Below, piece after piece: positions 1-60,079 of a stretch of DNA of 60,079 bases. The stretch comes from Pseudomonadota bacterium (lineage in GTDB: Bacteria > Pseudomonadota > Gammaproteobacteria > Steroidobacterales > Steroidobacteraceae): assembly GCA_043746555.1 (NCBI GenBank), contig JAYTQU010000012.1, forward strand, positions 1 to 60,079, read 5' to 3'. A model generated the notes under the pieces. It did not search any database. It was not told the origin of the DNA and was given only the letters and a program-made list of their open reading frames with translations. The position numbers and the translations under genes were made by a program. Each line of letters starts with the position of its first letter. The first letter of the stretch is position 1.

Positions 1-86
1 GGAAACTTTCGTTTCCGTCTTAGGCTAAGGCAATCCCTGATTTTCTCGTTGTGCAGAAACAACGCGTGCGATGCGATCTCGCGCCA

Positions 87-2066
87 TTACGATGTCGAAC
101 CGATAAACGGCGGTAACGGGCAGTGCAGAGTGGCGCAGACCGTGCGGAGTAGTTCGGCTTCCTGCACCGTTAGTTTGCTGTCGTGGGAAATAGTTTTGAC
201 GAGCGCTTGGATCAACATTTCCTTCGCGGCCGGCAGCAGTCGATCGAGTTTATTGAGCGCCATATCGAGTCGATTAGACCAATTCGTTGTCGGTGCAAAC
301 TCGGGACGGCTGCGCGGCAACAGTGACGACATTCCCGCTTCGTAAGCAAGACGCGCTTCTTGCGCATCGTCAGCGCCGGCTTGGGCCAAGACGGTAAACA
401 AGATCGCCAATTCGTCGGCATTCACATCGAGGGTCGCGCGTCCGGGAAACAGCGGTGCCTGTAACGATTCGCGTAGATGAAGTTGCGCTAGTTTACGCAA
501 TGCATATTTGTCGATGTCCACTCGTCCTTCGCGCTGCAAAAGCCCGGTTAGACAGGTTAGTAAAGAAGTGCGGTCAGTATTGCTCAGTCGACGCAGCGTT
601 GGAAACAGTCGCAGCAAAGCCGGTTGTCGTTGCGTCGCGTTCAGCTCGCGCACGGACGGCAACCACTTTGCCACCGCCGCTGCGACTTCCGCACCGAGCT
701 GCACGCCAATGAATTTCAATTGCCGGACTTGAGCCTCTGCGTCGTCGTCCAACGCGAGTGCGAAGAACAGTCCGCGCGCCGACTCGACATCGGCAGCGGC
801 TTGAACGATGTCATCCGGCAGCGACGCAAAAATAGCCTGTGCCGTTTCAATATGCGCGGGACTTGGGTTACCCACCATTTGCGCGATGGCCGCCGGTGCA
901 ACGCCAACTCCCATGCCAACACCGCCGCCGATCAAGTTGTTCAATCGATCCTTTGACGTATCGGACGAGACGTCCGATCGATTGTCGTCTTGCGCATCCT
1001 CTTTCGATGCCGTACGCGCCGAAACCTGCGCCGTTAACTTCTGGCGCATCTCTGAAAATTCACTTTCGCGAAAGCTGGGGTCGATCGCGCGCAATCGAGT
1101 AACCAGCGGCGGATGTGTCGCGAACAGTCGACTCATGCCGGGCGCGAATAACATGTGCGCGATTTCGTCTGCATGAGCCTCGCGCAATTGCGATCCCGAT
1201 TCCCATGCGCCGATCTTGACCAACGCGCCGCGAAGTCCCAGCGGATCGCGCGTGAACTGCACGGCCGATGCATCGGCCAGCGATTCACGACTGCGAGCTA
1301 CCGCCGCTTGAATAAGCCGTCCGAAAAATAAACCGACGTATCCGATCACCATGATGGCGAATGCGGTTAGCAAGATTGCCACGACAGCACCGCCATTTTT
1401 ACGCCCGCCGCTCCGCGGCGCGATGCGCAATACAAATTGTCCAGCAAGCGCGATCACGAGGATGCCGAACAACAAACCCATCAGTTTGATGTTGAGGCGC
1501 ATGTCGCCATTAAGCAGATGGCTAAATTCGTGGGCGATGACGCCCTGCAATTCGGTGCGCGTTAATGTATCGAGCGCCCCGCGTGTCACCGCGATCGCGG
1601 CATTCGCGGGTGCATGCCCGGCAGCAAAGGCATTGATGCCGGTTTCTTGCTCCAGAACATAAACCTCCGGCATGGGCACGCCCGAAGCGATCGCCATTTC
1701 CTCGACAACGTTAAGCAGCCGCTGTTGCGCGACATCGTGCGTATCGCGATGCACTCGTTCGCCGCCAGCCGCCAACGCCACCGCGCTGCCGCCGGCGCGA
1801 AGCACGCCGCTCTTGTAAAGACTGGCGATAGTGATAATCGCCAACACAATGAGCGTCGTCCCAATCAGCGGGCCGCTGAAGTCGTTGCTTGAGAATGCGA
1901 GGTTGACGTCATCGTAAGACTGAAATCGACGCTGCCGGTAAAGCGTCAAAACGATCGCGACAACGCCATCGACGGCAACGACGATGGCCGTCACTGCAAT
2001 CACAAACAGCACGACCCACTGTCGCGACGTATTACGTGCGGCGGCTTGACGCTCGAAGAAGTTCAT
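87..2066 (-). CDS. M48-family (HtpX-like) zinc metallopeptidase, membrane-anchored, with a ~330-aa C-terminal extension
   Basis: 659-aa ORF. It has hydrophobic N-terminal segments and the HEXXH site IAHEFSHLLNGD (nt 1518-1532). It starts 6 nt after the LemA gene stop, a recurrent LemA/M48 gene pairing. Confidence 0.85.
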   Translation of the reverse strand: MNFFERQAAARNTSRQWVVLFVIAVTAIVVAVDGVVAIVLTLYRQRRFQSYDDVNLAFSSNDFSGPLIGTTLIVLAIITIASLYKSGVLRAGGSAVALAAGGERVHRDTHDVAQQRLLNVVEEMAIASGVPMPEVYVLEQETGINAFAAGHAPANAAIAVTRGALDTLTRTELQGVIAHEFSHLLNGDMRLNIKLMGLLFGILVIALAGQFVLRIAPRSGGRKNGGAVVAILLTAFAIMVIGYVGLFFGRLIQAAVARSRESLADASAVQFTRDPLGLRGALVKIGAWESGSQLREAHADEIAHMLFAPGMSRLFATHPPLVTRLRAIDPSFRESEFSEMRQKLTAQVSARTASKEDAQDDNRSDVSSDTSKDRLNNLIGGGVGMGVGVAPAAIAQMVGNPSPAHIETAQAIFASLPDDIVQAAADVESARGLFFALALDDDAEAQVRQLKFIGVQLGAEVAAAVAKWLPSVRELNATQRQPALLRLFPTLRRLSNTDRTSLLTCLTGLLQREGRVDIDKYALRKLAQLHLRESLQAPLFPGRATLDVNADELAILFTVLAQAGADDAQEARLAYEAGMSSLLPRSRPEFAPTTNWSNRLDMALNKLDRLLPAAKEMLIQALVKTISHDSKLTVQEAELLRTVCATLHCPLPPFIGSTS

Positions 2067-2072
2067 CGGGCG

Positions 2073-2657
2073 TTACGAGAAGCTCACCTTCGGCGCGGTG
2101 CGCTTGTCTGCCGATTCAATTTGTAATAACTGCGCTTCCGAAAAACCGCCGATATTGGCGACAATGGTGTTGGGAAACATCTCGCGCTTGGTGTTGTAGC
2201 TCATCACCGCATCGTTGTAAGCCTGACGTGAGAACGCCACTTTGTTTTCGGTCGAAGTCAGTTCCTCCGATAGCTGCATCATATTTTGATTGGCTTTGAG
2301 GTCCGGATACGCCTCGGCAACGGCGAATAATTTTCCGAGCGCGCCGGTCAGTTGATTTTCCGCTCCCGCCAATTGTTGTACGGCGGTCGGATCTCCCGGC
2401 TTGGCAGTCGCCGCCTTCAATCCCGCCATGGCCATATTGCGCGCCGAGATTACGGCTTCGAGCGTTTCGCGCTCATGTTTCATGTAGCCCTTGGCCGTCT
2501 CGACCAAATTAGGGATTAAATCGTAGCGACGCGTAAGCTGCACATCGATTTGTGCGAAGGCATTTTTGTATCCGTTGCGCGCGGTCACCAACCCATTGAA
2601 GATGCCGATAAGGTAAAGAAAGACGAGAACCAGAATGATCAATATCAGCCAGCTCAT
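2073..2657 (-). CDS. lemA: LemA family membrane protein
   Basis: The ORF contains the typical LemA sequence MSWLILIILVLVFLYLIGIFNGLV..AQIDVQLTRRYDLIPNLVETAKGY. I prefer the internal ATG at 2657 because AGGAG lies 7-8 nt upstream; the ORF-track start at 2723 adds 22 non-conserved residues. Confidence 0.85.
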   Translation of the reverse strand: MSWLILIILVLVFLYLIGIFNGLVTARNGYKNAFAQIDVQLTRRYDLIPNLVETAKGYMKHERETLEAVISARNMAMAGLKAATAKPGDPTAVQQLAGAENQLTGALGKLFAVAEAYPDLKANQNMMQLSEELTSTENKVAFSRQAYNDAVMSYNTKREMFPNTIVANIGGFSEAQLLQIESADKRTAPKVSFS

Positions 2658-2726
2658 GGCGACAACTCCTGAATTAGTCCAAGCAATAAAAAGCAGATCC
2701 AAAATCGGTTTGTTAGTGGTCAATCT

Positions 2727-4013
2727 TCAATCGCCGACCGTCAACGCGCGCTGCAACATTTCCTGCACGCCGCCGCGCGCCACTTCGCTTTGCAACCATT
2801 GATCCACTTGTTTCGCCAGCGGCGATCCACGCGGCAACAAAATCGCCTTTGCCGTATTAGTCAAATTTCCGGTCATTGTGCGACATAGCTCTTTATGTCG
2901 ATGCGATTGCAATGCTACTTCCACGCCGTCGGTAATCATCACGTCGGCGCGGCCGGCAACGATTTCATCGAACACCGTGCGATTGTCGGGGAACACTATC
3001 ACCTGCGCGTGCTTGATATGCTCGTGCACAAATTGTTCGTTGGTTCCACCCGGATTCACGATGACTCTCACTTGCGATTTATCGATGTCGTCCAAATTGC
3101 CGAAACGAGCGCGATCTTCGCATCGTGCGATGGCTGTTTTGCCGTCAAGGTGATAGGCGGTCGAAAATTCCGCGCGAGCGGCTCGTTCCGGCGTATTGGA
3201 GATTCCGCTGATGGCCAAATCGAAGCGCCCGGCTTCGAGGTCGGACATTAACGTCGGCCACGAGGTGCGCACAAATCGCGGCGTCAACTCCAACTGAAGT
3301 GCAAGCGCTTGCGCCAGTTCGATGTCCAATCCCCGTAACTCACCGTTATGCAATTCGCTGAAAGGCGGGTAATCGCCGGTGGTGCCGATGCGCAGAACAT
3401 GCAGTCGTGCGAGCGCGTCGATCTTCCCTGGAGTCGCGCGAATATCATGCAGAGCGGCGCGCAACTCGGCCAAATCCTGGGCGGTAACGCCACGATAGGA
3501 CGCAATATGCCGGAGCGTTTTAGCGATGGCTTCGTTGACTGCCATCTCCGGAAGCGCCTCGTGCGCCCAGTAGAGCGCCGCCAACTGCGCTTCACCTAGA
3601 TTGTCGAGCGCCGGCCTAAGATCGGTGTTTAAGTCGCGAACGATTTGTTCACGAGGTAGCTCGCTCCGCCGCCATTCCTCGAAATATTCCAACTCCATAT
3701 TGCGCGCCATTTGAATTTGAATTTCAAACACGCGCTGCACGGAGTCGGATGTCAGTCCGAGTTCGCGTGCGCGCGCTAGATTTCGTTCCAACACGAGATG
3801 CTCGCGCGCTGTATCGACAACCGGCTCTTGGTGCGCCCATTTCCAGGCCGCAACGTCTGCCATCAAGCCTAACCGTGCGTCGATATTTTCGTATACACGC
3901 GCGACATCGTCCGCCGCATCCGCAAACTGCGGTGCAGCGAAAGCATTGTTGCCAACGACCAAAAGGATCGCGATGCGAATAGCGACATCGCGCACCAGGT
4001 GCAGAACTTTCAC
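2727..4013 (-). CDS. Exported bifunctional chorismate mutase (AroQ, secreted type) / cyclohexadienyl dehydratase (PheC-like, SBP family 3) fusion
   Basis: 428 aa. GTG start with GAGG 5 nt upstream, followed by a signal peptide. Residues ~35-195 resemble secreted chorismate mutases (DARLGLMADVAAWKW..VVDTAREHLVLER). Residues ~203-428 match the PheC pattern (LRIGTTGDYPPFSE, TSWPTLMSDLEAGRFDLAISGIS, VNPGGTNEQF, ADVMITDGVE). Confidence 0.75.
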   Translation of the reverse strand: MKVLHLVRDVAIRIAILLVVGNNAFAAPQFADAADDVARVYENIDARLGLMADVAAWKWAHQEPVVDTAREHLVLERNLARARELGLTSDSVQRVFEIQIQMARNMELEYFEEWRRSELPREQIVRDLNTDLRPALDNLGEAQLAALYWAHEALPEMAVNEAIAKTLRHIASYRGVTAQDLAELRAALHDIRATPGKIDALARLHVLRIGTTGDYPPFSELHNGELRGLDIELAQALALQLELTPRFVRTSWPTLMSDLEAGRFDLAISGISNTPERAARAEFSTAYHLDGKTAIARCEDRARFGNLDDIDKSQVRVIVNPGGTNEQFVHEHIKHAQVIVFPDNRTVFDEIVAGRADVMITDGVEVALQSHRHKELCRTMTGNLTNTAKAILLPRGSPLAKQVDQWLQSEVARGGVQEMLQRALTVGD

Positions 4014-4120
4014 GAGACCTCGCCGACTAGACCGGTAGGCGAGAAGATGCGGCAGTTAGGGCCGCGTGGCAAGAGCTTAGTTTTACCTATGCCCCTGCTT
4101 TGCTTTGGGCAAGACCGTTT

Positions 4121-4378
4121 CTACCGCTTGCCGAACAACCGCGCGAAGAACGAGGGCTTGAAACCATCAACCTGCAATCCGCCCATCTTGGGCAACGTAA
4201 TGTCCGACAGATCGAGCTTGAGGACGGCGGCTTCTTCAGTGCCCATCAGTAATTTGCGCCCTGGTTCGTTGCGTGTCGATTCGCCGTGTTGCCCGTTTAA
4301 TTGCCGTGCGGCGGCGGTTCGTTGCTGTGCACCGTTGTTGCGCTGCGTCGAGCCAGTTGCGGAAGTCGCTGAAGTCAT
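4121..4378 (-). CDS. Hypothetical small protein (85 aa), function unknown
   Basis: The ATG at 4378 is preceded by GGGAGA. It lies downstream of, and co-oriented with, the CpxRA-like pair. I recognise no motif, and the longer ORF-track version (to 4531) looks spurious. Confidence 0.3.
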   Translation of the reverse strand: MTSATSATGSTQRNNGAQQRTAAARQLNGQHGESTRNEPGRKLLMGTEEAAVLKLDLSDITLPKMGGLQVDGFKPSFFARLFGKR

Positions 4379-4637
4379 CGCGTTGTCTCCCAAACATTTT
4401 TGCGTGGACGGTAAAAACTCACCGTGGGATGGGAGGCTAGTGGAATGACTGCCGGTGCGCACGTGACGGGGGTCACGTTGGCGAACACTATTCGGTGAAA
4501 TCCGCGCCGTTGCGCGAGTTCCCGCACGCAATCAACGAGTCTGTGAAGTGTTATGTCTGCAAGCTGTCGCGGGCGAACGACGCGAAACGCGCATCACACG
4601 ATTTCGAAAACGCAGCTCGCGAGCGATGACGCTCAAG

Positions 4638-6008
4638 TTACGCCGCAAGCGGCAATTCGATTTCGACTATCAAACCTTTGTCGGGCGCATTGCGTGCACT
4701 CACGCGACCGCCATAAACATTGACGACACGCGCGGCGATGGTGAGCCCCAGGCCGCCTCCCGTGCTACCGCGATCGTTGGCACCCATCACACGGTGGAAA
4801 GGCTCGAAGATTCTTTCCAACTCGTTTTCAGGTACTCCGCAACCTTGATCGCGGATCGTGACCACCGCCTGTTGCGCTCGCAATTGCAACGCAACATCTA
4901 CTTTGGACGCATGGTCGGTAAACCGAATAGCGTTGCGAATAACATTTTCGATCGCGCTACGCAGCAGTTCATGATTTCCGAGCACCTCTGCTCGAACCAC
5001 CGGCGTGAACTCCACTTTGATATTTTCGGCACGCGCTTCCAAGCGCGCATCGTCCACGACTTCGGACAGTAGATGCCCCAGTTCGATTCGCTGCCGCAAC
5101 CGACTTGGGTCGTCGTTCGTCAAACTCGACAGCCGCAGAATTTGCCCGATTAGATTATCGAGACGCTCGGTCTCGCGTTCCATGCGATCCATTTCGCGAG
5201 CGATGTCGGCGCCGTCGCGACGCGCCAAACTCAAGGCAACCCGCAATCGCGCGAGCGGCGAACGCAATTCGTGCGACACGTAGCGCAACAATGTTTCCTT
5301 TGCGGCAAGCAATTGTCGCAAGCGTTCCGCCATTTGGTCGAAATCGCGGGCCAACACGCCGAGTTCGTCTCTACGTTTTGCGACTTCCGGCGCGGCACGT
5401 GTATCGAGATGACCGGCCGCGAGCGCGCGAGTGCTCGCCTGTAACGAGGTGACTGGACGACTCAGGTAACGAGCCAACCACCAGCACGCCAACGCGCTAA
5501 CCCCCGATGCAATCAACAACAGAATCAAGCCCGCTCCGGGCCCGCCCAAAATATCGATCGGCGACCAACCGAGATAGGCGAAGAAAAACGTGTACACCGC
5601 GCCATCCACACCGACGATCTGCGGCGTTGCACGCAGCGGATCGGGGATCAGCGGCGGCGGATTACCGTCGGCGTCAGCGAGAAATCCCAGCGCGCCCATG
5701 CGACGAACGCGCCGCGCGATCCGCTCCGTGAGCGGACGATGCAAAATATCCGCGCCATGCATATCGATTATGTACGTGCGCATTCCCGTTTCGTTCTTCC
5801 ACACTTGTCGCGTCCAGTCTTGTAGCGCCGGTAGTCCGCCCTTCTTTAGCGATATCAGCGCATTGTCGGCAACGTCGCTCGCTTCGATATTTTGAATAGT
5901 ACCGGTGCGCTGCCAAGCGACGAATGCCGTGAGCACACTCCCGGCGACGACAATCAATCCCATCGCAAACCAAAACGATAAAAAGATTCGGAGGAAGAGC
6001 GAGTTCAT
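4638..6008 (-). CDS. cpxA: Two-component sensor histidine kinase (CpxA-like: 2 TM, HAMP, HisKA, HATPase_c)
   Basis: 456 aa. H-box is YVSHELRSPLARL; N/G boxes are NVIRNAIRF, DQGCGVP and GGGLGLTIA. It lies 27 nt downstream of the CpxR-like regulator. Confidence 0.8.
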   Translation of the reverse strand: MNSLFLRIFLSFWFAMGLIVVAGSVLTAFVAWQRTGTIQNIEASDVADNALISLKKGGLPALQDWTRQVWKNETGMRTYIIDMHGADILHRPLTERIARRVRRMGALGFLADADGNPPPLIPDPLRATPQIVGVDGAVYTFFFAYLGWSPIDILGGPGAGLILLLIASGVSALACWWLARYLSRPVTSLQASTRALAAGHLDTRAAPEVAKRRDELGVLARDFDQMAERLRQLLAAKETLLRYVSHELRSPLARLRVALSLARRDGADIAREMDRMERETERLDNLIGQILRLSSLTNDDPSRLRQRIELGHLLSEVVDDARLEARAENIKVEFTPVVRAEVLGNHELLRSAIENVIRNAIRFTDHASKVDVALQLRAQQAVVTIRDQGCGVPENELERIFEPFHRVMGANDRGSTGGGLGLTIAARVVNVYGGRVSARNAPDKGLIVEIELPLAA

Positions 6009-6035
6009 GGCGAGCGAGTCCGTTATCGAACGAAA

Positions 6036-6833
6036 CTAACTGGGAGTCGAATCGTTCGAGTCGGTTGACGGCGCGTTAGAAGCACCGTTCGACGAACCAT
6101 CCGGCGCTGCGTCGGACCGAGTTTCAGCATGCGCCGCCAGCACATATCCTGCGCCGCGAATGCTGCGGATTTCAGGCAGGCCGGACTGCCCGAGTCCCAA
6201 CTTGCGACGCAGATTGCTCACGTGAGTGTCGATGCTGCGATCGTACGGCGTGAGTTTTCTACCCAGCACTCGCTCGGTCAAACTCTCGCGCGACTGAACC
6301 TGTCCGGCCGAGCGCATCAACAATTCGAGCACGCGAAATTCCGTGCCCGTTAGGCGCACTGCTTTGCCCAACAAAGTAACTTCCAACGTCGCCGGATCGA
6401 GCCAAATCGGACCGACCGTCACCGGCGCGGCCGGAGCTTCGCTGTCGCGCGAAGAGAATCTTCGTAACACCGCGCGGGTTCGAGCCACTAATTCGCGCGG
6501 ATTAAAAGGCTTGGCCAAATAATCGTCGGCGCCTAATTCCAAGCCGACGATGCGATCCACATCCGCGCCATGCGCCGTCAACATCACGACCGGTACGGAC
6601 AGCGTGCGCCGCAATCGTCGCAACACATCGAAACCGTTCAATGACGGCAACATCACATCGAGAATTACTAGGTCGTAGGTTTCGGTGGCCAACTTGTCGA
6701 GCGCCTCCAAGCCGTCGCGTGCGATCGTGACCCGAAAGCCCTCGCCGCCGAGATATTCATTGAGCATTTGACCCAGCTCGCGGTCGTCATCCACGAGCAA
6801 AAGCGAAGGCATGTTGGCGCGGTCGGCTTGCAT
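6036..6833 (-). CDS. cpxR: OmpR-family response regulator, CpxR-like, with a Ser/Asp-rich C-terminal tail
   Basis: LLLVDDDRELGQML and GLELGADDYLAKPFNPRELVARTRAVLRR closely follow the E. coli CpxR pattern, and a winged-helix C-terminus is present. An alternative start at 6812 (MPSLLLVDDD) is equally plausible. Confidence 0.8.
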   Translation of the reverse strand: MQADRANMPSLLLVDDDRELGQMLNEYLGGEGFRVTIARDGLEALDKLATETYDLVILDVMLPSLNGFDVLRRLRRTLSVPVVMLTAHGADVDRIVGLELGADDYLAKPFNPRELVARTRAVLRRFSSRDSEAPAAPVTVGPIWLDPATLEVTLLGKAVRLTGTEFRVLELLMRSAGQVQSRESLTERVLGRKLTPYDRSIDTHVSNLRRKLGLGQSGLPEIRSIRGAGYVLAAHAETRSDAAPDGSSNGASNAPSTDSNDSTPS

Positions 6834-7270
6834 AAGATTGATCCGCTTGTTAATTGAGTTGACTTGAAAGTTAGAGAAGTCGTTGGGTCCGATGGAGCCG
6901 GAAGCTCGATTAACCGAGGACGGATTCTCACTCTATTCGCTGCCGCGTGAAAGCGCGTTGGCGACACTCTAGGAGTGTTATGCCCCGTTTTGCAATTCTT
7001 TGCTCGGCATGGAGCTTTGCGCTGGGAGCTAAATTGCGAGCGACCATGGTCGTACGATCCCGGCACAGCGGTCCTACAGTCGTAGTCGAGGACTTCGAGA
7101 CCGTGACACTCTCGTAGCTTTCTCAGTTAACACTCGGTATAGTCCGCTCGCTTTCAAGCTTTCGTCCGGTCAGCTTTACCTGCGAGACAAACAATCTCGC
7201 CTCTCTTAAGTTCCTGCCTCCCCGGATCGCCAAACTTATTTGTTTGCGTAGGCCGGATGAGGTTTTTTCA

Positions 7271-8551
<1,281 letters not shown>

Positions 8552-8870
8552 TTGGCACCGACGAAAAGCACGTCGCCAACACAAACCCCAAAACCGTGCT
8601 CGTTGTTTCGAGGGTGAGCACAACTCCCTTACACCACCACAACCCGCGCTCCACGTTGGGTGGGTGAGTGGAGAGCGGCTCACGACGTTCAGATTGTCGC
8701 AACGAAATTCGATTGCGCATTGCACGTCGGTTCTCGCGACGTCGCAGCGCGGTTAATCGTCGTTTCAGATCACGACAACGCAACGTCGCGGGCACAATCA
8801 AATGATCAATCGATGACGTCCATCGAAGGGCAGCCGCACTCCAATCGCCCGCCCCGCGGCGAGCGCCAAA

Positions 8871-10664
8871 CTACTCCCCCAATACTCCGTATTTGAACAA
8901 CACGTATTGAGACTTGCGGTTGTCGCGAATCTTCTTGGCAATCGAGTCGTGCAATGCTTCGGTCCAGGTCGTCCAGCGATCGATGAAGGCTTCGGCGGCG
9001 GTGCGGTCGCCGTCATACTGAATTTTCAAAACCGCTTCGAGCATTTCGGCGACCGCCGCCGGAAATCGATCGTAGTGAATCATAATCACGTCGTTGACCG
9101 GCTCGATCTCGAACACGCCTTTATCGAGGAACCAATTGAACTGCATGAGTTGCATCGTTTGATACGCTTGCTCGCGGCGTGGCTTCGCATCTTGAAACGT
9201 TCGATCAAGACCGCTCGCGTACACCGTCACTTTATCGTGCTCGGAATAGATGCCCACCTTTTGCAGCAGCGGTGCGGCAAATAGCGAAACTAAATCCGCT
9301 TTGAGTTCTTCAAATGTGTCCGCTGAAGACTGCAACGCGACATCGAGCGGCCGGCCGCGACGATCGCGATTCACGCCTAAGTAGTGACCGATCTCGTGCC
9401 ATAACGTGCGATTGAGTTCGCCTTCTTCGGTGAAGTCGCCATCGAATGGCGACCCCATTAGCGCTTTCCAAGCCGATTGCGCATTGTCGAACAGTTCCGG
9501 ATTGCGCAGGATGTTGGCGCGCAACATCACTCTTCTACCGTAACGCCTTGTATACAACGGATCGTTCGGCAGCGCCGTCGCGGTATTTTTGCCGCGCGCC
9601 TGACCGAAATCGGCGATCACGTCGTACACGCCAATGGCGATCTCGCTGCTCACTTTTCTATGTTGCGGCGACGGCAATGCATCTTCGATGGTTTGCAAAT
9701 CGCGCACGGCTTCTCGCAGTTTCTTACTTGCCGCTTCGTCGCGTATCAGCAAGCTCATCGACATGAACGCCTTCGCGCCGAACATCGCATCGTCATACTT
9801 TTCGTACGATCCGATTTGCGCATTCAAATGCTTGAAATTGCCGGTGACCCACGAGGCATCACCGCTTTCGTAATCGTCACTCAATAGATCGCGCGCGCGA
9901 TTGCGAAGGTAGTCCGCAAATTCAAGATCGCTGCTCTCGACGGCGCGCGCGGCATTATTCAAACGTTGATAGATCCGCACGATATCAGGCGCCCATCTAA
10001 CCGACTGTGGCAGCGCGTAGAGTTGGGTGGTATCTTCGGGAGTGCGCAAGCCTTCAAGCTTGCGACGCAATCCCGGATGCAATAAATCGAGCGCGGGATA
10101 TTTCGCGAGCGTATCGAGATCGTGCTTGAGATTTTCCGCGGTGGCGCGCCGCACCACCGTGCGTGCTGCCATCAGCGATTCGCGTTCATCGGGATGCGCC
10201 AAAATAAACGCTTCGATTTCGCCGCGATTGGAATCGAGCGGATAAATATTTCGAGTCGGCGTTTCGGGATTCACCGGCAGGAACGCCTCGCGGCGATTGT
10301 CGGGCGTGGTGGCGATCGGGCCTTTGAATAGGCGAAATAGATCGAGTAACGACTGCGTTTCGTGCGATTGCTCAGGATTCGCGCTCAATTGCAGCAGCGT
10401 GTCGTAGGCTTCCAAGGCTTGCGGATGACGCGCATCTTCGTAGATTCGTTGGATCAACTTTCCCGCTTCGACCAACTCCGAAACCGCGCGGCGTTCGCCG
10501 GGCGATAAATCGTTGAGCGACGGCGCCAGTCGCACCGTCTGCGTGAGATCGAGCACTTCCGGCGTGCGCTCCGGCGGCCAAAAACCGGGCGGCAATTCGT
10601 CGGCGTCGGAAAATTGCAGAGCCGCGCTCGCCATTGCGAGAGCGACAAAAATGATGATGCGCAT
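8871..10664 (-). CDS. Secreted zinc metallopeptidase, DPP III (M49)-like with a pentapeptide HEXXH motif
   Basis: 597 aa with a signal peptide MRIIIFVALAMASAA. WHEIGHYLG (nt 9384-9398) and FEELKADLVS (nt 9294-9311) resemble the two M49 zinc-binding motifs. Confidence 0.55.
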   Translation of the reverse strand: MRIIIFVALAMASAALQFSDADELPPGFWPPERTPEVLDLTQTVRLAPSLNDLSPGERRAVSELVEAGKLIQRIYEDARHPQALEAYDTLLQLSANPEQSHETQSLLDLFRLFKGPIATTPDNRREAFLPVNPETPTRNIYPLDSNRGEIEAFILAHPDERESLMAARTVVRRATAENLKHDLDTLAKYPALDLLHPGLRRKLEGLRTPEDTTQLYALPQSVRWAPDIVRIYQRLNNAARAVESSDLEFADYLRNRARDLLSDDYESGDASWVTGNFKHLNAQIGSYEKYDDAMFGAKAFMSMSLLIRDEAASKKLREAVRDLQTIEDALPSPQHRKVSSEIAIGVYDVIADFGQARGKNTATALPNDPLYTRRYGRRVMLRANILRNPELFDNAQSAWKALMGSPFDGDFTEEGELNRTLWHEIGHYLGVNRDRRGRPLDVALQSSADTFEELKADLVSLFAAPLLQKVGIYSEHDKVTVYASGLDRTFQDAKPRREQAYQTMQLMQFNWFLDKGVFEIEPVNDVIMIHYDRFPAAVAEMLEAVLKIQYDGDRTAAEAFIDRWTTWTEALHDSIAKKIRDNRKSQYVLFKYGVLGE

Positions 10665-10738
10665 TCCTATAAGAGTACCGCAAAGCGCGCGCGCCGTGTT
10701 CGCACCTGCTTTATCGATTCATGCGCCGGCGGTCTGCA

Positions 10739-11344
10739 TCACTGACGCTTCGAGTCAGCCTTGGAATCGGCTTTAGTGTCCGCGGGATTGCCCGTTGCAA
10801 TAAATCTACCCAGACGCTGCATTTGCGTGACTAAGTCGCCGTCTACCAGTAGCGCCCATTCCGTCAATGGTCGATCGGCATAGCCACCGGCGGTATAAGT
10901 CATCGTGATTTTCGATCCGCCGCCGGACACTTCGATTGTCCAGGTCAAACTCCCAGTGATGGCGAATTCCTGCAACCGACCCAATGCGCCCCGCAACCGA
11001 AGCGTCTTAGGAGGTTGGGCGTAAATGACGATCATGTGCTGCGCACCCGCATACATGCCCAGCTTTTCGCAAAGACAACCGCCCACAAATGGATCCAGCG
11101 TCATGTTGCGAGCGTCGCCGGAAAAGGTGTGCTCGGGGTCCCACCAGCGGCCAACGTCCGCGAGCGCGCTCCACGCAGCGGGCGGCGGCATAGGAACATT
11201 CACGCTGTGTGTGACCGTGAAGCCGACATCGGATGAGCGCACTACCTCGGCGAACACCGGCGAGCAGAGCGCGGACGCGCCAACACATAGTGTGAGGAAG
11301 GTGAACAATTGAACAGCGAGAGAACGCAACTTGACGATCTTCAT
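10739..11344 (-). CDS. SRPBCC (START/AHSA1-like) domain protein with a signal peptide
   Basis: 201 aa. Has an N-terminal signal sequence, and the sequence GFTVTHSVNVPMPPPAAWSALADVGRWWDPEHTF is typical of the SRPBCC superfamily. Confidence 0.6.
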   Translation of the reverse strand: MKIVKLRSLAVQLFTFLTLCVGASALCSPVFAEVVRSSDVGFTVTHSVNVPMPPPAAWSALADVGRWWDPEHTFSGDARNMTLDPFVGGCLCEKLGMYAGAQHMIVIYAQPPKTLRLRGALGRLQEFAITGSLTWTIEVSGGGSKITMTYTAGGYADRPLTEWALLVDGDLVTQMQRLGRFIATGNPADTKADSKADSKRQ

Positions 11345-11454
11345 ACACCCTCCGTCTTCGCAACCTTACTTGTACCGGCAAAGCTCAAACGCCAACGCGC
11401 ATACTAACAGGACTAGAATGTGGCGATTCACGCTAGCGATACGAGGGCTCGAAC

Positions 11455-12663
11455 ATGCGCATCGGGACATTTATTCGACGAACATTCATCGGCATCGGCT
11501 CTCTGATTGTCGTCACCATTGCTGCGGCTATCGGCCTCGTTTGGCTTGGGCCGGTCGCAATTTCGGACAAAGGCATGTTGTTCAATATGGTGATTGGACG
11601 AAGCGTCGCAGCGCCTTCGGCCGAGACCGTGCAAGCGCAGCTACACGCGCCGCCGGAATTCAAAGTGAGTTTGTTCGCCGGCAATTTAAGTGGCGCTCGG
11701 ATGATGCAAGTCACCACGCAAGGGGACCTGCTGCTCTCCGTGCCGCGCTCGGGCCAAATTATTTGGTTGGAAAAAGATCGTAACAACGACGGCAAGAGCG
11801 ATAGCCAACATGTACTGATCGACCATCTCTATCGTCCACATGGTTTGGACATTCACGACGGCTGGTTGTATGTCGGCGAGAACGACGCAATCGGCCGTGT
11901 TCGCTTGGATGCTTCGCAAAGCAAACTCGACGGCAAATACGAACGCATCGTTACCGGCCTCACCGGCAACGGCAATCATTGGAGTAAGACAGTCCGCATC
12001 GGACCGGATGGTTATCTCTATTTGGCGCAAGGTTCGACGTGCAACGTGTGCATCGAACAAGATCCACGACGCGCGTCGATCATGCGCTTCAAGCCCGATG
12101 GTCTCGATGGACAAATCATCGCGAACGGATTGCGCAATAGCGTCGGCCTCGATTGGTCGCCATGGGACAACCAACTGTATGCAACCGAAAATGGCCGCGA
12201 TCTCTTGGGCGACGATATTCCAAACGACGAATTCAATCGCATTGACCCGGGAAAATTCTACGGCTGGCCGTATGTGCATGGCTTTGGCGTGGTCGATCCG
12301 CAATACGGCGCGGATCAAGCGCAACGCATCGCGAGCTCTATCGCACCGGCGTATGGATTCCGAGCGCATAACGCGCCGCTGGGTTTTCGTTTTCTAAAAA
12401 AACCCGCGCCGGGATATGAACGCACCGCGCTCGTTGCCTTACACGGTTCCTGGAATCGCTCCAAGCCCGATGGCTACAAAGTCGTGTCGTTGCACTGGAA
12501 CAAAGACGGAAAAATCGAAGAGCATGATTTTTTAACGGGCTTTCTTACCGACCAAGGCGTGATCGGCCGACCGGTGGATGTGGCGGAAGATAGCGACGGT
12601 GCGATCTATATTTCCGATGACTACGCGGGGGTTATTTATCGCGTTGCGCGAACGGCTAAGTAA
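11455..12663 (+). CDS. PQQ-dependent sugar (sorbosone/glucose) dehydrogenase family beta-propeller protein
   Basis: 402 aa with an N-terminal TM/signal segment. NGLRNSVGLDWSPWDNQLYATENGRDLLGDDIPNDEFNRI..GKFYGWPY is typical of the sorbosone dehydrogenase family. Confidence 0.75.
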   Translation: MRIGTFIRRTFIGIGSLIVVTIAAAIGLVWLGPVAISDKGMLFNMVIGRSVAAPSAETVQAQLHAPPEFKVSLFAGNLSGARMMQVTTQGDLLLSVPRSGQIIWLEKDRNNDGKSDSQHVLIDHLYRPHGLDIHDGWLYVGENDAIGRVRLDASQSKLDGKYERIVTGLTGNGNHWSKTVRIGPDGYLYLAQGSTCNVCIEQDPRRASIMRFKPDGLDGQIIANGLRNSVGLDWSPWDNQLYATENGRDLLGDDIPNDEFNRIDPGKFYGWPYVHGFGVVDPQYGADQAQRIASSIAPAYGFRAHNAPLGFRFLKKPAPGYERTALVALHGSWNRSKPDGYKVVSLHWNKDGKIEEHDFLTGFLTDQGVIGRPVDVAEDSDGAIYISDDYAGVIYRVARTAK

Positions 12664-12695
12664 CCGCCGTCCATTACTTGCGATTAGCGACGGGC

Positions 12696-12726
12696 ATGGT
12701 AGAAATTGCTCCTGCATTTCTACCAT
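12696..12726. terminator. Hairpin between convergent genes (possible bidirectional terminator)
   Basis: A perfect 11-bp stem, ATGGTAGAAAT / ATTTCTACCAT, with a 9-nt loop. It sits in the 56-nt gap between the dehydrogenase and rhomboid 3' ends. The stem is AT-rich and there is no clear U-tract. Confidence 0.35.
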
Positions 12727-13340
12727 TTCCACCATCCATGGCGGGCGTGTCGCCAGTACAGAATCAATAGATAACCCGCCGCCATGCCGCCCAAGTGCGC
12801 GAAATGCGCGACACCTTGCTGCGTGCCGAACACGCCGAGCGCCAATTCGAGCGCTCCGTATAACATGACGAATACTCGTGCCGGCATCGGAATCGGCGGA
12901 AACAGCAACATGATGCGGCGTTCCGGAAAGGCAATACCGAAGGCAAGAAGAATACCGAAAATTCCGCCCGATGCGCCGACTGTCGGAATCGGCGGACTAT
13001 GGGTCAGCGCCATCACCACCAATTGCGCAACGGCAGCGCCGACCACGCAGGTGAAGTAGTAAATCAGGTATTTATTCGTACCCATGCTGCGCTCGATATC
13101 CGAGCCGAACATGTAAAGCGCAAACATGTTGAAGAACAAATGGGCAAGGCCGCCGTGCATGAACCCGTAGGTGACTAACTGCCACACTTCAAATGGCGGC
13201 ACGCCTTGCAGGTTGCTCGTGTGCCAAGGCCACAATGCGCCGTAGATGACGGCCCAGTCGCCCAACACCATTTGCAATCCATACACCAATACATTGGCAA
13301 TGATTAGCGTACGCGTAACAGGCATGAGGGACTGAAACAT
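12720..13340 (-). CDS. Rhomboid family intramembrane serine protease
   Basis: 206 aa with multiple TM segments. Motifs: HGGLAHLFFNM, the catalytic GASGGIFG, and HLGG. Confidence 0.85.
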   Translation of the reverse strand: MFQSLMPVTRTLIIANVLVYGLQMVLGDWAVIYGALWPWHTSNLQGVPPFEVWQLVTYGFMHGGLAHLFFNMFALYMFGSDIERSMGTNKYLIYYFTCVVGAAVAQLVVMALTHSPPIPTVGASGGIFGILLAFGIAFPERRIMLLFPPIPMPARVFVMLYGALELALGVFGTQQGVAHFAHLGGMAAGYLLILYWRHARHGWWKW

Positions 13341-13348
13341 GATTCTAT

Positions 13349-16300
13349 CTACACCAGCACGCGCTCAATCCCGCCATCATTAGCTCGCGTGACATACTGC
13401 GGCAGCCAATCGTCGCCCAAGATGTGCTTCGCAATTTCAACGACAATGTAGTCGGCATCGAGATTCGCGTCGTCGTTGTAGCGCTTGAGCCCTTGCAGGC
13501 ACGACGGACACGATGTCAGCACTTTAACTTTCGCGTTCACGTCGTCGACTCGTAACTGTTCCGCGCCGGCCCGCATCTCTTGCTCCTTACGGAATCGCAC
13601 CTGCGTAGAAATATCCGGGCGCGAAACTGCAAACGTGCCCGACTCGCCGCAGCAGCGATCGTTCTTTTTGATCTGACCGTTGGCTTGTTCGTTCATCAAC
13701 GCATTCACGACTTTGAGCGGATCGTAACTCTTCATCGGCGAGTGACAAGGATCGTGATACATGTAGCGCGTACCGGTGACGCCTTCGAGCTTTACGTTCT
13801 TCTCCATGAGAAACTCGTGAATGTCGATGATGCGACAGCCGGGAAAGATTTCTTCGAACTTGTAGTCTTGCAGTTGATCATAGCAAGTGCCGCAACTAAC
13901 CACGACCGTGCGAATGTCCAGATAATTAAGCGTATTCGCGACGCGATGGAACATGACACGATTGTCGGTAATCATTTTTTCCGCTTTTTCAAACTCGCCC
14001 GATCCGCGTTGCGGATACCCGCAGCACACGTAGCCCGGCGGCAAAACGGTTTGCACGCCTACGTGCCACAACATCGCTTGAGTGGCGAGTCCCACTTGCG
14101 AGAACAATCGTTCCGAACCGCAACCGGGAAAATAAAACACCGCTTCCGATTCGGCATTCGTGCGCTTCGGATCGCGAATCACCGGCACATAGTGCTTGTC
14201 TTCGATATCGAGCAAAGCGCGCGCGGTTCGCTTCGGTAAGCCACCAGGCATCTTCTTGTTGATAAAGTGAACGACTTGTTCGCTGATCTTTGCTTTGCCG
14301 GTAGTCGCGGGCGGCCGTTTGGTTTGCGCTTTGGCAAAACCAGACAACATTGTGTTGGCAAGTCGCTGTATCTTGAAACCCCAATCGATCATCACCTTGC
14401 GCGTGAGCTTGATAGTTTGCGGATTGGTGGCGTTCAAGAACAACATCGACGCGGCCGTTCCGGGATTGAAACGCTTCTTGCCCATGCGGCGCAGTAGATC
14501 GCGCATCGCCATCGACACGTCGCCGAAATCGATATCGACTGGACAAGGCACTTCGCACTTGTGACACACCGTACAGTGATCGGCCACATCGCCGAATTCG
14601 TCGAAGTGACGAATCGACACACCACGCTGCGTTTGTTCCTCATACAAGAACGCCTCTACTAACAACGAGGTCGCGAGAATCTTATTTCGCGGCGAGTATA
14701 GAAGGTTGGCGCGCGGTACATGTGTCGCACAGACAGGCTTGCATTTTCCGCACCGCAGACAATCCTTGATCGCGTCCGATATCGAATTGATATCCGAGTG
14801 CTGCATGATCAGCGACTCGTGACCCAGCAAGCTAAAGCTCGGCGTGTAAGCTTTGGTGAGATCGCTTCCCGGCAAAAGCTTGCCGCGATTGAAGCGACCC
14901 TCGCTATCCACACGCTCTTTATATTGTTGAAATTCGTGTGTCTCGTCGTCGGTTAGAAACGCATACTTCGTGATGCCAATGCCGTGTTCGCCGGAGATCA
15001 CGCCATCCAACTTTCGTGCGATCCCCATGATGCGTTCGACCGCTTCATTCGCCGACTGAAGCATCGCGTAGTTGTCGGAGTTCACGGGAATATTGGTGTG
15101 AACATTGCCGTCGCCGGCATGCATGTGCAGCGCGACGAACACTCGACCTCGCAGTACGCGTCGATGTATCTCCTGGCACTCAGTCAAAATCGGTGTGAAA
15201 GAATTACCGGAGAACATAGTGCGCAACGCGCCGCGCACTTCGCGCTTCCAGGAAACGCGGATGGTACGATCTTGCAACAGATCGAAAACGCGAATCGTAT
15301 GCTGCTCATCCAGTCTGCGCTGCATCATGCCGCTAATTTCGTTGAGACCCAGCGTGACTAGAGTTGGCAAGGATTCGTCCAAGCTGCGATCCATGTTGTG
15401 AAGCAGATAGCTCCAGCGAGCCCGAGTAGCAGCCAGCATTTCACGCGCACGCTCAGGTCGATCGCCGAGCAACGCATCCGGCGGTAGGCGATCCATCTCC
15501 GCATCGTCACTGCTGGCAAGTTTTAGCGGGCCCGATAAATATTTTTCCAATTCATCCAGCAACTCCAATTTGTTGCGGATCGACAGCTCAATGTTGATAC
15601 GTTCGATGGCGTCGGTGTATTCGCCCATTCGCGGCAGCGGGATCACCACGTCTTCGTTGATTTTGAATGCGTTGGTGTGTTTCGCGATCGCCGCGGTGCG
15701 CGATCGATCGAGCCAAAACTTCTTGCGCGCCTCTGCATTGACCGCGATAAAGCCTTCGCCGGTTCGAGCATTGGCGATACGCACGACCTCGGACGTTGCG
15801 GCGCCGACGGCCGCTTCGTCGTTGCCGACGATGTCGCCGAGCAATACCATCTTCGGCAACGCACCGCGTTTAGATTTAGTGGCGTAACCGACCGCGCGCA
15901 AATATCGTTCGTCGAGATGTTCCAAACCGGCAAGAAATACGCCTTGCGATTTGTTAAGGCCGTCGAGTAGCGATTTAATTTCTACGATCGACGGAATTGC
16001 ATCGCGCGCTTGCCCAAAAAATTCCAAGCACACCGTACGCACATGCTTGGGCATCTTGTGCAACAACCAACGGGCCGACGTGATGATGCCGTCGCAGCCT
16101 TCTTTTTGAACGCCCGGCAAGCCGCCCAGAAATTTATCGGTGACATCCTTGCCCAATCCCACTTTGCGAAACTTGCGGCCTTCGATGGTGATGTGTTCGG
16201 TGCGTAATACGCGCGCATCGTTCGGATGTTGGCGGCCGTCTTTCCACGTCAGTGTGAAACTGGCCACGGCCGCGTCATGAATTTTTCCGCGATTGTGATC

Positions 16301-17527
16301 GAGGCGTTGCACGTCGAGCCAATTGCCATCGGGATCGACCATTCGCCACCAGGTAAGATTGTCGACTGCCGTTCCCCACAACACCGCCTTCTTACCGCCG
16401 GCATTCATCGCGATGTTTCCGCCGATGCACGAAGCATCCGCCGACGTCGGGTCCACCGCAAAAACAAAACCCGCGCGCTCTGCCGCATCCGACACACGAC
16501 GAGTCACCACACCCGCACCGGAAAATATCGTCGGCACTTGATCCGGTACGCCGGGAAGATTGGTCAATTCGACTTTGCTCAACTCTTCGAGCTTTTCGGT
16601 ATTGATGACGACCGACCAGGGCGTTAACGGAATCGCACCACCGGTGTAGCCGGTACCGCCGCCACGCGGAATAATTGTCAGACCCAATTCGACGCAGGCG
16701 CGCACCAGCATCGGTATCTCAATCTCGCTGTCCGGCATGAGCACAACAAACGGATACTCAACGCGCCAGTCGGTTGCATCGGTGACGTGACTCACTCGCG
16801 CGAAGGCGTCGAAGCGAATGTTGTCTTCGCGAGTGTGCTTCGCGAGTAACTTGCGCGCACGCTTACGCAAAGCAGCAACTTTATCGAACGAATCGGCGAA
16901 CGACTTTACTGCGCCGCGCGCAGCCAGCAATAACTCCGCGACCTTGCGACTGCGCTCGTGATCGGCTCCGTCACGGCGCAAATCGATTTCGTGCAACCGG
17001 TGATGCAATGCCTCGACTAGCAAGCGTCGACGCTTTGGGCTATCGAGCAAATCGTCTTGCAGATAGGGATTGCGCTCCACGACCCAGATATCGCCCAACA
17101 CTTCGTACAACATGCGTGCCGATCGACCGGTACGACGCTCGCCGCGCAGTTCTTCGACAAACTGCCACGCCGATTGCCCGAGCAAGCGAATGACAATCTC
17201 GCGATCGGAGAACGAAGTGTAGTTGTAGGGAATCTCGCGCAACCGCCCAGGTAGATTATTGGGCGCTTCGCCATCGTCCGACGGCGACGCGAGAATGTCT
17301 TCGGGATCGGAGAGCGGTAGCGACAAATTCTTCAAGGGGGCGGTCAATCCGGTCACGATGCCAGGAACCTGGCTGGATGCATATTGTAGAGATAGCAGCG
17401 GTATAGGTCGATCATCAACTCGCCGAGCAGCATCGTTTTTCGTTATGATGCGGCTCGTCAATTTCGGCCCGCATTGGGCGTTATCGCCCTCGCCCAAGTT
17501 GGGCGTCATCGTAAAGTCCGGGCGCAA
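13349..17527 (-). CDS. Large FAD-linked oxidase / Fe-S / CCG-domain oxidoreductase (GlcD-GlcF-like fusion with an N-terminal DUF3683-type region)
   Basis: 1392-aa ORF. Motifs: [16 protein letters not shown] near the N-terminus; FAD-binding [13 protein letters not shown]; two ferredoxin-type clusters, [11 protein letters not shown] and [12 protein letters not shown]; cysteine-rich CCGYP and CCGESG. The true start may be downstream of 17527. Confidence 0.85.
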
Positions 17528-17610
17528 CGCGCCGATAAGCGCGCGCCAGCACGTAGCTCGCCATTCGAAATCGAGAACTGGTATTGCGACAGGAACTAAT
17601 TAGCGCGCGC

Positions 17611-18003
17611 TTAGACCACCTCGATGCGAGCGCGATGACCATGAGAGTTGCCTAACTTCACGTCGCGAGTAATCAATTTGGCATTGAGTGCTTCTGCCAA
17701 AGAAACGTATGCGGCATCGTAGGCTGTCAGCGAATTTCGCAAAGCCCAGATGCGCGGCGCGAGATCGCTATGAGCATAGCGATGCAGCACCAAATCGTTA
17801 AGATCCTCCATTGCCTGTTGAGCGCGTGCGGCTGTCAGTTCTTTAGCAAGCAGGTAGCGTCGCAAAACCTGCAATACTTCGAGATCGATGAGGTGCGGAG
17901 CATGCAGCGATTCGTCCGCAGCAAAAACTCGCTCGGCGATACGCGCTGCCGAGCGAGTATTCAGTAATAGCTCAATCGCGGCAGACGCATCGATGACTAT
18001 CAA
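17611..18003 (-). CDS. vapC: Type II toxin VapC (PIN-domain ribonuclease)
   Basis: 130 aa, beginning MIVIDASAAIELL. The PIN acidic residues are present (D5, E in DLEV, D in YDAAY, D in TRD). It lies 6 nt downstream of the antitoxin. Confidence 0.85.
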   Translation of the reverse strand: MIVIDASAAIELLLNTRSAARIAERVFAADESLHAPHLIDLEVLQVLRRYLLAKELTAARAQQAMEDLNDLVLHRYAHSDLAPRIWALRNSLTAYDAAYVSLAEALNAKLITRDVKLGNSHGHRARIEVV

Positions 18004-18009
18004 TAGACG

Positions 18010-18240
18010 TTACCGACTCTGGCGTTCGGCGCGTACCGCTTTAGGAGGCGCAGTTTTGACCGCTACCGCGCTACGTTGCGCGATGCGGCTTCGCAATTCC
18101 GCGGGCGTGGGCTTATCGGCGAGTCGTGTCATTTCCCGAACCAGATAGTCCGAAAGCGAAGTGCCCTCAAGCGCCGCGCGAGACTTTAATTTGCGATGCA
18201 ACTCGTCCGACACCCGTCGCATTTGAATCATCTTTGGCAT
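18010..18240 (-). CDS. vapB: Type II antitoxin VapB (ribbon-helix-helix, FitA/Arc-like)
   Basis: 76 aa from the internal ATG at 18240: MPKMIQMRRVSDELHRKLKSRAALEGTSLSDYLVREM. The ORF-track N-terminal extension to 18384 is implausible. Confidence 0.75.
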   Translation of the reverse strand: MPKMIQMRRVSDELHRKLKSRAALEGTSLSDYLVREMTRLADKPTPAELRSRIAQRSAVAVKTAPPKAVRAERQSR

Positions 18241-18340
18241 GCGGATACCGTACTTGCATGTGCAGCACATGTCAATGAGCGTATTCTCGCAACGAAGCAA
18301 ATTTTCCGCGAGCTGAGCATCAAGAGCTATGTTGATTTCA

Positions 18341-19168
18341 ATGGACCACGTCGCGCTCGTCGTTCGCGATCTCAAAGCATCCACCGAGCGCTATTCCGCA
18401 TTCCTCGGTTGCAAACCGATCTGGCGTGGCACCGAGCGTGCGCGGTTTCAACTGGGTAACACGGCGCTCGACATGGTTGTGCCCGTTGGTAGCTCTGCAG
18501 TCGGCGTTCGAGCGCAAGGGCAACTCGATAAACACGGCGAAGGGTTATGGGTGCTTGCGTTTGCGACTGCGGATATTGGAAAGGCGCGACACACTCTCGC
18601 ACGTCGCGGCATCGCCTCATCTGAGGTGCGACAGATCCGATCGGCCGATTTCGAAAGCAACAAGGAGTACTGTTGGGCTACTTCAGAGTTGTCTGCCGAA
18701 GCAACGCATGGCATTACGATCTTTCTAGTCGAACAAGAGACGGATGCAGCGCACGGGTCGCGATGCAAACCGAACGCCGCAGCAAATTCCGCTGTGAGCA
18801 GCCTTGACCATATCGTTATCACCACCGCACATCCGGAGCGCGCTGCAGCGTTGTATGGAACACGCTTGGGATTGGAAATGAAACTGGATCGCACCAATCC
18901 CGATTGGGGGTCGCGTCTCATGTTCTTCAAATGCGGCGACTTAGTTGTCGAAATAGCGCATAACCTAAAGAACATCGACAGCAGCGCGCCGGACAAACTG
19001 TGGGGCTTGTCGTGGCGCGTAGCTGATATTGCTGCGGCCCACGCGCGCATCGCGCAAGCCGGATTCAATGTGTCGGACATACGCGTCGGTCGAAAGCCGG
19101 GAACAAAAGTCTTTACCGTGCGCGATGCGCCAGCGAATGTGCCGACGCTGGTCATTGGCCGAGATTGA
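18341..19168 (+). CDS. Two-domain VOC (glyoxalase/bleomycin resistance/dioxygenase) family protein
   Basis: MDHVALVVRDLKAS.. opens the first domain and LDHIVITTAHPERAA.. the second, as is typical of VOC modules. Confidence 0.7.
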   Translation: MDHVALVVRDLKASTERYSAFLGCKPIWRGTERARFQLGNTALDMVVPVGSSAVGVRAQGQLDKHGEGLWVLAFATADIGKARHTLARRGIASSEVRQIRSADFESNKEYCWATSELSAEATHGITIFLVEQETDAAHGSRCKPNAAANSAVSSLDHIVITTAHPERAAALYGTRLGLEMKLDRTNPDWGSRLMFFKCGDLVVEIAHNLKNIDSSAPDKLWGLSWRVADIAAAHARIAQAGFNVSDIRVGRKPGTKVFTVRDAPANVPTLVIGRD

Positions 19169-19173
19169 CGCCG

Positions 19174-19938
19174 TCAAGCGACCTTTCCGATCCACACCGC
19201 TTTCGCGTAGGCGCAAAGTTCATTTGACTGATTGAACAACGCTGTCCCCGCGAAGTATTTCTTTCCTTCGCTCCCCATCGTCCAACCGACCACCACGCAA
19301 CGCTCGCCGGCACGAATGTCTTTTTCGATACGAGCCGTCAATCGCCCCAACATTCCCGTTTGCGTGCCGCGCGCGCGCCATGCCATTTGGCCGGGGCAAT
19401 CGAGTGCAGTCCAAATAAATTCCGGTTTCACCAATCCGTGTTCGTCGGTAAAGCATTCGTTTGCGATCCACGCTGCAGCCACCTGTTCATTATTGTTCAC
19501 TGGCGCGGAATAAACGTGCAGTCCCTCCGTGGGCGACAACTCTGCGCCACAACAAAAGCAAATCGGATGTACGCCGCGCATCGGCTTGTGAAATAGGTGA
19601 TTTAAGCAAAGAGGAAACGAATACGATTGCTCGCGTACCGCCATCGCCTCGTTCAATGTGGTCGGCGTTGGCGCTTCAATTTGTAACGTCACGATCTTCG
19701 CTTCTGCGGTGAGCTTGTCGCCATGTTCGACGGTCAGCGATTGATTGTCGCGAAGAATCGTCATCGATTGATCGAGCGGTATCGGCGCGCGTAGCGTCAC
19801 TTCCACTGCTTTTCCATCCGGTAAGTTATGTGCACCGTCGGTCAACGCGCTCGCGACGACTCCAGAGACATACCCACCATTGCCCGAGTTTGGCGGGCCG
19901 CGAAATTTCTCGGCAATGAAAATGCTGTTGTCTGTCAT
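19174..19938 (-). CDS. Hotdog-fold (PaaI/thioesterase-like) family protein
   Basis: 254 aa. GNGGYVSGVVASAL lies in the N-terminal half. The C-terminal half (CFCCG..GLHV.. then IWTALDCPG) resembles PaaI-like hotdog proteins. This is an assignment by eye. Confidence 0.45.
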   Translation of the reverse strand: MTDNSIFIAEKFRGPPNSGNGGYVSGVVASALTDGAHNLPDGKAVEVTLRAPIPLDQSMTILRDNQSLTVEHGDKLTAEAKIVTLQIEAPTPTTLNEAMAVREQSYSFPLCLNHLFHKPMRGVHPICFCCGAELSPTEGLHVYSAPVNNNEQVAAAWIANECFTDEHGLVKPEFIWTALDCPGQMAWRARGTQTGMLGRLTARIEKDIRAGERCVVVGWTMGSEGKKYFAGTALFNQSNELCAYAKAVWIGKVA

Positions 19939-19994
19939 GTAAGATGAGGAATACGCTAAATGTTAAATTCAGATCATAACAACGAGCATGCCGC

Positions 19995-20615
19995 ATGGGC
20001 CTTTATAGCGATCGTATCTTTCCGAAGGTTCTCGACTGGGCAATGCGCGCGCCGGAACTGAAACCGCTCCGTGCTCGCACGGTGGAACACACGCACGGCC
20101 GCGTATTGGAAATCGGCTTTGGAGCGGGCCACAACTTGAAGTTCTACCCGACTGCGGTCGAAAAAGTGGTTGCAGTCGACCCGAATCCCGGACTATCGAA
20201 GATGGCTTTGGCGCGTATCGCACGCAATGAAATCAACGTAGAGCATCATCGGATTACCGCCGAGCGCCTACCCTTCGACGCTGCAAGTTTCGATTGCGTC
20301 GTCAGCACACTGACCTTGTGCAGCATCCCGGATGTTGCAGCGGCGCTCAAGGAAGTGCACCGCGTTCTCAAGCCCGGCGGCGATTTCTTTTTTCTAGAAC
20401 ATGGACATTGCCCGGACGTTACCGTGAGCAAGTGGCAGGATCGACTCACGCCCATCTGGAAAATTATTGGCGACGGTTGCCACCTCAACCGCGACATTGA
20501 GGCCTTGGTGCGCGACGCGAACCTCAGCGTGACTGCGATGGAGAATCTCGATTTACCGAAGATGCCGCGCGCTATCGGGTACGCCTATCTAGGTCGAGCC
20601 CAGCGGGACAATTAG
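19995..20615 (+). CDS. Class I SAM-dependent methyltransferase
   Basis: 206 aa. Motif I is VLEIGFGAGHN; the post-I/II pattern (VVAVDPNP, FDCVVS, LKPGG) fits the Methyltransf_11 type. Confidence 0.8.
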   Translation: MGLYSDRIFPKVLDWAMRAPELKPLRARTVEHTHGRVLEIGFGAGHNLKFYPTAVEKVVAVDPNPGLSKMALARIARNEINVEHHRITAERLPFDAASFDCVVSTLTLCSIPDVAAALKEVHRVLKPGGDFFFLEHGHCPDVTVSKWQDRLTPIWKIIGDGCHLNRDIEALVRDANLSVTAMENLDLPKMPRAIGYAYLGRAQRDN

Positions 20616-20859
20616 CGCAATAATTATAAGAGACGGTCGGGCGACGAGTAACGCGATGACTAGTTGAGCAATTGGGTCGACAGATTGGGCCGCCAAATGG
20701 GGCATCGAAGGGCGCGTCGATTATTGACGTGCGAAGGCCGCGCGATCCCGCTATCCTTGCGGCTTCGGCTTGATCCCGTTTCTACTTCACCGCGATTTAC
20801 GGCATTCCCCCATCAGTCTATTTCTGACAAATAGCCTCTCGTCCAACTCAAGGAATTTT

Positions 20860-21552
20860 ATGCGCCGCCTATTACTTGCCTTTGCAATCTTACTGGCCGC
20901 TTCCTGCAACGCCGCGCCTCCGGAACTTAAGACCGACGAGCAAAAGACGTTGTACGTGCTTGGCTATGCGGTCTCCGACAATCTCAAGTCGTTCAACTTG
21001 ACGCCGGCGGAAATCGAAATCGTTAAGGCGGGATTCGCCGATGGCGCCGCGCAGAAGAAGCCGACTGTCGAACCGCAGCCGTTTTATCCGAAGATTCGCG
21101 AATTGCAAACCAGTCGAGTTGCGGCCGTGGCCGCCAAAGAAAAAGAATCAGGCAAGGCTTTCTTGGAAAAGGCGGCGATGGAAAAAGGCGCGACGAAATT
21201 ACCGTCGGGCGTGATTATCACGACGACGAAGGAAGGAACAGGTGCAACACCGGTCGCCACCGATACGGTGAAAGTTCACTATCAAGGCACGCTCACCAAC
21301 GGCAAAGTGTTCGACAGCTCCATTCAACGCGGCGAACCGGCAACGTTTCCGCTTAACGGCGTGATTCCGTGTTGGACCGAGGGCGTGCAAAAAATGAAGG
21401 TGGGCGGAAAGGCAAAACTCGTGTGCCCCGCGGAACTTGCTTATGGCGATCGCGGCGCGCCGCCGGATATCGCGCCAGGCTCGACACTCGTGTTCGAAGT
21501 CGAATTGCTTGATATCGTGAAAGACGCAAAGCCGCCCGGCAAAACTCCGTAA
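20860..21552 (+). CDS. FKBP-type peptidyl-prolyl cis-trans isomerase (FkpA/Mip-like), exported
   Basis: The ATG at 20860 gives the signal sequence MRRLLLAFAILLAASC. The C-terminal FKBP core is VKVHYQGTLTNGKVFDSS..FPLNGVIPCWTEG..YGDRGAPPDIAPGSTLVFEVELL. Confidence 0.85.
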   Translation: MRRLLLAFAILLAASCNAAPPELKTDEQKTLYVLGYAVSDNLKSFNLTPAEIEIVKAGFADGAAQKKPTVEPQPFYPKIRELQTSRVAAVAAKEKESGKAFLEKAAMEKGATKLPSGVIITTTKEGTGATPVATDTVKVHYQGTLTNGKVFDSSIQRGEPATFPLNGVIPCWTEGVQKMKVGGKAKLVCPAELAYGDRGAPPDIAPGSTLVFEVELLDIVKDAKPPGKTP

Positions 21553-21564
21553 AGGAATCGCGAT

Positions 21565-22260
21565 ATGCAGCGACGCACATTACTGGCGAGCTTGTGTCTG
21601 ATTGCAGCGGCGCTAATCGCGCCGCTGCATGCGCAACAATCGACTGCGCCGGCCGCGCAAGTCAATCGCGGCGAACCCAACTTTTCTCGTTGGGAAAAGG
21701 CCATTGCGAAGATCGAGCAAACAAGCCCTCGCGATCCCGGTGGCATTGTGTTTACCGGAAGTTCGTCGATTGCGCGTTGGACAACTCTAGCGCAGGATTT
21801 TCCGACGCTGCCGGTTCGCAATCACGGCTTTGGCGGTTCGATCATCGCCGAAGTCACGCACTTTGCCGATCGCATCATCGTTCCGTACAAGCCACGCATG
21901 GTGGTGTTCTATGCGGGCGACAACGATTTGGGCTTCGGTCGCACGCCGGAGCAAGTGTTAGCGGATTTCAAAACATTCTTTACCACTGTGCGTAAGGCTT
22001 TGCCGAAAACCAAGATCGCATTCATCTCCATTAAGCCAAGCATCTTGCGCAAGAATCTGGTCGAGCAGATGCGCGCGTCGAATCGACTGATTCAGAGTTG
22101 GCTCAAGAAGCAGAAGAACGCCGCTTACATCGACGTCTTCACGCCGATGCTTGACGACAAAGGCGAGATTCGAGCCGACTTGTTCGTTGCGGATAATCTG
22201 CACATGACTCCGACCGGCTATGCAATTTGGACACGCGTTGTCGGACCGTATTTAAAATAG
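21565..22260 (+). CDS. SGNH/GDSL-family hydrolase, exported
   Basis: Has a signal peptide and all four SGNH blocks: block I VFTGSSS, block II GFGGS, block III AGDND, block V DNLHMT. Confidence 0.75.
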   Translation: MQRRTLLASLCLIAAALIAPLHAQQSTAPAAQVNRGEPNFSRWEKAIAKIEQTSPRDPGGIVFTGSSSIARWTTLAQDFPTLPVRNHGFGGSIIAEVTHFADRIIVPYKPRMVVFYAGDNDLGFGRTPEQVLADFKTFFTTVRKALPKTKIAFISIKPSILRKNLVEQMRASNRLIQSWLKKQKNAAYIDVFTPMLDDKGEIRADLFVADNLHMTPTGYAIWTRVVGPYLK

Positions 22261-22285
22261 TCTTTCACGCGCGGTGCATTCGTCG

Positions 22286-23203
22286 CTACGCCGCCGCGCG
22301 ATTTTCGTTTGTTTCATTCAGCACTTCGCAAACATCCTTAAGCAAATGCGATAGTTCCCCGGTCATCAACCTGAAGTCGGTTGCGAATTTCTCGTCCGCG
22401 TTTAGCTCCACCTCTGCGTCTCGCTCTTCCGCCATCTCTAAAAATTCGACGCGCTTGATTTGCAGCTTGTCGGTCAGCACGAACGAGATGCGGTCGTTCC
22501 ACGTCAGCCCCAGTCGCGTGACGAATTTCCCTGACGACAGGTGCGCTTTGATTTCTTTTGCCTCCAGCGGATGCCGCACATATCGCACAGTCGCTCTGGT
22601 TTTATCGGCCGCTTGCAATTCCAAATCTTGATCGATAGTAAATCGCGATGGCGCGTCGCCGAGCATGAGCCACGCAGCCATTGCGGAGTGCGGTGAGCGT
22701 TCGGTGTCTATCGGGGTAACGGCGAACGATCCAAGCGTGTCGCGCAAGGTTTCCACCAACTCTTCGGCACGCGGCAAACTCGCGGAATCGACGACAAACC
22801 AGCCGTTTTCCGGATCGATCCATGCGCGCATGATCTTGCGCCGAGTCAACGCACGCGCGCGCAGCTCGGTGGTGACGCTCTCCTTGATCTCGCGCAATTG
22901 GCGTCGAGCAACCGGATGACCTTGTTCGCGTTCGAGAACTTTGGCGCGCTCGAGCGTTTCTTGACGGATAATTGAGCTCGGCAATAACTTCTGATTTACA
23001 CCGAGAGCGATTAAGTGTCGGCGACTCACCGTTTGCACTAGGCGCTGATCGTCGGTAGACGACGGTGGCGTCCAACCGCGATTGAACATTTCAAGACTGC
23101 CGCACTCGCGCAGTTTGCGCCCCCAAAGTTGATCTTCCAGATCGGCGGCCGATAATCCCCAGTCCTTTGGGAGACGATAGAAAACCAAATTTTTAAACCA
23201 CAT
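22286..23203 (-). CDS. rdgC: Recombination-associated protein RdgC
   Basis: 305 aa beginning MWFKNLVFYRL, collinear with E. coli RdgC. Confidence 0.9.
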   Translation of the reverse strand: MWFKNLVFYRLPKDWGLSAADLEDQLWGRKLRECGSLEMFNRGWTPPSSTDDQRLVQTVSRRHLIALGVNQKLLPSSIIRQETLERAKVLEREQGHPVARRQLREIKESVTTELRARALTRRKIMRAWIDPENGWFVVDSASLPRAEELVETLRDTLGSFAVTPIDTERSPHSAMAAWLMLGDAPSRFTIDQDLELQAADKTRATVRYVRHPLEAKEIKAHLSSGKFVTRLGLTWNDRISFVLTDKLQIKRVEFLEMAEERDAEVELNADEKFATDFRLMTGELSHLLKDVCEVLNETNENRAAA

Positions 23204-23443
23204 TGCGAGTCGGCGCCGAAGGAACTGGGCGCGCAGTATATGAAGTGTGCCTCGCTCGACATAGCCTTGTTATTTCATACGCAAGTGTGTAAGCGCTTGC
23301 GTGGCGACGGCGGCCGACGGCAACATGCACCCCATGAACTACATCTATGAAGTGAAGGATGCAATCGCGCTGTCCACGCCGCTCGCCCATGGAATCCACA
23401 GCATCAACACGGCGCTGCGCCAACCGCGCTCATTTGTTGGGCG

Positions 23444-24109
23444 GTGGAACGTATTCCCACGCTCGTCCCGATGCGGGTGGTGCGAATCACCGTCGATCTG
23501 TTGCGTCCGGTTCCGGTGGCACCGCTTGAAATCAAGGTCGAAGTCGTGCGTGAAGGTCGCAAGATTCAACTCTGTTCGGTGCAGTTATTTGCCGACGGCG
23601 TCGAAGTCACTCGCGCATCCGTGCTCAAGATTCGCGCGACCGAGCTATCGCTGCCGAAGACGGTGATAGAAGAAATCGTCGCCTATCCTGGCCCCGAAGA
23701 GAGTCGCATTCCGAAAAGCGATCCGGAAGGTTCGAATCTCTTTACGACTGGCGTACAGATGCGTGTGGCAAAGGGCGGATTTCGTCAACCCGGTCCCGCC
23801 GCAATTTGGTTTCGCGCCGAGCGACCGATTGTTTCCGGCGAGATCATCTCACCCGTGATGCGCGCTGCGATTGCCGGCGATTTCTGCAACGGTACATCGT
23901 CGTCGCTCGATTTTCGCCAGTGGACGTTCATTAACGCCGACCTCAGCATCAGTCTTGCCCGCATGCCCGTTGGCGAATGGATACTGCTCGATGCGGAAAG
24001 CTACGTCGGATCAAACGGCGCGGGTGTCGCGTTCGCGCGATTGGGCGATACGCAAGGTTACTTCGGCCGTGCCGTGCAGAGTCTGGTGATTGAACCACGC
24101 AAGAGTTAG
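23444..24109 (+). CDS. Acyl-CoA thioesterase-like (double hotdog, 4HBT_3-type) protein; the N-terminus appears frameshifted
   Basis: The ORF has the family core RVVRITVDLLRPVPVAPLEIKVEVVREGRKIQ. Family-like sequence (RPWNPQHQHGAAPTALI) continues upstream in the same frame to 23351 with no start codon. A plausible N-terminus (MNYIYEVKD.., ATG 23334) sits in another frame. Confidence 0.6.
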   Translation: MERIPTLVPMRVVRITVDLLRPVPVAPLEIKVEVVREGRKIQLCSVQLFADGVEVTRASVLKIRATELSLPKTVIEEIVAYPGPEESRIPKSDPEGSNLFTTGVQMRVAKGGFRQPGPAAIWFRAERPIVSGEIISPVMRAAIAGDFCNGTSSSLDFRQWTFINADLSISLARMPVGEWILLDAESYVGSNGAGVAFARLGDTQGYFGRAVQSLVIEPRKS

Positions 24110-24117
24110 CGAGAGTT

Positions 24118-26196
24118 TCAGCGCCGGCTCTTGCTACCGCTGTGTGCTTTGTGCGCTCTATTTGCAACGTGTAGTTTGCCTGAGTCTCGCGGTCGATCGG
24201 AACGCGCGGGTCGATCCGCTTTATAACTCTTGAAATGCGCGTGCTTGGGTCGCGGCGCGTCGGCTCGACTGATGCGCAACTCTTGTCCGGCAACGCGAGT
24301 CTTTTGTAGATCGCGAAAAATTTGTTTCGGCATGCCTTCCGGTAAATCGACCAAGCTGTGATCGTCGCGAATATCGACGCGACCGATAAACTTGCCTTCG
24401 AGTCCCGCTTCGTTCGCGAGTGCTCCGACGATGTTGCCGGGCTTCACGCCGTGCACAAGGCCGACTTCGATACGGAATGTCTCTCTCTTGATCTCGGCGT
24501 CGCCGCTATCTTCACGCTGCGCATTACGCGGCGCTGATGGTTCGTCGTCGAGAAACGTCGGCATATCGTCATTTGCGTCATTGGCATTGGGGACAAACTT
24601 CGCCGGGGCTTCGCGCTTTTTGAAATCGGTTCGTTTCGTATCGCGACGTGGACTCTCGGCACGCGGACCTTCCTCTCTCGGCTGTTCACGATGCGGCTGG
24701 TCGTCACGACTTCTGGTTGGCTTGGAATCGTTACGCGCTGTGCGTTCGAACCTTGCCGGACGCGCGCCGCGCTCGCTATCGCGCGCGAATGGAGTCTGGT
24801 TGTCTTTGTTGCTGTCGGTCGCATTCGATCGCCCGTTCTCCAATAACAACGGCGCGCGCCCCTGCGCCATGCTGACCAGCGCGGCTGCAATGTCGAGTGC
24901 GGACGAGCCGCTTTCTTGTTCGAACTGTTCGACCAAGAATCGAAAGCGCTGCGCTTCGCCGCTAGCAATCACTGCTGCGATGCGTTCTTTGAATTTGGCG
25001 ATGCGTTGTTGATTGACCGCTTCCACCGTCGGCATCTGCATGTGCTCAATCGGTTGCCGAGTGGCGCGCTCAATGACGCGCAGCATGTTTCGCTCACGCG
25101 GGGCGATGAAGAGAATCGCTTCGCCGCTACGTCCCGCACGACCGGTGCGACCGATGCGATGCACATACGACTCGGAATCGTATGGCACATCGTAGTTGAT
25201 GACGTGACTGATGCGATCCACATCCAAACCGCGAGCCGCGACATCGGTGGCGACCAAGATGTCGATCTGTCCCGACTTCAATCGTGCGATGGTGCGTTCG
25301 CGAACGTTTTGTGCGATGTCGCCGTTCAAGGCGTCGACCGCGAAGCCGCGCGCGCCGAGTTTCTCGGCGAGTTCAACAGTGGCTTGTTTGGTGCGCGCGA
25401 AAACGAGCATAGCGTCGAATGTTTCGGCTTCGAGAATGCGCGTCAACGCTTCAAGCTTGTTGTGCATGCCGCCGACGATCCAATAGCGCTGGCGGATGTT
25501 GGTCGCCGTGCTGGTCGCACTGCGAATCGTGATTTCCACCGGCGACTGCAAATGTTTTTGGCAGATACGACGAATTTGCTGCGGCATGGTGGCCGAGAAC
25601 AACGCCACTTGTCGTTGCTTTGGGGTTTTTTCGAGAATCCATTCCACGTCATCGATGAATCCCATCTGGAGCATTTCATCCGCTTCATCGAGTACCAGGT
25701 ACGTGAGCGCGCTCACGTCAAGCGTGTTGCGCTTTAGATGATCCATGACTCGGCCGGGCGTGCCGACAACCACATGCACGCCGCGCTTAAGACTTTGCAA
25801 TTGCGGCGTGTAACTTTGCCCGCCGTAGATCGGCAGCACATGAAAGCCGCTGATGTGCGCCGCATATTTTTGAAACGCTTCGGCGACTTGAATGGCGAGT
25901 TCGCGCGTCGGACACAACACCAACGCTTGCGGCGTTTTCTGTTTGATATTGATCCTCGACAGAATTGGCAACGCGAATGCGGCTGTCTTGCCGGTGCCGG
26001 TTTGCGCTTGGCCAAGCACATCTTTTCCGGCGAGCAAAGGTGGAATCGTTTCGGCTTGGATGGGCGATGGCGATTCGTAACCCACATCGGCGAGGGCTTT
26101 AAGCACCGCGTCGCTGAGGTTGAGATCGCGAAACGCGACCTGAGCGGTCAAAGAGTCCTGGGAAGAATCATTGGAAATAGCAGCAGCGGCGCGCAC
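24118..26196 (-). CDS. deaD: Cold-shock DEAD-box RNA helicase DeaD/CsdA
   Basis: 692 aa. GTG start with GAGGTG upstream. Motifs: [24 protein letters not shown] and [10 protein letters not shown]. The C-terminus carries a DbpA-type RNA-binding domain (FRIEVGLVHGVKPGNIVGALANE) and a basic tail. Confidence 0.9.
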   Translation of the reverse strand: MRAAAAISNDSSQDSLTAQVAFRDLNLSDAVLKALADVGYESPSPIQAETIPPLLAGKDVLGQAQTGTGKTAAFALPILSRINIKQKTPQALVLCPTRELAIQVAEAFQKYAAHISGFHVLPIYGGQSYTPQLQSLKRGVHVVVGTPGRVMDHLKRNTLDVSALTYLVLDEADEMLQMGFIDDVEWILEKTPKQRQVALFSATMPQQIRRICQKHLQSPVEITIRSATSTATNIRQRYWIVGGMHNKLEALTRILEAETFDAMLVFARTKQATVELAEKLGARGFAVDALNGDIAQNVRERTIARLKSGQIDILVATDVAARGLDVDRISHVINYDVPYDSESYVHRIGRTGRAGRSGEAILFIAPRERNMLRVIERATRQPIEHMQMPTVEAVNQQRIAKFKERIAAVIASGEAQRFRFLVEQFEQESGSSALDIAAALVSMAQGRAPLLLENGRSNATDSNKDNQTPFARDSERGARPARFERTARNDSKPTRSRDDQPHREQPREEGPRAESPRRDTKRTDFKKREAPAKFVPNANDANDDMPTFLDDEPSAPRNAQREDSGDAEIKRETFRIEVGLVHGVKPGNIVGALANEAGLEGKFIGRVDIRDDHSLVDLPEGMPKQIFRDLQKTRVAGQELRISRADAPRPKHAHFKSYKADRPARSDRPRDSGKLHVANRAHKAHSGSKSRR

Positions 26197-26363
26197 TTAA
26201 GCACCTCAAATTCACTTAACGGTGTGAACTGCAAACGCGCGGGGTGCGCCACAGTTGGGGCGCGGGATTCTAACGGTTTGGCCGCCAAATTGCCGAAGTA
26301 TCGGCGCTACTCGCCGCGAACATAATCGCGGCATCATCCGCCTGGAGTTTGGGAAAACGTCAT

Positions 26364-26390
26364 AAAAGAAGGCCGCACGAAGCGGCCTTC
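26364..26390 (-). terminator. Rho-independent terminator downstream of 26418..26810
   Basis: On the minus strand: GAAGGCCGC-TTCGT-GCGGCCTTC followed by TTTT. Confidence 0.7.
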
Positions 26391-26417
26391 TCGCATTGAG
26401 CATTGGCGATGAGCCGA

Positions 26418-26810
26418 TTATTTCGCTGTCTTCGCAACCGCCGCGGTTTTAACAATGGTTTCCTTAGTTGTCGTGTTGGCGGTTTTTTTCGACACTAAAC
26501 CACCCTGCTTAGTCTCGTCCTGCTTTGTTTCGTTGACGGCGCGTGCCTGAGTTTTGGCGTCGACCTTGATCTTGTGGGTGTGTTTTTTCGTCGTGTTTTT
26601 CATATCCTTGGATACTGAAGCGACTGTTGCCTTTTTGCTACCTGTCGATCCTGGCGTCTTCGATGTCGCGACGACTTGTTCCGACTTGGCTGGAACGGTA
26701 TGCGTCATCGCTTTATGTACTGGTTTCACAGTCGCGGCAGTCTGGGCCATCGAGGCGGATGCGAAAACGCTGCTGGCAAGAATGGCGAAAGAAATGTTGG
26801 CAATACTCAT
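26418..26810 (-). CDS. Small secreted Lys/Thr/Ala-rich low-complexity protein
   Basis: 130 aa from the ATG at 26810, with GGAG upstream. Signal peptide is MSIANISFAILASSVFASASMA; the remainder is low-complexity K/T/A-rich. A terminator follows directly. Confidence 0.5.
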   Translation of the reverse strand: MSIANISFAILASSVFASASMAQTAATVKPVHKAMTHTVPAKSEQVVATSKTPGSTGSKKATVASVSKDMKNTTKKHTHKIKVDAKTQARAVNETKQDETKQGGLVSKKTANTTTKETIVKTAAVAKTAK

Positions 26811-27112
26811 GAGGAATCTCCTACTAAGAAATTGATTGATGGCTTTTGCTGCTCGGCGAACAACGGTGATCGCTTGGAGATAGCTTGCAAGAATGGAGAT
26901 GAATGAAATATGAAGCGCGGGCCGCAAACGACGATTCTCGCAGCAATGCGGTCGTTTCGTCGCCATGCAGCATCGCTGTGCTTGCGCATCGCCCCTATCG
27001 CGGACGTCGAAGATGTGCAAATGGAAACGATTTGGAAACGGCACCCGATCAGGCGCACCAATAAAAAAGCCCACGCATGCGCGCGGGCTTCTTGGAGGGG
27101 GATCGAATTCGA

Positions 27113-29029
27113 CTAATTGTTTACTACGACAATCAAGTGATCGGCGGTGAAGGTGTTGGTGACGCTATTGAAACTGCCGCTTGCCGCCAATCGATCAACA
27201 AGCGTCGAACCGTTCAACGCGGACGACAGCGCAGTCGCGAAATCGGCAAAGGTATTGAAGTTTTCGATCTTATGCGTTGCCACGTGACCGATCGAATACA
27301 ACTGCATGCTCGAAGTCGCATCCGGGACGATCATCGGGCTGGAGGTCAAGCTTTTAAGGTCGATACGCATCGGTCCCACTTCGATCACATGCTCGACGCC
27401 GATGTTTGGATTCGAAAGATCGAGCACCAACTGCGCGTTGCTTTCGGTCGTGAACGGTGCGGTCGTACCTTTAAGGCCCCAACCGATATCGAGTTCCGCT
27501 CTGACGGCGGAGAAATCAACCAGTGTCATCGCGTTGAAATCGGGCGGTGCAGAACCAAATGATGTCACGAAACCGAACATTCGCGTCGGCGCATTGAGCG
27601 CGAGCCCCGCAAGCGGCAGCGACTGTGTATTGACCACATAGTTGCTCGACTGCGCATCGTCTGCTGTTGTCTTTCCGGTGCCGGTGAAATCGTAAGCGCT
27701 CGCCGGTCGAGTGTCGATCGCCATCAAGTTCAGCGCGACGCTACCCGATCCGGTTGAAGTTGCAGCCGTGGTGTTTTTTACGACGCCCCAGATCGGTGTG
27801 ATGACCAATCGCACGCGCCCTGCCGTCGCATCGAACGTTGTGCCTTTGCCATTCACAGTGCTTTGGTTCATCGAGTTGATTGACTCGACCCCAAAGACAT
27901 CGATTCGCTGGCCGACCGATATGGCGCTTATATCGAACGAACCGCTCTGACCTTCTTCCGTCACGATGGTATTCGAGCCGACTGTCACACTGACATTGCC
28001 GCCGCCAAACTCGAACGCGCCATCATGCCGACCGATTTCAACGCCGCGAATAGTCAGCGTGTTTCCGCTTCTCCCTACGACGTTGCCGGTCAAGTGGTCG
28101 ATATTCTCGTTTTCTAGACTCGTGCCCGCCAAAATGTTTGCGGCTGTAAAGGTCATATCCGAAATCTGCAACGAGCCGAATGCCGCCGTCATCGCACCGG
28201 TGGGCAACGCCGCCAATGCGGTCAAGCCCGCCGTGCCCTGGTACGCCTTGCCATTGATTTCATAGGTCGTGTCGGCTGTGGTGTGCACGGTGACTTGGCC
28301 ATTGGTCGCACTCGACGCCATATGGAATGGCGCAACGTTGACAACATAGTCGCTATTCGCCTCGTCGACGCTTGTTAACGCGCCACGAACGCGAGTCTTT
28401 TTAGAGTCGGTCGGCATGACGCTGGCGACCACAAAAGGTTGCACCGTAACCTTCGCTGTCGTTGTATCCACCGTATTCGAGGCAAGCAAATTGAAGTCGA
28501 ACGCCAAACGCGAAATTCTATTTGGCGCGATCACTAGGTGATTTTTATTATCGAGCTGCACATCGAGCGTCAACTGAGAAATGGGATTTCCGTCTTTGTC
28601 GACTGGCAATACTTTCAATCCGGTCGCACTGCCGTCATCGACGATGAGCGTCGCGCTCGTATAATCGACAGCAATGCTAGCGCCGACATATTCGCCGGCC
28701 GGAATCTGCCCGACACTCAACACTTCGGATAAATCGACCAGCTGCGCGAAGTCGATCGTCGTTGACTTGGGCAGAGTCTCGACGGCGGCACCGTTGGCTT
28801 TCTTGAGTTGTATCGAAGTGACCGTCACCGCATAGTTGGTGAAATCGCCTTGGGCGTCGGTCATGGTAAGCATGGCGCCGCCGCAACTCGATCCGCCGCA
28901 CGACTGGGGACTCGGCGGCTGCGACGCCATCCCTGCAACGCCTCCCGATCCGCCACCGCAACCTGACATCGTCAACAGCAGCGACGAGCAAATGCCCAGG
29001 CATCTACGCACACGTTTAAGAGGGTTCAT
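27113..29029 (-). CDS. Large lipoprotein with an N-terminal DUF4382-like domain
   Basis: 638 aa. Lipobox is LTMSGCGG. LTMTDAQGDFTNYAVTVTSIQLKK..IDFAQLVDLSEVL..IPAGEYVGASIAVDY resembles DUF4382. The rest is predicted beta-rich. Confidence 0.65.
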   Translation of the reverse strand: MNPLKRVRRCLGICSSLLLTMSGCGGGSGGVAGMASQPPSPQSCGGSSCGGAMLTMTDAQGDFTNYAVTVTSIQLKKANGAAVETLPKSTTIDFAQLVDLSEVLSVGQIPAGEYVGASIAVDYTSATLIVDDGSATGLKVLPVDKDGNPISQLTLDVQLDNKNHLVIAPNRISRLAFDFNLLASNTVDTTTAKVTVQPFVVASVMPTDSKKTRVRGALTSVDEANSDYVVNVAPFHMASSATNGQVTVHTTADTTYEINGKAYQGTAGLTALAALPTGAMTAAFGSLQISDMTFTAANILAGTSLENENIDHLTGNVVGRSGNTLTIRGVEIGRHDGAFEFGGGNVSVTVGSNTIVTEEGQSGSFDISAISVGQRIDVFGVESINSMNQSTVNGKGTTFDATAGRVRLVITPIWGVVKNTTAATSTGSGSVALNLMAIDTRPASAYDFTGTGKTTADDAQSSNYVVNTQSLPLAGLALNAPTRMFGFVTSFGSAPPDFNAMTLVDFSAVRAELDIGWGLKGTTAPFTTESNAQLVLDLSNPNIGVEHVIEVGPMRIDLKSLTSSPMIVPDATSSMQLYSIGHVATHKIENFNTFADFATALSSALNGSTLVDRLAASGSFNSVTNTFTADHLIVVVNN

Positions 29030-29238
29030 AAAATTGGTCTCCGGCTAATTGTAAAATTCTCTCGATCAGCAACGCTCGGAACTCGTGAAGGTTGACGCGC
29101 CTTATTGCAAATTGTTCCCGACGACTTGAACAATCTCACTTTACTGTCGCGAGTCGGCGACGAATCGATCGTCAGATTATCGATATCGAAACCTGACGCA
29201 ATTGCACGAGGCAACCGATACATGGCATTGTTGGCACA

Positions 29239-29928
29239 ATGAATATCGAACTCAATGCGCTTGAAGCGCGCGCGATCGGTTGCTTAATCGAAAAGCAAAT
29301 CACGACGCCCGATCAATACCCGCTGTCGCTCAACGCACTAACCAATGCCTGCAATCAAAAAAGCAATCGCGATCCGGTGTTGGACCTCGACGAGCGCGCG
29401 GTACAACAAGTCGTCGATGGGTTAGTCAGAAAGCATTTGGTGATCGAACGATCAGGTTTCGGCAGCCGGGTACCGAAGTACCAACACGTGTTCTGCAATA
29501 CGGAGTTTGGTTCGCTGAAATTTACGCCAATCGAAACCGCCATCATCTGCGAGTTACTCGTACGCGGTCCACAAACGCCCGGCGAACTGCGCGGACGCGC
29601 CAATCGCATGAGCGAAGTCACCGATGTGTCGCAAATAGAATCGGCTCTGCAAGCGTTAACGAGTCGTCAGGAAGGTCCTTTCGTCGTGCGACTCGCCCGC
29701 GAGCCAGGACGACGCGACAGTCGATACATTCAACTGTTCACAGGTCCGGTTGAAGCCGCAATAGACGAAGCATCCGACTATTCAGGCGAAAAAACGCCGT
29801 CGCGGGACTCTGCGCTCGATCCCATTCCGCCACCCATCGATGAGGATCGACTATCGCGATTGGAACTATTGGTAGAAAGTCTGTGTCGGGAAATCGAATC
29901 GCTAAAAAGCCGGCTCGATCAACGCTAA
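29239..29928 (+). CDS. yceH: YceH (UPF0502/DUF480) family protein
   Basis: LNALEARAIGCLIEKQITTPDQYPLSLNALTNACNQKSNRDPV closely parallels the E. coli YceH N-terminus. Confidence 0.85.
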   Translation: MNIELNALEARAIGCLIEKQITTPDQYPLSLNALTNACNQKSNRDPVLDLDERAVQQVVDGLVRKHLVIERSGFGSRVPKYQHVFCNTEFGSLKFTPIETAIICELLVRGPQTPGELRGRANRMSEVTDVSQIESALQALTSRQEGPFVVRLAREPGRRDSRYIQLFTGPVEAAIDEASDYSGEKTPSRDSALDPIPPPIDEDRLSRLELLVESLCREIESLKSRLDQR

Positions 29929-29937
29929 GTTTGGATC

Positions 29938-30483
29938 GTGCCGTATCGACTACGCAACGCAACGCTCGACGATCAAACCGATCTGCGAGAATTGATCGAT
30001 CGATCGGCTCGCGAACTTGGCGCGCGAGATTATTCGCAACAACAAATCGACGGTGCGCTTCGAGGCGCGTTCGCAGTCGATACACAACTCATCGCAGACG
30101 GCACCTACTTTGTCGCCGAGGAAGACGGCTCCATCATTGGCTGTGGTGGATGGAGCAAACGTCGAACCCTATTCGGCGGTGACGCCGGCGCCGATCGCAA
30201 TTATTCTTTACTCGATTCGCGTATCGATGCAGCAAAGATACGGGCCTTCTTTGTCGATCCCGCGCACGCTCGCAAAGGTATCGGACGCGCACTATTGGAG
30301 CGATGCGAATCAGAAGCGCGAACTCACGGGTTCTCACGATGCGAATTGATGGCGACATTGCCGGGCGTGCGACTCTATAGCGCCTTCGGTTACGTACCAG
30401 GAACGCCGATTCATTACGAATTGGGAGAAGGATTGACTATCGAATTTGTGCCGATGAGCAAGTCGGTTGGCGTGCAATTTTGA
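29938..30483 (+). CDS. GNAT family N-acetyltransferase
   Basis: 181 aa. The acetyl-CoA binding pattern is FFVDPAHARKGIGRALLERCE. Confidence 0.8.
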   Translation: MPYRLRNATLDDQTDLRELIDRSARELGARDYSQQQIDGALRGAFAVDTQLIADGTYFVAEEDGSIIGCGGWSKRRTLFGGDAGADRNYSLLDSRIDAAKIRAFFVDPAHARKGIGRALLERCESEARTHGFSRCELMATLPGVRLYSAFGYVPGTPIHYELGEGLTIEFVPMSKSVGVQF

Positions 30484-30821
30484 TCAGTGTGTGATCGTGT
30501 AGTAATGGTCAATGACTTGCGACAGCACATTGTGTCGTGACGGTGCCAGCTCCGTATGCAATACGGTTTTTAGCAACGGCATTCTTTGCCAAGTTGAGTC
30601 ATTGGTAATCGCTGCAGTCGCTCCGGCATGCAGCCCGGTGGCCAGCAAGATCGCATCCGGCGTACTAATATTGAAGCGTGTGCGCAAACTCGCTGCATCG
30701 AGCAGAATGTCGCGCTTGATAGGGATCAGTTCTCAATGGTCCTTATTTAAGTAATGGAATGCCATTGGAGCCAGACAGTCGAATCGATCAATATTTTTTT
30801 ATGTCCACGAAGCGAATCCAT
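30484..30821 (-). pseudogene. vapC: Decayed VapC (PIN-domain) toxin gene
   Basis: The N-terminal fragment MDSLRGHKKILIDSTVWLQWHSIT stops at 30747-30749. The C-terminal PIN portion (ELIPIKRDILLDAASLRTRFNISTPDAILLATGLHAGATAAITND..) is in a different frame, open only from 30732. The combined length of ~107 aa is short for a PIN domain. Confidence 0.65.
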
Positions 30822-30835
30822 ACGCCTTCCAGGAA

Positions 30836-31063
30836 TTACCAGTCTTTTCTCTCGCCTTGCAAGTAGGCTTTTGCACCCTGCCAAACTTCGCGATGAAGGC
30901 CAGTAGTACGGCGCGTAAAATTCTTGGGCTTAGGGATCATAACGACTCGATCCGATTTGCAAAGAACCAGCAATTCATCTCCAACCGACAGGGCGAGAGC
31001 CTCGCGAGCGAGTTGCGGGATGACAACCTGATACTTGCTGCTCAGAGTCACGGTAGTAGACAT
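30836..31063 (-). CDS. vapB: AbrB/MazE/SpoVT-family antitoxin (VapB-type)
   Basis: 75 aa from the ATG at 31063: MSTTVTLSSKYQVVIPQLAREALALSVGDELLV is a typical SpoVT-AbrB swapped-hairpin motif. It lies immediately upstream of the broken PIN gene. Confidence 0.75.
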   Translation of the reverse strand: MSTTVTLSSKYQVVIPQLAREALALSVGDELLVLCKSDRVVMIPKPKNFTRRTTGLHREVWQGAKAYLQGERKDW

Positions 31064-31150
31064 AGCAACCTGCGAATTGGACGGTAAAACGAATGAACGA
31101 GTTGACTTTGCGCGCGGAGATTTCCATTGTAAAGGTCGCTGTCGCAAGCG

Positions 31151-31636
31151 CTACGACAAATGCCCCACCCATCGTCCCGCTAAGACGACGCCTGCCCACA
31201 AAAGTAGCGAAAGCGCCGCCGACGCTTTTGCACTGCGAGGCGATGTCGATTTGTCCCATATGGCGACGTTTCTAAATACGCCAAAATGAAACCAAACCAT
31301 ATTGACTCCGGCGAGGGCCATCAGCAGTAATTTAATTTGAAACGCCGGATTTTCGATGTAGTGACTGGCGCGTGTGATAAACAAACCACTACCTGTTACG
31401 ACCGACAAGACAAAGGCAAACCACGTCCACGGCACCAATTCTTTCGATAGAGAGCGAACCGAATAGCTGCGCGCTGCGATTCCGATGAGTCGTAGGTCCA
31501 ACATCAATAGCGAACCCACCACCAGCACAATTGCGATCACGTGGATGGATTCAAGCAGCGGGTACCACCAAGATTCGCCGATGCGCATTGCCAACTCGGT
31601 GTTTTCCAACCACGACCAGAATTCGGTGAGCGACAC
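31151..31636 (-). CDS. Integral membrane protein (about 4 TM), paralogue B of a tandem pair, function unknown
   Basis: Motifs: ESIHVIAIVLVVGSLLMLDLRLIG, NPAFQIKLLL and LWAGVVLAGRW. I chose the GTG start at 31636 by alignment with the upstream paralogue; alternatives are 31708 and 31588. Confidence 0.6.
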   Translation of the reverse strand: MSLTEFWSWLENTELAMRIGESWWYPLLESIHVIAIVLVVGSLLMLDLRLIGIAARSYSVRSLSKELVPWTWFAFVLSVVTGSGLFITRASHYIENPAFQIKLLLMALAGVNMVWFHFGVFRNVAIWDKSTSPRSAKASAALSLLLWAGVVLAGRWVGHLS

Positions 31637-31641
31637 GACGG

Positions 31642-32163
31642 CTACTCGGTTGGAAAGAGGTAGTCGGCGTAGGCGATCCAGCGCCCTGCGAGCATCACGC
31701 CAATCCACAACACAAGCGACAACGCCGCGAGCACTTTGATTGCTGCGGACGATTTATTCGTGCGTCGATACATCGACACTAATATGGCGCTCAGCAAAAT
31801 CGCCAGTAAGAGCAGCGCAAACTTGATACCAAAAATGGGATTGAAAAAATAGCGCCGCGGTCGCGCGACGACAAACATCGACCCGGACAACAACAGCAAG
31901 ACTAATGCAGTCCACATCCACGGCATTAGTCGTCGCATCATCTCACTAGGATTCTGACTCGGCACGGCAAGACCCAGCATTCGCAAATCGATCATTGCAA
32001 TCGATCCCATGACGCACGCGACGCTGAGAATGTGCAGCGATTGCACGATCGGAGGCAATCCGGGCACAGTCCGTAACCAATGCACGACGTGATCGTGAAC
32101 GGAACTTGTTGCGATGAAGTGAGCGACGTCCGCCAACGTTTGGGTCATATTCACGCGACGCAC
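31642..32163 (-). CDS. Integral membrane protein (about 4 TM), paralogue A of a tandem pair, function unknown
   Basis: Motifs: QSLHILSVACVMGSIAMIDLRMLG, NPIFGIKFALL and LWIGVMLAGRW. It is collinear with the downstream gene. An alternative start is the ATG at 32148. Confidence 0.65.
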   Translation of the reverse strand: MRRVNMTQTLADVAHFIATSSVHDHVVHWLRTVPGLPPIVQSLHILSVACVMGSIAMIDLRMLGLAVPSQNPSEMMRRLMPWMWTALVLLLLSGSMFVVARPRRYFFNPIFGIKFALLLLAILLSAILVSMYRRTNKSSAAIKVLAALSLVLWIGVMLAGRWIAYADYLFPTE

Positions 32164-32203
32164 ATCGATGCGCGACGGCTTACCCGATGACTTACCCGAT
32201 GAC

Positions 32204-32617
32204 TTACCATGGCGCGACCAACGAAATCGAGCGCCGCCCCAGTTTTCGATAGACCTGGAAGTCGCGATCCAAAGTCCAAATACAACTGTCGGAAATCAGC
32301 TCGGACATGCGCACCAAACACGCGTCGGCAAACGCCATCGGGCGATCTCGATAGCGCTTCATCAAGTCACGGATGCGCCGATACTCGGCATGGAAATCGA
32401 ACTCGCTGCGCAGAAAACCGGCATCGACGAGAGCAAATAAATGATCCGTGTCGTGACCGCCCCGCTTCAATAGGAACAGCGCTTCGGCGATCACCGCGTC
32501 GCAGGCCAACACGGTCGCTGGAGCAGATTGGCTTTCCTCCACGGCCCATGAATGCCGGCTATCATCGGCGCATAACAACGCCACCAGCGGACCCGTATCG
32601 ATCAGCCACGTCGTCAT
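32204..32617 (-). CDS. vapC: Type II toxin VapC (PIN domain)
   Basis: 137 aa beginning MTTWLIDTGPLVALL. The acidic residues are in IDT, AEAL, FADA and LDRDF. Its start overlaps the antitoxin stop (ATGA). Confidence 0.85.
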   Translation of the reverse strand: MTTWLIDTGPLVALLCADDSRHSWAVEESQSAPATVLACDAVIAEALFLLKRGGHDTDHLFALVDAGFLRSEFDFHAEYRRIRDLMKRYRDRPMAFADACLVRMSELISDSCIWTLDRDFQVYRKLGRRSISLVAPW

Positions 32618-32862
32618 TCTCCGTATCCGACCAGATGCTTGCTATTCGTCGACAGATCATTCGGACCGCCTTTATTTCCGCCAATGATGTGCTTAATGAC
32701 GTCGAATCCGGTTTTGTTCGGCTCGGCCTCGGGTGTCACGCCATAGGCACGCAGTGCTCGCCTAACGACGCTGCCTTGGGAAACACCTTCCTTTCGCGCG
32801 CGACTGCGCAGCGCCTTAGCTTCGGCTTTGGAAATCCTGAGAGAGAGAGTTGCAATCTGCAT
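32614..32862 (-). CDS. Ribbon-helix-helix (CopG-like) antitoxin
   Basis: 82 aa from the ATG at 32862: MQIATLSLRISKAEAKALRSRARKEGVSQGSVVRRAL. It has a 4-nt overlap with vapC. Confidence 0.75.
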   Translation of the reverse strand: MQIATLSLRISKAEAKALRSRARKEGVSQGSVVRRALRAYGVTPEAEPNKTGFDVIKHIIGGNKGGPNDLSTNSKHLVGYGE

Positions 32863-33029
32863 GCGCCGAATGTAAGACAAAATGGCGTGATAAGCAAGAC
32901 ACAAGAATGAAGGCCGCAATAGACACGGAAAGGCTCGCGATCGCGGACTTGCATCACGATATTTCTTCACTTTCGCTGTACAACCATCAAGCCTATTCTC
33001 TAACGTGCACGTAAACGGGATGCTCCACC

Positions 33030-33995
33030 ATGCAACATTTGCGACGACAATTTCTCAACATTGCAACTCTGGTCGTGCTGCTTGCCCTGCCGTTGATTGC
33101 CGTCGCCAGGCCACAGCCAACCCTTTATTACCTGGATATCTCCGGAAGGATACTCACGGCTAGCAGCGATGGAACCCATGTAGCGGTGGTGGCAAAAGAT
33201 TTAGGCAGCGGCCCCGACGGTATCGTCATCGATGGCGCCAATCGTCATCTCTATTGGACCAGCATGGGCAAGGCGAGCGCCAACGACGGTAAAATTTCTC
33301 GCATCGATTTCGACGGCACGCATCTCACGACGATTGTGCCGGCAGGTGGCACGTTTACACCGAAACAACTCAAGATCGATCTTGCGAATCGCAAACTCTA
33401 TTGGTCGGATCGCGAAGGTATGCGCGTGATGCGCGCGAATATGGATGGCTCGGATGTCGAGGCGTTGATCGTGACGGGAACCGGCGAAGCGGATCGTAAG
33501 AATCAAGCAAATTGGTGTGTCGGCATTGCGCTCGATATTGCAGCGGGAAAAATATATTGGACGCAAAAAGGCGGCGACAACGCGCACAGGGGAACCATTA
33601 AACGCGCGAATCTCGATATACCGAAAGGCGAAGACGCCGCACATCGCTCCGACGTCGAAGTATTGTTTGCGGGTTTACCGGAACCGATCGACATGGATCT
33701 CGATTTGAAAAAGCGCGTAATGTATTGGACCGATCGCGGCGACAACACCGTGTCACGCGCTCCGATGGACAATAAAGCCAACATCGATCCGAACAAGCGG
33801 ACCGATCGCGAAATTCTGGTCACCGGATTGCATGAGGCGATCGGCATTGCGCTCGACTTGCGTCACAACCAAATGTATTACACCGCACTGCATGGCGATC
33901 TAGGCACTGCAAAGCTCAACGGCAAAGATGCACGTACGCTTTTATCCAAGCAAGGAACGCTTACCGGCATCGCATTGCTCGATTCGGTCAAATAA
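33030..33995 (+). CDS. Secreted six-bladed YWTD (LDL-receptor class B-like) beta-propeller protein
   Basis: Has a signal peptide and six spaced repeats: LYYLD, LYWTSMG, LYWSDREG, IYWTQKGG, MYWTDRGD and MYYTALHG. Confidence 0.65.
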   Translation: MQHLRRQFLNIATLVVLLALPLIAVARPQPTLYYLDISGRILTASSDGTHVAVVAKDLGSGPDGIVIDGANRHLYWTSMGKASANDGKISRIDFDGTHLTTIVPAGGTFTPKQLKIDLANRKLYWSDREGMRVMRANMDGSDVEALIVTGTGEADRKNQANWCVGIALDIAAGKIYWTQKGGDNAHRGTIKRANLDIPKGEDAAHRSDVEVLFAGLPEPIDMDLDLKKRVMYWTDRGDNTVSRAPMDNKANIDPNKRTDREILVTGLHEAIGIALDLRHNQMYYTALHGDLGTAKLNGKDARTLLSKQGTLTGIALLDSVK

Positions 33996-34689
33996 CATCG
34001 CCGGTTTCACGCCGGCCCATCGCAGCTCTTCGAGATCGGTCGACATCAGGACTCCGATATACCGATTCAGGAATGCGCGACAACGTAGACTCATGCGCTT
34101 GCTGAGATTCCAGTCCGTAGAATTTCTGAAAACTCATAATCAACGGCCGCCATTTGTCCGGATCGACGCGGTTACGATCGCCGTTCATGAGAATGGATTC
34201 CTCCAAGTGAATGCGTTGCACGCGCACTTCGAAGGTCACGACGCGACCGCGCACCAGTTCATCGGCTTCCCCGACGATGTGAGTCGCTTCGAGAACGGCT
34301 TCCATCTGCACAGGGCATTCATGAACTCTCGGTGGCGTGACGGTCTCCGATACGTCCGACGTTAATCCCGCCACATCGAATTTGTCGGGCTCATATCGAT
34401 AGCCGCGAGCAGTCTTGTAAGTTGGCGGCGGATTCGATCCGGTAGTTAATGCGAGACGATTGACCGCCTCCACTTGCTCGACCGACGGCAGATTGAGTAC
34501 GCATTCGCGTGTCCGCAAAATATTTTGCGTGGTCTTCGAACCGGCCGCGAGTCCTAACATGCATCTCCATCCCAACCAAAAAGCCGATGACATTGGCGCG
34601 AGATTAGCGGATCCGTCTTCGTTGAGTGTGCTGATCAACACTACGGGCGTACCGAAGTAGAGAATTGCAGGTTCACTGGTAATGTGCAT
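33988..34689 (-). CDS. Flavin reductase family (FMN-binding split-barrel) protein
   Basis: PVVLISTLNEDGSANLAPMSSAFWLG is typical of flavin reductase-like domains. Confidence 0.7.
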   Translation of the reverse strand: MHITSEPAILYFGTPVVLISTLNEDGSANLAPMSSAFWLGWRCMLGLAAGSKTTQNILRTRECVLNLPSVEQVEAVNRLALTTGSNPPPTYKTARGYRYEPDKFDVAGLTSDVSETVTPPRVHECPVQMEAVLEATHIVGEADELVRGRVVTFEVRVQRIHLEESILMNGDRNRVDPDKWRPLIMSFQKFYGLESQQAHESTLSRIPESVYRSPDVDRSRRAAMGRRETGDVI

Positions 34690-34706
34690 GGTCGTCGTTC
34701 CGGAAA

Positions 34707-35783
34707 CTATTGTGATTTGTCTTTTTTGTTTTCACGACGCTCCACGTCGATCAGCGCGCGTTTGCGCGGCAGCCCCCAACGATAACCGCCCAACTCGCCC
34801 GTGCCGCGAATCACGCGATGACATGGAATGAGTACGCCGATTCGATTGTTCGCACACGCGCTTGCCGCCGCTCGAATTGCCTTCGGTGCGCCAATGCCCG
34901 CAGCGACTTCTGAATACGAAACCACTTCCCCGCTTGGAATCGTGCGCAGAAATTCCCAGACGCGTTTTTGAAATGCGGTTCCCTTAATATCGAGCGGTAA
35001 CTCGGCCTTCGATCGCTTACCTTCAAGGTTTCGATTCAACGCATTCATCCATGCTTCGAATTGCTCGCTCTTAGTCGAGGTCGACGGTGTAACGATTGCG
35101 TTCGGGTACTCGCTCGACAATTGTTCCAGCAACTCGCGCTGTGAATCGCCGAACTGCAAATAGCAAATGCCGCGATCGGTTGCGCCAATCAACACTTTTC
35201 CTAATGTTGTCGTACCGAAAGCAAAAGAGATATCGATGCCTTTGCCTCCCTGCCGATAATTGCGCGGCGTCATACCAAGATATGCGTCTAACCGCCCGTA
35301 CACCGCGCTACTCGATTCGAATCCCGCGTCATAGATTGCGTCGGTGACGGACCAAGCGTCACGCAGACGGCACTTGAGCGCGGTGACTCGAACTTGTTGG
35401 ATGTATTCTTTCGGCGTAACTTGCAAAAACGATTTGAACAGTCGATGCACTTGAAACTGACTCAAATTTGCACGTTTGCTCAGCGCACTGAGACTGTGAG
35501 AAACAGTCGGGTTACGCTCGACATATCGACAAACTTCCAGCAACTTCGCGAGCGACGGCGTCGACGCGGTCGAAATATCGGGTTTGCAGCGCTTGCACGC
35601 GCGCATTCCATCGCGCATTGCGGCTTCGATCGTCGAGTAAAAGCGAACGTTCTCACGCTTGGAGCGGCGCGACGCGCATGACGGAATGCAATACACGCCC
35701 GTGGTCGTCACGCCATACCAGAATGTTTCGTCATAGCCGGCGTCGCGATCGCACACTGCTTGCCAACGTTGGTCATCATTCAT
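34707..35783 (-). CDS. ada: Bifunctional Ada: methylphosphotriester-DNA methyltransferase / AraC-type regulator / O6-methylguanine-DNA methyltransferase
   Basis: 358 aa. Has the N-terminal Cys4 zinc region (CIPSCASRR..CKRCKP), an AraC HTH in the middle, and the C-terminal active site IPCHRVI. Confidence 0.9.
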   Translation of the reverse strand: MNDDQRWQAVCDRDAGYDETFWYGVTTTGVYCIPSCASRRSKRENVRFYSTIEAAMRDGMRACKRCKPDISTASTPSLAKLLEVCRYVERNPTVSHSLSALSKRANLSQFQVHRLFKSFLQVTPKEYIQQVRVTALKCRLRDAWSVTDAIYDAGFESSSAVYGRLDAYLGMTPRNYRQGGKGIDISFAFGTTTLGKVLIGATDRGICYLQFGDSQRELLEQLSSEYPNAIVTPSTSTKSEQFEAWMNALNRNLEGKRSKAELPLDIKGTAFQKRVWEFLRTIPSGEVVSYSEVAAGIGAPKAIRAAASACANNRIGVLIPCHRVIRGTGELGGYRWGLPRKRALIDVERRENKKDKSQ

Positions 35784-35864
35784 GGCGCACCTCTTTCGTT
35801 ACTCAACGCTAAGATGCCAAAATAACAAGCTCGGTAATACCCGATTCTTGCGCGAACCCATTAG

Positions 35865-35942
35865 TTCTACTTTGTCAGGTTGGGATCAAGCGATGCGGGG
35901 CAAGGCGCACCGCACGCTTTAGCGCAACCTGACAAAGTAGAA
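35865..35942. repeat. Perfect 18-bp inverted repeat separated by 42 nt, in the eamA-ada intergenic region
   Basis: TTCTACTTTGTCAGGTTG (35865-35882) pairs with CAACCTGACAAAGTAGAA (35925-35942). The pairing extends to 22 bp if G-U pairs are allowed. Confidence 0.8.
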
Positions 35943-36809
35943 TTAGCCGGCATCCGCGAACGCCAGACTAGCAACGCCGAGAACAATACACACGGCGCCG
36001 GCAAGTCGCATAGGCGCCGCTTTTTCTTTCAGCAGGCGCGCGCCAAAGTATGTGCCGATTAGCGTCGCCAACTCTCGCGCTGGAGCGACGTGGCTGATTG
36101 GCGCGATCTGCATGGCGAACAACACCAGGATATAGCCAAGCGGTCCGAGCACACTGACGACAACGACGGGGCGCGCGAACTCGCGCATCTCTTCGCGAAC
36201 TCGAACGCGATCGAGCCATGCCTGCGGACTCAACACCAGCATGCGCATGAAGTTGCCGGAGTAGTCGACGATAAACGGCGAGATCAGCAAAATCTTGACG
36301 GCCCAACCATCGTTGATAGTGTACGCAGCAATAAAAACACCGGTGCCCAGTCCAAAGACCATTCCGGCGCGCGGCGCTTTGTGTGCTTCATTAAACATAC
36401 CCGACACCAGGACAATCCCGGTCACCACGAGCATCACTCCCAACACTGACGGCCATGTGATGTGTTCGCCTAAAATCGCTACCGCCAGAAAGAACGATAG
36501 CAACGGCCCGGACCCCCGCGCCAGCGGATATACCAACGATAGATCGGACGCGCGATAACCCGCTTGCAACATCAGCGAGTAGCCGATGTGTAGAACCGCC
36601 GTCGCCGCCAAAGCGAGCCAGTGAATCAGTGCGAACCGCGGACGAGTCGTGAGAACGATCCAACCAATGACCGGCGTATAGAGCGCCACCGACAACGCCG
36701 AGTACATCCAGACGAAGTGTTTGGAGTTCGCTGCACGCTTTGCATGCACATTCCACGTGGCGTGCGTCGCGGCAGCGCAGAGTACGGCGATAAATGCAAC
36801 GAGAGGCAT
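35943..36809 (-). CDS. DMT (EamA-type) family transporter
   Basis: 288 aa with about 10 hydrophobic segments and two EamA-like halves. Confidence 0.75.
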   Translation of the reverse strand: MPLVAFIAVLCAAATHATWNVHAKRAANSKHFVWMYSALSVALYTPVIGWIVLTTRPRFALIHWLALAATAVLHIGYSLMLQAGYRASDLSLVYPLARGSGPLLSFFLAVAILGEHITWPSVLGVMLVVTGIVLVSGMFNEAHKAPRAGMVFGLGTGVFIAAYTINDGWAVKILLISPFIVDYSGNFMRMLVLSPQAWLDRVRVREEMREFARPVVVVSVLGPLGYILVLFAMQIAPISHVAPARELATLIGTYFGARLLKEKAAPMRLAGAVCIVLGVASLAFADAG

Positions 36810-37016
36810 AAACTATCCGCGCCGAATTGTGACGCCGATCGATATTCCCCATGTTCCTAAGATCGTTCGTGCGATCGTTGTCGCCGAGCACGCGGCGCAT
36901 CTTTCATTGTGTTGACGGATGCTAATGTTTCCTCACATTCGAACGCTTGTGATCGAGACTCATCCGAGTAAGCTTTGTACCTTCAACCAATTGTACCGAA
37001 GACCCAGGATAACGCG

Positions 37017-38660
37017 GTGACTACGCGACGCCAATTTTTAGCACGAAGCGCGCGCGTTGCCGGTGGGGTAACGCTGGGCTCACTGGTTTCGAGTTCGTTG
37101 TTCGTTTCCAATAGCTTCGCGCTCGATCCCAGCGTTCATTCAAGCGCTGACGATGCGATCGTTACCGATCCCATCGCGATTCGAACCGGAAAACTTCGCG
37201 GACTAACGATTCAAAGCGTTCATTCGTTCAAAGGTATTCCTTATGGCGCGCCAACCGGCGGTGCGCGCCGATTCCTTGCGCCATTGCCCGCACAACCTTG
37301 GAGCGGAGTGCGCGATGCGTTTGAATGGGGCGCTTATGCGCCACAGTCGAATCGACGTCGCGGCCCGAAGCAAACGGAATTTTTTAGCGTGCTGAGTCCG
37401 GCCACGCAAAACATCAGCGAGGATTGCCTCAATCTCAACGTCTGGACGCGGGGCTTGAACGATGACGCGAAGCGTCCGGTGATGGTGTGGTTGCATGGTG
37501 GCGGTTACGATCAAGGAGGTAGTTGCGCGGTGGGATACGACGGGATCGCGCTCGCGAAGTATCACGATGTCGTCGTTGTGAGTTTGAATCACCGTCTCAA
37601 TGTGCTCGGCTATTTGTATCTCGGCGAGATTTTGGGTGGCGAGTTTGCGAACGGTGCCAACGCCGGACAACAAGATATCGTGCTCGCGCTGAAGTGGGTG
37701 CGCGACAACATCGAAACCTTCGGCGGCGATCCCAATCGCGTGATGATCTTCGGTCAATCGGGCGGCGCGGGCAAAGTATCGGCTCTACTCGGTACGCCCG
37801 CCGCGAAAAGTTTGTTTCATGCGGCCGCGATGCAAAGCGGCGGCGGCGGCGGCATGTTGCGAGAAGTCGCATCGCACAACACCGAGAAAACACTGAACAC
37901 GCTTGGCATCGGCAAGAGTAACGCTCGAAAGTTGCAAACCATAGCGCTGGATAAATTGATTGCCGCGTATTCTTACGGAGGCCCGGTGATCGACGGCAAA
38001 ATTCTGCCCGCCAATGCCGTCGGCAGCGCCATTTCGGAAAACGTACCGGTGATCGTCGGTTCGACCCGGACCGAGCGAACCGTTTACGAAATCGATAAGG
38101 ACAACTATGGTCTCACTACGGATCAGGAATTGCTCGCCGGCGCGCAAGTGTTGGTGGGTGCAAACGCAAAAGACGTCATTGCGAGTTACCGCGCTCGCTA
38201 TCCGAACGCGACGAGTTTCGCATTGAGTCATTATATCGCCGACGATGCCGCAACCAATCGCAATACATTGTTCGCCGAAGCGCGCAACAAACTCGGTAAA
38301 GCGCCAACCTATCTTTATCGCTGGGATTGGGAAACGCCGGTGATGAATCTACTCGCGCCGCACACGATGGAAATTCCCTTTGTCTTTCATCATATCGACG
38401 ACTGCCAAAGCATGACCGGGCCGATCGGCAAGACTATGAAGTTTCTCGAATGGCAAATCGCCGGCGCGTGGTCCGCGCTGGCGCGTACCGGCAATCCCGT
38501 TCATAAGCTGCTGCCGATTTGGCCGGCGTACACGGCGAACAACAAGGCAGTAGTGATTTTTAATGCGCTTAGCAGAGTCGAAATCGATCCGGGCGCAGAA
38601 CTTCGCAAGCAACTGGTCGAAACAACGTTGCCAACTTCGAAGGACGGCGCAACGAAGTAG
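37017..38660 (+). CDS. Type-B carboxylesterase/lipase family protein with a Tat signal
   Basis: The GTG at 37017 has AGGA upstream and gives [17 protein letters not shown], a twin-arginine signal. Motifs: [11 protein letters not shown] and the nucleophile elbow FGQSGGAG. The ORF-track start is 36975. Confidence 0.85.
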
Positions 38661-38886
38661 CGGTAATAGTTCGTCGAAAGTGCGCGTCTTGTGTAGCGGC
38701 ATGTGTCGACCGTCGGGAGTCAACGATGAACTTTCGAATTTCGGTAGCGCCTGGTGGATTGGCAATTGTCGCTGTGCACACACCAGAACTCGCGTGCGAG
38801 CGCGAGTATTCGGCGAACTGCATGTCGGCGAACGGCGCGCAATGCATTTCGAACAAGAAATCGACCAAGCGCTCGCTAAAAGCTGA

Positions 38887-40221
38887 TCACTTCACAACCC
38901 CGTTAGCCTTTAACGCGACGATCTCGGATTCGTCGAACCCGAATTCCCGCAGGACACGTTCGCTATCTTCGCCTAACGCGGGCGCTCCTTTGGTCGGCAG
39001 CACCGGCGTTTTGGAAAACCGTATCGGATGACCCGACGCTTGATACTTGCCAAGATCGCGATTCTCCAACTCCCACACAAGATGTAAGGCCTGAGCTTGC
39101 GCGTCGGTATACATATCCGAGCGATAGTTCACGCGAGTGCACGGCACGCCCGCGGCTTCAAGTTGTTGCAGCCAGTGCTCGCTCGATTGGGTTTTGAATC
39201 GCACCTCGATCTCGCGCATGATTTCCTTTTGTCTCACGTACGCGACATCGGAAATTTCACCACTGTTCATGGCGACATATTCATCGACAATTCCGAGCAT
39301 CGCGCCCACTTTCTCGCGCAAGCCTTTGTTTAGTGCTGCGATGCTGACGTAGCCATCGCCGGTTTCGTAAACGCGATAGTACGGAGACGTCTGTCGATCG
39401 GTCGGGCGATGCAAACAATCGGGTACTTCAATTGGGCGCGCGGTATCGGGCAAATCGGCGCGCAGGCGCATCTCGGCGAAACGATCGATGATTTGCGTGT
39501 GCTTCAATCCCTGCTTATGTGCGGCTTCAAGGATGCTCACTTCTTCCGCATGTTGTTTGGCGTCGAGCGAATCGATCTTAACCATCTGCATTGCTTGCAG
39601 CGCCATGCCGGTGCTAAAGAGCGACGTTTCGATTTTCTGACCGACGCCACTCCTGTTGCGATGAAAGAGCGCTGCCGCTATCGCCAATGCGTTTAGCATT
39701 CCCGTGCCGATATCGATATACGGAATGCCGCCCGGTCCGCGTGGTGCACCTTCTTCGTCGGCGTAGTTGGACATCACACCCGAAGCGGCATGCGCAATGA
39801 TGTCGAAACCCTTGCGTTTACTGTACGGACCCACTTCTCCGAATGCCGTGCTTGAGAGAAAAATCAATGTTGGATTGAGCTTCGACAGCGTTTCGTAATC
39901 GACGCCGATTTTTTGCGCGATGCCCGGCGCGAAATTCTGTACGACAACATCGACGCTCTTAACCAACTTGTACACAATGTCGCGACCCGCCGGGTTTTGC
40001 AGATCGACACTCAAACTTTCTTTGCCGCGATTGAACGCCAGCGACATGCGCGTACTGCCGCGATAGCGTACCGATCCGCCCAACCGCCGCTCTTCCGCGC
40101 CGTCCGGCGGTTCGATCTTGATCACTCGCGCGCCCATATCGGCGAGCAGGAAACCGCAATACGGACCGGCTATGTACTCGGAGAAGTCGAGCACGGTAAT
40201 GTCTTTGAGGAGAGAATTCAT
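38887..40221 (-). CDS. Family III CoA-transferase (CaiB/BaiF type)
   Basis: The internal ATG at 40221 gives MNSLLKDITVLDFSEYIAGPYCGFLLADMGARVIKIEPP, the canonical N-terminus. It starts 1 nt after the upstream DUF938 stop. Confidence 0.85.
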   Translation of the reverse strand: MNSLLKDITVLDFSEYIAGPYCGFLLADMGARVIKIEPPDGAEERRLGGSVRYRGSTRMSLAFNRGKESLSVDLQNPAGRDIVYKLVKSVDVVVQNFAPGIAQKIGVDYETLSKLNPTLIFLSSTAFGEVGPYSKRKGFDIIAHAASGVMSNYADEEGAPRGPGGIPYIDIGTGMLNALAIAAALFHRNRSGVGQKIETSLFSTGMALQAMQMVKIDSLDAKQHAEEVSILEAAHKQGLKHTQIIDRFAEMRLRADLPDTARPIEVPDCLHRPTDRQTSPYYRVYETGDGYVSIAALNKGLREKVGAMLGIVDEYVAMNSGEISDVAYVRQKEIMREIEVRFKTQSSEHWLQQLEAAGVPCTRVNYRSDMYTDAQAQALHLVWELENRDLGKYQASGHPIRFSKTPVLPTKGAPALGEDSERVLREFGFDESEIVALKANGVVK

Positions 40222-40222
40222 G

Positions 40223-40834
40223 CTAAATCCTATCGGCCAAGGTATTTCTTCGTCGCCACACCAGCGTCCGATTATTAGCTGGCATCGCAATGTCTGCAAT
40301 TAGTAGAAGCCCGATGCTACTAGCCAGTGCGTTGACCGCCTCGAAATCGCGAATTGCCATGTGCGCACCGCGCGCTTGCAACCAATCGTTAAACTTTGAA
40401 TTGCTTTCGCTGGTGAACTTTCCGTGGTAGTTGAACGGGCCATAGATTGCGACTATCGCGTCGGCAGCGAGCGCGGCATCCAAGTTTCGAAAAAGCTTTT
40501 CATCCTCGGCCCAACTCATGATGTGCAGCGTGTTGGCGGAGAACACCGCGTCGAATTTTGTCGACGGCCATTCGCCGCCAACGTCCAACAACAACGGCGG
40601 CGGCGTATTGGGTAACTGCGCTTCGTCGAGCCACAGACGAATGCCGGGAAGATTTTCGTTCGTTTCGGAAGTTTGCCAGATCAAGTGCGGCAACGCTGGA
40701 GCGAAATACACGGCATGCTGTCCCGTGCCGCTACCGATCTCCAACACCTGTTTTCGATCGGCAAACTGCCCGCGAAGAACGTCGAGAATGGGATCGCGAT
40801 TGCGGTCGCAGGACGGGGCGTGGGGTTTAGTCAT
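40223..40834 (-). CDS. DUF938-type SAM-dependent methyltransferase-like protein
   Basis: 203 aa. APSCDRNRDPILDVL..VLEIGSGTGQHAVYFA is typical of DUF938. Confidence 0.75.
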   Translation of the reverse strand: MTKPHAPSCDRNRDPILDVLRGQFADRKQVLEIGSGTGQHAVYFAPALPHLIWQTSETNENLPGIRLWLDEAQLPNTPPPLLLDVGGEWPSTKFDAVFSANTLHIMSWAEDEKLFRNLDAALAADAIVAIYGPFNYHGKFTSESNSKFNDWLQARGAHMAIRDFEAVNALASSIGLLLIADIAMPANNRTLVWRRRNTLADRI

Positions 40835-40900
40835 GCGCTACTGTCGCACGTCGCTTCGCAAATGTGAATGGGAAGTCTTTATCGGCGCAAATTCTCAACA

Positions 40901-41323
40901 CTAACTGCCGCGCGTGATTGCTCCGTTGATCTTGTCGATTGACTTACCCAATTGCTGCCCTAACTCCAACTTCGCGATGGTGTGTCGATGCACTTCATCC
41001 GGACCGTCGGCCAAACGTAACGTGCGTTGTCCGGCATACATTTGTGCGAGCACAAAATCCTGCGATACGCCCGCTGCGCCATGCGCTTGAATCGCCCAAT
41101 CGATAATCTTGGCGGCCATGTTGGGAACGATCACTTTGATCATGGCGATTTCCTTGCGCGCTATTCGATTTCCCACGGTGTCCATCATGTGCGCCGCTTG
41201 CAACACCATGAGCCGAGCTTGATCGATCAGGTCGCCGCGAATGAAGTCGTCAGCCGCTCCGACTTGCTCACCACGATGCCGCAAAGCTATGCACAGCACG
41301 TGAATCGACAAATCGGTAATCAA
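40901..41323 (-). pseudogene. 3' remnant of an acyl-CoA dehydrogenase gene (C-terminal domain only)
   Basis: [68 protein letters not shown] is an ACAD C-terminal domain. The ~270 N-terminal residues of the family are absent. Confidence 0.7.
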
Positions 41324-41443
41324 GTTCTACCGTTTCCCATCGAGACGCCGATGCTGGAATTATTTCTGTACTGGCGCGTTAATGTCGATGGCGATCCAGC
41401 GCATCGGTGGTTTCGCGAGTTGGCGACGACGTTTCTCCAGTAA
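41324..41443 (+). pseudogene. 3' remnant of a LysR-family regulator gene
   Basis: [39 protein letters not shown] is a typical LysR C-terminal end. There is no HTH or N-terminal substrate domain upstream. It abuts the ACAD remnant. Confidence 0.55.
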
Positions 41444-41491
41444 CGCCAGCTTAAAAATGCTGTGCATCTTTGATGGTGGCCGACCGTTCAC

Positions 41492-42436
41492 TTACAACAG
41501 CCACGCCATCGCAGCCAAGAATAGCGGCGTGGTGATCGAGGCGATCGCTGTCGACAAAACCATGGCGCTCGCGACAGCGCTTTGCATGGATCGAAATTGC
41601 ATCGACATCAAGTAGACATTGGTGCCCACCGACATCGACGCGAGCAGCACAATCGCCTTGGTTTCAATCGGCGCTAACTTGAGCAATGCAGCCAGCAGCC
41701 AAACGACGCCGGGAAATATCACGAGTTTGAAGGCACAAATCCCCGCGCTTTGTCGCCATCCGCTGCGCACGCCGTATTGCACCAGCCCCATCCCCAAAAT
41801 CAGCAATGCGCTCGGACCCGCAACATCACTCAGCAGCGCAAGCGCTTGATCGGCAAAGTGCGGCAATCGCAATCCCGTCAATCCAAACAATGTGCCGAAG
41901 ACAATGCCCGCCACCAAGGGACTGGTGATGACACCAAACGCCATCTTGCCAACGCCTTTGATCGTAAACGAGCCATGTCGCGCCCACTCTATGGAAATCG
42001 ACACCAGTGTCCACAACGTGAATGCATTGAATACGATGATTAACGCGGCCGATGGTAGCGCTGATGGTCCCAGCGTGATTTTGACCAAAGGTAAACCGAG
42101 CAAGACGTTATTGGAAAAAATACCGCCCATCGCGAATACCGATTGCGCAACGCCATCGAGCTGGAAAATACGGGCCGCTACGAATCGACCCATCGCAAAG
42201 ACGATCAAACAGCCGCCGAAAAAAGCCAGTAACAGGCTGGGCTTCACCGGCGGCATGGAATCCATATTGCTCATCAAGTGAAACAGCATCGCGGGCAGCG
42301 CGACATTAAAGACAAACTTGGACGCCCACGCCGTCCACTCCGTTCGCCATTTCGGCCAACGGGCAACGAGATATCCGGCGAGTACGATCGCGAACAGCGG
42401 GGCCGACAGAACAAAATACTGGAGAACGACCGACAT
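41492..42436 (-). CDS. AEC (auxin efflux carrier) family transporter
   Basis: The internal ATG at 42436 gives MSVVLQYFVLSAPLFAIVLAGYLV. About 10 TM segments. The ORF-track N-terminal extension is Arg-rich and implausible. Confidence 0.8.
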   Translation of the reverse strand: MSVVLQYFVLSAPLFAIVLAGYLVARWPKWRTEWTAWASKFVFNVALPAMLFHLMSNMDSMPPVKPSLLLAFFGGCLIVFAMGRFVAARIFQLDGVAQSVFAMGGIFSNNVLLGLPLVKITLGPSALPSAALIIVFNAFTLWTLVSISIEWARHGSFTIKGVGKMAFGVITSPLVAGIVFGTLFGLTGLRLPHFADQALALLSDVAGPSALLILGMGLVQYGVRSGWRQSAGICAFKLVIFPGVVWLLAALLKLAPIETKAIVLLASMSVGTNVYLMSMQFRSMQSAVASAMVLSTAIASITTPLFLAAMAWLL

Positions 42437-42593
42437 GCGCGAACGATGCCACATCCTGGCGATTCGGTGAATGAGCAATTGGCGATGACGGCGTCTCATT
42501 TTGTGATGACAACGAAGCAATCGCGGATTGCGCTTCATCTGCCGTTAAGTGCCGCGTGCTAGCATCGCGACCAGAAATCTCACGAGGTGTTCG

Positions 42594-43718
42594 ATGGCGA
42601 ACGACGAACGCATTGACAAGACACGACGCAGCGCATTGCGAACATTGGCCACGCTACCGTTTGCTGCGGGTCTAAGTGCCTGTGGCGGCGGTTCGTCAGG
42701 CAGTTCATCGACGCCAGGACCGACTCCTACGCCGGCGACAACACGATCTTGGAAACTCGGCTTTTCTCCGAATCCGGCTCGTCCAACGTCGGCGTCGATT
42801 ACTCAAGGCATCGATCTTTGGAGTTTGCGTGCGGAGCTCGCCATCATTCACGAGGAAATGCCGTGGACAAAATTGCTCGGCGGTATGACGCCGGACGCAA
42901 TCATCGATGCGGGTAAAGTGGGGTTGGTGAACTATATGCGCGGCAAAGGCATGCAGCTCATGTATATGGGCGATCTCACCGATGGATTATCGCGTAAGGA
43001 CGAAGCGCCGCAACTGCGTGCGCTCGGTCGAAGCATTACCGAGCCTGCCGTGCAATTGCTTTATCGCAACTACATGACCGCGGTGGTTCGCAAACTCAAT
43101 CCGCAGTATGTCGGACTAGCAGCAGAAACCAACTTAATTCGCGCGGCGGCATCTGCGGCAGTCTACGCGGCGGTAGTACGCACGGCAAACGATGCTGCTA
43201 ACGACATTCGCGCGATGGGCGGCGCGATGCCGCTGATAATAAGCGTGCAAGTCGAAACCGCATGGGGTGTACTCGGCACGATGGGTCCATTCGTTGGCAT
43301 CGACACAGATCGCTCGGATTTTCCCTTCGTGCAAATTATGGGCTTGTCGTCGTACCCCTATTTCGGGTATGCGCAGCCTGAGGATATCCCGAGCGACTAC
43401 TACTCGCGCTTGCTGCCTAACCGCGCGATGCCCGGCATGGTGACCGAAGGCGGATGGGCGAGTGCCAGCGCGAGCTCGATTACATCGACACCCGACAAAC
43501 AAGCGCGTTACTACGCTCGCGTGCCGCAACTCCTCGATAGCATCGACGCACGCTCGTTCTTGCATTTGAATTTTGCCGATCCCGATCTTTCGACATTCCC
43601 ACAACCGATAGCGCCAAATTTGGCCTTATTTGCGAGCATAGGATTGACCGATAGCGACTTCAACGCCAAACCTGCGCTCGCCGCTTGGGATGCGCTGTAC
43701 TCGCGGCCGCTTCGATAA
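42594..43718 (+). CDS. Exported protein with a Tat-like motif and lipobox, function unknown (possibly hydrolase-like)
   Basis: The ATG at 42594 has GAGG upstream. KTRRSALRTLATLPFAAGLSACGG combines a twin-arginine motif with a lipobox. I cannot assign the rest to a family. Confidence 0.6.
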   Translation: MANDERIDKTRRSALRTLATLPFAAGLSACGGGSSGSSSTPGPTPTPATTRSWKLGFSPNPARPTSASITQGIDLWSLRAELAIIHEEMPWTKLLGGMTPDAIIDAGKVGLVNYMRGKGMQLMYMGDLTDGLSRKDEAPQLRALGRSITEPAVQLLYRNYMTAVVRKLNPQYVGLAAETNLIRAAASAAVYAAVVRTANDAANDIRAMGGAMPLIISVQVETAWGVLGTMGPFVGIDTDRSDFPFVQIMGLSSYPYFGYAQPEDIPSDYYSRLLPNRAMPGMVTEGGWASASASSITSTPDKQARYYARVPQLLDSIDARSFLHLNFADPDLSTFPQPIAPNLALFASIGLTDSDFNAKPALAAWDALYSRPLR

Positions 43719-43894
43719 CAGCCTTCCATTCGTCCAAACCGACCTCCAATCGGAACTCGCCATAGTTCCCGCCGCGAATGTGCGCTGCGTCTCACTTCCT
43801 CAAAGAGCACATCATTACAGTGTCGAATTGCTAGCTTGGCGGTTTCTATAACCTAATGCCCAGCCGATGCAACGAGGTGTTGGAGAGTGAGTGG

Positions 43895-46006
43895 ATGAGT
43901 ACGATTCTGATCGCCTACGAACGCGAGATGGAACAAAACGCGCTGGAGAAGCTGCTCGCCGAGCGCGGCCATAAGGTTATTCGTTCCAACAATGGCGTCG
44001 ATGCATTGGAAGCCGCGCGACGCGAATCGCCCAATCTCATTATTAGCGATATTTCTCTGCCGAAGATGGACGGCTTCTCGCTGTGCAAGAAGTGGAAACA
44101 GGATGAGCATCTGCAAGCCGTGCCGTTCATGTTCTACACGCGCCGCCACAACGACCCCAAGTACGAACGCTTCGCTTTGGAATTAGGCGTTGATCGCTTT
44201 ATCGAACGTACCACCGATCACACCGCGTTTCTCAATGCACTCGATGGCGTGCTGGCCGATGGCGCTTTCGCACGTAAAGCGGACACAATGCGCCTACAAG
44301 CGCTGACCACCGGAGCGTTCTTAACAACCGGCAGGCATTCGAGCACGCAGTCGCAGCCGGCAACCACGATTGTGAATACGACGGTGCAACGGGTAAATGG
44401 CGCCGACAGCGCTGTCGCCAACAACGAAGATCGGAGTTTGGCGCGCGAGGCGCGTTTGCTTGTCCGAGTTGCCGAGCTAGATGCGGAAAACAAGCAACTG
44501 CAAACCGGCGAGCATCGATTACGCGAGTCGCTCGATACTCAAATGCGCACTGCTGCGCATATCACCGATACCTACGGTGCGTTACAGGTTGCCGCGGCCG
44601 ACGGCTTTTGGTTGCTCGACGAAGACGATCGTATTCGCGACACCAATCAAGCGTATTGTCGGCTGTCGGACTACGGCAAAGATGAACTCGTCAAGTTGAA
44701 GGCATCCGATTTAGATACTCGCTGGCGCGACGATGCGACGACACATTTGGAAGTGCTGCGCGATGAAGGACAAATTCGGTATCAAACACAGCATCGTCGC
44801 AAGGACGGGTCGCTATTCGATGTTGAATTGAGCGTCGGCTCGCTTACGGGAACGCAAGCGCGTCGCATCGTCATTATTCGCGACGTTTCGGCGCGAGTTC
44901 GACGCAACGAAGTCACTCGCCGCCTTGAGCGCGCCAAAGATGCGGCATTGGAAATCTTCGCCGGCGCCGAATCGTTGGATGAATCCGGTCTCTCGCGTCG
45001 GGCCACTGAGTTGGCCGCCTCGCTCACCGAAAGTCCGCTGGCATATCTGTGCCTATTCGACATCAAGCATGAAGTAGCCCTTCTAACGGCCATGTTCGAT
45101 TCGAGTAGCAACACCGCGAGCGCAATAAGCGGCGATCAACGAACGCTACCGATTGTCGGCCCGTGGATAGACTGCGCGCGCGCGCTCAAGCCGCAGTTGA
45201 TTGAAGATATGACGCGGATCGGTCGCGCATCGATTTTGCCGGAACAACAGCGAGCGATATTCATGCCGGTCGCGATCGGCGATGGCATTGTGGCGATCAT
45301 CGCCGTGGCGAATCGACGTGTTGCGTATATAGAGAACGACTGCGCATCGTTGGCACCGCTAGTCAACGCCTGCGGCACGGCGCTGCGTTCGAAGAGCGCG
45401 CATATCCAAACTCTAATGTCGTCGCAGCGCGCCGAAGTTGCCTTGCAAGGCACCATCGAATCCATTAGCCGCTTGATCGAACGCCATGATCCGCATGCGA
45501 GCGGCAGTGCGCGACGCGTCGCCGCGCTGTCCGTTGCGATGGCTAGAGAACTTGGTTTATCTCAACGCGAACAAAATACCTTGCGCACGGCCGCGCTATT
45601 GCATCGCGTCGGCAGCATCGCCATTCCATCCGCACTACTGAATAGGCCGGGCGAACTTTCGCCGGTCGAATTGGCGCTGGTGCGCACTCATGTAGAAGAA
45701 AGTCACAGAATACTGTCGGAAATCGAATTCGGTGCGCCGGTCGCGGAAATCGTTTATCAACATCAAGAACGTTTGGACGGCAGCGGCTATCCGCGCGGTT
45801 TGAGTGGCGATCGAATTTTGTTCGAAGCTCGCGTTCTTGCCATTGCGGTCGCGGTTGTCGCGCCGTCGGGCAAACCGGGATCGGCGATGACCATCGCCGC
45901 CGCACTGACCGAACTCGAGAGTGGTGTGAATATCCTCTACGACGCGAAAGCAGTCGGCGCTTGCGTGCGGCTTTTCCGCGAACAGGGATTCTCGCTTCCC
46001 CTATAA
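43895..46006 (+). CDS. Response regulator with REC-PAS-GAF-like-HD-GYP architecture (HD-GYP apparently degenerate)
   Basis: REC has LIISDISLPKMDG. PAS has DGFWLLDEDDRIRDTN..YQTQHRRKDGSLFDVELSV. The C-terminus has LHRVGSIAIPSALLNRPGELS..HVEES..QHQERLDGSGYPRGL. The start at 43895 has GGAGAG upstream. Confidence 0.8.
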   Translation: MSTILIAYEREMEQNALEKLLAERGHKVIRSNNGVDALEAARRESPNLIISDISLPKMDGFSLCKKWKQDEHLQAVPFMFYTRRHNDPKYERFALELGVDRFIERTTDHTAFLNALDGVLADGAFARKADTMRLQALTTGAFLTTGRHSSTQSQPATTIVNTTVQRVNGADSAVANNEDRSLAREARLLVRVAELDAENKQLQTGEHRLRESLDTQMRTAAHITDTYGALQVAAADGFWLLDEDDRIRDTNQAYCRLSDYGKDELVKLKASDLDTRWRDDATTHLEVLRDEGQIRYQTQHRRKDGSLFDVELSVGSLTGTQARRIVIIRDVSARVRRNEVTRRLERAKDAALEIFAGAESLDESGLSRRATELAASLTESPLAYLCLFDIKHEVALLTAMFDSSSNTASAISGDQRTLPIVGPWIDCARALKPQLIEDMTRIGRASILPEQQRAIFMPVAIGDGIVAIIAVANRRVAYIENDCASLAPLVNACGTALRSKSAHIQTLMSSQRAEVALQGTIESISRLIERHDPHASGSARRVAALSVAMARELGLSQREQNTLRTAALLHRVGSIAIPSALLNRPGELSPVELALVRTHVEESHRILSEIEFGAPVAEIVYQHQERLDGSGYPRGLSGDRILFEARVLAIAVAVVAPSGKPGSAMTIAAALTELESGVNILYDAKAVGACVRLFREQGFSLPL

Positions 46007-46021
46007 CAATCGCTGTCGCGA

Positions 46022-46561
46022 CTACGCAGATCCAACCAATTCTTTTTCCAACACTTCGAAACGTAGCTCATCCACGATTGCCGTGCTGCGACGATCTTCG
46101 ATTGGGAACGGCTTGTAGACGCCGGTCCGGCGATAACCGCGTCGTTCGTAGTACGCGATGAGTTCGCGGCGCAATGTGATCACCGTCATCTGAACTTTTT
46201 TCGCGCGCCACTGTTGGGCGATGGCTTGCTCGGTTGCGCACAGAAATGCTTTGCCAATGCCTTGTCCTTGCAACGTCGGCTTTACGACGAACATGCCGAG
46301 GTAGGCCGCGTCGCCCGTTCGTTGCAGTAGCACCGATCCGATCGATTCATTGTCTTGCAAGCAAAGCAAAAGCATCGTATCGGCAGCCGCAATGAGGCTG
46401 CGTACTTCATTCACGTCGGTACGAATGCCCACTAAGTAGTCCGCTTCCGTGGTCCAGCCCACGCGACTGGCATCGCCGCGATAGCCGGAATTTACCAGGT
46501 CGACAATCGCCGGCGCGTCCTCGGGCAGCGCTTTGCGAAACTGCAAATCGACGGAGATCAT
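46022..46561 (-). CDS. GNAT family N-acetyltransferase
   Basis: 179 aa from the ATG at 46561, which overlaps the upstream stop (ATGA). The acetyl-CoA motif is FVVKPTLQGQGIGKAFL. Confidence 0.8.
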   Translation of the reverse strand: MISVDLQFRKALPEDAPAIVDLVNSGYRGDASRVGWTTEADYLVGIRTDVNEVRSLIAAADTMLLLCLQDNESIGSVLLQRTGDAAYLGMFVVKPTLQGQGIGKAFLCATEQAIAQQWRAKKVQMTVITLRRELIAYYERRGYRRTGVYKPFPIEDRRSTAIVDELRFEVLEKELVGSA

Positions 46562-47616
46562 TTTGCTTTGCGTTTTTCCTGCTCGCGCGCGCCCGCAAGA
46601 ATGCCGGTCATGGCGTAATTGCCTTCGTGACAGGCGTATTCGTAGAGTCGCTGGTTGCTCGAATTCAAACTCATTTCGCCACGCCAACTCTGCGTGTAGA
46701 GAGATGGATCCTCGACCTCGAACTCGTAAAGTATTTGCCGATTTGAAACGCGTGTGAAGCGCTCGGTAACGCGCGCGTTCGGACTCACACTCACCATGCT
46801 ATCGAGTTGTATCGGATGAAACTGCGTTGTCTCGACCACTAAAGTATCGCCGTCCCACCAAGCAATGGAGTCGCCGAACAGCGGATGTAGGGTCGCGACG
46901 ATGTGATGACGGTCCGCGAGCGAATGTTCAATCGGAATCACGCGCGCGTGTTGCACCATCTCCACGAGAATCACAACATAGTCGTGTGTTTGAACGATTT
47001 GATAATTATTGTTGTAAAGACCATTGAGCATCGGTGGACCGATGCGTCCGCCGGTGTAAAGACATCGATCGGCGGGCGGACGGACTTCCGGTCCGTCGAA
47101 GTTGTCTCTTTGCGCTTCGAAGTGCGCCACGACTTCTCTGCCATGCGCTGAGTAAGGAATTTTTCCGTTTAACGGATCGATAATCCACGACGTGCGACGC
47201 TCGCCCTTCACCAATCCAAACTCCACGCCGGGATCGATCCAAAACGCGTTGTAGCCGCGACCGCGCGCCAGATCGGAACCGTCTAGTCGTTGTGTCCCTT
47301 CGTCGGCCGCGTCATCGGTTTGTTGTCTTACGACTTGCGGATGCGTGGCGGTCGCCGCCTTAACCTGATCGGGCGGAATGACGAGACCCTTGTAGCGCGC
47401 CGGTCGTTCCAACGTGGTAATCGAGGCATTGGTCCACACGCCTTGAAAGTCAGGCTTGCCGTCCGGTCCACGCGGGGGTTGGTATTTGTGCGGCGCGCTC
47501 TGAACAGGTTCGCCAACTGCGGGCATCGCGACCAGGGCGATCAGGGCGACACACGCCGATATTGCCAGCGCTCGTAGCCATTTCAAAGTGTCGCGTCGCG
47601 GGTCGCTCATGCGCAT
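46558..47616 (-). CDS. Secreted protein of unknown function
   Basis: 352 aa with signal/TM segment LRALAISACVALIALVAMPAVG. I recognise no catalytic motif. It is translationally coupled to the downstream GNAT. Confidence 0.7.
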   Translation of the reverse strand: MRMSDPRRDTLKWLRALAISACVALIALVAMPAVGEPVQSAPHKYQPPRGPDGKPDFQGVWTNASITTLERPARYKGLVIPPDQVKAATATHPQVVRQQTDDAADEGTQRLDGSDLARGRGYNAFWIDPGVEFGLVKGERRTSWIIDPLNGKIPYSAHGREVVAHFEAQRDNFDGPEVRPPADRCLYTGGRIGPPMLNGLYNNNYQIVQTHDYVVILVEMVQHARVIPIEHSLADRHHIVATLHPLFGDSIAWWDGDTLVVETTQFHPIQLDSMVSVSPNARVTERFTRVSNRQILYEFEVEDPSLYTQSWRGEMSLNSSNQRLYEYACHEGNYAMTGILAGAREQEKRKAK

Positions 47617-47678
47617 ATTCTACTGTGAACATCCGAGCTTAACCCAAAAACGTAGCCGTACTTGAATCGGTCTTTAAC

Positions 47679-47714
47679 AAAAATGCAAACCCCGCGGCTC
47701 TTGCGAGACGCGGG
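47679..47714 (-). terminator. Rho-independent terminator ending the kinase-CheY-CheX operon
   Basis: On the minus strand: CCCGCG-T-CTC-GCAA-GAG-C-CGCGGG followed by GTTTGCATTTTTG. It lies 30 nt after the CheX-like stop. Confidence 0.65.
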
Positions 47715-47744
47715 ATCGTTAAGGGCGGATACTAACGATGAAAT

Positions 47745-48191
47745 CTATTCGAGGCAGACGACCAACTGCGCGGAGTGACTGCGCCAGTTGATGGGGATCA
47801 CGAAGGCACGCAGATTTTCCGGCGGCGTCACTTTCTCGGGTTCGCCGGCAACGATTTGCGGCACCGAAATCATAAAGTCCTTGCCGAAATCCTTGCGTGC
47901 ATTGCCGGAGATCGTGTTGGCGACTTCGCCAACCAAGTCGCACATGTTCTCTTGCGTCAGCTCGGTTTCACCCATGCGCATCAGCATGACGGTGAGCATG
48001 GGACGCGACGCCGTGAAGTAAACGATGCCGCGACGCTTGCCCGCAATACTGATCACGCCGGTGAACTCCTGTACCGACGGCTTGCCGTCCTGAACGATAT
48101 AAGGCGATCCCACCGATGCCGGTTGGTTGGCAGCGGCCTCGAAGTAGTGCGTCGTACCTTCGACGAACGTTTCGAGTTCAACTTTCGTCAT
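47745..48191 (-). CDS. CheX-family protein (CheY-P phosphatase-like)
   Basis: 148 aa from the ATG at 48191 (ATGA overlap with the upstream stop). FTGVISIAGKRRGIVYFTAS..LVGEVANTISGNARK is the CheX/CheC-like signature region. Confidence 0.7.
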   Translation of the reverse strand: MTKVELETFVEGTTHYFEAAANQPASVGSPYIVQDGKPSVQEFTGVISIAGKRRGIVYFTASRPMLTVMLMRMGETELTQENMCDLVGEVANTISGNARKDFGKDFMISVPQIVAGEPEKVTPPENLRAFVIPINWRSHSAQLVVCLE

Positions 48192-48601
48192 GGGGCACCC
48201 CGCAACAATTCGTCGATCGCATCGGTCAATTGACGATCGGTGAACGGCTTGCAAAGAAAGCCATTCGCGCCGCGTTTCAACCCTTCGATGGCCGTCGCCT
48301 TATCGGACAACGCCGAGATGATCAGAATAAGCACGTCGGACTTGATCGCGATGAGCTTTTCAATGCACTCGATACCATCCATTTCGGGCATCGTAATGTC
48401 CATCGTGACCACATCGCAAGGATCTTTGCGAAACGCCTCGACCGCCAGGCGGCCGTTGGAAGCAGTGGCGACCACTTGTAAGCGCTCAATCTTCAACTCG
48501 CGTTCGATCTTGCGACGAATGATGTTCGAGTCGTCGCAGATTAGTAACTTGAGTTTGCCGGCCGATAGTTGCTGTTTGGCCTGGGCAGTTGCAGTTGCCA
48601 T
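48188..48601 (-). CDS. Single-domain CheY-like response regulator
   Basis: 137 aa. LLICDDS, VVTMDITMPEMDG, IISALS and FLCKPF show all canonical phospho-acceptor pocket residues. There is no output domain. Confidence 0.85.
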   Translation of the reverse strand: MATATAQAKQQLSAGKLKLLICDDSNIIRRKIERELKIERLQVVATASNGRLAVEAFRKDPCDVVTMDITMPEMDGIECIEKLIAIKSDVLILIISALSDKATAIEGLKRGANGFLCKPFTDRQLTDAIDELLRGAP

Positions 48602-48657
48602 TGGTATCCCTCGTCTATGAATTCAAATATAGATTAAAATTTTGAACTGGGCTTGAA

Positions 48658-50898
48658 TCAGGCCGCAACAGCTCGCGCCGCGGCGGGCAACCAAATCTTG
48701 AACTTCGCAAAGCGACCGCCTGCCGAGGCCAGTCCGATACGACCGCCCATCTCGGCGACCAATACTCGCACGAGGTCCATGCCCGCGCCGCGACCCGCAT
48801 CGGTCGTGACCTCTTCCGACGTCGAGAATCCCGGTCGGAAAATCAAAGCCATCGCTTGCCGCGCATCGAGCAACGCTGCCTGAGCCGGGGTGATCAAGCC
48901 GCGCTCGATCGCCACTTCCTTGATGCGATCGAGTTGTAATCCGCGACCGTCGTCGCGCACCACCAATTCGTAACCCTCGCTGCCGCGATCGACAAAGTCG
49001 ATATTCAAAACGCCGGACTCGGGCTTTTGCATCATGAGGCGATCTTGCGGTAATTCGATGCCGTGTACAACCGAGTTGCGCACAAGCTGAATCGTAATGT
49101 CCTTTACCGCGCGACGATAGTTCTCGGGCACCCGATCCAAGCCATGGAATTTTAAAGCGACCCGCTTGTTCTGCGCTTCGGAGACCCGCTTGGCGAGTTT
49201 GTCGAGGGTCGATTCCAAGGCTGACGCTGCAGCGCCATCCTTGTTCTTCGACAGCAGACCCGTGCTCTCCAGCGAATCGGTGTTGCCTTGACCGGTGAGC
49301 CACTCGCCCACCTTCTTGTCGGTGTCGGCATTAGTGGGCGCGCTGACGCGACGACTCGCAATCGCGTGATGCAGATCGACCAAGCGACCCAACATTTCGC
49401 GCACTTGCGCCAAGTGATTGAACAAGTCGTCTAGTTTGACAACCAGCGGTAGGAAATCCGAACCCGACAGATTCTGCCGAGACTTAAGATCGTTGAGCGA
49501 TTCTTCGAAGGTATGGGCCCGCTGTTCGACCGTCTTGAGGCCGAGCGCGGCCGCTTCGCCTTTCACTGCATGCACTTGTCGATAGATGCTGTCGATCTTG
49601 GTACGGAACGCCGCCTCTTCGCGAGCCGGTTCCTTCAAGATCGAGTTCACCATCTTCAACGACACTTCGGCGTCGGTGAGGAAGCCGGTCAAGCTTTCCG
49701 GATCGACGTGGAGAATGCGGAGCAACATATCGAGCTGCTGTTGCGCCTTCTCTTGCGATTCTTGCAATTCGCGCGATAGCAACACGCGCTTGGTGCAATC
49801 GTTCACCGTCACCAGCAAATGCGACATGGTGCCTTCGGCCGCTTTTACGCGGTTGAAGTCGAATTCCATGAAGTGAGTTTCGAATCCACCGGCCGGATTG
49901 TCGAAGTGAACCTCCACTTCGCCAAGCGGATTGATCGACTTGATCAATTTCTCATTGACGCGATCGCCCCAGAGCAAAGACACATAGTCCTGCGCGGTAC
50001 GCAACGTTTTCTCGGGCACAATGCCGCGCAGAAGATCGTCGAAAGTCATATCGTTAAATTGTTCGCGGCGGAAAATTCCGGCCAACGCCATGGACTTTTC
50101 CGTACCGATTTTCATGTTTCGATCGAGCAGGAACAACCCTTCGTTCACCGTGCGCAAGATGTCGGCTGTTTCTTTGCGTGCCCGGTTTGCCGACGCTTCT
50201 TCCTTTTGCAGATTGCGGACGAAAATAAACTGAATCGAGAGCAATACCAACAAAGCGGCGACAATGCCGACGCCCAGCACGATTCGTTGAGTCGTAGCTA
50301 GTTCAGCGCTGGTCGATTCGATATCCGAACTTACCACGCCGAGTTTGCGCGACAGTTCTTCGTGTATCTTGGCGCTCGTTACTTTCAATTCAGCAAGCTG
50401 GCTCTTCAGAGTCTCGCCGCGGGAATTCAACACAACAGCATTGTTGTCATCGCGCGCATACGGCGAACCGGAGAATCGCACCACCGGATCCAGTTTGATT
50501 TTGTAATCGGACCAAAGCTTCGCAGCTGCCGCCAACGCGGCTTTCGCTTCGTCGCCGTTTGGTGAAAGCACGACGGTCTTGCCACCGGCGGTCTTCATCG
50601 AGTCGCCGCTGGTCAGCGCGGCGATGGTCTCGTCCAATGTACGTCGGGCATTACTCAAGTCCTCAAGACTGGACTTGATGTCTTCGCCTTTATCGAGGTG
50701 CGCAGCAAGCGCATGGCCTGCCGCATCGATATAGCCCGGCATCGCGAGCTGCGAGGCAACCTGCTTGATAGCTGGCGCGTTGTTCGCGAAGCGGTTTGCG
50801 CTTGAGAAGTTAAACGCCAGTACGGTGGCGATCAGCAGCACGAAGCCTGCCAGTGCTCTGACAATTCCATTGAACTTGCCGAAATCGAAAATACCCAT
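48658..50898 (-). CDS. Membrane-bound CheA-like histidine kinase: 2-TM periplasmic sensor, unassigned cytoplasmic domain, Hpt (P1), CheA-type ATPase (P4); no P2/P3/P5 evident
   Basis: 746 aa with AGGGGA upstream of the ATG. TM segments at aa ~14-30 and ~205-227. Hpt site is YRQVHAVKGEAAALGL (His443 = nt 49570-49572). P4 boxes are LVRNSVVHGIE, VRDDGRGL and FRPGFSTSEEVTTDAGRGAGMDLV. The protein ends shortly after the ATPase. Confidence 0.8.
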   Translation of the reverse strand: MGIFDFGKFNGIVRALAGFVLLIATVLAFNFSSANRFANNAPAIKQVASQLAMPGYIDAAGHALAAHLDKGEDIKSSLEDLSNARRTLDETIAALTSGDSMKTAGGKTVVLSPNGDEAKAALAAAAKLWSDYKIKLDPVVRFSGSPYARDDNNAVVLNSRGETLKSQLAELKVTSAKIHEELSRKLGVVSSDIESTSAELATTQRIVLGVGIVAALLVLLSIQFIFVRNLQKEEASANRARKETADILRTVNEGLFLLDRNMKIGTEKSMALAGIFRREQFNDMTFDDLLRGIVPEKTLRTAQDYVSLLWGDRVNEKLIKSINPLGEVEVHFDNPAGGFETHFMEFDFNRVKAAEGTMSHLLVTVNDCTKRVLLSRELQESQEKAQQQLDMLLRILHVDPESLTGFLTDAEVSLKMVNSILKEPAREEAAFRTKIDSIYRQVHAVKGEAAALGLKTVEQRAHTFEESLNDLKSRQNLSGSDFLPLVVKLDDLFNHLAQVREMLGRLVDLHHAIASRRVSAPTNADTDKKVGEWLTGQGNTDSLESTGLLSKNKDGAAASALESTLDKLAKRVSEAQNKRVALKFHGLDRVPENYRRAVKDITIQLVRNSVVHGIELPQDRLMMQKPESGVLNIDFVDRGSEGYELVVRDDGRGLQLDRIKEVAIERGLITPAQAALLDARQAMALIFRPGFSTSEEVTTDAGRGAGMDLVRVLVAEMGGRIGLASAGGRFAKFKIWLPAAARAVAA

Positions 50899-51514
50899 TT
50901 ACATTTCCCCTGCAATTCCGGTGGATGGCCTGATGCAATTACCAAATCGCCTCAATTCGCCATACGGTGCTTGCCGATCGTGTGACCTGAGCGCGCGTTT
51001 GCATCGCAGGCTAATGGGGACGATCCAATGACAAGTTACCGCGGTCGTATTTTTGACAATATGTGGGTCTGGTGAGGGCGAACCAGTTCCCGGTTTTCGC
51101 GTTTGGGAATACGCACTAGTTCAAAGAATTGTGTTTGGCTGTATAGACCCGAGCCAGCCAGCCGCCCAATATTCCGCGCTTCTGCGCAATCCGGCTGTGC
51201 CGGCCGCACGACGCATTGCGTTTTCCCGCAACATTGCGCATCTTTAATGCAACCCGCTGACGACCGGCCATTCGTGGCGTATTCACAACGACCTGAAGAT
51301 TCGGGATGTCGCTGTTTGCAGCCAAGCGGCGCGGGAATCGCTTTCCGCGTGGCAGCAATGCGGTATCCACACCACACTCGGTTCGACCATGGTCGTCAGC
51401 GCCGAACCCTGAACGGTCGTAGGGGAATGCAGGCTCGACACCCTCGACGCTCAAGGTCATGATCCGGCGACCTTTCGTAGAGCAGTCACTCGATTCACGT
51501 CTGCGTTAAAGGGC

Positions 51515-51553
51515 CTGTTGGAACTCAAAAACACCTGTCGGAACTCAAAAACA
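51515..51553. repeat. Tandem direct repeat, 19 nt x2 at a 20-nt period (candidate regulator binding site)
   Basis: CTGTTGGAACTCAAAAACA (51515-51533) and CTGTCGGAACTCAAAAACA (51535-51553) differ at one position. The repeat lies 64 nt upstream of the 51617 start. Confidence 0.8.
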
Positions 51554-51616
51554 ATAGAGCATTGCTGAGCGACCCGTTGTGTGCCGGAAGTAGTTGACGA
51601 TTCGAGGACGAAACCT

Positions 51617-52090
51617 ATGACGACAAAAATCGAATTTGCTTCTCATGTTGCCGCCAATCAACTCGGTTCGCTGGAATCGCTTGTGTACTTCAATTCTTGT
51701 CAAAGTCGCGTGAGCGACAGCATTGTCGACGCGGTCGAAAAATTCGGCCCGCTTGAAATCATCGAGAAAGACGAGCGCCTGCGAGTGCGCGTCAGTGGTT
51801 TGGCGGAAGCGCAATCGCTGTTTGCCGTCGAAACGGCATCGGGAAGGCCGGTGGGCATTGCCGTTTACGCGCGTCCGGATCTGCAACACATCACGGTCGT
51901 ACACCTCGGTGTCGCTGCGGAATTCGCCAGTGGCGGTGTGCGAGCACGCGAACAATTGCTGTTGCGGCTGCTGCGGGAACTACGCCGATCGAGTCGGCGT
52001 ATCAAGGGCGTGCGGCATTTCGAGCTGTATTACGGCGGCCGTGCTCGTGCGGCTCAGCGTCCGCAACGACTCGCGTCGGCTTACGCATAA
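51617..52090 (+). CDS. Hypothetical protein (possibly a GNAT-like fold)
   Basis: 157 aa from the ATG at 51617, with GAGGA 9 nt upstream. LFAVETASGRPVGIAVYAR..ITVVHLGVAAEF faintly resembles a GNAT core. The call is not secure. Confidence 0.45.
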   Translation: MTTKIEFASHVAANQLGSLESLVYFNSCQSRVSDSIVDAVEKFGPLEIIEKDERLRVRVSGLAEAQSLFAVETASGRPVGIAVYARPDLQHITVVHLGVAAEFASGGVRAREQLLLRLLRELRRSSRRIKGVRHFELYYGGRARAAQRPQRLASAYA

Positions 52091-52115
52091 CTGATCGCCG
52101 CTGACGGCCGATTTC

Positions 52116-53018
52116 CTATTCCCTAGCGTGTTCGCGCGCGGCCAATTCGTTCAAGAGCGCAAATAGCTGTTCCTCGCCGCCAGCGGTCCCGACGTCGGCG
52201 GTGAATTTCCCATTGATCACGAAGGTCGGCACGCCGGTGATGCGATAGCGTTGCGCCAAAGTGTTTGCATTGTCCAAACTTCTTTCCACGGACATCGCGC
52301 CGAAGCTTTTTTGGAACGCCTGAGCATCGACGCCATGCGCGGCAAAAAATTCGCGCGCCTTATCCACGGTATTAAGCGGATTACCGTTGACGTGAATCTC
52401 GTTAAAGATCAACGGATGCAATTCGTCGAGCCTACCGAGAGATTCGGCGGCGAAATAGAAACGGCCATGGAAACGCGTGATATCGTTCCACGTCGCCGGC
52501 AGACGTCTAAAGACCACATAATCGGCTTTGCCGCCTGGTGGTTTGCTCTTACGCCACGCTTCGACTTTCGGATCAAGCGCATTGCAATGCGGACAGCCGT
52601 ACCAAAAAAACTCGACGATCTCCACTTGGTCCGGTGAGACATCGACGGGTTGCGTGGGCGAGAGACGCGTGTAATTTACTCCTTCCTTGAATCGCGACGC
52701 GGCAGACGACCGCGGCGGAAGTTGCGCAAGCTTTAATGGCGCGACAACGTCTTTTGCAGCCAGCGCATTGCCCGATTCCACATTCTCGTCGGTTTCGTTG
52801 GTGTCCTCAGTCACTTCTTCAGTGGGAGTCTGTATCCCCGCCGCCTGTCCGTTCGCTGCCGGCGACGCCGTCTTGGCGGCTGGCGTAGCGACCGCAGCAA
52901 CTGGCGTTTCGCTTGGCGCCACAGAGGTTCCAGCAGACTTCGCGGGTTCGTTCTGATTGCAGCCAACTAATGCCGCCAGAAACGTCGTCAATACCAATGC
53001 GAAGATTGCCTGTTTCAT
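52116..53018 (-). CDS. dsbA: Thiol:disulfide interchange protein DsbA, lipoprotein-anchored with a long Ala/Pro/Thr/Glu-rich linker
   Basis: Lipobox is LAALVGC. About 100 aa of low complexity follow, then a thioredoxin fold with FFWYGCPHCNAL. Confidence 0.85.
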   Translation of the reverse strand: MKQAIFALVLTTFLAALVGCNQNEPAKSAGTSVAPSETPVAAVATPAAKTASPAANGQAAGIQTPTEEVTEDTNETDENVESGNALAAKDVVAPLKLAQLPPRSSAASRFKEGVNYTRLSPTQPVDVSPDQVEIVEFFWYGCPHCNALDPKVEAWRKSKPPGGKADYVVFRRLPATWNDITRFHGRFYFAAESLGRLDELHPLIFNEIHVNGNPLNTVDKAREFFAAHGVDAQAFQKSFGAMSVERSLDNANTLAQRYRITGVPTFVINGKFTADVGTAGGEEQLFALLNELAAREHARE

Positions 53019-53092
53019 AACATCCGCCGTGGGTGGTTTGGAAAGCGACGCTCAATCGATGCGGCTATTCGGGCAGACGAATAGCACGTCTG

Positions 53093-53719
53093 CTAACGCA
53101 ATCCTTGAATGTACGAGGCCACCGCTTTTATTTCGTCGTCGGACAGTTTCGACGCGATATCGTTCATCGCCTTGGACGCGTCGGTATTGCGCGTACCGCT
53201 CTTAAAAGCGTTCAACTGCGCGACAACGTAGTTGGAATGTTGGCTTTGAATCGAAGGATACACGGCCGGCGGATTGCCGCGACCCGTTGGGCCATGGCAT
53301 GCCAGACACGCCGGTGTTTGCGTCTTTATGTTGCCGCCCCGATATACCTTTTGTCCGAGTTCGAATTTATCCTTGTCGGCCTCCAGGCCATGAATTGTTT
53401 GCGAAGAAAAATAGGCCGCAACGTCGTTCATATCTTCGGGAGAGAGGCCCGTCGCCATCGGCGACATCATGTCGTTCTTGCGAAGGCCGCCCTTAAACGC
53501 CTTCAATTGCTTAACGATGTACGACGCATGTTGACCCGCCAGCGACGGCCATTCGGGATTAACGCTGTTGCCATCGACGCCGTGACACGCCCCGCAAGCC
53601 ACCGCTTTGGTTTGGCCAGCGGCTGCGTTGCCTTCGGCCAGCGCTGTGCTTGCGAGGCCCGCAAAGCTCAGCAGGGATAGGGCCGCCATGGTGGCAATCG
53701 ACTTGGCATTCATCGTCAC
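53093..53719 (-). CDS. Dihaem cytochrome c4
   Basis: 208 aa with a signal peptide and two CXXCH sites (CGACHG and CLACHG), each followed by a distal Met region. Confidence 0.85.
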   Translation of the reverse strand: MTMNAKSIATMAALSLLSFAGLASTALAEGNAAAGQTKAVACGACHGVDGNSVNPEWPSLAGQHASYIVKQLKAFKGGLRKNDMMSPMATGLSPEDMNDVAAYFSSQTIHGLEADKDKFELGQKVYRGGNIKTQTPACLACHGPTGRGNPPAVYPSIQSQHSNYVVAQLNAFKSGTRNTDASKAMNDIASKLSDDEIKAVASYIQGLR

Positions 53720-53836
53720 GACTCCGATAGAGATCCAAAAGAAAAAAACTTGGCAGCATCGCGTCGCTGGGAGCGTCCGCGCGCGGCGCAGAATTGTACA
53801 CTAGCGAACTGCAATCCCGAGGCACGACTTCCCGGC

Positions 53837-54433
53837 ATGTCCCTTTTTCCCCACGTAAAATTCCTGCTGGGCGCACATCAGCCCAAGCAATTTCCCACTG
53901 ACGACGGCGCAGAAGTTGCGATTGCCGGACGGTCGAACGCCGGTAAATCGAGCGCCATTAACGCCATGATCGCTCGGCAAAATCTCGCGCGTAGCAGTAA
54001 AACACCGGGAAGAACGCAACAAATCAATTTCTTCGAATTGGTTCCCGGTCAACGCCTGGTCGATCTACCTGGCTATGGTTTTGCCAAAGTGCCCGTGAAT
54101 GTGCGCCGTCATTGGGGCGAACTGTTGTTGAGCTATTTTGGGCAACGGCAAAGTCTGAAAGGCGTAATCGTGGTGATGGATGCGCGACACCCGCTCACGA
54201 ATATCGATTCGGAAATGATCGAACTCGCCGCGACTCGTTTATTGCCGCTGCACGTGCTGCTCACCAAGTCCGACAAACTGAGTCGATCGGTCGCGTTGAA
54301 AACACTGGCCGAAGTCCGCAAAGCGCTTGCAGGCGGCGCGACCGTGCAATTGTTTTCCGCTACGGCAAAAACCGGCGTGGACGAGGCGCGAGACGTGTTG
54401 AAGACATGGTTGACAAACCGCTCGCTCGCTTGA
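53837..54433 (+). CDS. engB: Ribosome-biogenesis GTPase EngB/YihA
   Basis: The ATG at 53837 gives MSLFPHVKFLLGA. Motifs: G1 GRSNAGKSS, DLPGYGF and TKSDK. Its position next to polA is conserved. Confidence 0.9.
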   Translation: MSLFPHVKFLLGAHQPKQFPTDDGAEVAIAGRSNAGKSSAINAMIARQNLARSSKTPGRTQQINFFELVPGQRLVDLPGYGFAKVPVNVRRHWGELLLSYFGQRQSLKGVIVVMDARHPLTNIDSEMIELAATRLLPLHVLLTKSDKLSRSVALKTLAEVRKALAGGATVQLFSATAKTGVDEARDVLKTWLTNRSLA

Positions 54434-54439
54434 GTTTGC

Positions 54440-57166
54440 TCAATGAGCCTCATCCCAGTTATCGCCCACGCCGATGTCGACTTTGAGCGGCACCGATAAC
54501 TTTGCCGCTTGCGACATGTACTCGCGAATTTTGTCGGTGACAGCGCCGATGAGTTCCTGGCGCACTTCAAGCACCAGTTCGTCATGCACTTGCATGATCA
54601 TGCGCGCATCGATCTGCGACGATTGCAGCCACGCATCCACTTGGAGCATCGCGCGTTTGATGATATCGGCCGCAGTGCCTTGCATCGGCGCATTAATCGC
54701 GCTGCGTTCCGCGTACTGACGTAGCGCTTGATTGCGCGAGTTGATTTCCTGCAAATACAAGCGCCGACCGAATACCGTTTCGACGTAACCCTGCTCGCGC
54801 GCTTGTGCGCGTGTATTGTCCATGTAACGCTTCACGCCGGGATATCGCTCGAAATACAAGTCCACATATTTTTGCGCTTCGCCGCGCCCGATTCCCAACT
54901 GTCGCGCGAGTCCGAATGCGCTCATACCGTAAATCAAACCGAAGTTGATCGCCTTCGCGGAGCGACGCTGTTCCGAGGTGACCTCACTCAGCGGCACACC
55001 GAGCACTTCCGCCGCGGTCGCTTGATGAATATCGCGATCGTCGGCAAAGGCTTTCAACAGACTTTCGTCGCCGGAAAGATGCGCCATGATGCGCAATTCA
55101 ATCTGCGAGTAATCGGCGGCCAGCAAGCGATAGCCACGCGGTGCAATAAACGCCTGACGAATACGACGACCTTCCGCACTTCGAATGGGAATGTTTTGCA
55201 GATTCGGATCGGTTGACGACAATCTCCCGGTCGCCGCGACTGCTTGATGATACGACGTGTGTACGCGTCCCGTCTTCGCATTGACTTGCAGCGGCAACTT
55301 GTCGGTGTAAGTCGATTTGAGTTTCGCGAGACCGCGATACTCCAAGATGAGTTTCGGCAGTTCGTGCTGCTCCGCCAGTTCTTCGAGCACATCTTCCGCC
55401 GTGGACGGTTGGCCCGTCGGCGTTTTACGCAGTGGCGGAATGCCCAACTTGCCGAACAACACGTCTTGAAGTTGCTTGGGAGAATCGACATTGAACGGCG
55501 CGCCCGCGGCCGCATGACACGCGCTCTGCACTTCCAACATTCGTTTAGCAAGCTCGGTACTTTGACGTTTCAACAATTGGACATCCAACAACACACCGGT
55601 TTCTTCGATTCGAAGTAACACGGGCACCAGCGGTTGTTCGATGGTTTCGTATACGTTTTGCAGCGATGGAATCGCAACCAATTGCGGCCACAACGCCTGA
55701 TGCAATTGCAACGTGATATCGGCGTCTTCCGCCGAGTAATTTGCAGCTAGATCGACGGCCACTTGTTCGAAGCCGATTTGCTTGGCACCTTTCCCGGTCA
55801 CGTCTTCATAGTGAGTGGTTTGAATACCGAGATATTTCAGCGCTACAGAATCCATGTCGTGCCGAGTCGCCGTACTGTTGAGCACATACGATTCCAACAT
55901 CGAATCGTACTTCATGCCCGCGAGCGCAATGTCGTAGCGCGCGAGAACATGAGCGTCGTATTTGAGATGATGCCCCAGTTTCGCAACGTGTGGATTTTCC
56001 AGTAGTGGTTTCAGTTGCTGCAAAACCCGTTCGCGATTCAATTGCTCGGGCGCGCCCGCATATCGATGGGCAAGCGGCACGTACGCCGCATGTCCCGCCT
56101 GCGTTGCAAACGACACGCCGACAATTTCCGCGCTCATGTAGTCGAGCGACGTGGTTTCGGTATCGAAAGCGATCAGCTTTGCTTCCGCAAGAAGTTGTAA
56201 CCATTTGTCCAACGCTGCTTGCGTAAAAACGCAGTCGTAGTGCTTTTCTCTAGCAGGCGTGGTTGCGATCGATTGCTCAGCGGGAGATTCGGTAGCGACC
56301 GGCGTAGTTCCCGCATCCAACTGTTTGAGGAGCGAACGTAGTTCCAATCGCGAATACAATTCGTGCAAGCGCGCAACATTGGGCGATGTGCAAACCAGTT
56401 GCTCGGGCTGCAACTCAAGTTGCACGTTGCGGTCGATCGTCGCCAATCGTTTCGATAACTCCAGCTCCGGAAAGCTTGCACGCAGACTCTCGCCGACTTT
56501 TCCGGTAATGCTCTGGGCATTTTTCACCAATGCATCCGCGGTGCCGAAATCGTTGAGCCACTTCGCTGCCGTCTTCGGGCCGACTTTCGGTACGCCGGGG
56601 ATGTTGTCTGAGCTGTCGCCGACCAGCGCGAGGTAGTCGATGATTTGCTCGGGATACACATCGAATTTCGCTTTAACCCCATTGCGATCGAGCCTGCTGC
56701 CGGTCATTGTGTTACTGAGCGTAATGCGCTGGTTCACCAATTGCGCCATATCTTTGTCGCCGGTGGAAATGACGACTTGCATGCCTTGCTCGGCCGCGCG
56801 CGTCGCGAGCGTACCGATCACATCATCTGCTTCGACGCCGGGAACGCGAATGAGTGGCAGCCCCATCGCTTCGACGTTATCGAGCAACGGCTGAATTTGC
56901 GAACGCAACTCGTCGGGCATCGGTGGACGATGCGCTTTGTATTGATCGAATAGATCGTCGCGAAAAGTTCGACCCGGCGCGTCGAACACCACCGCGATGA
57001 AATCCGGCTGCTCGTCCTTCAATGCTTTATTGAGCATATTGACCACGCCCAACAACGCGCCGGTCGGTTCGCCCTTAGAACTCATCAGCGGCGGCAATGC
57101 GTGGAAAGCCCGATACAAAAAGCCCGAGCCATCGATCAATACCAGTTTGCGCAATGGACTTTCCAT
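54440..57166 (-). CDS. polA: DNA polymerase I
   Basis: 908 aa. Has the 5'-nuclease N-terminus (LIDGSGFLYRAFHA), a 3'-5' exonuclease region, and polymerase motifs A (LLAADYSQIELRI), B (RRSAKAINFGLIYG) and C (QVHDEL). Confidence 0.95.
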   Translation of the reverse strand: MESPLRKLVLIDGSGFLYRAFHALPPLMSSKGEPTGALLGVVNMLNKALKDEQPDFIAVVFDAPGRTFRDDLFDQYKAHRPPMPDELRSQIQPLLDNVEAMGLPLIRVPGVEADDVIGTLATRAAEQGMQVVISTGDKDMAQLVNQRITLSNTMTGSRLDRNGVKAKFDVYPEQIIDYLALVGDSSDNIPGVPKVGPKTAAKWLNDFGTADALVKNAQSITGKVGESLRASFPELELSKRLATIDRNVQLELQPEQLVCTSPNVARLHELYSRLELRSLLKQLDAGTTPVATESPAEQSIATTPAREKHYDCVFTQAALDKWLQLLAEAKLIAFDTETTSLDYMSAEIVGVSFATQAGHAAYVPLAHRYAGAPEQLNRERVLQQLKPLLENPHVAKLGHHLKYDAHVLARYDIALAGMKYDSMLESYVLNSTATRHDMDSVALKYLGIQTTHYEDVTGKGAKQIGFEQVAVDLAANYSAEDADITLQLHQALWPQLVAIPSLQNVYETIEQPLVPVLLRIEETGVLLDVQLLKRQSTELAKRMLEVQSACHAAAGAPFNVDSPKQLQDVLFGKLGIPPLRKTPTGQPSTAEDVLEELAEQHELPKLILEYRGLAKLKSTYTDKLPLQVNAKTGRVHTSYHQAVAATGRLSSTDPNLQNIPIRSAEGRRIRQAFIAPRGYRLLAADYSQIELRIMAHLSGDESLLKAFADDRDIHQATAAEVLGVPLSEVTSEQRRSAKAINFGLIYGMSAFGLARQLGIGRGEAQKYVDLYFERYPGVKRYMDNTRAQAREQGYVETVFGRRLYLQEINSRNQALRQYAERSAINAPMQGTAADIIKRAMLQVDAWLQSSQIDARMIMQVHDELVLEVRQELIGAVTDKIREYMSQAAKLSVPLKVDIGVGDNWDEAH

Positions 57167-57639
57167 TTCTCTAGAATGGCGAAGAAATTTGCGCGCTGAG
57201 TGATGGACGATCGGGCTTCTTCAGTGGGCCTTTGAGGCCGCAACCTTGCAGTAGGCACGGCAGTAGGCACGCGAGAAGGACGGCGACGAGAACGGTGTAG
57301 CGGCTTCGCATTCCGTAAGTATATCGTTCTGACGTTGGCCAACGTCCCTTACGGCCAAAATCTCGACGCGTAAATACGCGTAAACTGCGGGGCCATAAAC
57401 GGATCGGAAGCCGATGCCGCTAGAGATGCGCTAACGAAGCCAAGGGGGATCGAATTGTGGCCTTTCTTGCAAAATCAGCGGGATTTCCCCGATGAGTAGT
57501 CGCCCAAATTGTCCATCTTTGCCAAAATGGGGCACAGTTCACGTCTGGCCTCGGATAAAGACCGATCCAGTTCGCAGTCTCCTTACTTTTCATAAGTAGT
57601 ATGTCGCCATCCAGAGATAACCCGTATTAGGAGCGGGCA

Positions 57640-59574
57640 ATGGCCAACTATTCAGCACGCCAAACCAACGACAATGAAAATGTTGTCGACATAGAGCTCT
57701 CAGACATGTCCTCTACACAAGAAACCGTTAGTGCCGCCGGCGCACACTCGCCGCTACTCGTTCTAAGTCGCGATACCGCGCTCATCGACACAGTTCGCAA
57801 ATCCACCCCGCGTGGCACGCGAGTCGTCACGACGCCGAGCATCGATCAAATCGCCAGCCAACTGCCGAGCTTGCAGCCCGGTGTGTTGCTCATCGACACG
57901 GCATCGGCCGCCGACATCGCCGGCATGGTGGCGCAACTCGCGCAACACTTCCCCGATATGGTGGTCGTGGTCGCAGGCAAGTCTGAAGACAGCCAATCGC
58001 TGATGCGCTTAACCGCATCCGGTCAGATTTATCGGTTTCTGTTGCAGCCATTATCGCAAGGCCAAACACGGCTCACGCTGGAAGCCGCGGTCAATCGCAA
58101 CCAAGAGCTGGGTTCCACGGCAAAACGACTTGCATCCGGCAATGTGGAAGAGGCGTCTAAAGCTAATTTCTTAAAGAACGGTATTGTCGCGGGCCTGGGA
58201 TTGCTCGTCGTCATCGGTCTCATTTGGTTTGTAATGAATCGCTTTGCTTCAGGAAGTAAGCCGAGCGATCGCCCCACAATTGCAGAAGGGACCAAGAAAA
58301 ATCCAGGTGAGGCGGAATTGGCGTTGGCTGCAAAGGCACTCGAAGCGGGTAAGTTGGTCGAACCCGCCGGCGAGAGCGCACTCGATCTTTATCGCAGCGC
58401 GTTATCGATCGATCCGAGCAACAAAGCAGCGCGCGACGGCATCAAAGCAGTGGCCGACAAGATTTTGGAGCGCGGCGAAAAAGCGCTCATTTCAGAGAAA
58501 CTCGAAGAAGCGGTGGCCGCAATCGAATTGGCGCGCGACATTCAACCCGATCACCCGCGTCTTGCGTTCATGGACGAACAAATTAAGCGCGAACGCGAAC
58601 GCCTAAAACTCACGCAAGCAAACGAGGTCGGCACCAAAGTCAGCTCATTGGTGGCTCAAGCCTCTCGCTTGATGGAGCAGGACAAACTCATCTCGCCATC
58701 CAACGAAAATGCGCGCGATGTACTAACCGAGGCGCGTCGTTTGGATCCGACCGATCCGGCCGTGTTGCAGGCGAATCGCGATTTGATCAGTCGCATTATC
58801 GATTCCGCAAAACAGTCGGTGAGCGCCGGCAATTTCGAACAAGCGCAATCGTTGGCGGCGGCCGCTCGACAAATGGGTTATGGCGGTTCGAGCCTCGCAT
58901 CCATCGATCGCGCAATCGGCGATGCGCGTAATGCTCAAAGTAAACGCGCGAACGCCGAAAGTGAGATCGCCTTGGCGCGCAAACGCATTTCCGAAGGTCA
59001 ACTGATCGATCCCGCCGGCGACAGCGCCAAAGATCACATCGCGGCCGCGCGCACTGCCGACCCAACGCGCTCGGAAATTGGGGAACTCAACACGCAACTC
59101 GCCAGCAAACTCATCGATCAAGGAAAACAGGCGTTGACCGGGCAACAGTTCGATCGCGCAAAGAGTCTTGCTTCTGCGGCACGCGAAGTCGGCGTGCGTA
59201 GCGCCGAGTCGGCGATCGTTGCGCTCGAACGCGACATCGATGCGAAACGCGCTGCTGCAAACGCGGCCAAAGTGGCGGCGAGTACGACTGCTCCGGCTCC
59301 AGCGCCGGTGGCTGCCACACCGCTTAAGCGCGTGAGATTCGTCGAACCTATATTCCCCGACTCGGCGCGTCGCAAAGGTATCAGCGGCTGGGTTGAAATC
59401 GCGTTCACTGTCAGCGCCAAAGGCACTGTGGAAGACGCTAAAGTTCGCGCGTCGAGCCCTGAAGACGTTTTCGACGATGCTGCACTCCGCGCCGTGCGCC
59501 AATGGCGATACGAGCCACCCGAGATTGACGGAAAGCCGACCGCGCAGCGATCCGCCGTACGCCTTAAGTTCTAA
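57640..59574 (+). CDS. TonB C-terminal-domain protein with an N-terminal receiver-like domain, one TM and three long internal repeats
   Basis: 644 aa. A REC-like fold lies at aa ~37-155, a TM at aa 181-199, three ~75-aa homologous segments recurring every ~105-110 aa at aa ~231-518, a Pro/Ala linker, then the TonB_C motif FPDSARRKGISGWVEIAFTVSAKGTVEDAKV..AALRAVRQWRYEP. Confidence 0.8.
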   Translation: MANYSARQTNDNENVVDIELSDMSSTQETVSAAGAHSPLLVLSRDTALIDTVRKSTPRGTRVVTTPSIDQIASQLPSLQPGVLLIDTASAADIAGMVAQLAQHFPDMVVVVAGKSEDSQSLMRLTASGQIYRFLLQPLSQGQTRLTLEAAVNRNQELGSTAKRLASGNVEEASKANFLKNGIVAGLGLLVVIGLIWFVMNRFASGSKPSDRPTIAEGTKKNPGEAELALAAKALEAGKLVEPAGESALDLYRSALSIDPSNKAARDGIKAVADKILERGEKALISEKLEEAVAAIELARDIQPDHPRLAFMDEQIKRERERLKLTQANEVGTKVSSLVAQASRLMEQDKLISPSNENARDVLTEARRLDPTDPAVLQANRDLISRIIDSAKQSVSAGNFEQAQSLAAAARQMGYGGSSLASIDRAIGDARNAQSKRANAESEIALARKRISEGQLIDPAGDSAKDHIAAARTADPTRSEIGELNTQLASKLIDQGKQALTGQQFDRAKSLASAAREVGVRSAESAIVALERDIDAKRAAANAAKVAASTTAPAPAPVAATPLKRVRFVEPIFPDSARRKGISGWVEIAFTVSAKGTVEDAKVRASSPEDVFDDAALRAVRQWRYEPPEIDGKPTAQRSAVRLKF

Positions 59575-59604
59575 ACCAAGTTTTCGATCGCTCCGAGAGT
59601 GTTT

Positions 59605-59631
59605 GGGCCGGTTCTACCGGCCCTATTTTTT
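59605..59631 (+). terminator. Rho-independent terminator after the TonB-like gene
   Basis: GGGCCGG-TTCTA-CCGGCCC followed by TATTTTTT. Confidence 0.8.
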
Positions 59632-59703
59632 GCGCTGCGCGAGATGCCGTTGACCGCGCATCACGCGAAACCAATTGAGGTTTTTTCGTAGGCCGTCAAC
59701 GTT

Positions 59704-59744
59704 CCGCTAATGCGCCGCGTGTTTTACGCGCGGCGCATTAGCGG
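59704..59744. repeat. Perfect 16-bp inverted repeat with a 9-nt spacer
   Basis: CCGCTAATGCGCCGCG (59704-59719) pairs with CGCGGCGCATTAGCGG (59729-59744). It overlaps the nominal 3' end of the HTH ORF. Confidence 0.8.
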
Positions 59745-60079
59745 AGAGCGTTTCATGCTGCCAGCGCCGACAACACAGCTCGCGGTTATCTTGATACGAC
59801 ATGCAGTTACACGCATGCAGGGCCGTGCGGTTGCCGTGCCGCGCTCCCAGTGCCGTAGCGTGCCGACGCTAATACCAAACGATGAAGCAAACTCTACCTG
59901 CGACATACCCACTTTGGCACGAATGGCTTTTACATCGATTGCCTGTGGGTAGTGCACGCGCGCCTTAACGGATTTCCCCTTGGCGTGTGCAATGGCCTCG
60001 GTGAGACCTGCTTTAATACTTTTGGCTCGTCACCAAAATTCGTGGGTGAGTTTCGGTTCGGGTAGTTTTCCAAGTGCAT
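59724..60079 (-). pseudogene. XRE/YiaG-like HTH antitoxin-type gene, apparently frameshifted; reaches the window edge
   Basis: The HTH core is IDVKAIRAKVGMSQVEFASSFGISVGTLRHWERG. Family-like N-terminal sequence (AKSIKAGLTEAIAHAKGK) continues upstream but is cut by an in-frame TGA (60030-60032). An ATG at 60079 is in another frame, and the 356-nt span is not a multiple of 3. The C-terminus after WERG is also atypical. Confidence 0.4.

Follow-up and report, generated by a model that had tools for sequence, protein, structure and literature searches.

The three-gene locus

The window analysed here, a 60,079-nucleotide (60-kb) stretch of a Steroidobacteraceae genome, carries three adjoining ORFs, all on the minus strand, that encode a sensor kinase, a CheY-like receiver and a CheX-type protein. 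These genes are listed below with a hairpin behind them and a response regulator gene in their vicinity.

48658..50898 (-): kinase, 746 aa, TGA stop at 48658-48660
48188..48601 (-): CheY-like single-domain response regulator, 137 aa, ATG at 48601
47745..48191 (-): predicted CheX-type CheY-P phosphatase, 148 aa
47689..47709 (-): terminator-like hairpin, 7-bp stem with T-rich tail TTGCATTTTT, 36 nt past the CheX stop
43856..46006 (opposite strand to the triad): REC-PAS-GAF-HD-GYP response regulator, 1.7 kb from the triad

Fifty-six nucleotides separate the kinase from the receiver, and this spacer contains a Shine-Dalgarno-like GAGGG ahead of the receiver ATG. An ATGA overlap joins the end of the receiver gene to the start of CheX, through which CheX is predicted to be translationally coupled to the receiver. 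A 169-aa TTG ORF offered for CheX by the mechanical ORF list was rejected as an over-extension, the ATGA start giving 148 aa. Coordinates and Pfam thus confirm the spacer, the single-domain CheY and the overlapped CheX that the first-pass annotation had described. The terminator that it had placed behind the operon fared less evenly: the consensus scan and the sequence do contain a hairpin with a T-rich tail, but such sites are not enriched over shuffled sequence, so that the hairpin alone argues weakly for termination.

The receiver matches Pfam Response_reg at 2.6e-27, and its closest solved structures in a PDB profile search are the CheY proteins 4iga and 1tmy (E 2e-21). Its key residues, as read from the sequence, are D23/D24, the phospho-acceptor D68, S96, F115 and K118. 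The product of the third gene matches Pfam CheX (2.7e-20) and the PDB entries 3iic, 3hm4 and 3h2d (~5e-8), with the active-site motif DLVGEVANTISG aligned at positions D85-x3-E89-x2-N92. An E-x2-N CheX serving a single-domain CheY is also found in Thermotoga and spirochaetes, whose pairs the window pair appears to resemble. There the pair serves complete flagellar chemotaxis, whereas here it accompanies a self-sensing kinase, with motor and array genes not nearby.

Domain anatomy of the kinase

The kinase consists, in order, of a transmembrane helix, a PilJ/NarX-like periplasmic helical bundle, a second transmembrane helix, a PAS fold, an Hpt domain bearing His443, a disordered linker and a P4 ATPase domain.

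50800..50865 (-): first transmembrane helix, residues ~12-33; hydrophobic IVRALAGFVLLIATVLAFNFSS, helical in the AlphaFold2 model
50284..50799 (-): PilJ/NarX-like periplasmic sensor bundle, residues ~34-205; sub-threshold PilJ match, relatives, AlphaFold2
50218..50283 (-): second transmembrane helix, residues ~206-227; hydrophobic IVLGVGIVAALLVLLSIQFIFV
49795..50217 (-): juxtamembrane helix and cytoplasmic PAS-fold domain, residues 228-368; AlphaFold2, Foldseek
49342..49794 (-): connector helix and four-helix Hpt (P1-like), residues 369-519, His443; Pfam, alignment, AlphaFold2
49219..49341 (-): variable disordered linker in the place of CheA P2/P3, residues 520-560; pLDDT, homologue variation
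48658..49218 (-): CheA-type P4 ATPase and stop codon, residues 561-746; hhalign, PDB profile search, Foldseek

The kinase start MGIFDFGKFNGIV corresponds to MGILDLGRYKGIV of homologues. The PilJ match of the window kinase, at residues 64-136, scores 19.9 bits and so stays below the cut-off of 26.6; the call is upheld because relatives at 30-46% identity match PilJ clearly, at up to 1.7e-24 by Pfam. AlphaFold2 models the periplasmic region with pLDDT 75-90 as four long helices plus a pair of small hairpins, and the second transmembrane helix as part of a single continuous helix spanning residues 159-252. No Pfam model covers residues 228-368 of the window kinase, which the first-pass annotation had called PAS-like by eye; a weak PAS_4 match occurs in one relative. 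An AlphaFold2 model of residues 225-520, built from a 64-sequence alignment, has a pLDDT of 93.4, and in it residues 254-367 form a five-stranded alpha/beta fold. Foldseek matched this region to the PAS domains of FixL and Rv1364c and to LOV domains, at E 1e-6 to 1e-5 and with target-normalised TM-scores reaching 0.71; the region is almost invariant within the kinase family. On the strength of the model we confidently predict a PAS fold for the cytoplasmic region after the second transmembrane helix.

The Hpt domain was identified by Pfam at residues 405-498 (E 2.9e-6). Its H-x-x-K-G motif is invariant (H443, K446 and G447) in an alignment of 27 sequences at 29-63% identity, and its four helices were predicted at a per-10-residue pLDDT of ~86-98. 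No HisKA-family match was found in the kinase by Pfam; the phospho-accepting histidine sits in the Hpt domain and not in a DHp/HisKA domain. The following linker, with pLDDT below 50 at residues 514-556, differs in sequence and length among homologues. The ATPase matches Pfam HATPase_c at residues 601-740 (7e-11). When P3P4 of T. maritima CheA was compared with the kinase family profile by hhalign, only P4 aligned, at 99.9% probability and E 6e-37; the P4 domain of the kinase is ~30% identical to this CheA P4, and the best PDB match is 1b3q (E 2e-29). Foldseek likewise matched CheA P4 structures (target-normalised TM-score up to 0.68), and the NCBIfam CheA models cover only the P4 part. The same 27-sequence alignment shows no variation at N608, H612-G613, E615, D649-D650-G651, G653, G702, G704 and G706, residues that include the N, G1 and G2 boxes.

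P2, P3 and P5 all went undetected by Pfam, profile-profile comparison and structure prediction. Pfam gave no H-kinase_dim (P3) match, and P3 alone scored 0.6% probability against the family profile in hhalign. Neither was there a Pfam CheW match for a C-terminal P5; the Foldseek matches to CheA are confined to P4, and P5 is absent because the kinase ends directly after P4, ~7 residues beyond its last strand. The domain order read in the first pass from the letters, including the missing P2, P3 and P5, therefore stands throughout, and this anatomy also supports its proposal that a CheA kinase core is wired directly to a transmembrane sensor, bypassing the receptor/CheW array.

With CheA (class II, P1-P5) the window kinase shares the P1-type Hpt with its H-x-x-K-G motif and P4, but it lacks P2, P3 and P5 and instead carries a periplasmic sensor flanked by two transmembrane helices, together with a PAS domain. 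The order of sensor, PAS, phospho-histidine helical bundle and ATPase is the same as in FixL, YF1 (LOV-HK) and WalK, and whole PAS-histidine kinase structures align along the model in Foldseek. The bundle of those kinases is a dimeric DHp, whereas that of the window kinase is modelled as a monomeric four-helix Hpt; its ATPase is of CheA lineage and joined to the Hpt by a disordered tether of ~40 residues. The two AlphaFold2 models, both used for the Foldseek searches, are of the monomer only and thus silent on dimerisation.

Conservation, class assignment and alternative readings

All 76 Steroidobacteraceae loci whose downstream DNA was long enough carry the kinase-receiver-CheX triad, at a fixed position beside polA, engB, cytochrome c4 and dsbA. 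Receiver and CheX are the only invariant partners of the kinase across these loci and are better conserved (60-95% and 56-99% identity, respectively) than the kinase itself (40-89%). The triad is kept in relatives at 29-46% identity. Four distant relatives (L083, L084, L085 and L086) hold it alone in unrelated gene contexts; L085, a Bacteroidota MAG with the gene order receiver, CheX, kinase, has an ammonium transporter fused to the kinase (Amt-PAS-Hpt-ATPase). The gene next to the triad encodes a PilZ protein in L083 and a nucleotide cyclase in L085. The family is large, with 1,424 representatives (clusters at 50% identity) at E<=1e-30, the best 150 matches scoring at least 311 bits and being mostly full length. 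Its members come from Bacteroidota and from Gamma- and Betaproteobacteria at least.

A survey of the 60-kb window and of 10 kb either side of each related locus agreed with the earlier claim that chemotaxis genes are missing around the triad, which in the Steroidobacteraceae loci and the four distant relatives stands alone and not in complete che clusters. In the scanned window ORFs Pfam found no MCP, CheW, CheR, CheB, CheD, flagellar or pilus gene. Ralstonia and Ideonella relatives have an additional small soluble MCP-signalling protein; apart from these two Burkholderiales (L087 and L088), neither the window nor any locus yielded an MCP signalling domain. These soluble MCPs provided a working positive control for the MCP search, which the CheW search lacked. 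Leaving them aside, the 10 kb either side of each related locus contained no che gene, and pil genes were likewise missing from these flanks and from the window.

The first-pass annotation had implied that this architecture was new, a view that did not survive comparison with a class already described. Genome comparison has reportedly delineated a "class III histidine kinase" (HKIII), said to combine N-terminal sensory domains, an Hpt phospho-site and a CheA-like ATPase, to have neither a dimerisation domain nor a CheW domain, and to lie beside a single-domain response regulator and CheX. An unorthodox soluble chemoreceptor, evidently optional, is said to occur in the cluster "in many instances", and the proposed output is reportedly modulation of type IV pilus motility. 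In the window we found the fused N-terminal sensor, the Hpt phospho-histidine, the CheA-like ATPase, no P3 or HisKA dimerisation domain, and the adjacent receiver and CheX; the optional soluble chemoreceptor was absent from the window and the Steroidobacteraceae loci in the controlled MCP domain search. We consider it likely, at a probability of about 0.8, that the triad is an HKIII-type two-component module in which CheA chemistry is combined with its own sensor, independent of MCP/CheW arrays. The match is to the class reported by Adebali, Petukh, Reznik, Tishkov, Upadhyay and Zhulin (2017, J Bacteriol 199:e00218-17), a paper that is cited and summarised in PMC6501615. According to that secondary summary, HKIII hosts have type IV pilus genes and many have no che genes. 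The window triad shares the HKIII domain features and the adjacent receiver and CheX; the soluble MCP reported for the class accompanies the triad in the Ralstonia and Ideonella relatives and not in the Steroidobacteraceae clade, whose PilJ-type sensor lacks the nitrate-binding P-box.

That last feature bears on whether the protein senses nitrate or nitrite as NarX, NarQ and McpN do, only with a CheA-type transmitter. Its sensor, a homologue of the PilJ/NarX domain, belongs to the same periplasmic four-helix-bundle family (PF13675) as those of NarX/NarQ and McpN, and a canonical P-box, AG[RK]xR[MLI], is retained in 40 of 117 full-length representative relatives, five of which have two copies. 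The P-box consensus is A-I-N-x-A-G-S-L-R-M-Q-S-Y-R with a ligand-binding arginine, mutation of which, even to lysine, renders sensors ligand-insensitive (PMC8199190). At this site the window kinase has AIKQVASQLAMP where relatives have NLAGRQRMLSQ, so both arginines are replaced, and the P-box occurred in none of the 120 Steroidobacteraceae-type homologues. The transmitter differs as well: that of NarX/NarQ is composed of HAMP, GAF-like, HisKA_3 and HATPase domains, and Pfam detected no HAMP, GAF-like or HisKA_3 domain in the window kinase, which has an Hpt and a CheA-type ATPase. Nitrate sensing by this kinase is accordingly most improbable.

A CheA-type ATPase and Hpt, together with a receiver whose nearest solved relatives are chemotaxis CheYs, could also belong to a truncated CheA working in an array encoded elsewhere in the genome, beyond the 60-kb window, with CheW and MCPs acting in trans and CheY signalling to the flagellar motor. 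The absence of both P3 and P5, the latter being the part of CheA that binds it to CheW and receptors, makes this very unlikely, as does the fact that the kinase is a PAS-containing membrane sensor in its own right. Every CheA in a published survey had P1, P3, P4 and P5, with P3 and P5 in all 13,673 proteins and a CheW domain detected in 100%, and CheA was described there as having no sensor domain (PMC10782961), unlike the window kinase. The 10-kb surroundings of the related loci, free of che genes, also speak against an array, and the same triad occurs in the MAG from Bacteroidota, a phylum not known to have flagellar chemotaxis. The REC-PAS-GAF-HD-GYP protein, named in the first pass as a speculative second acceptor, would link the triad to c-di-GMP turnover if the Hpt or the CheY-like protein passed phosphate to its receiver. 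Its gene is only 1.7 kb off, 12 of 80 related loci have a homologue no more than 10 kb away, and the PilZ and cyclase genes adjoining two distant triads hint at cyclic-nucleotide links. The gene is nevertheless on the other strand behind three intervening ORFs, including a GNAT acetyltransferase and a 352-aa hypothetical, and the operon's own receiver with CheX is closer still. No homologue was within 10 kb in 68 of the 80 loci, its distance was variable where found, and receiver and CheX alone are invariant; the second-acceptor proposal is poorly supported, and we regard it as improbable.

Proposed mechanism and significance

For the HKIII-type module that we favour, we infer a mechanism that extends to ligand, direction of regulation, oligomeric state and output. 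The periplasmic PilJ/NarX-like bundle, its nitrate-binding arginines lost in the clade, would bind some ligand, and the signal would pass through the second transmembrane helix and the juxtamembrane helix to the cytoplasmic PAS domain. PAS may then gate phosphorylation of His443 in the adjacent Hpt by the C-terminal P4. The CheY-like protein, co-transcribed with the kinase, would take over the phosphoryl group from His443 on its Asp68 and, once phosphorylated, would act on its target by protein-protein contact. An Hpt/P4 kinase probably has no built-in phosphatase activity because it has no DHp domain, and the coupled CheX would therefore strip the phosphate from the CheY-like protein, making the response fast and reversible. 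Phosphotransfer to a CheY-like protein with an auxiliary rather than a kinase-borne phosphatase is the arrangement of CheA, and the triad is probably alike by analogy.

Within the class, the Steroidobacteraceae sub-type could sense a new periplasmic ligand, act on targets other than type IV pili (e.g. cyclic-nucleotide effectors) and show PAS switching of a CheA-type ATPase without P3 or an array. Such a ligand and output are conceivable because the clade has no P-box and no soluble chemoreceptor and lies at the fixed polA/engB/cytochrome c4/dsbA locus; we rate this extension as doubtful.

Judged against the summarised description, the window kinase is a further member of a known, barely studied HKIII class and not new in kind. 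No experimentally characterised member of the HKIII-type family was found in the open-access literature searched, where a single paper cites the publication that gave the class its name, and we know of no experiment on any family member. CheA is usually taught as a sensorless kinase that works only inside receptor/CheW arrays. Here its chemistry (Hpt and P4, CheY, and an external phosphatase) appears in the guise of an ordinary membrane sensor kinase. The practical value lies in the right annotation of a gene now labelled "CheA", "ATP-binding protein" or "Hpt domain-containing protein", and in a compact three-gene system present in cultivable soil genera (e.g. Steroidobacter and Povalibacter) and open to biochemical tests of the class.

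Gene layout and domain organisation of the kinase

Sequence analysis, together with Pfam matches for the two partner proteins, placed the three-gene module at the positions proposed in the first-pass annotation, on the minus strand throughout:

48658..50898, minus strand, kinase, 746 aa
48188..48601, minus strand, CheY-like receiver, 137 aa (Pfam Response_reg, 2.6e-27)
47745..48191, minus strand, CheX, 148 aa (Pfam CheX, 2.7e-20)
47689..47709, minus strand, hairpin with a T-rich tail

A gap of 56 nt separates the kinase from the receiver, and the CheX start lies within the receiver stop codon as an ATGA overlap. Direct reading of the receiver sequence identified D23/D24, D68, S96, F115 and K118, and its closest solved structures are CheY proteins (E 2e-21). 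CheX keeps the active-site motif D-x3-E-x2-N and has CheX/CheC-like proteins as its closest structures. Immediately upstream of the kinase lies a 114-aa ORF (51116..51460, minus strand), which was not accepted as a fourth member of the operon. Gene calls include it in two metagenome contigs (L081 and L082), but it is Arg-rich, lacks a Pfam match and has no counterpart in any of the remaining loci, and is probably not a gene. Divergent from the kinase lies a hypothetical gene (51581..52090, plus strand) whose 157-169 aa product has no Pfam match; 56 of 80 Steroidobacteraceae loci keep it at this position, with dsbA on one side and the triad on the other. Elsewhere in the window (4638..6833, minus strand), a conventional sensor kinase of the HAMP-HisKA-HATPase type is encoded together with a response regulator of the OmpR type; they are unrelated to the triad.

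Pfam analysis of the 746-aa protein bore out the earlier domain reading. Hpt (residues 405-498, 3e-6) and HATPase_c (residues 601-740, 7e-11) were found, PilJ scored below threshold (residues 64-136, 19.9 bits), and neither H-kinase_dim nor CheW gave a match. A full-length AlphaFold2 model built from an alignment of 34 close homologues (pLDDT 66) contained a confident helical bundle in the periplasm, flanked by two transmembrane helices, with the PAS region (residues 250-370) poorly modelled at pLDDT 40-55; Foldseek with this model retrieved CheA P4 and whole PAS-histidine-kinase proteins. A second model, covering residues 225-520 and using 64 diverse relatives, reached a pLDDT of 93.4. In it, a juxtamembrane helix precedes a five-stranded PAS fold (254-367), which a connector helix joins to a four-helix Hpt; the final Hpt helix spans 479-519. 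Foldseek matched it to the FixL and Rv1364c PAS domains and to LOV domains (target-normalised TM-score at most 0.71), which supports the assignment of the region previously called PAS-like by eye.

The absence of P2, P3 and P5, also proposed at first pass, held under closer analysis. NCBIfam CheA models matched the kinase only in their P4 part, and a PDB search with the 34-homologue profile retrieved CheA P4 structures (1b3q at E 2e-29) with weak Hpt matches. The HMMER PDB alignment ran back over the Thermotoga maritima P3 at kinase residues 510-575, raising the possibility of a P3 remnant. This was rejected as alignment filler, since P3 alone scored 0.6% probability against the family profile in hhalign and the T. 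maritima P3P4 template aligned at P4 only (query 562-739, 99.9%, E 6e-37). Residues ~517-560, the expected place of P2/P3, differ between homologues in both sequence and length, and this stretch is predicted to be disordered. The protein ends just past P4 and therefore has no room for P5.

Conservation of the kinase-receiver-CheX triad

The closest kinase homologues (60-89% identity) were nearly all from Steroidobacteraceae, Steroidobacter and Povalibacter, and Hpt and HATPase_c were the sole Pfam domains in all of them. A scan at one genome per species yielded 79 loci, essentially all from Steroidobacteraceae, and a further kinase profile search again matched this family almost solely. Conservation of the triad was evident in this sample: the receiver and CheX follow the kinase in all 76 loci having enough downstream DNA. 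The module lies in a conserved block of polA, engB, cytochrome c4, dsbA, a hypothetical gene and the triad. Across loci the partners are more conserved (receiver 60-95% and CheX 56-99% identity) than the kinase (40-89%). Two loci from the same MAG (L075 and L077, MFD00962.bin.2.115) hold paralogous full triads, each with a kinase ~42% identical to that of the window.

When HMMER was run exhaustively against 1.84 billion cluster representatives, 1,424 proteins matched at E<=1e-30. Each of the top 150 scored at least 311 bits, and most were full-length matches of ~700 aa; ten of the 150 were found by Pfam to comprise PilJ (sometimes in two copies), Hpt and HATPase_c. The receiver and CheX are also kept in all four distant members examined, which are 29-46% identical and lie in unrelated gene contexts. 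One of them, in a Bacteroidota metagenome contig (L085 7144..12231), is a 1052-aa fusion of Amt, PAS, Hpt and CheA-type ATPase, with the gene order receiver, CheX, kinase. Neither P3 nor P5 was detected in the Pfam-scanned representatives, this fusion included. H443, K446 and G447 and the ATPase N, G1 and G2 boxes are invariant among relatives at 29-63% identity. Other genes lie near some distant triads: a class III nucleotide cyclase gene after the ammonium-transporter fusion kinase of L085, a PilZ-domain protein gene next after CheX (L083 11045..11425), and two REC-Ser/Thr-kinase fusion genes ~1-3 kb upstream of the kinase with a MiaE gene between (L084 6560..9088).

More divergent relatives (26-28% identity to the window kinase) occur on chromids of Burkholderia, Ralstonia and Ideonella. 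At the Ralstonia wenshanensis locus (L088 5260..9309), the kinase contains 4HB_MCP and HAMP, then a homologue of the window PAS domain that has no Pfam PAS match, and finally Hpt and HATPase_c. Downstream are genes for a soluble MCP-signalling protein of 238 aa, a protein of 177 aa and a receiver of the CheY-like type. This Burkholderiales sub-type is common to R. wenshanensis and Ideonella dechloratans (L087); its conserved 177-aa protein has no Pfam match and occupies the expected place of CheX.

Sensory input and candidate partners

The P-box AG[RK]xR[MLI] (NarX/McpN type) is kept in 40 of 117 full-length representative relatives, and is absent from the window protein (AIKQVASQLAMP) and from all 120 Steroidobacteraceae-type homologues. 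Replacement of the P-box arginine, even by lysine, renders such sensors ligand-insensitive (PMC8199190). Nitrate sensing was therefore rejected on the loss of this motif, and the ligand of the window sensor is probably not nitrate. Among 34 Steroidobacteraceae-type sequences, W129, K135, P138, G-S-P-Y 144-147, R160 and G161 are invariant within kinase residues 129-161 (window ~50416..50514, minus strand), and the rest of the periplasmic domain is variable. Judged from this pattern, these residues may form the ligand site of a P-box-less sensor.

A response regulator near the triad had been put forward as a speculative second phosphate acceptor:

43856..46006, plus strand, REC-PAS-GAF-HD-GYP response regulator (HD_5, 6.5e-39)

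Among NCBIfam models, that of the NosR-family c-di-GMP phosphodiesterase comes closest to it. Only 12 of 80 loci have a homologue less than 10 kb from the triad; the link is weak, and coupling to the triad was rejected.

The window offers no chemosensory array, as first reported: Pfam scans of its ORFs identified no che (beyond the triad), mcp, flagellar or pilus genes. Searches for CheW, MCP and P5 by tblastn were run without SEG and composition adjustment, as default masking hides a true MCPsignal protein. The unmasked control recovered the soluble MCPs of Ralstonia and Ideonella (E 8e-14 and 3e-9). Nothing significant was found in the window and the other 84 loci (L001-L086), with approximate CheW and P5 queries and a control that covers MCP only.

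Proposed pathway and relation to known kinase classes

In the most likely pathway, ligand would be bound by the periplasmic bundle and the signal relayed by the second transmembrane helix and the PAS domain. P4 would then phosphorylate His443, the phosphate would pass to Asp68 of the CheY-like protein, and CheX would reset the latter. The strict linkage of CheX may arise because an Hpt/P4 kinase would lack the phosphatase activity that classical kinases carry in their DHp domain, as two-component biochemistry suggests.

P1, P3, P4 and P5 were present in every one of 13,673 surveyed CheAs, and CheA is described as having no sensor domain (PMC10782961). The window kinase, in contrast, lacks two of these four universal features (P3 and P5) and is therefore not a CheA. 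Our searches of the open-access literature for such an architecture as a CheA variant (P5-less, membrane-bound, CheA-like Hpt-HATPase) found no account.

Class III histidine kinases (HKIII) were reportedly defined by Adebali and colleagues in 2017 as kinases that join a sensory domain to Hpt and a CheA-like ATPase, lack a dimerisation domain, and are accompanied by a single-domain regulator and CheX. The window system combines the same elements and likewise lacks a dimerisation domain. Some HKIII systems are also said to include a soluble chemoreceptor, and one is present in some relatives of the window kinase. A role of HKIII in type IV pilus motility has reportedly been proposed. The term HKIII was not found in the open-access literature searched, where the sole citing paper found was PMC6501615, a passage of which cites and shortly summarises Adebali et al. 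2017 (J Bacteriol 199:e00218-17).

The gene layout, Pfam domains and structural models confirm the first-pass observation and support its interpretation of a transmembrane sensor wired to a CheA-type kinase core. As to whether the architecture was already described, the class reportedly was, under the name HKIII. By that reported definition the window system belongs to HKIII, a class already described and nearly unstudied.
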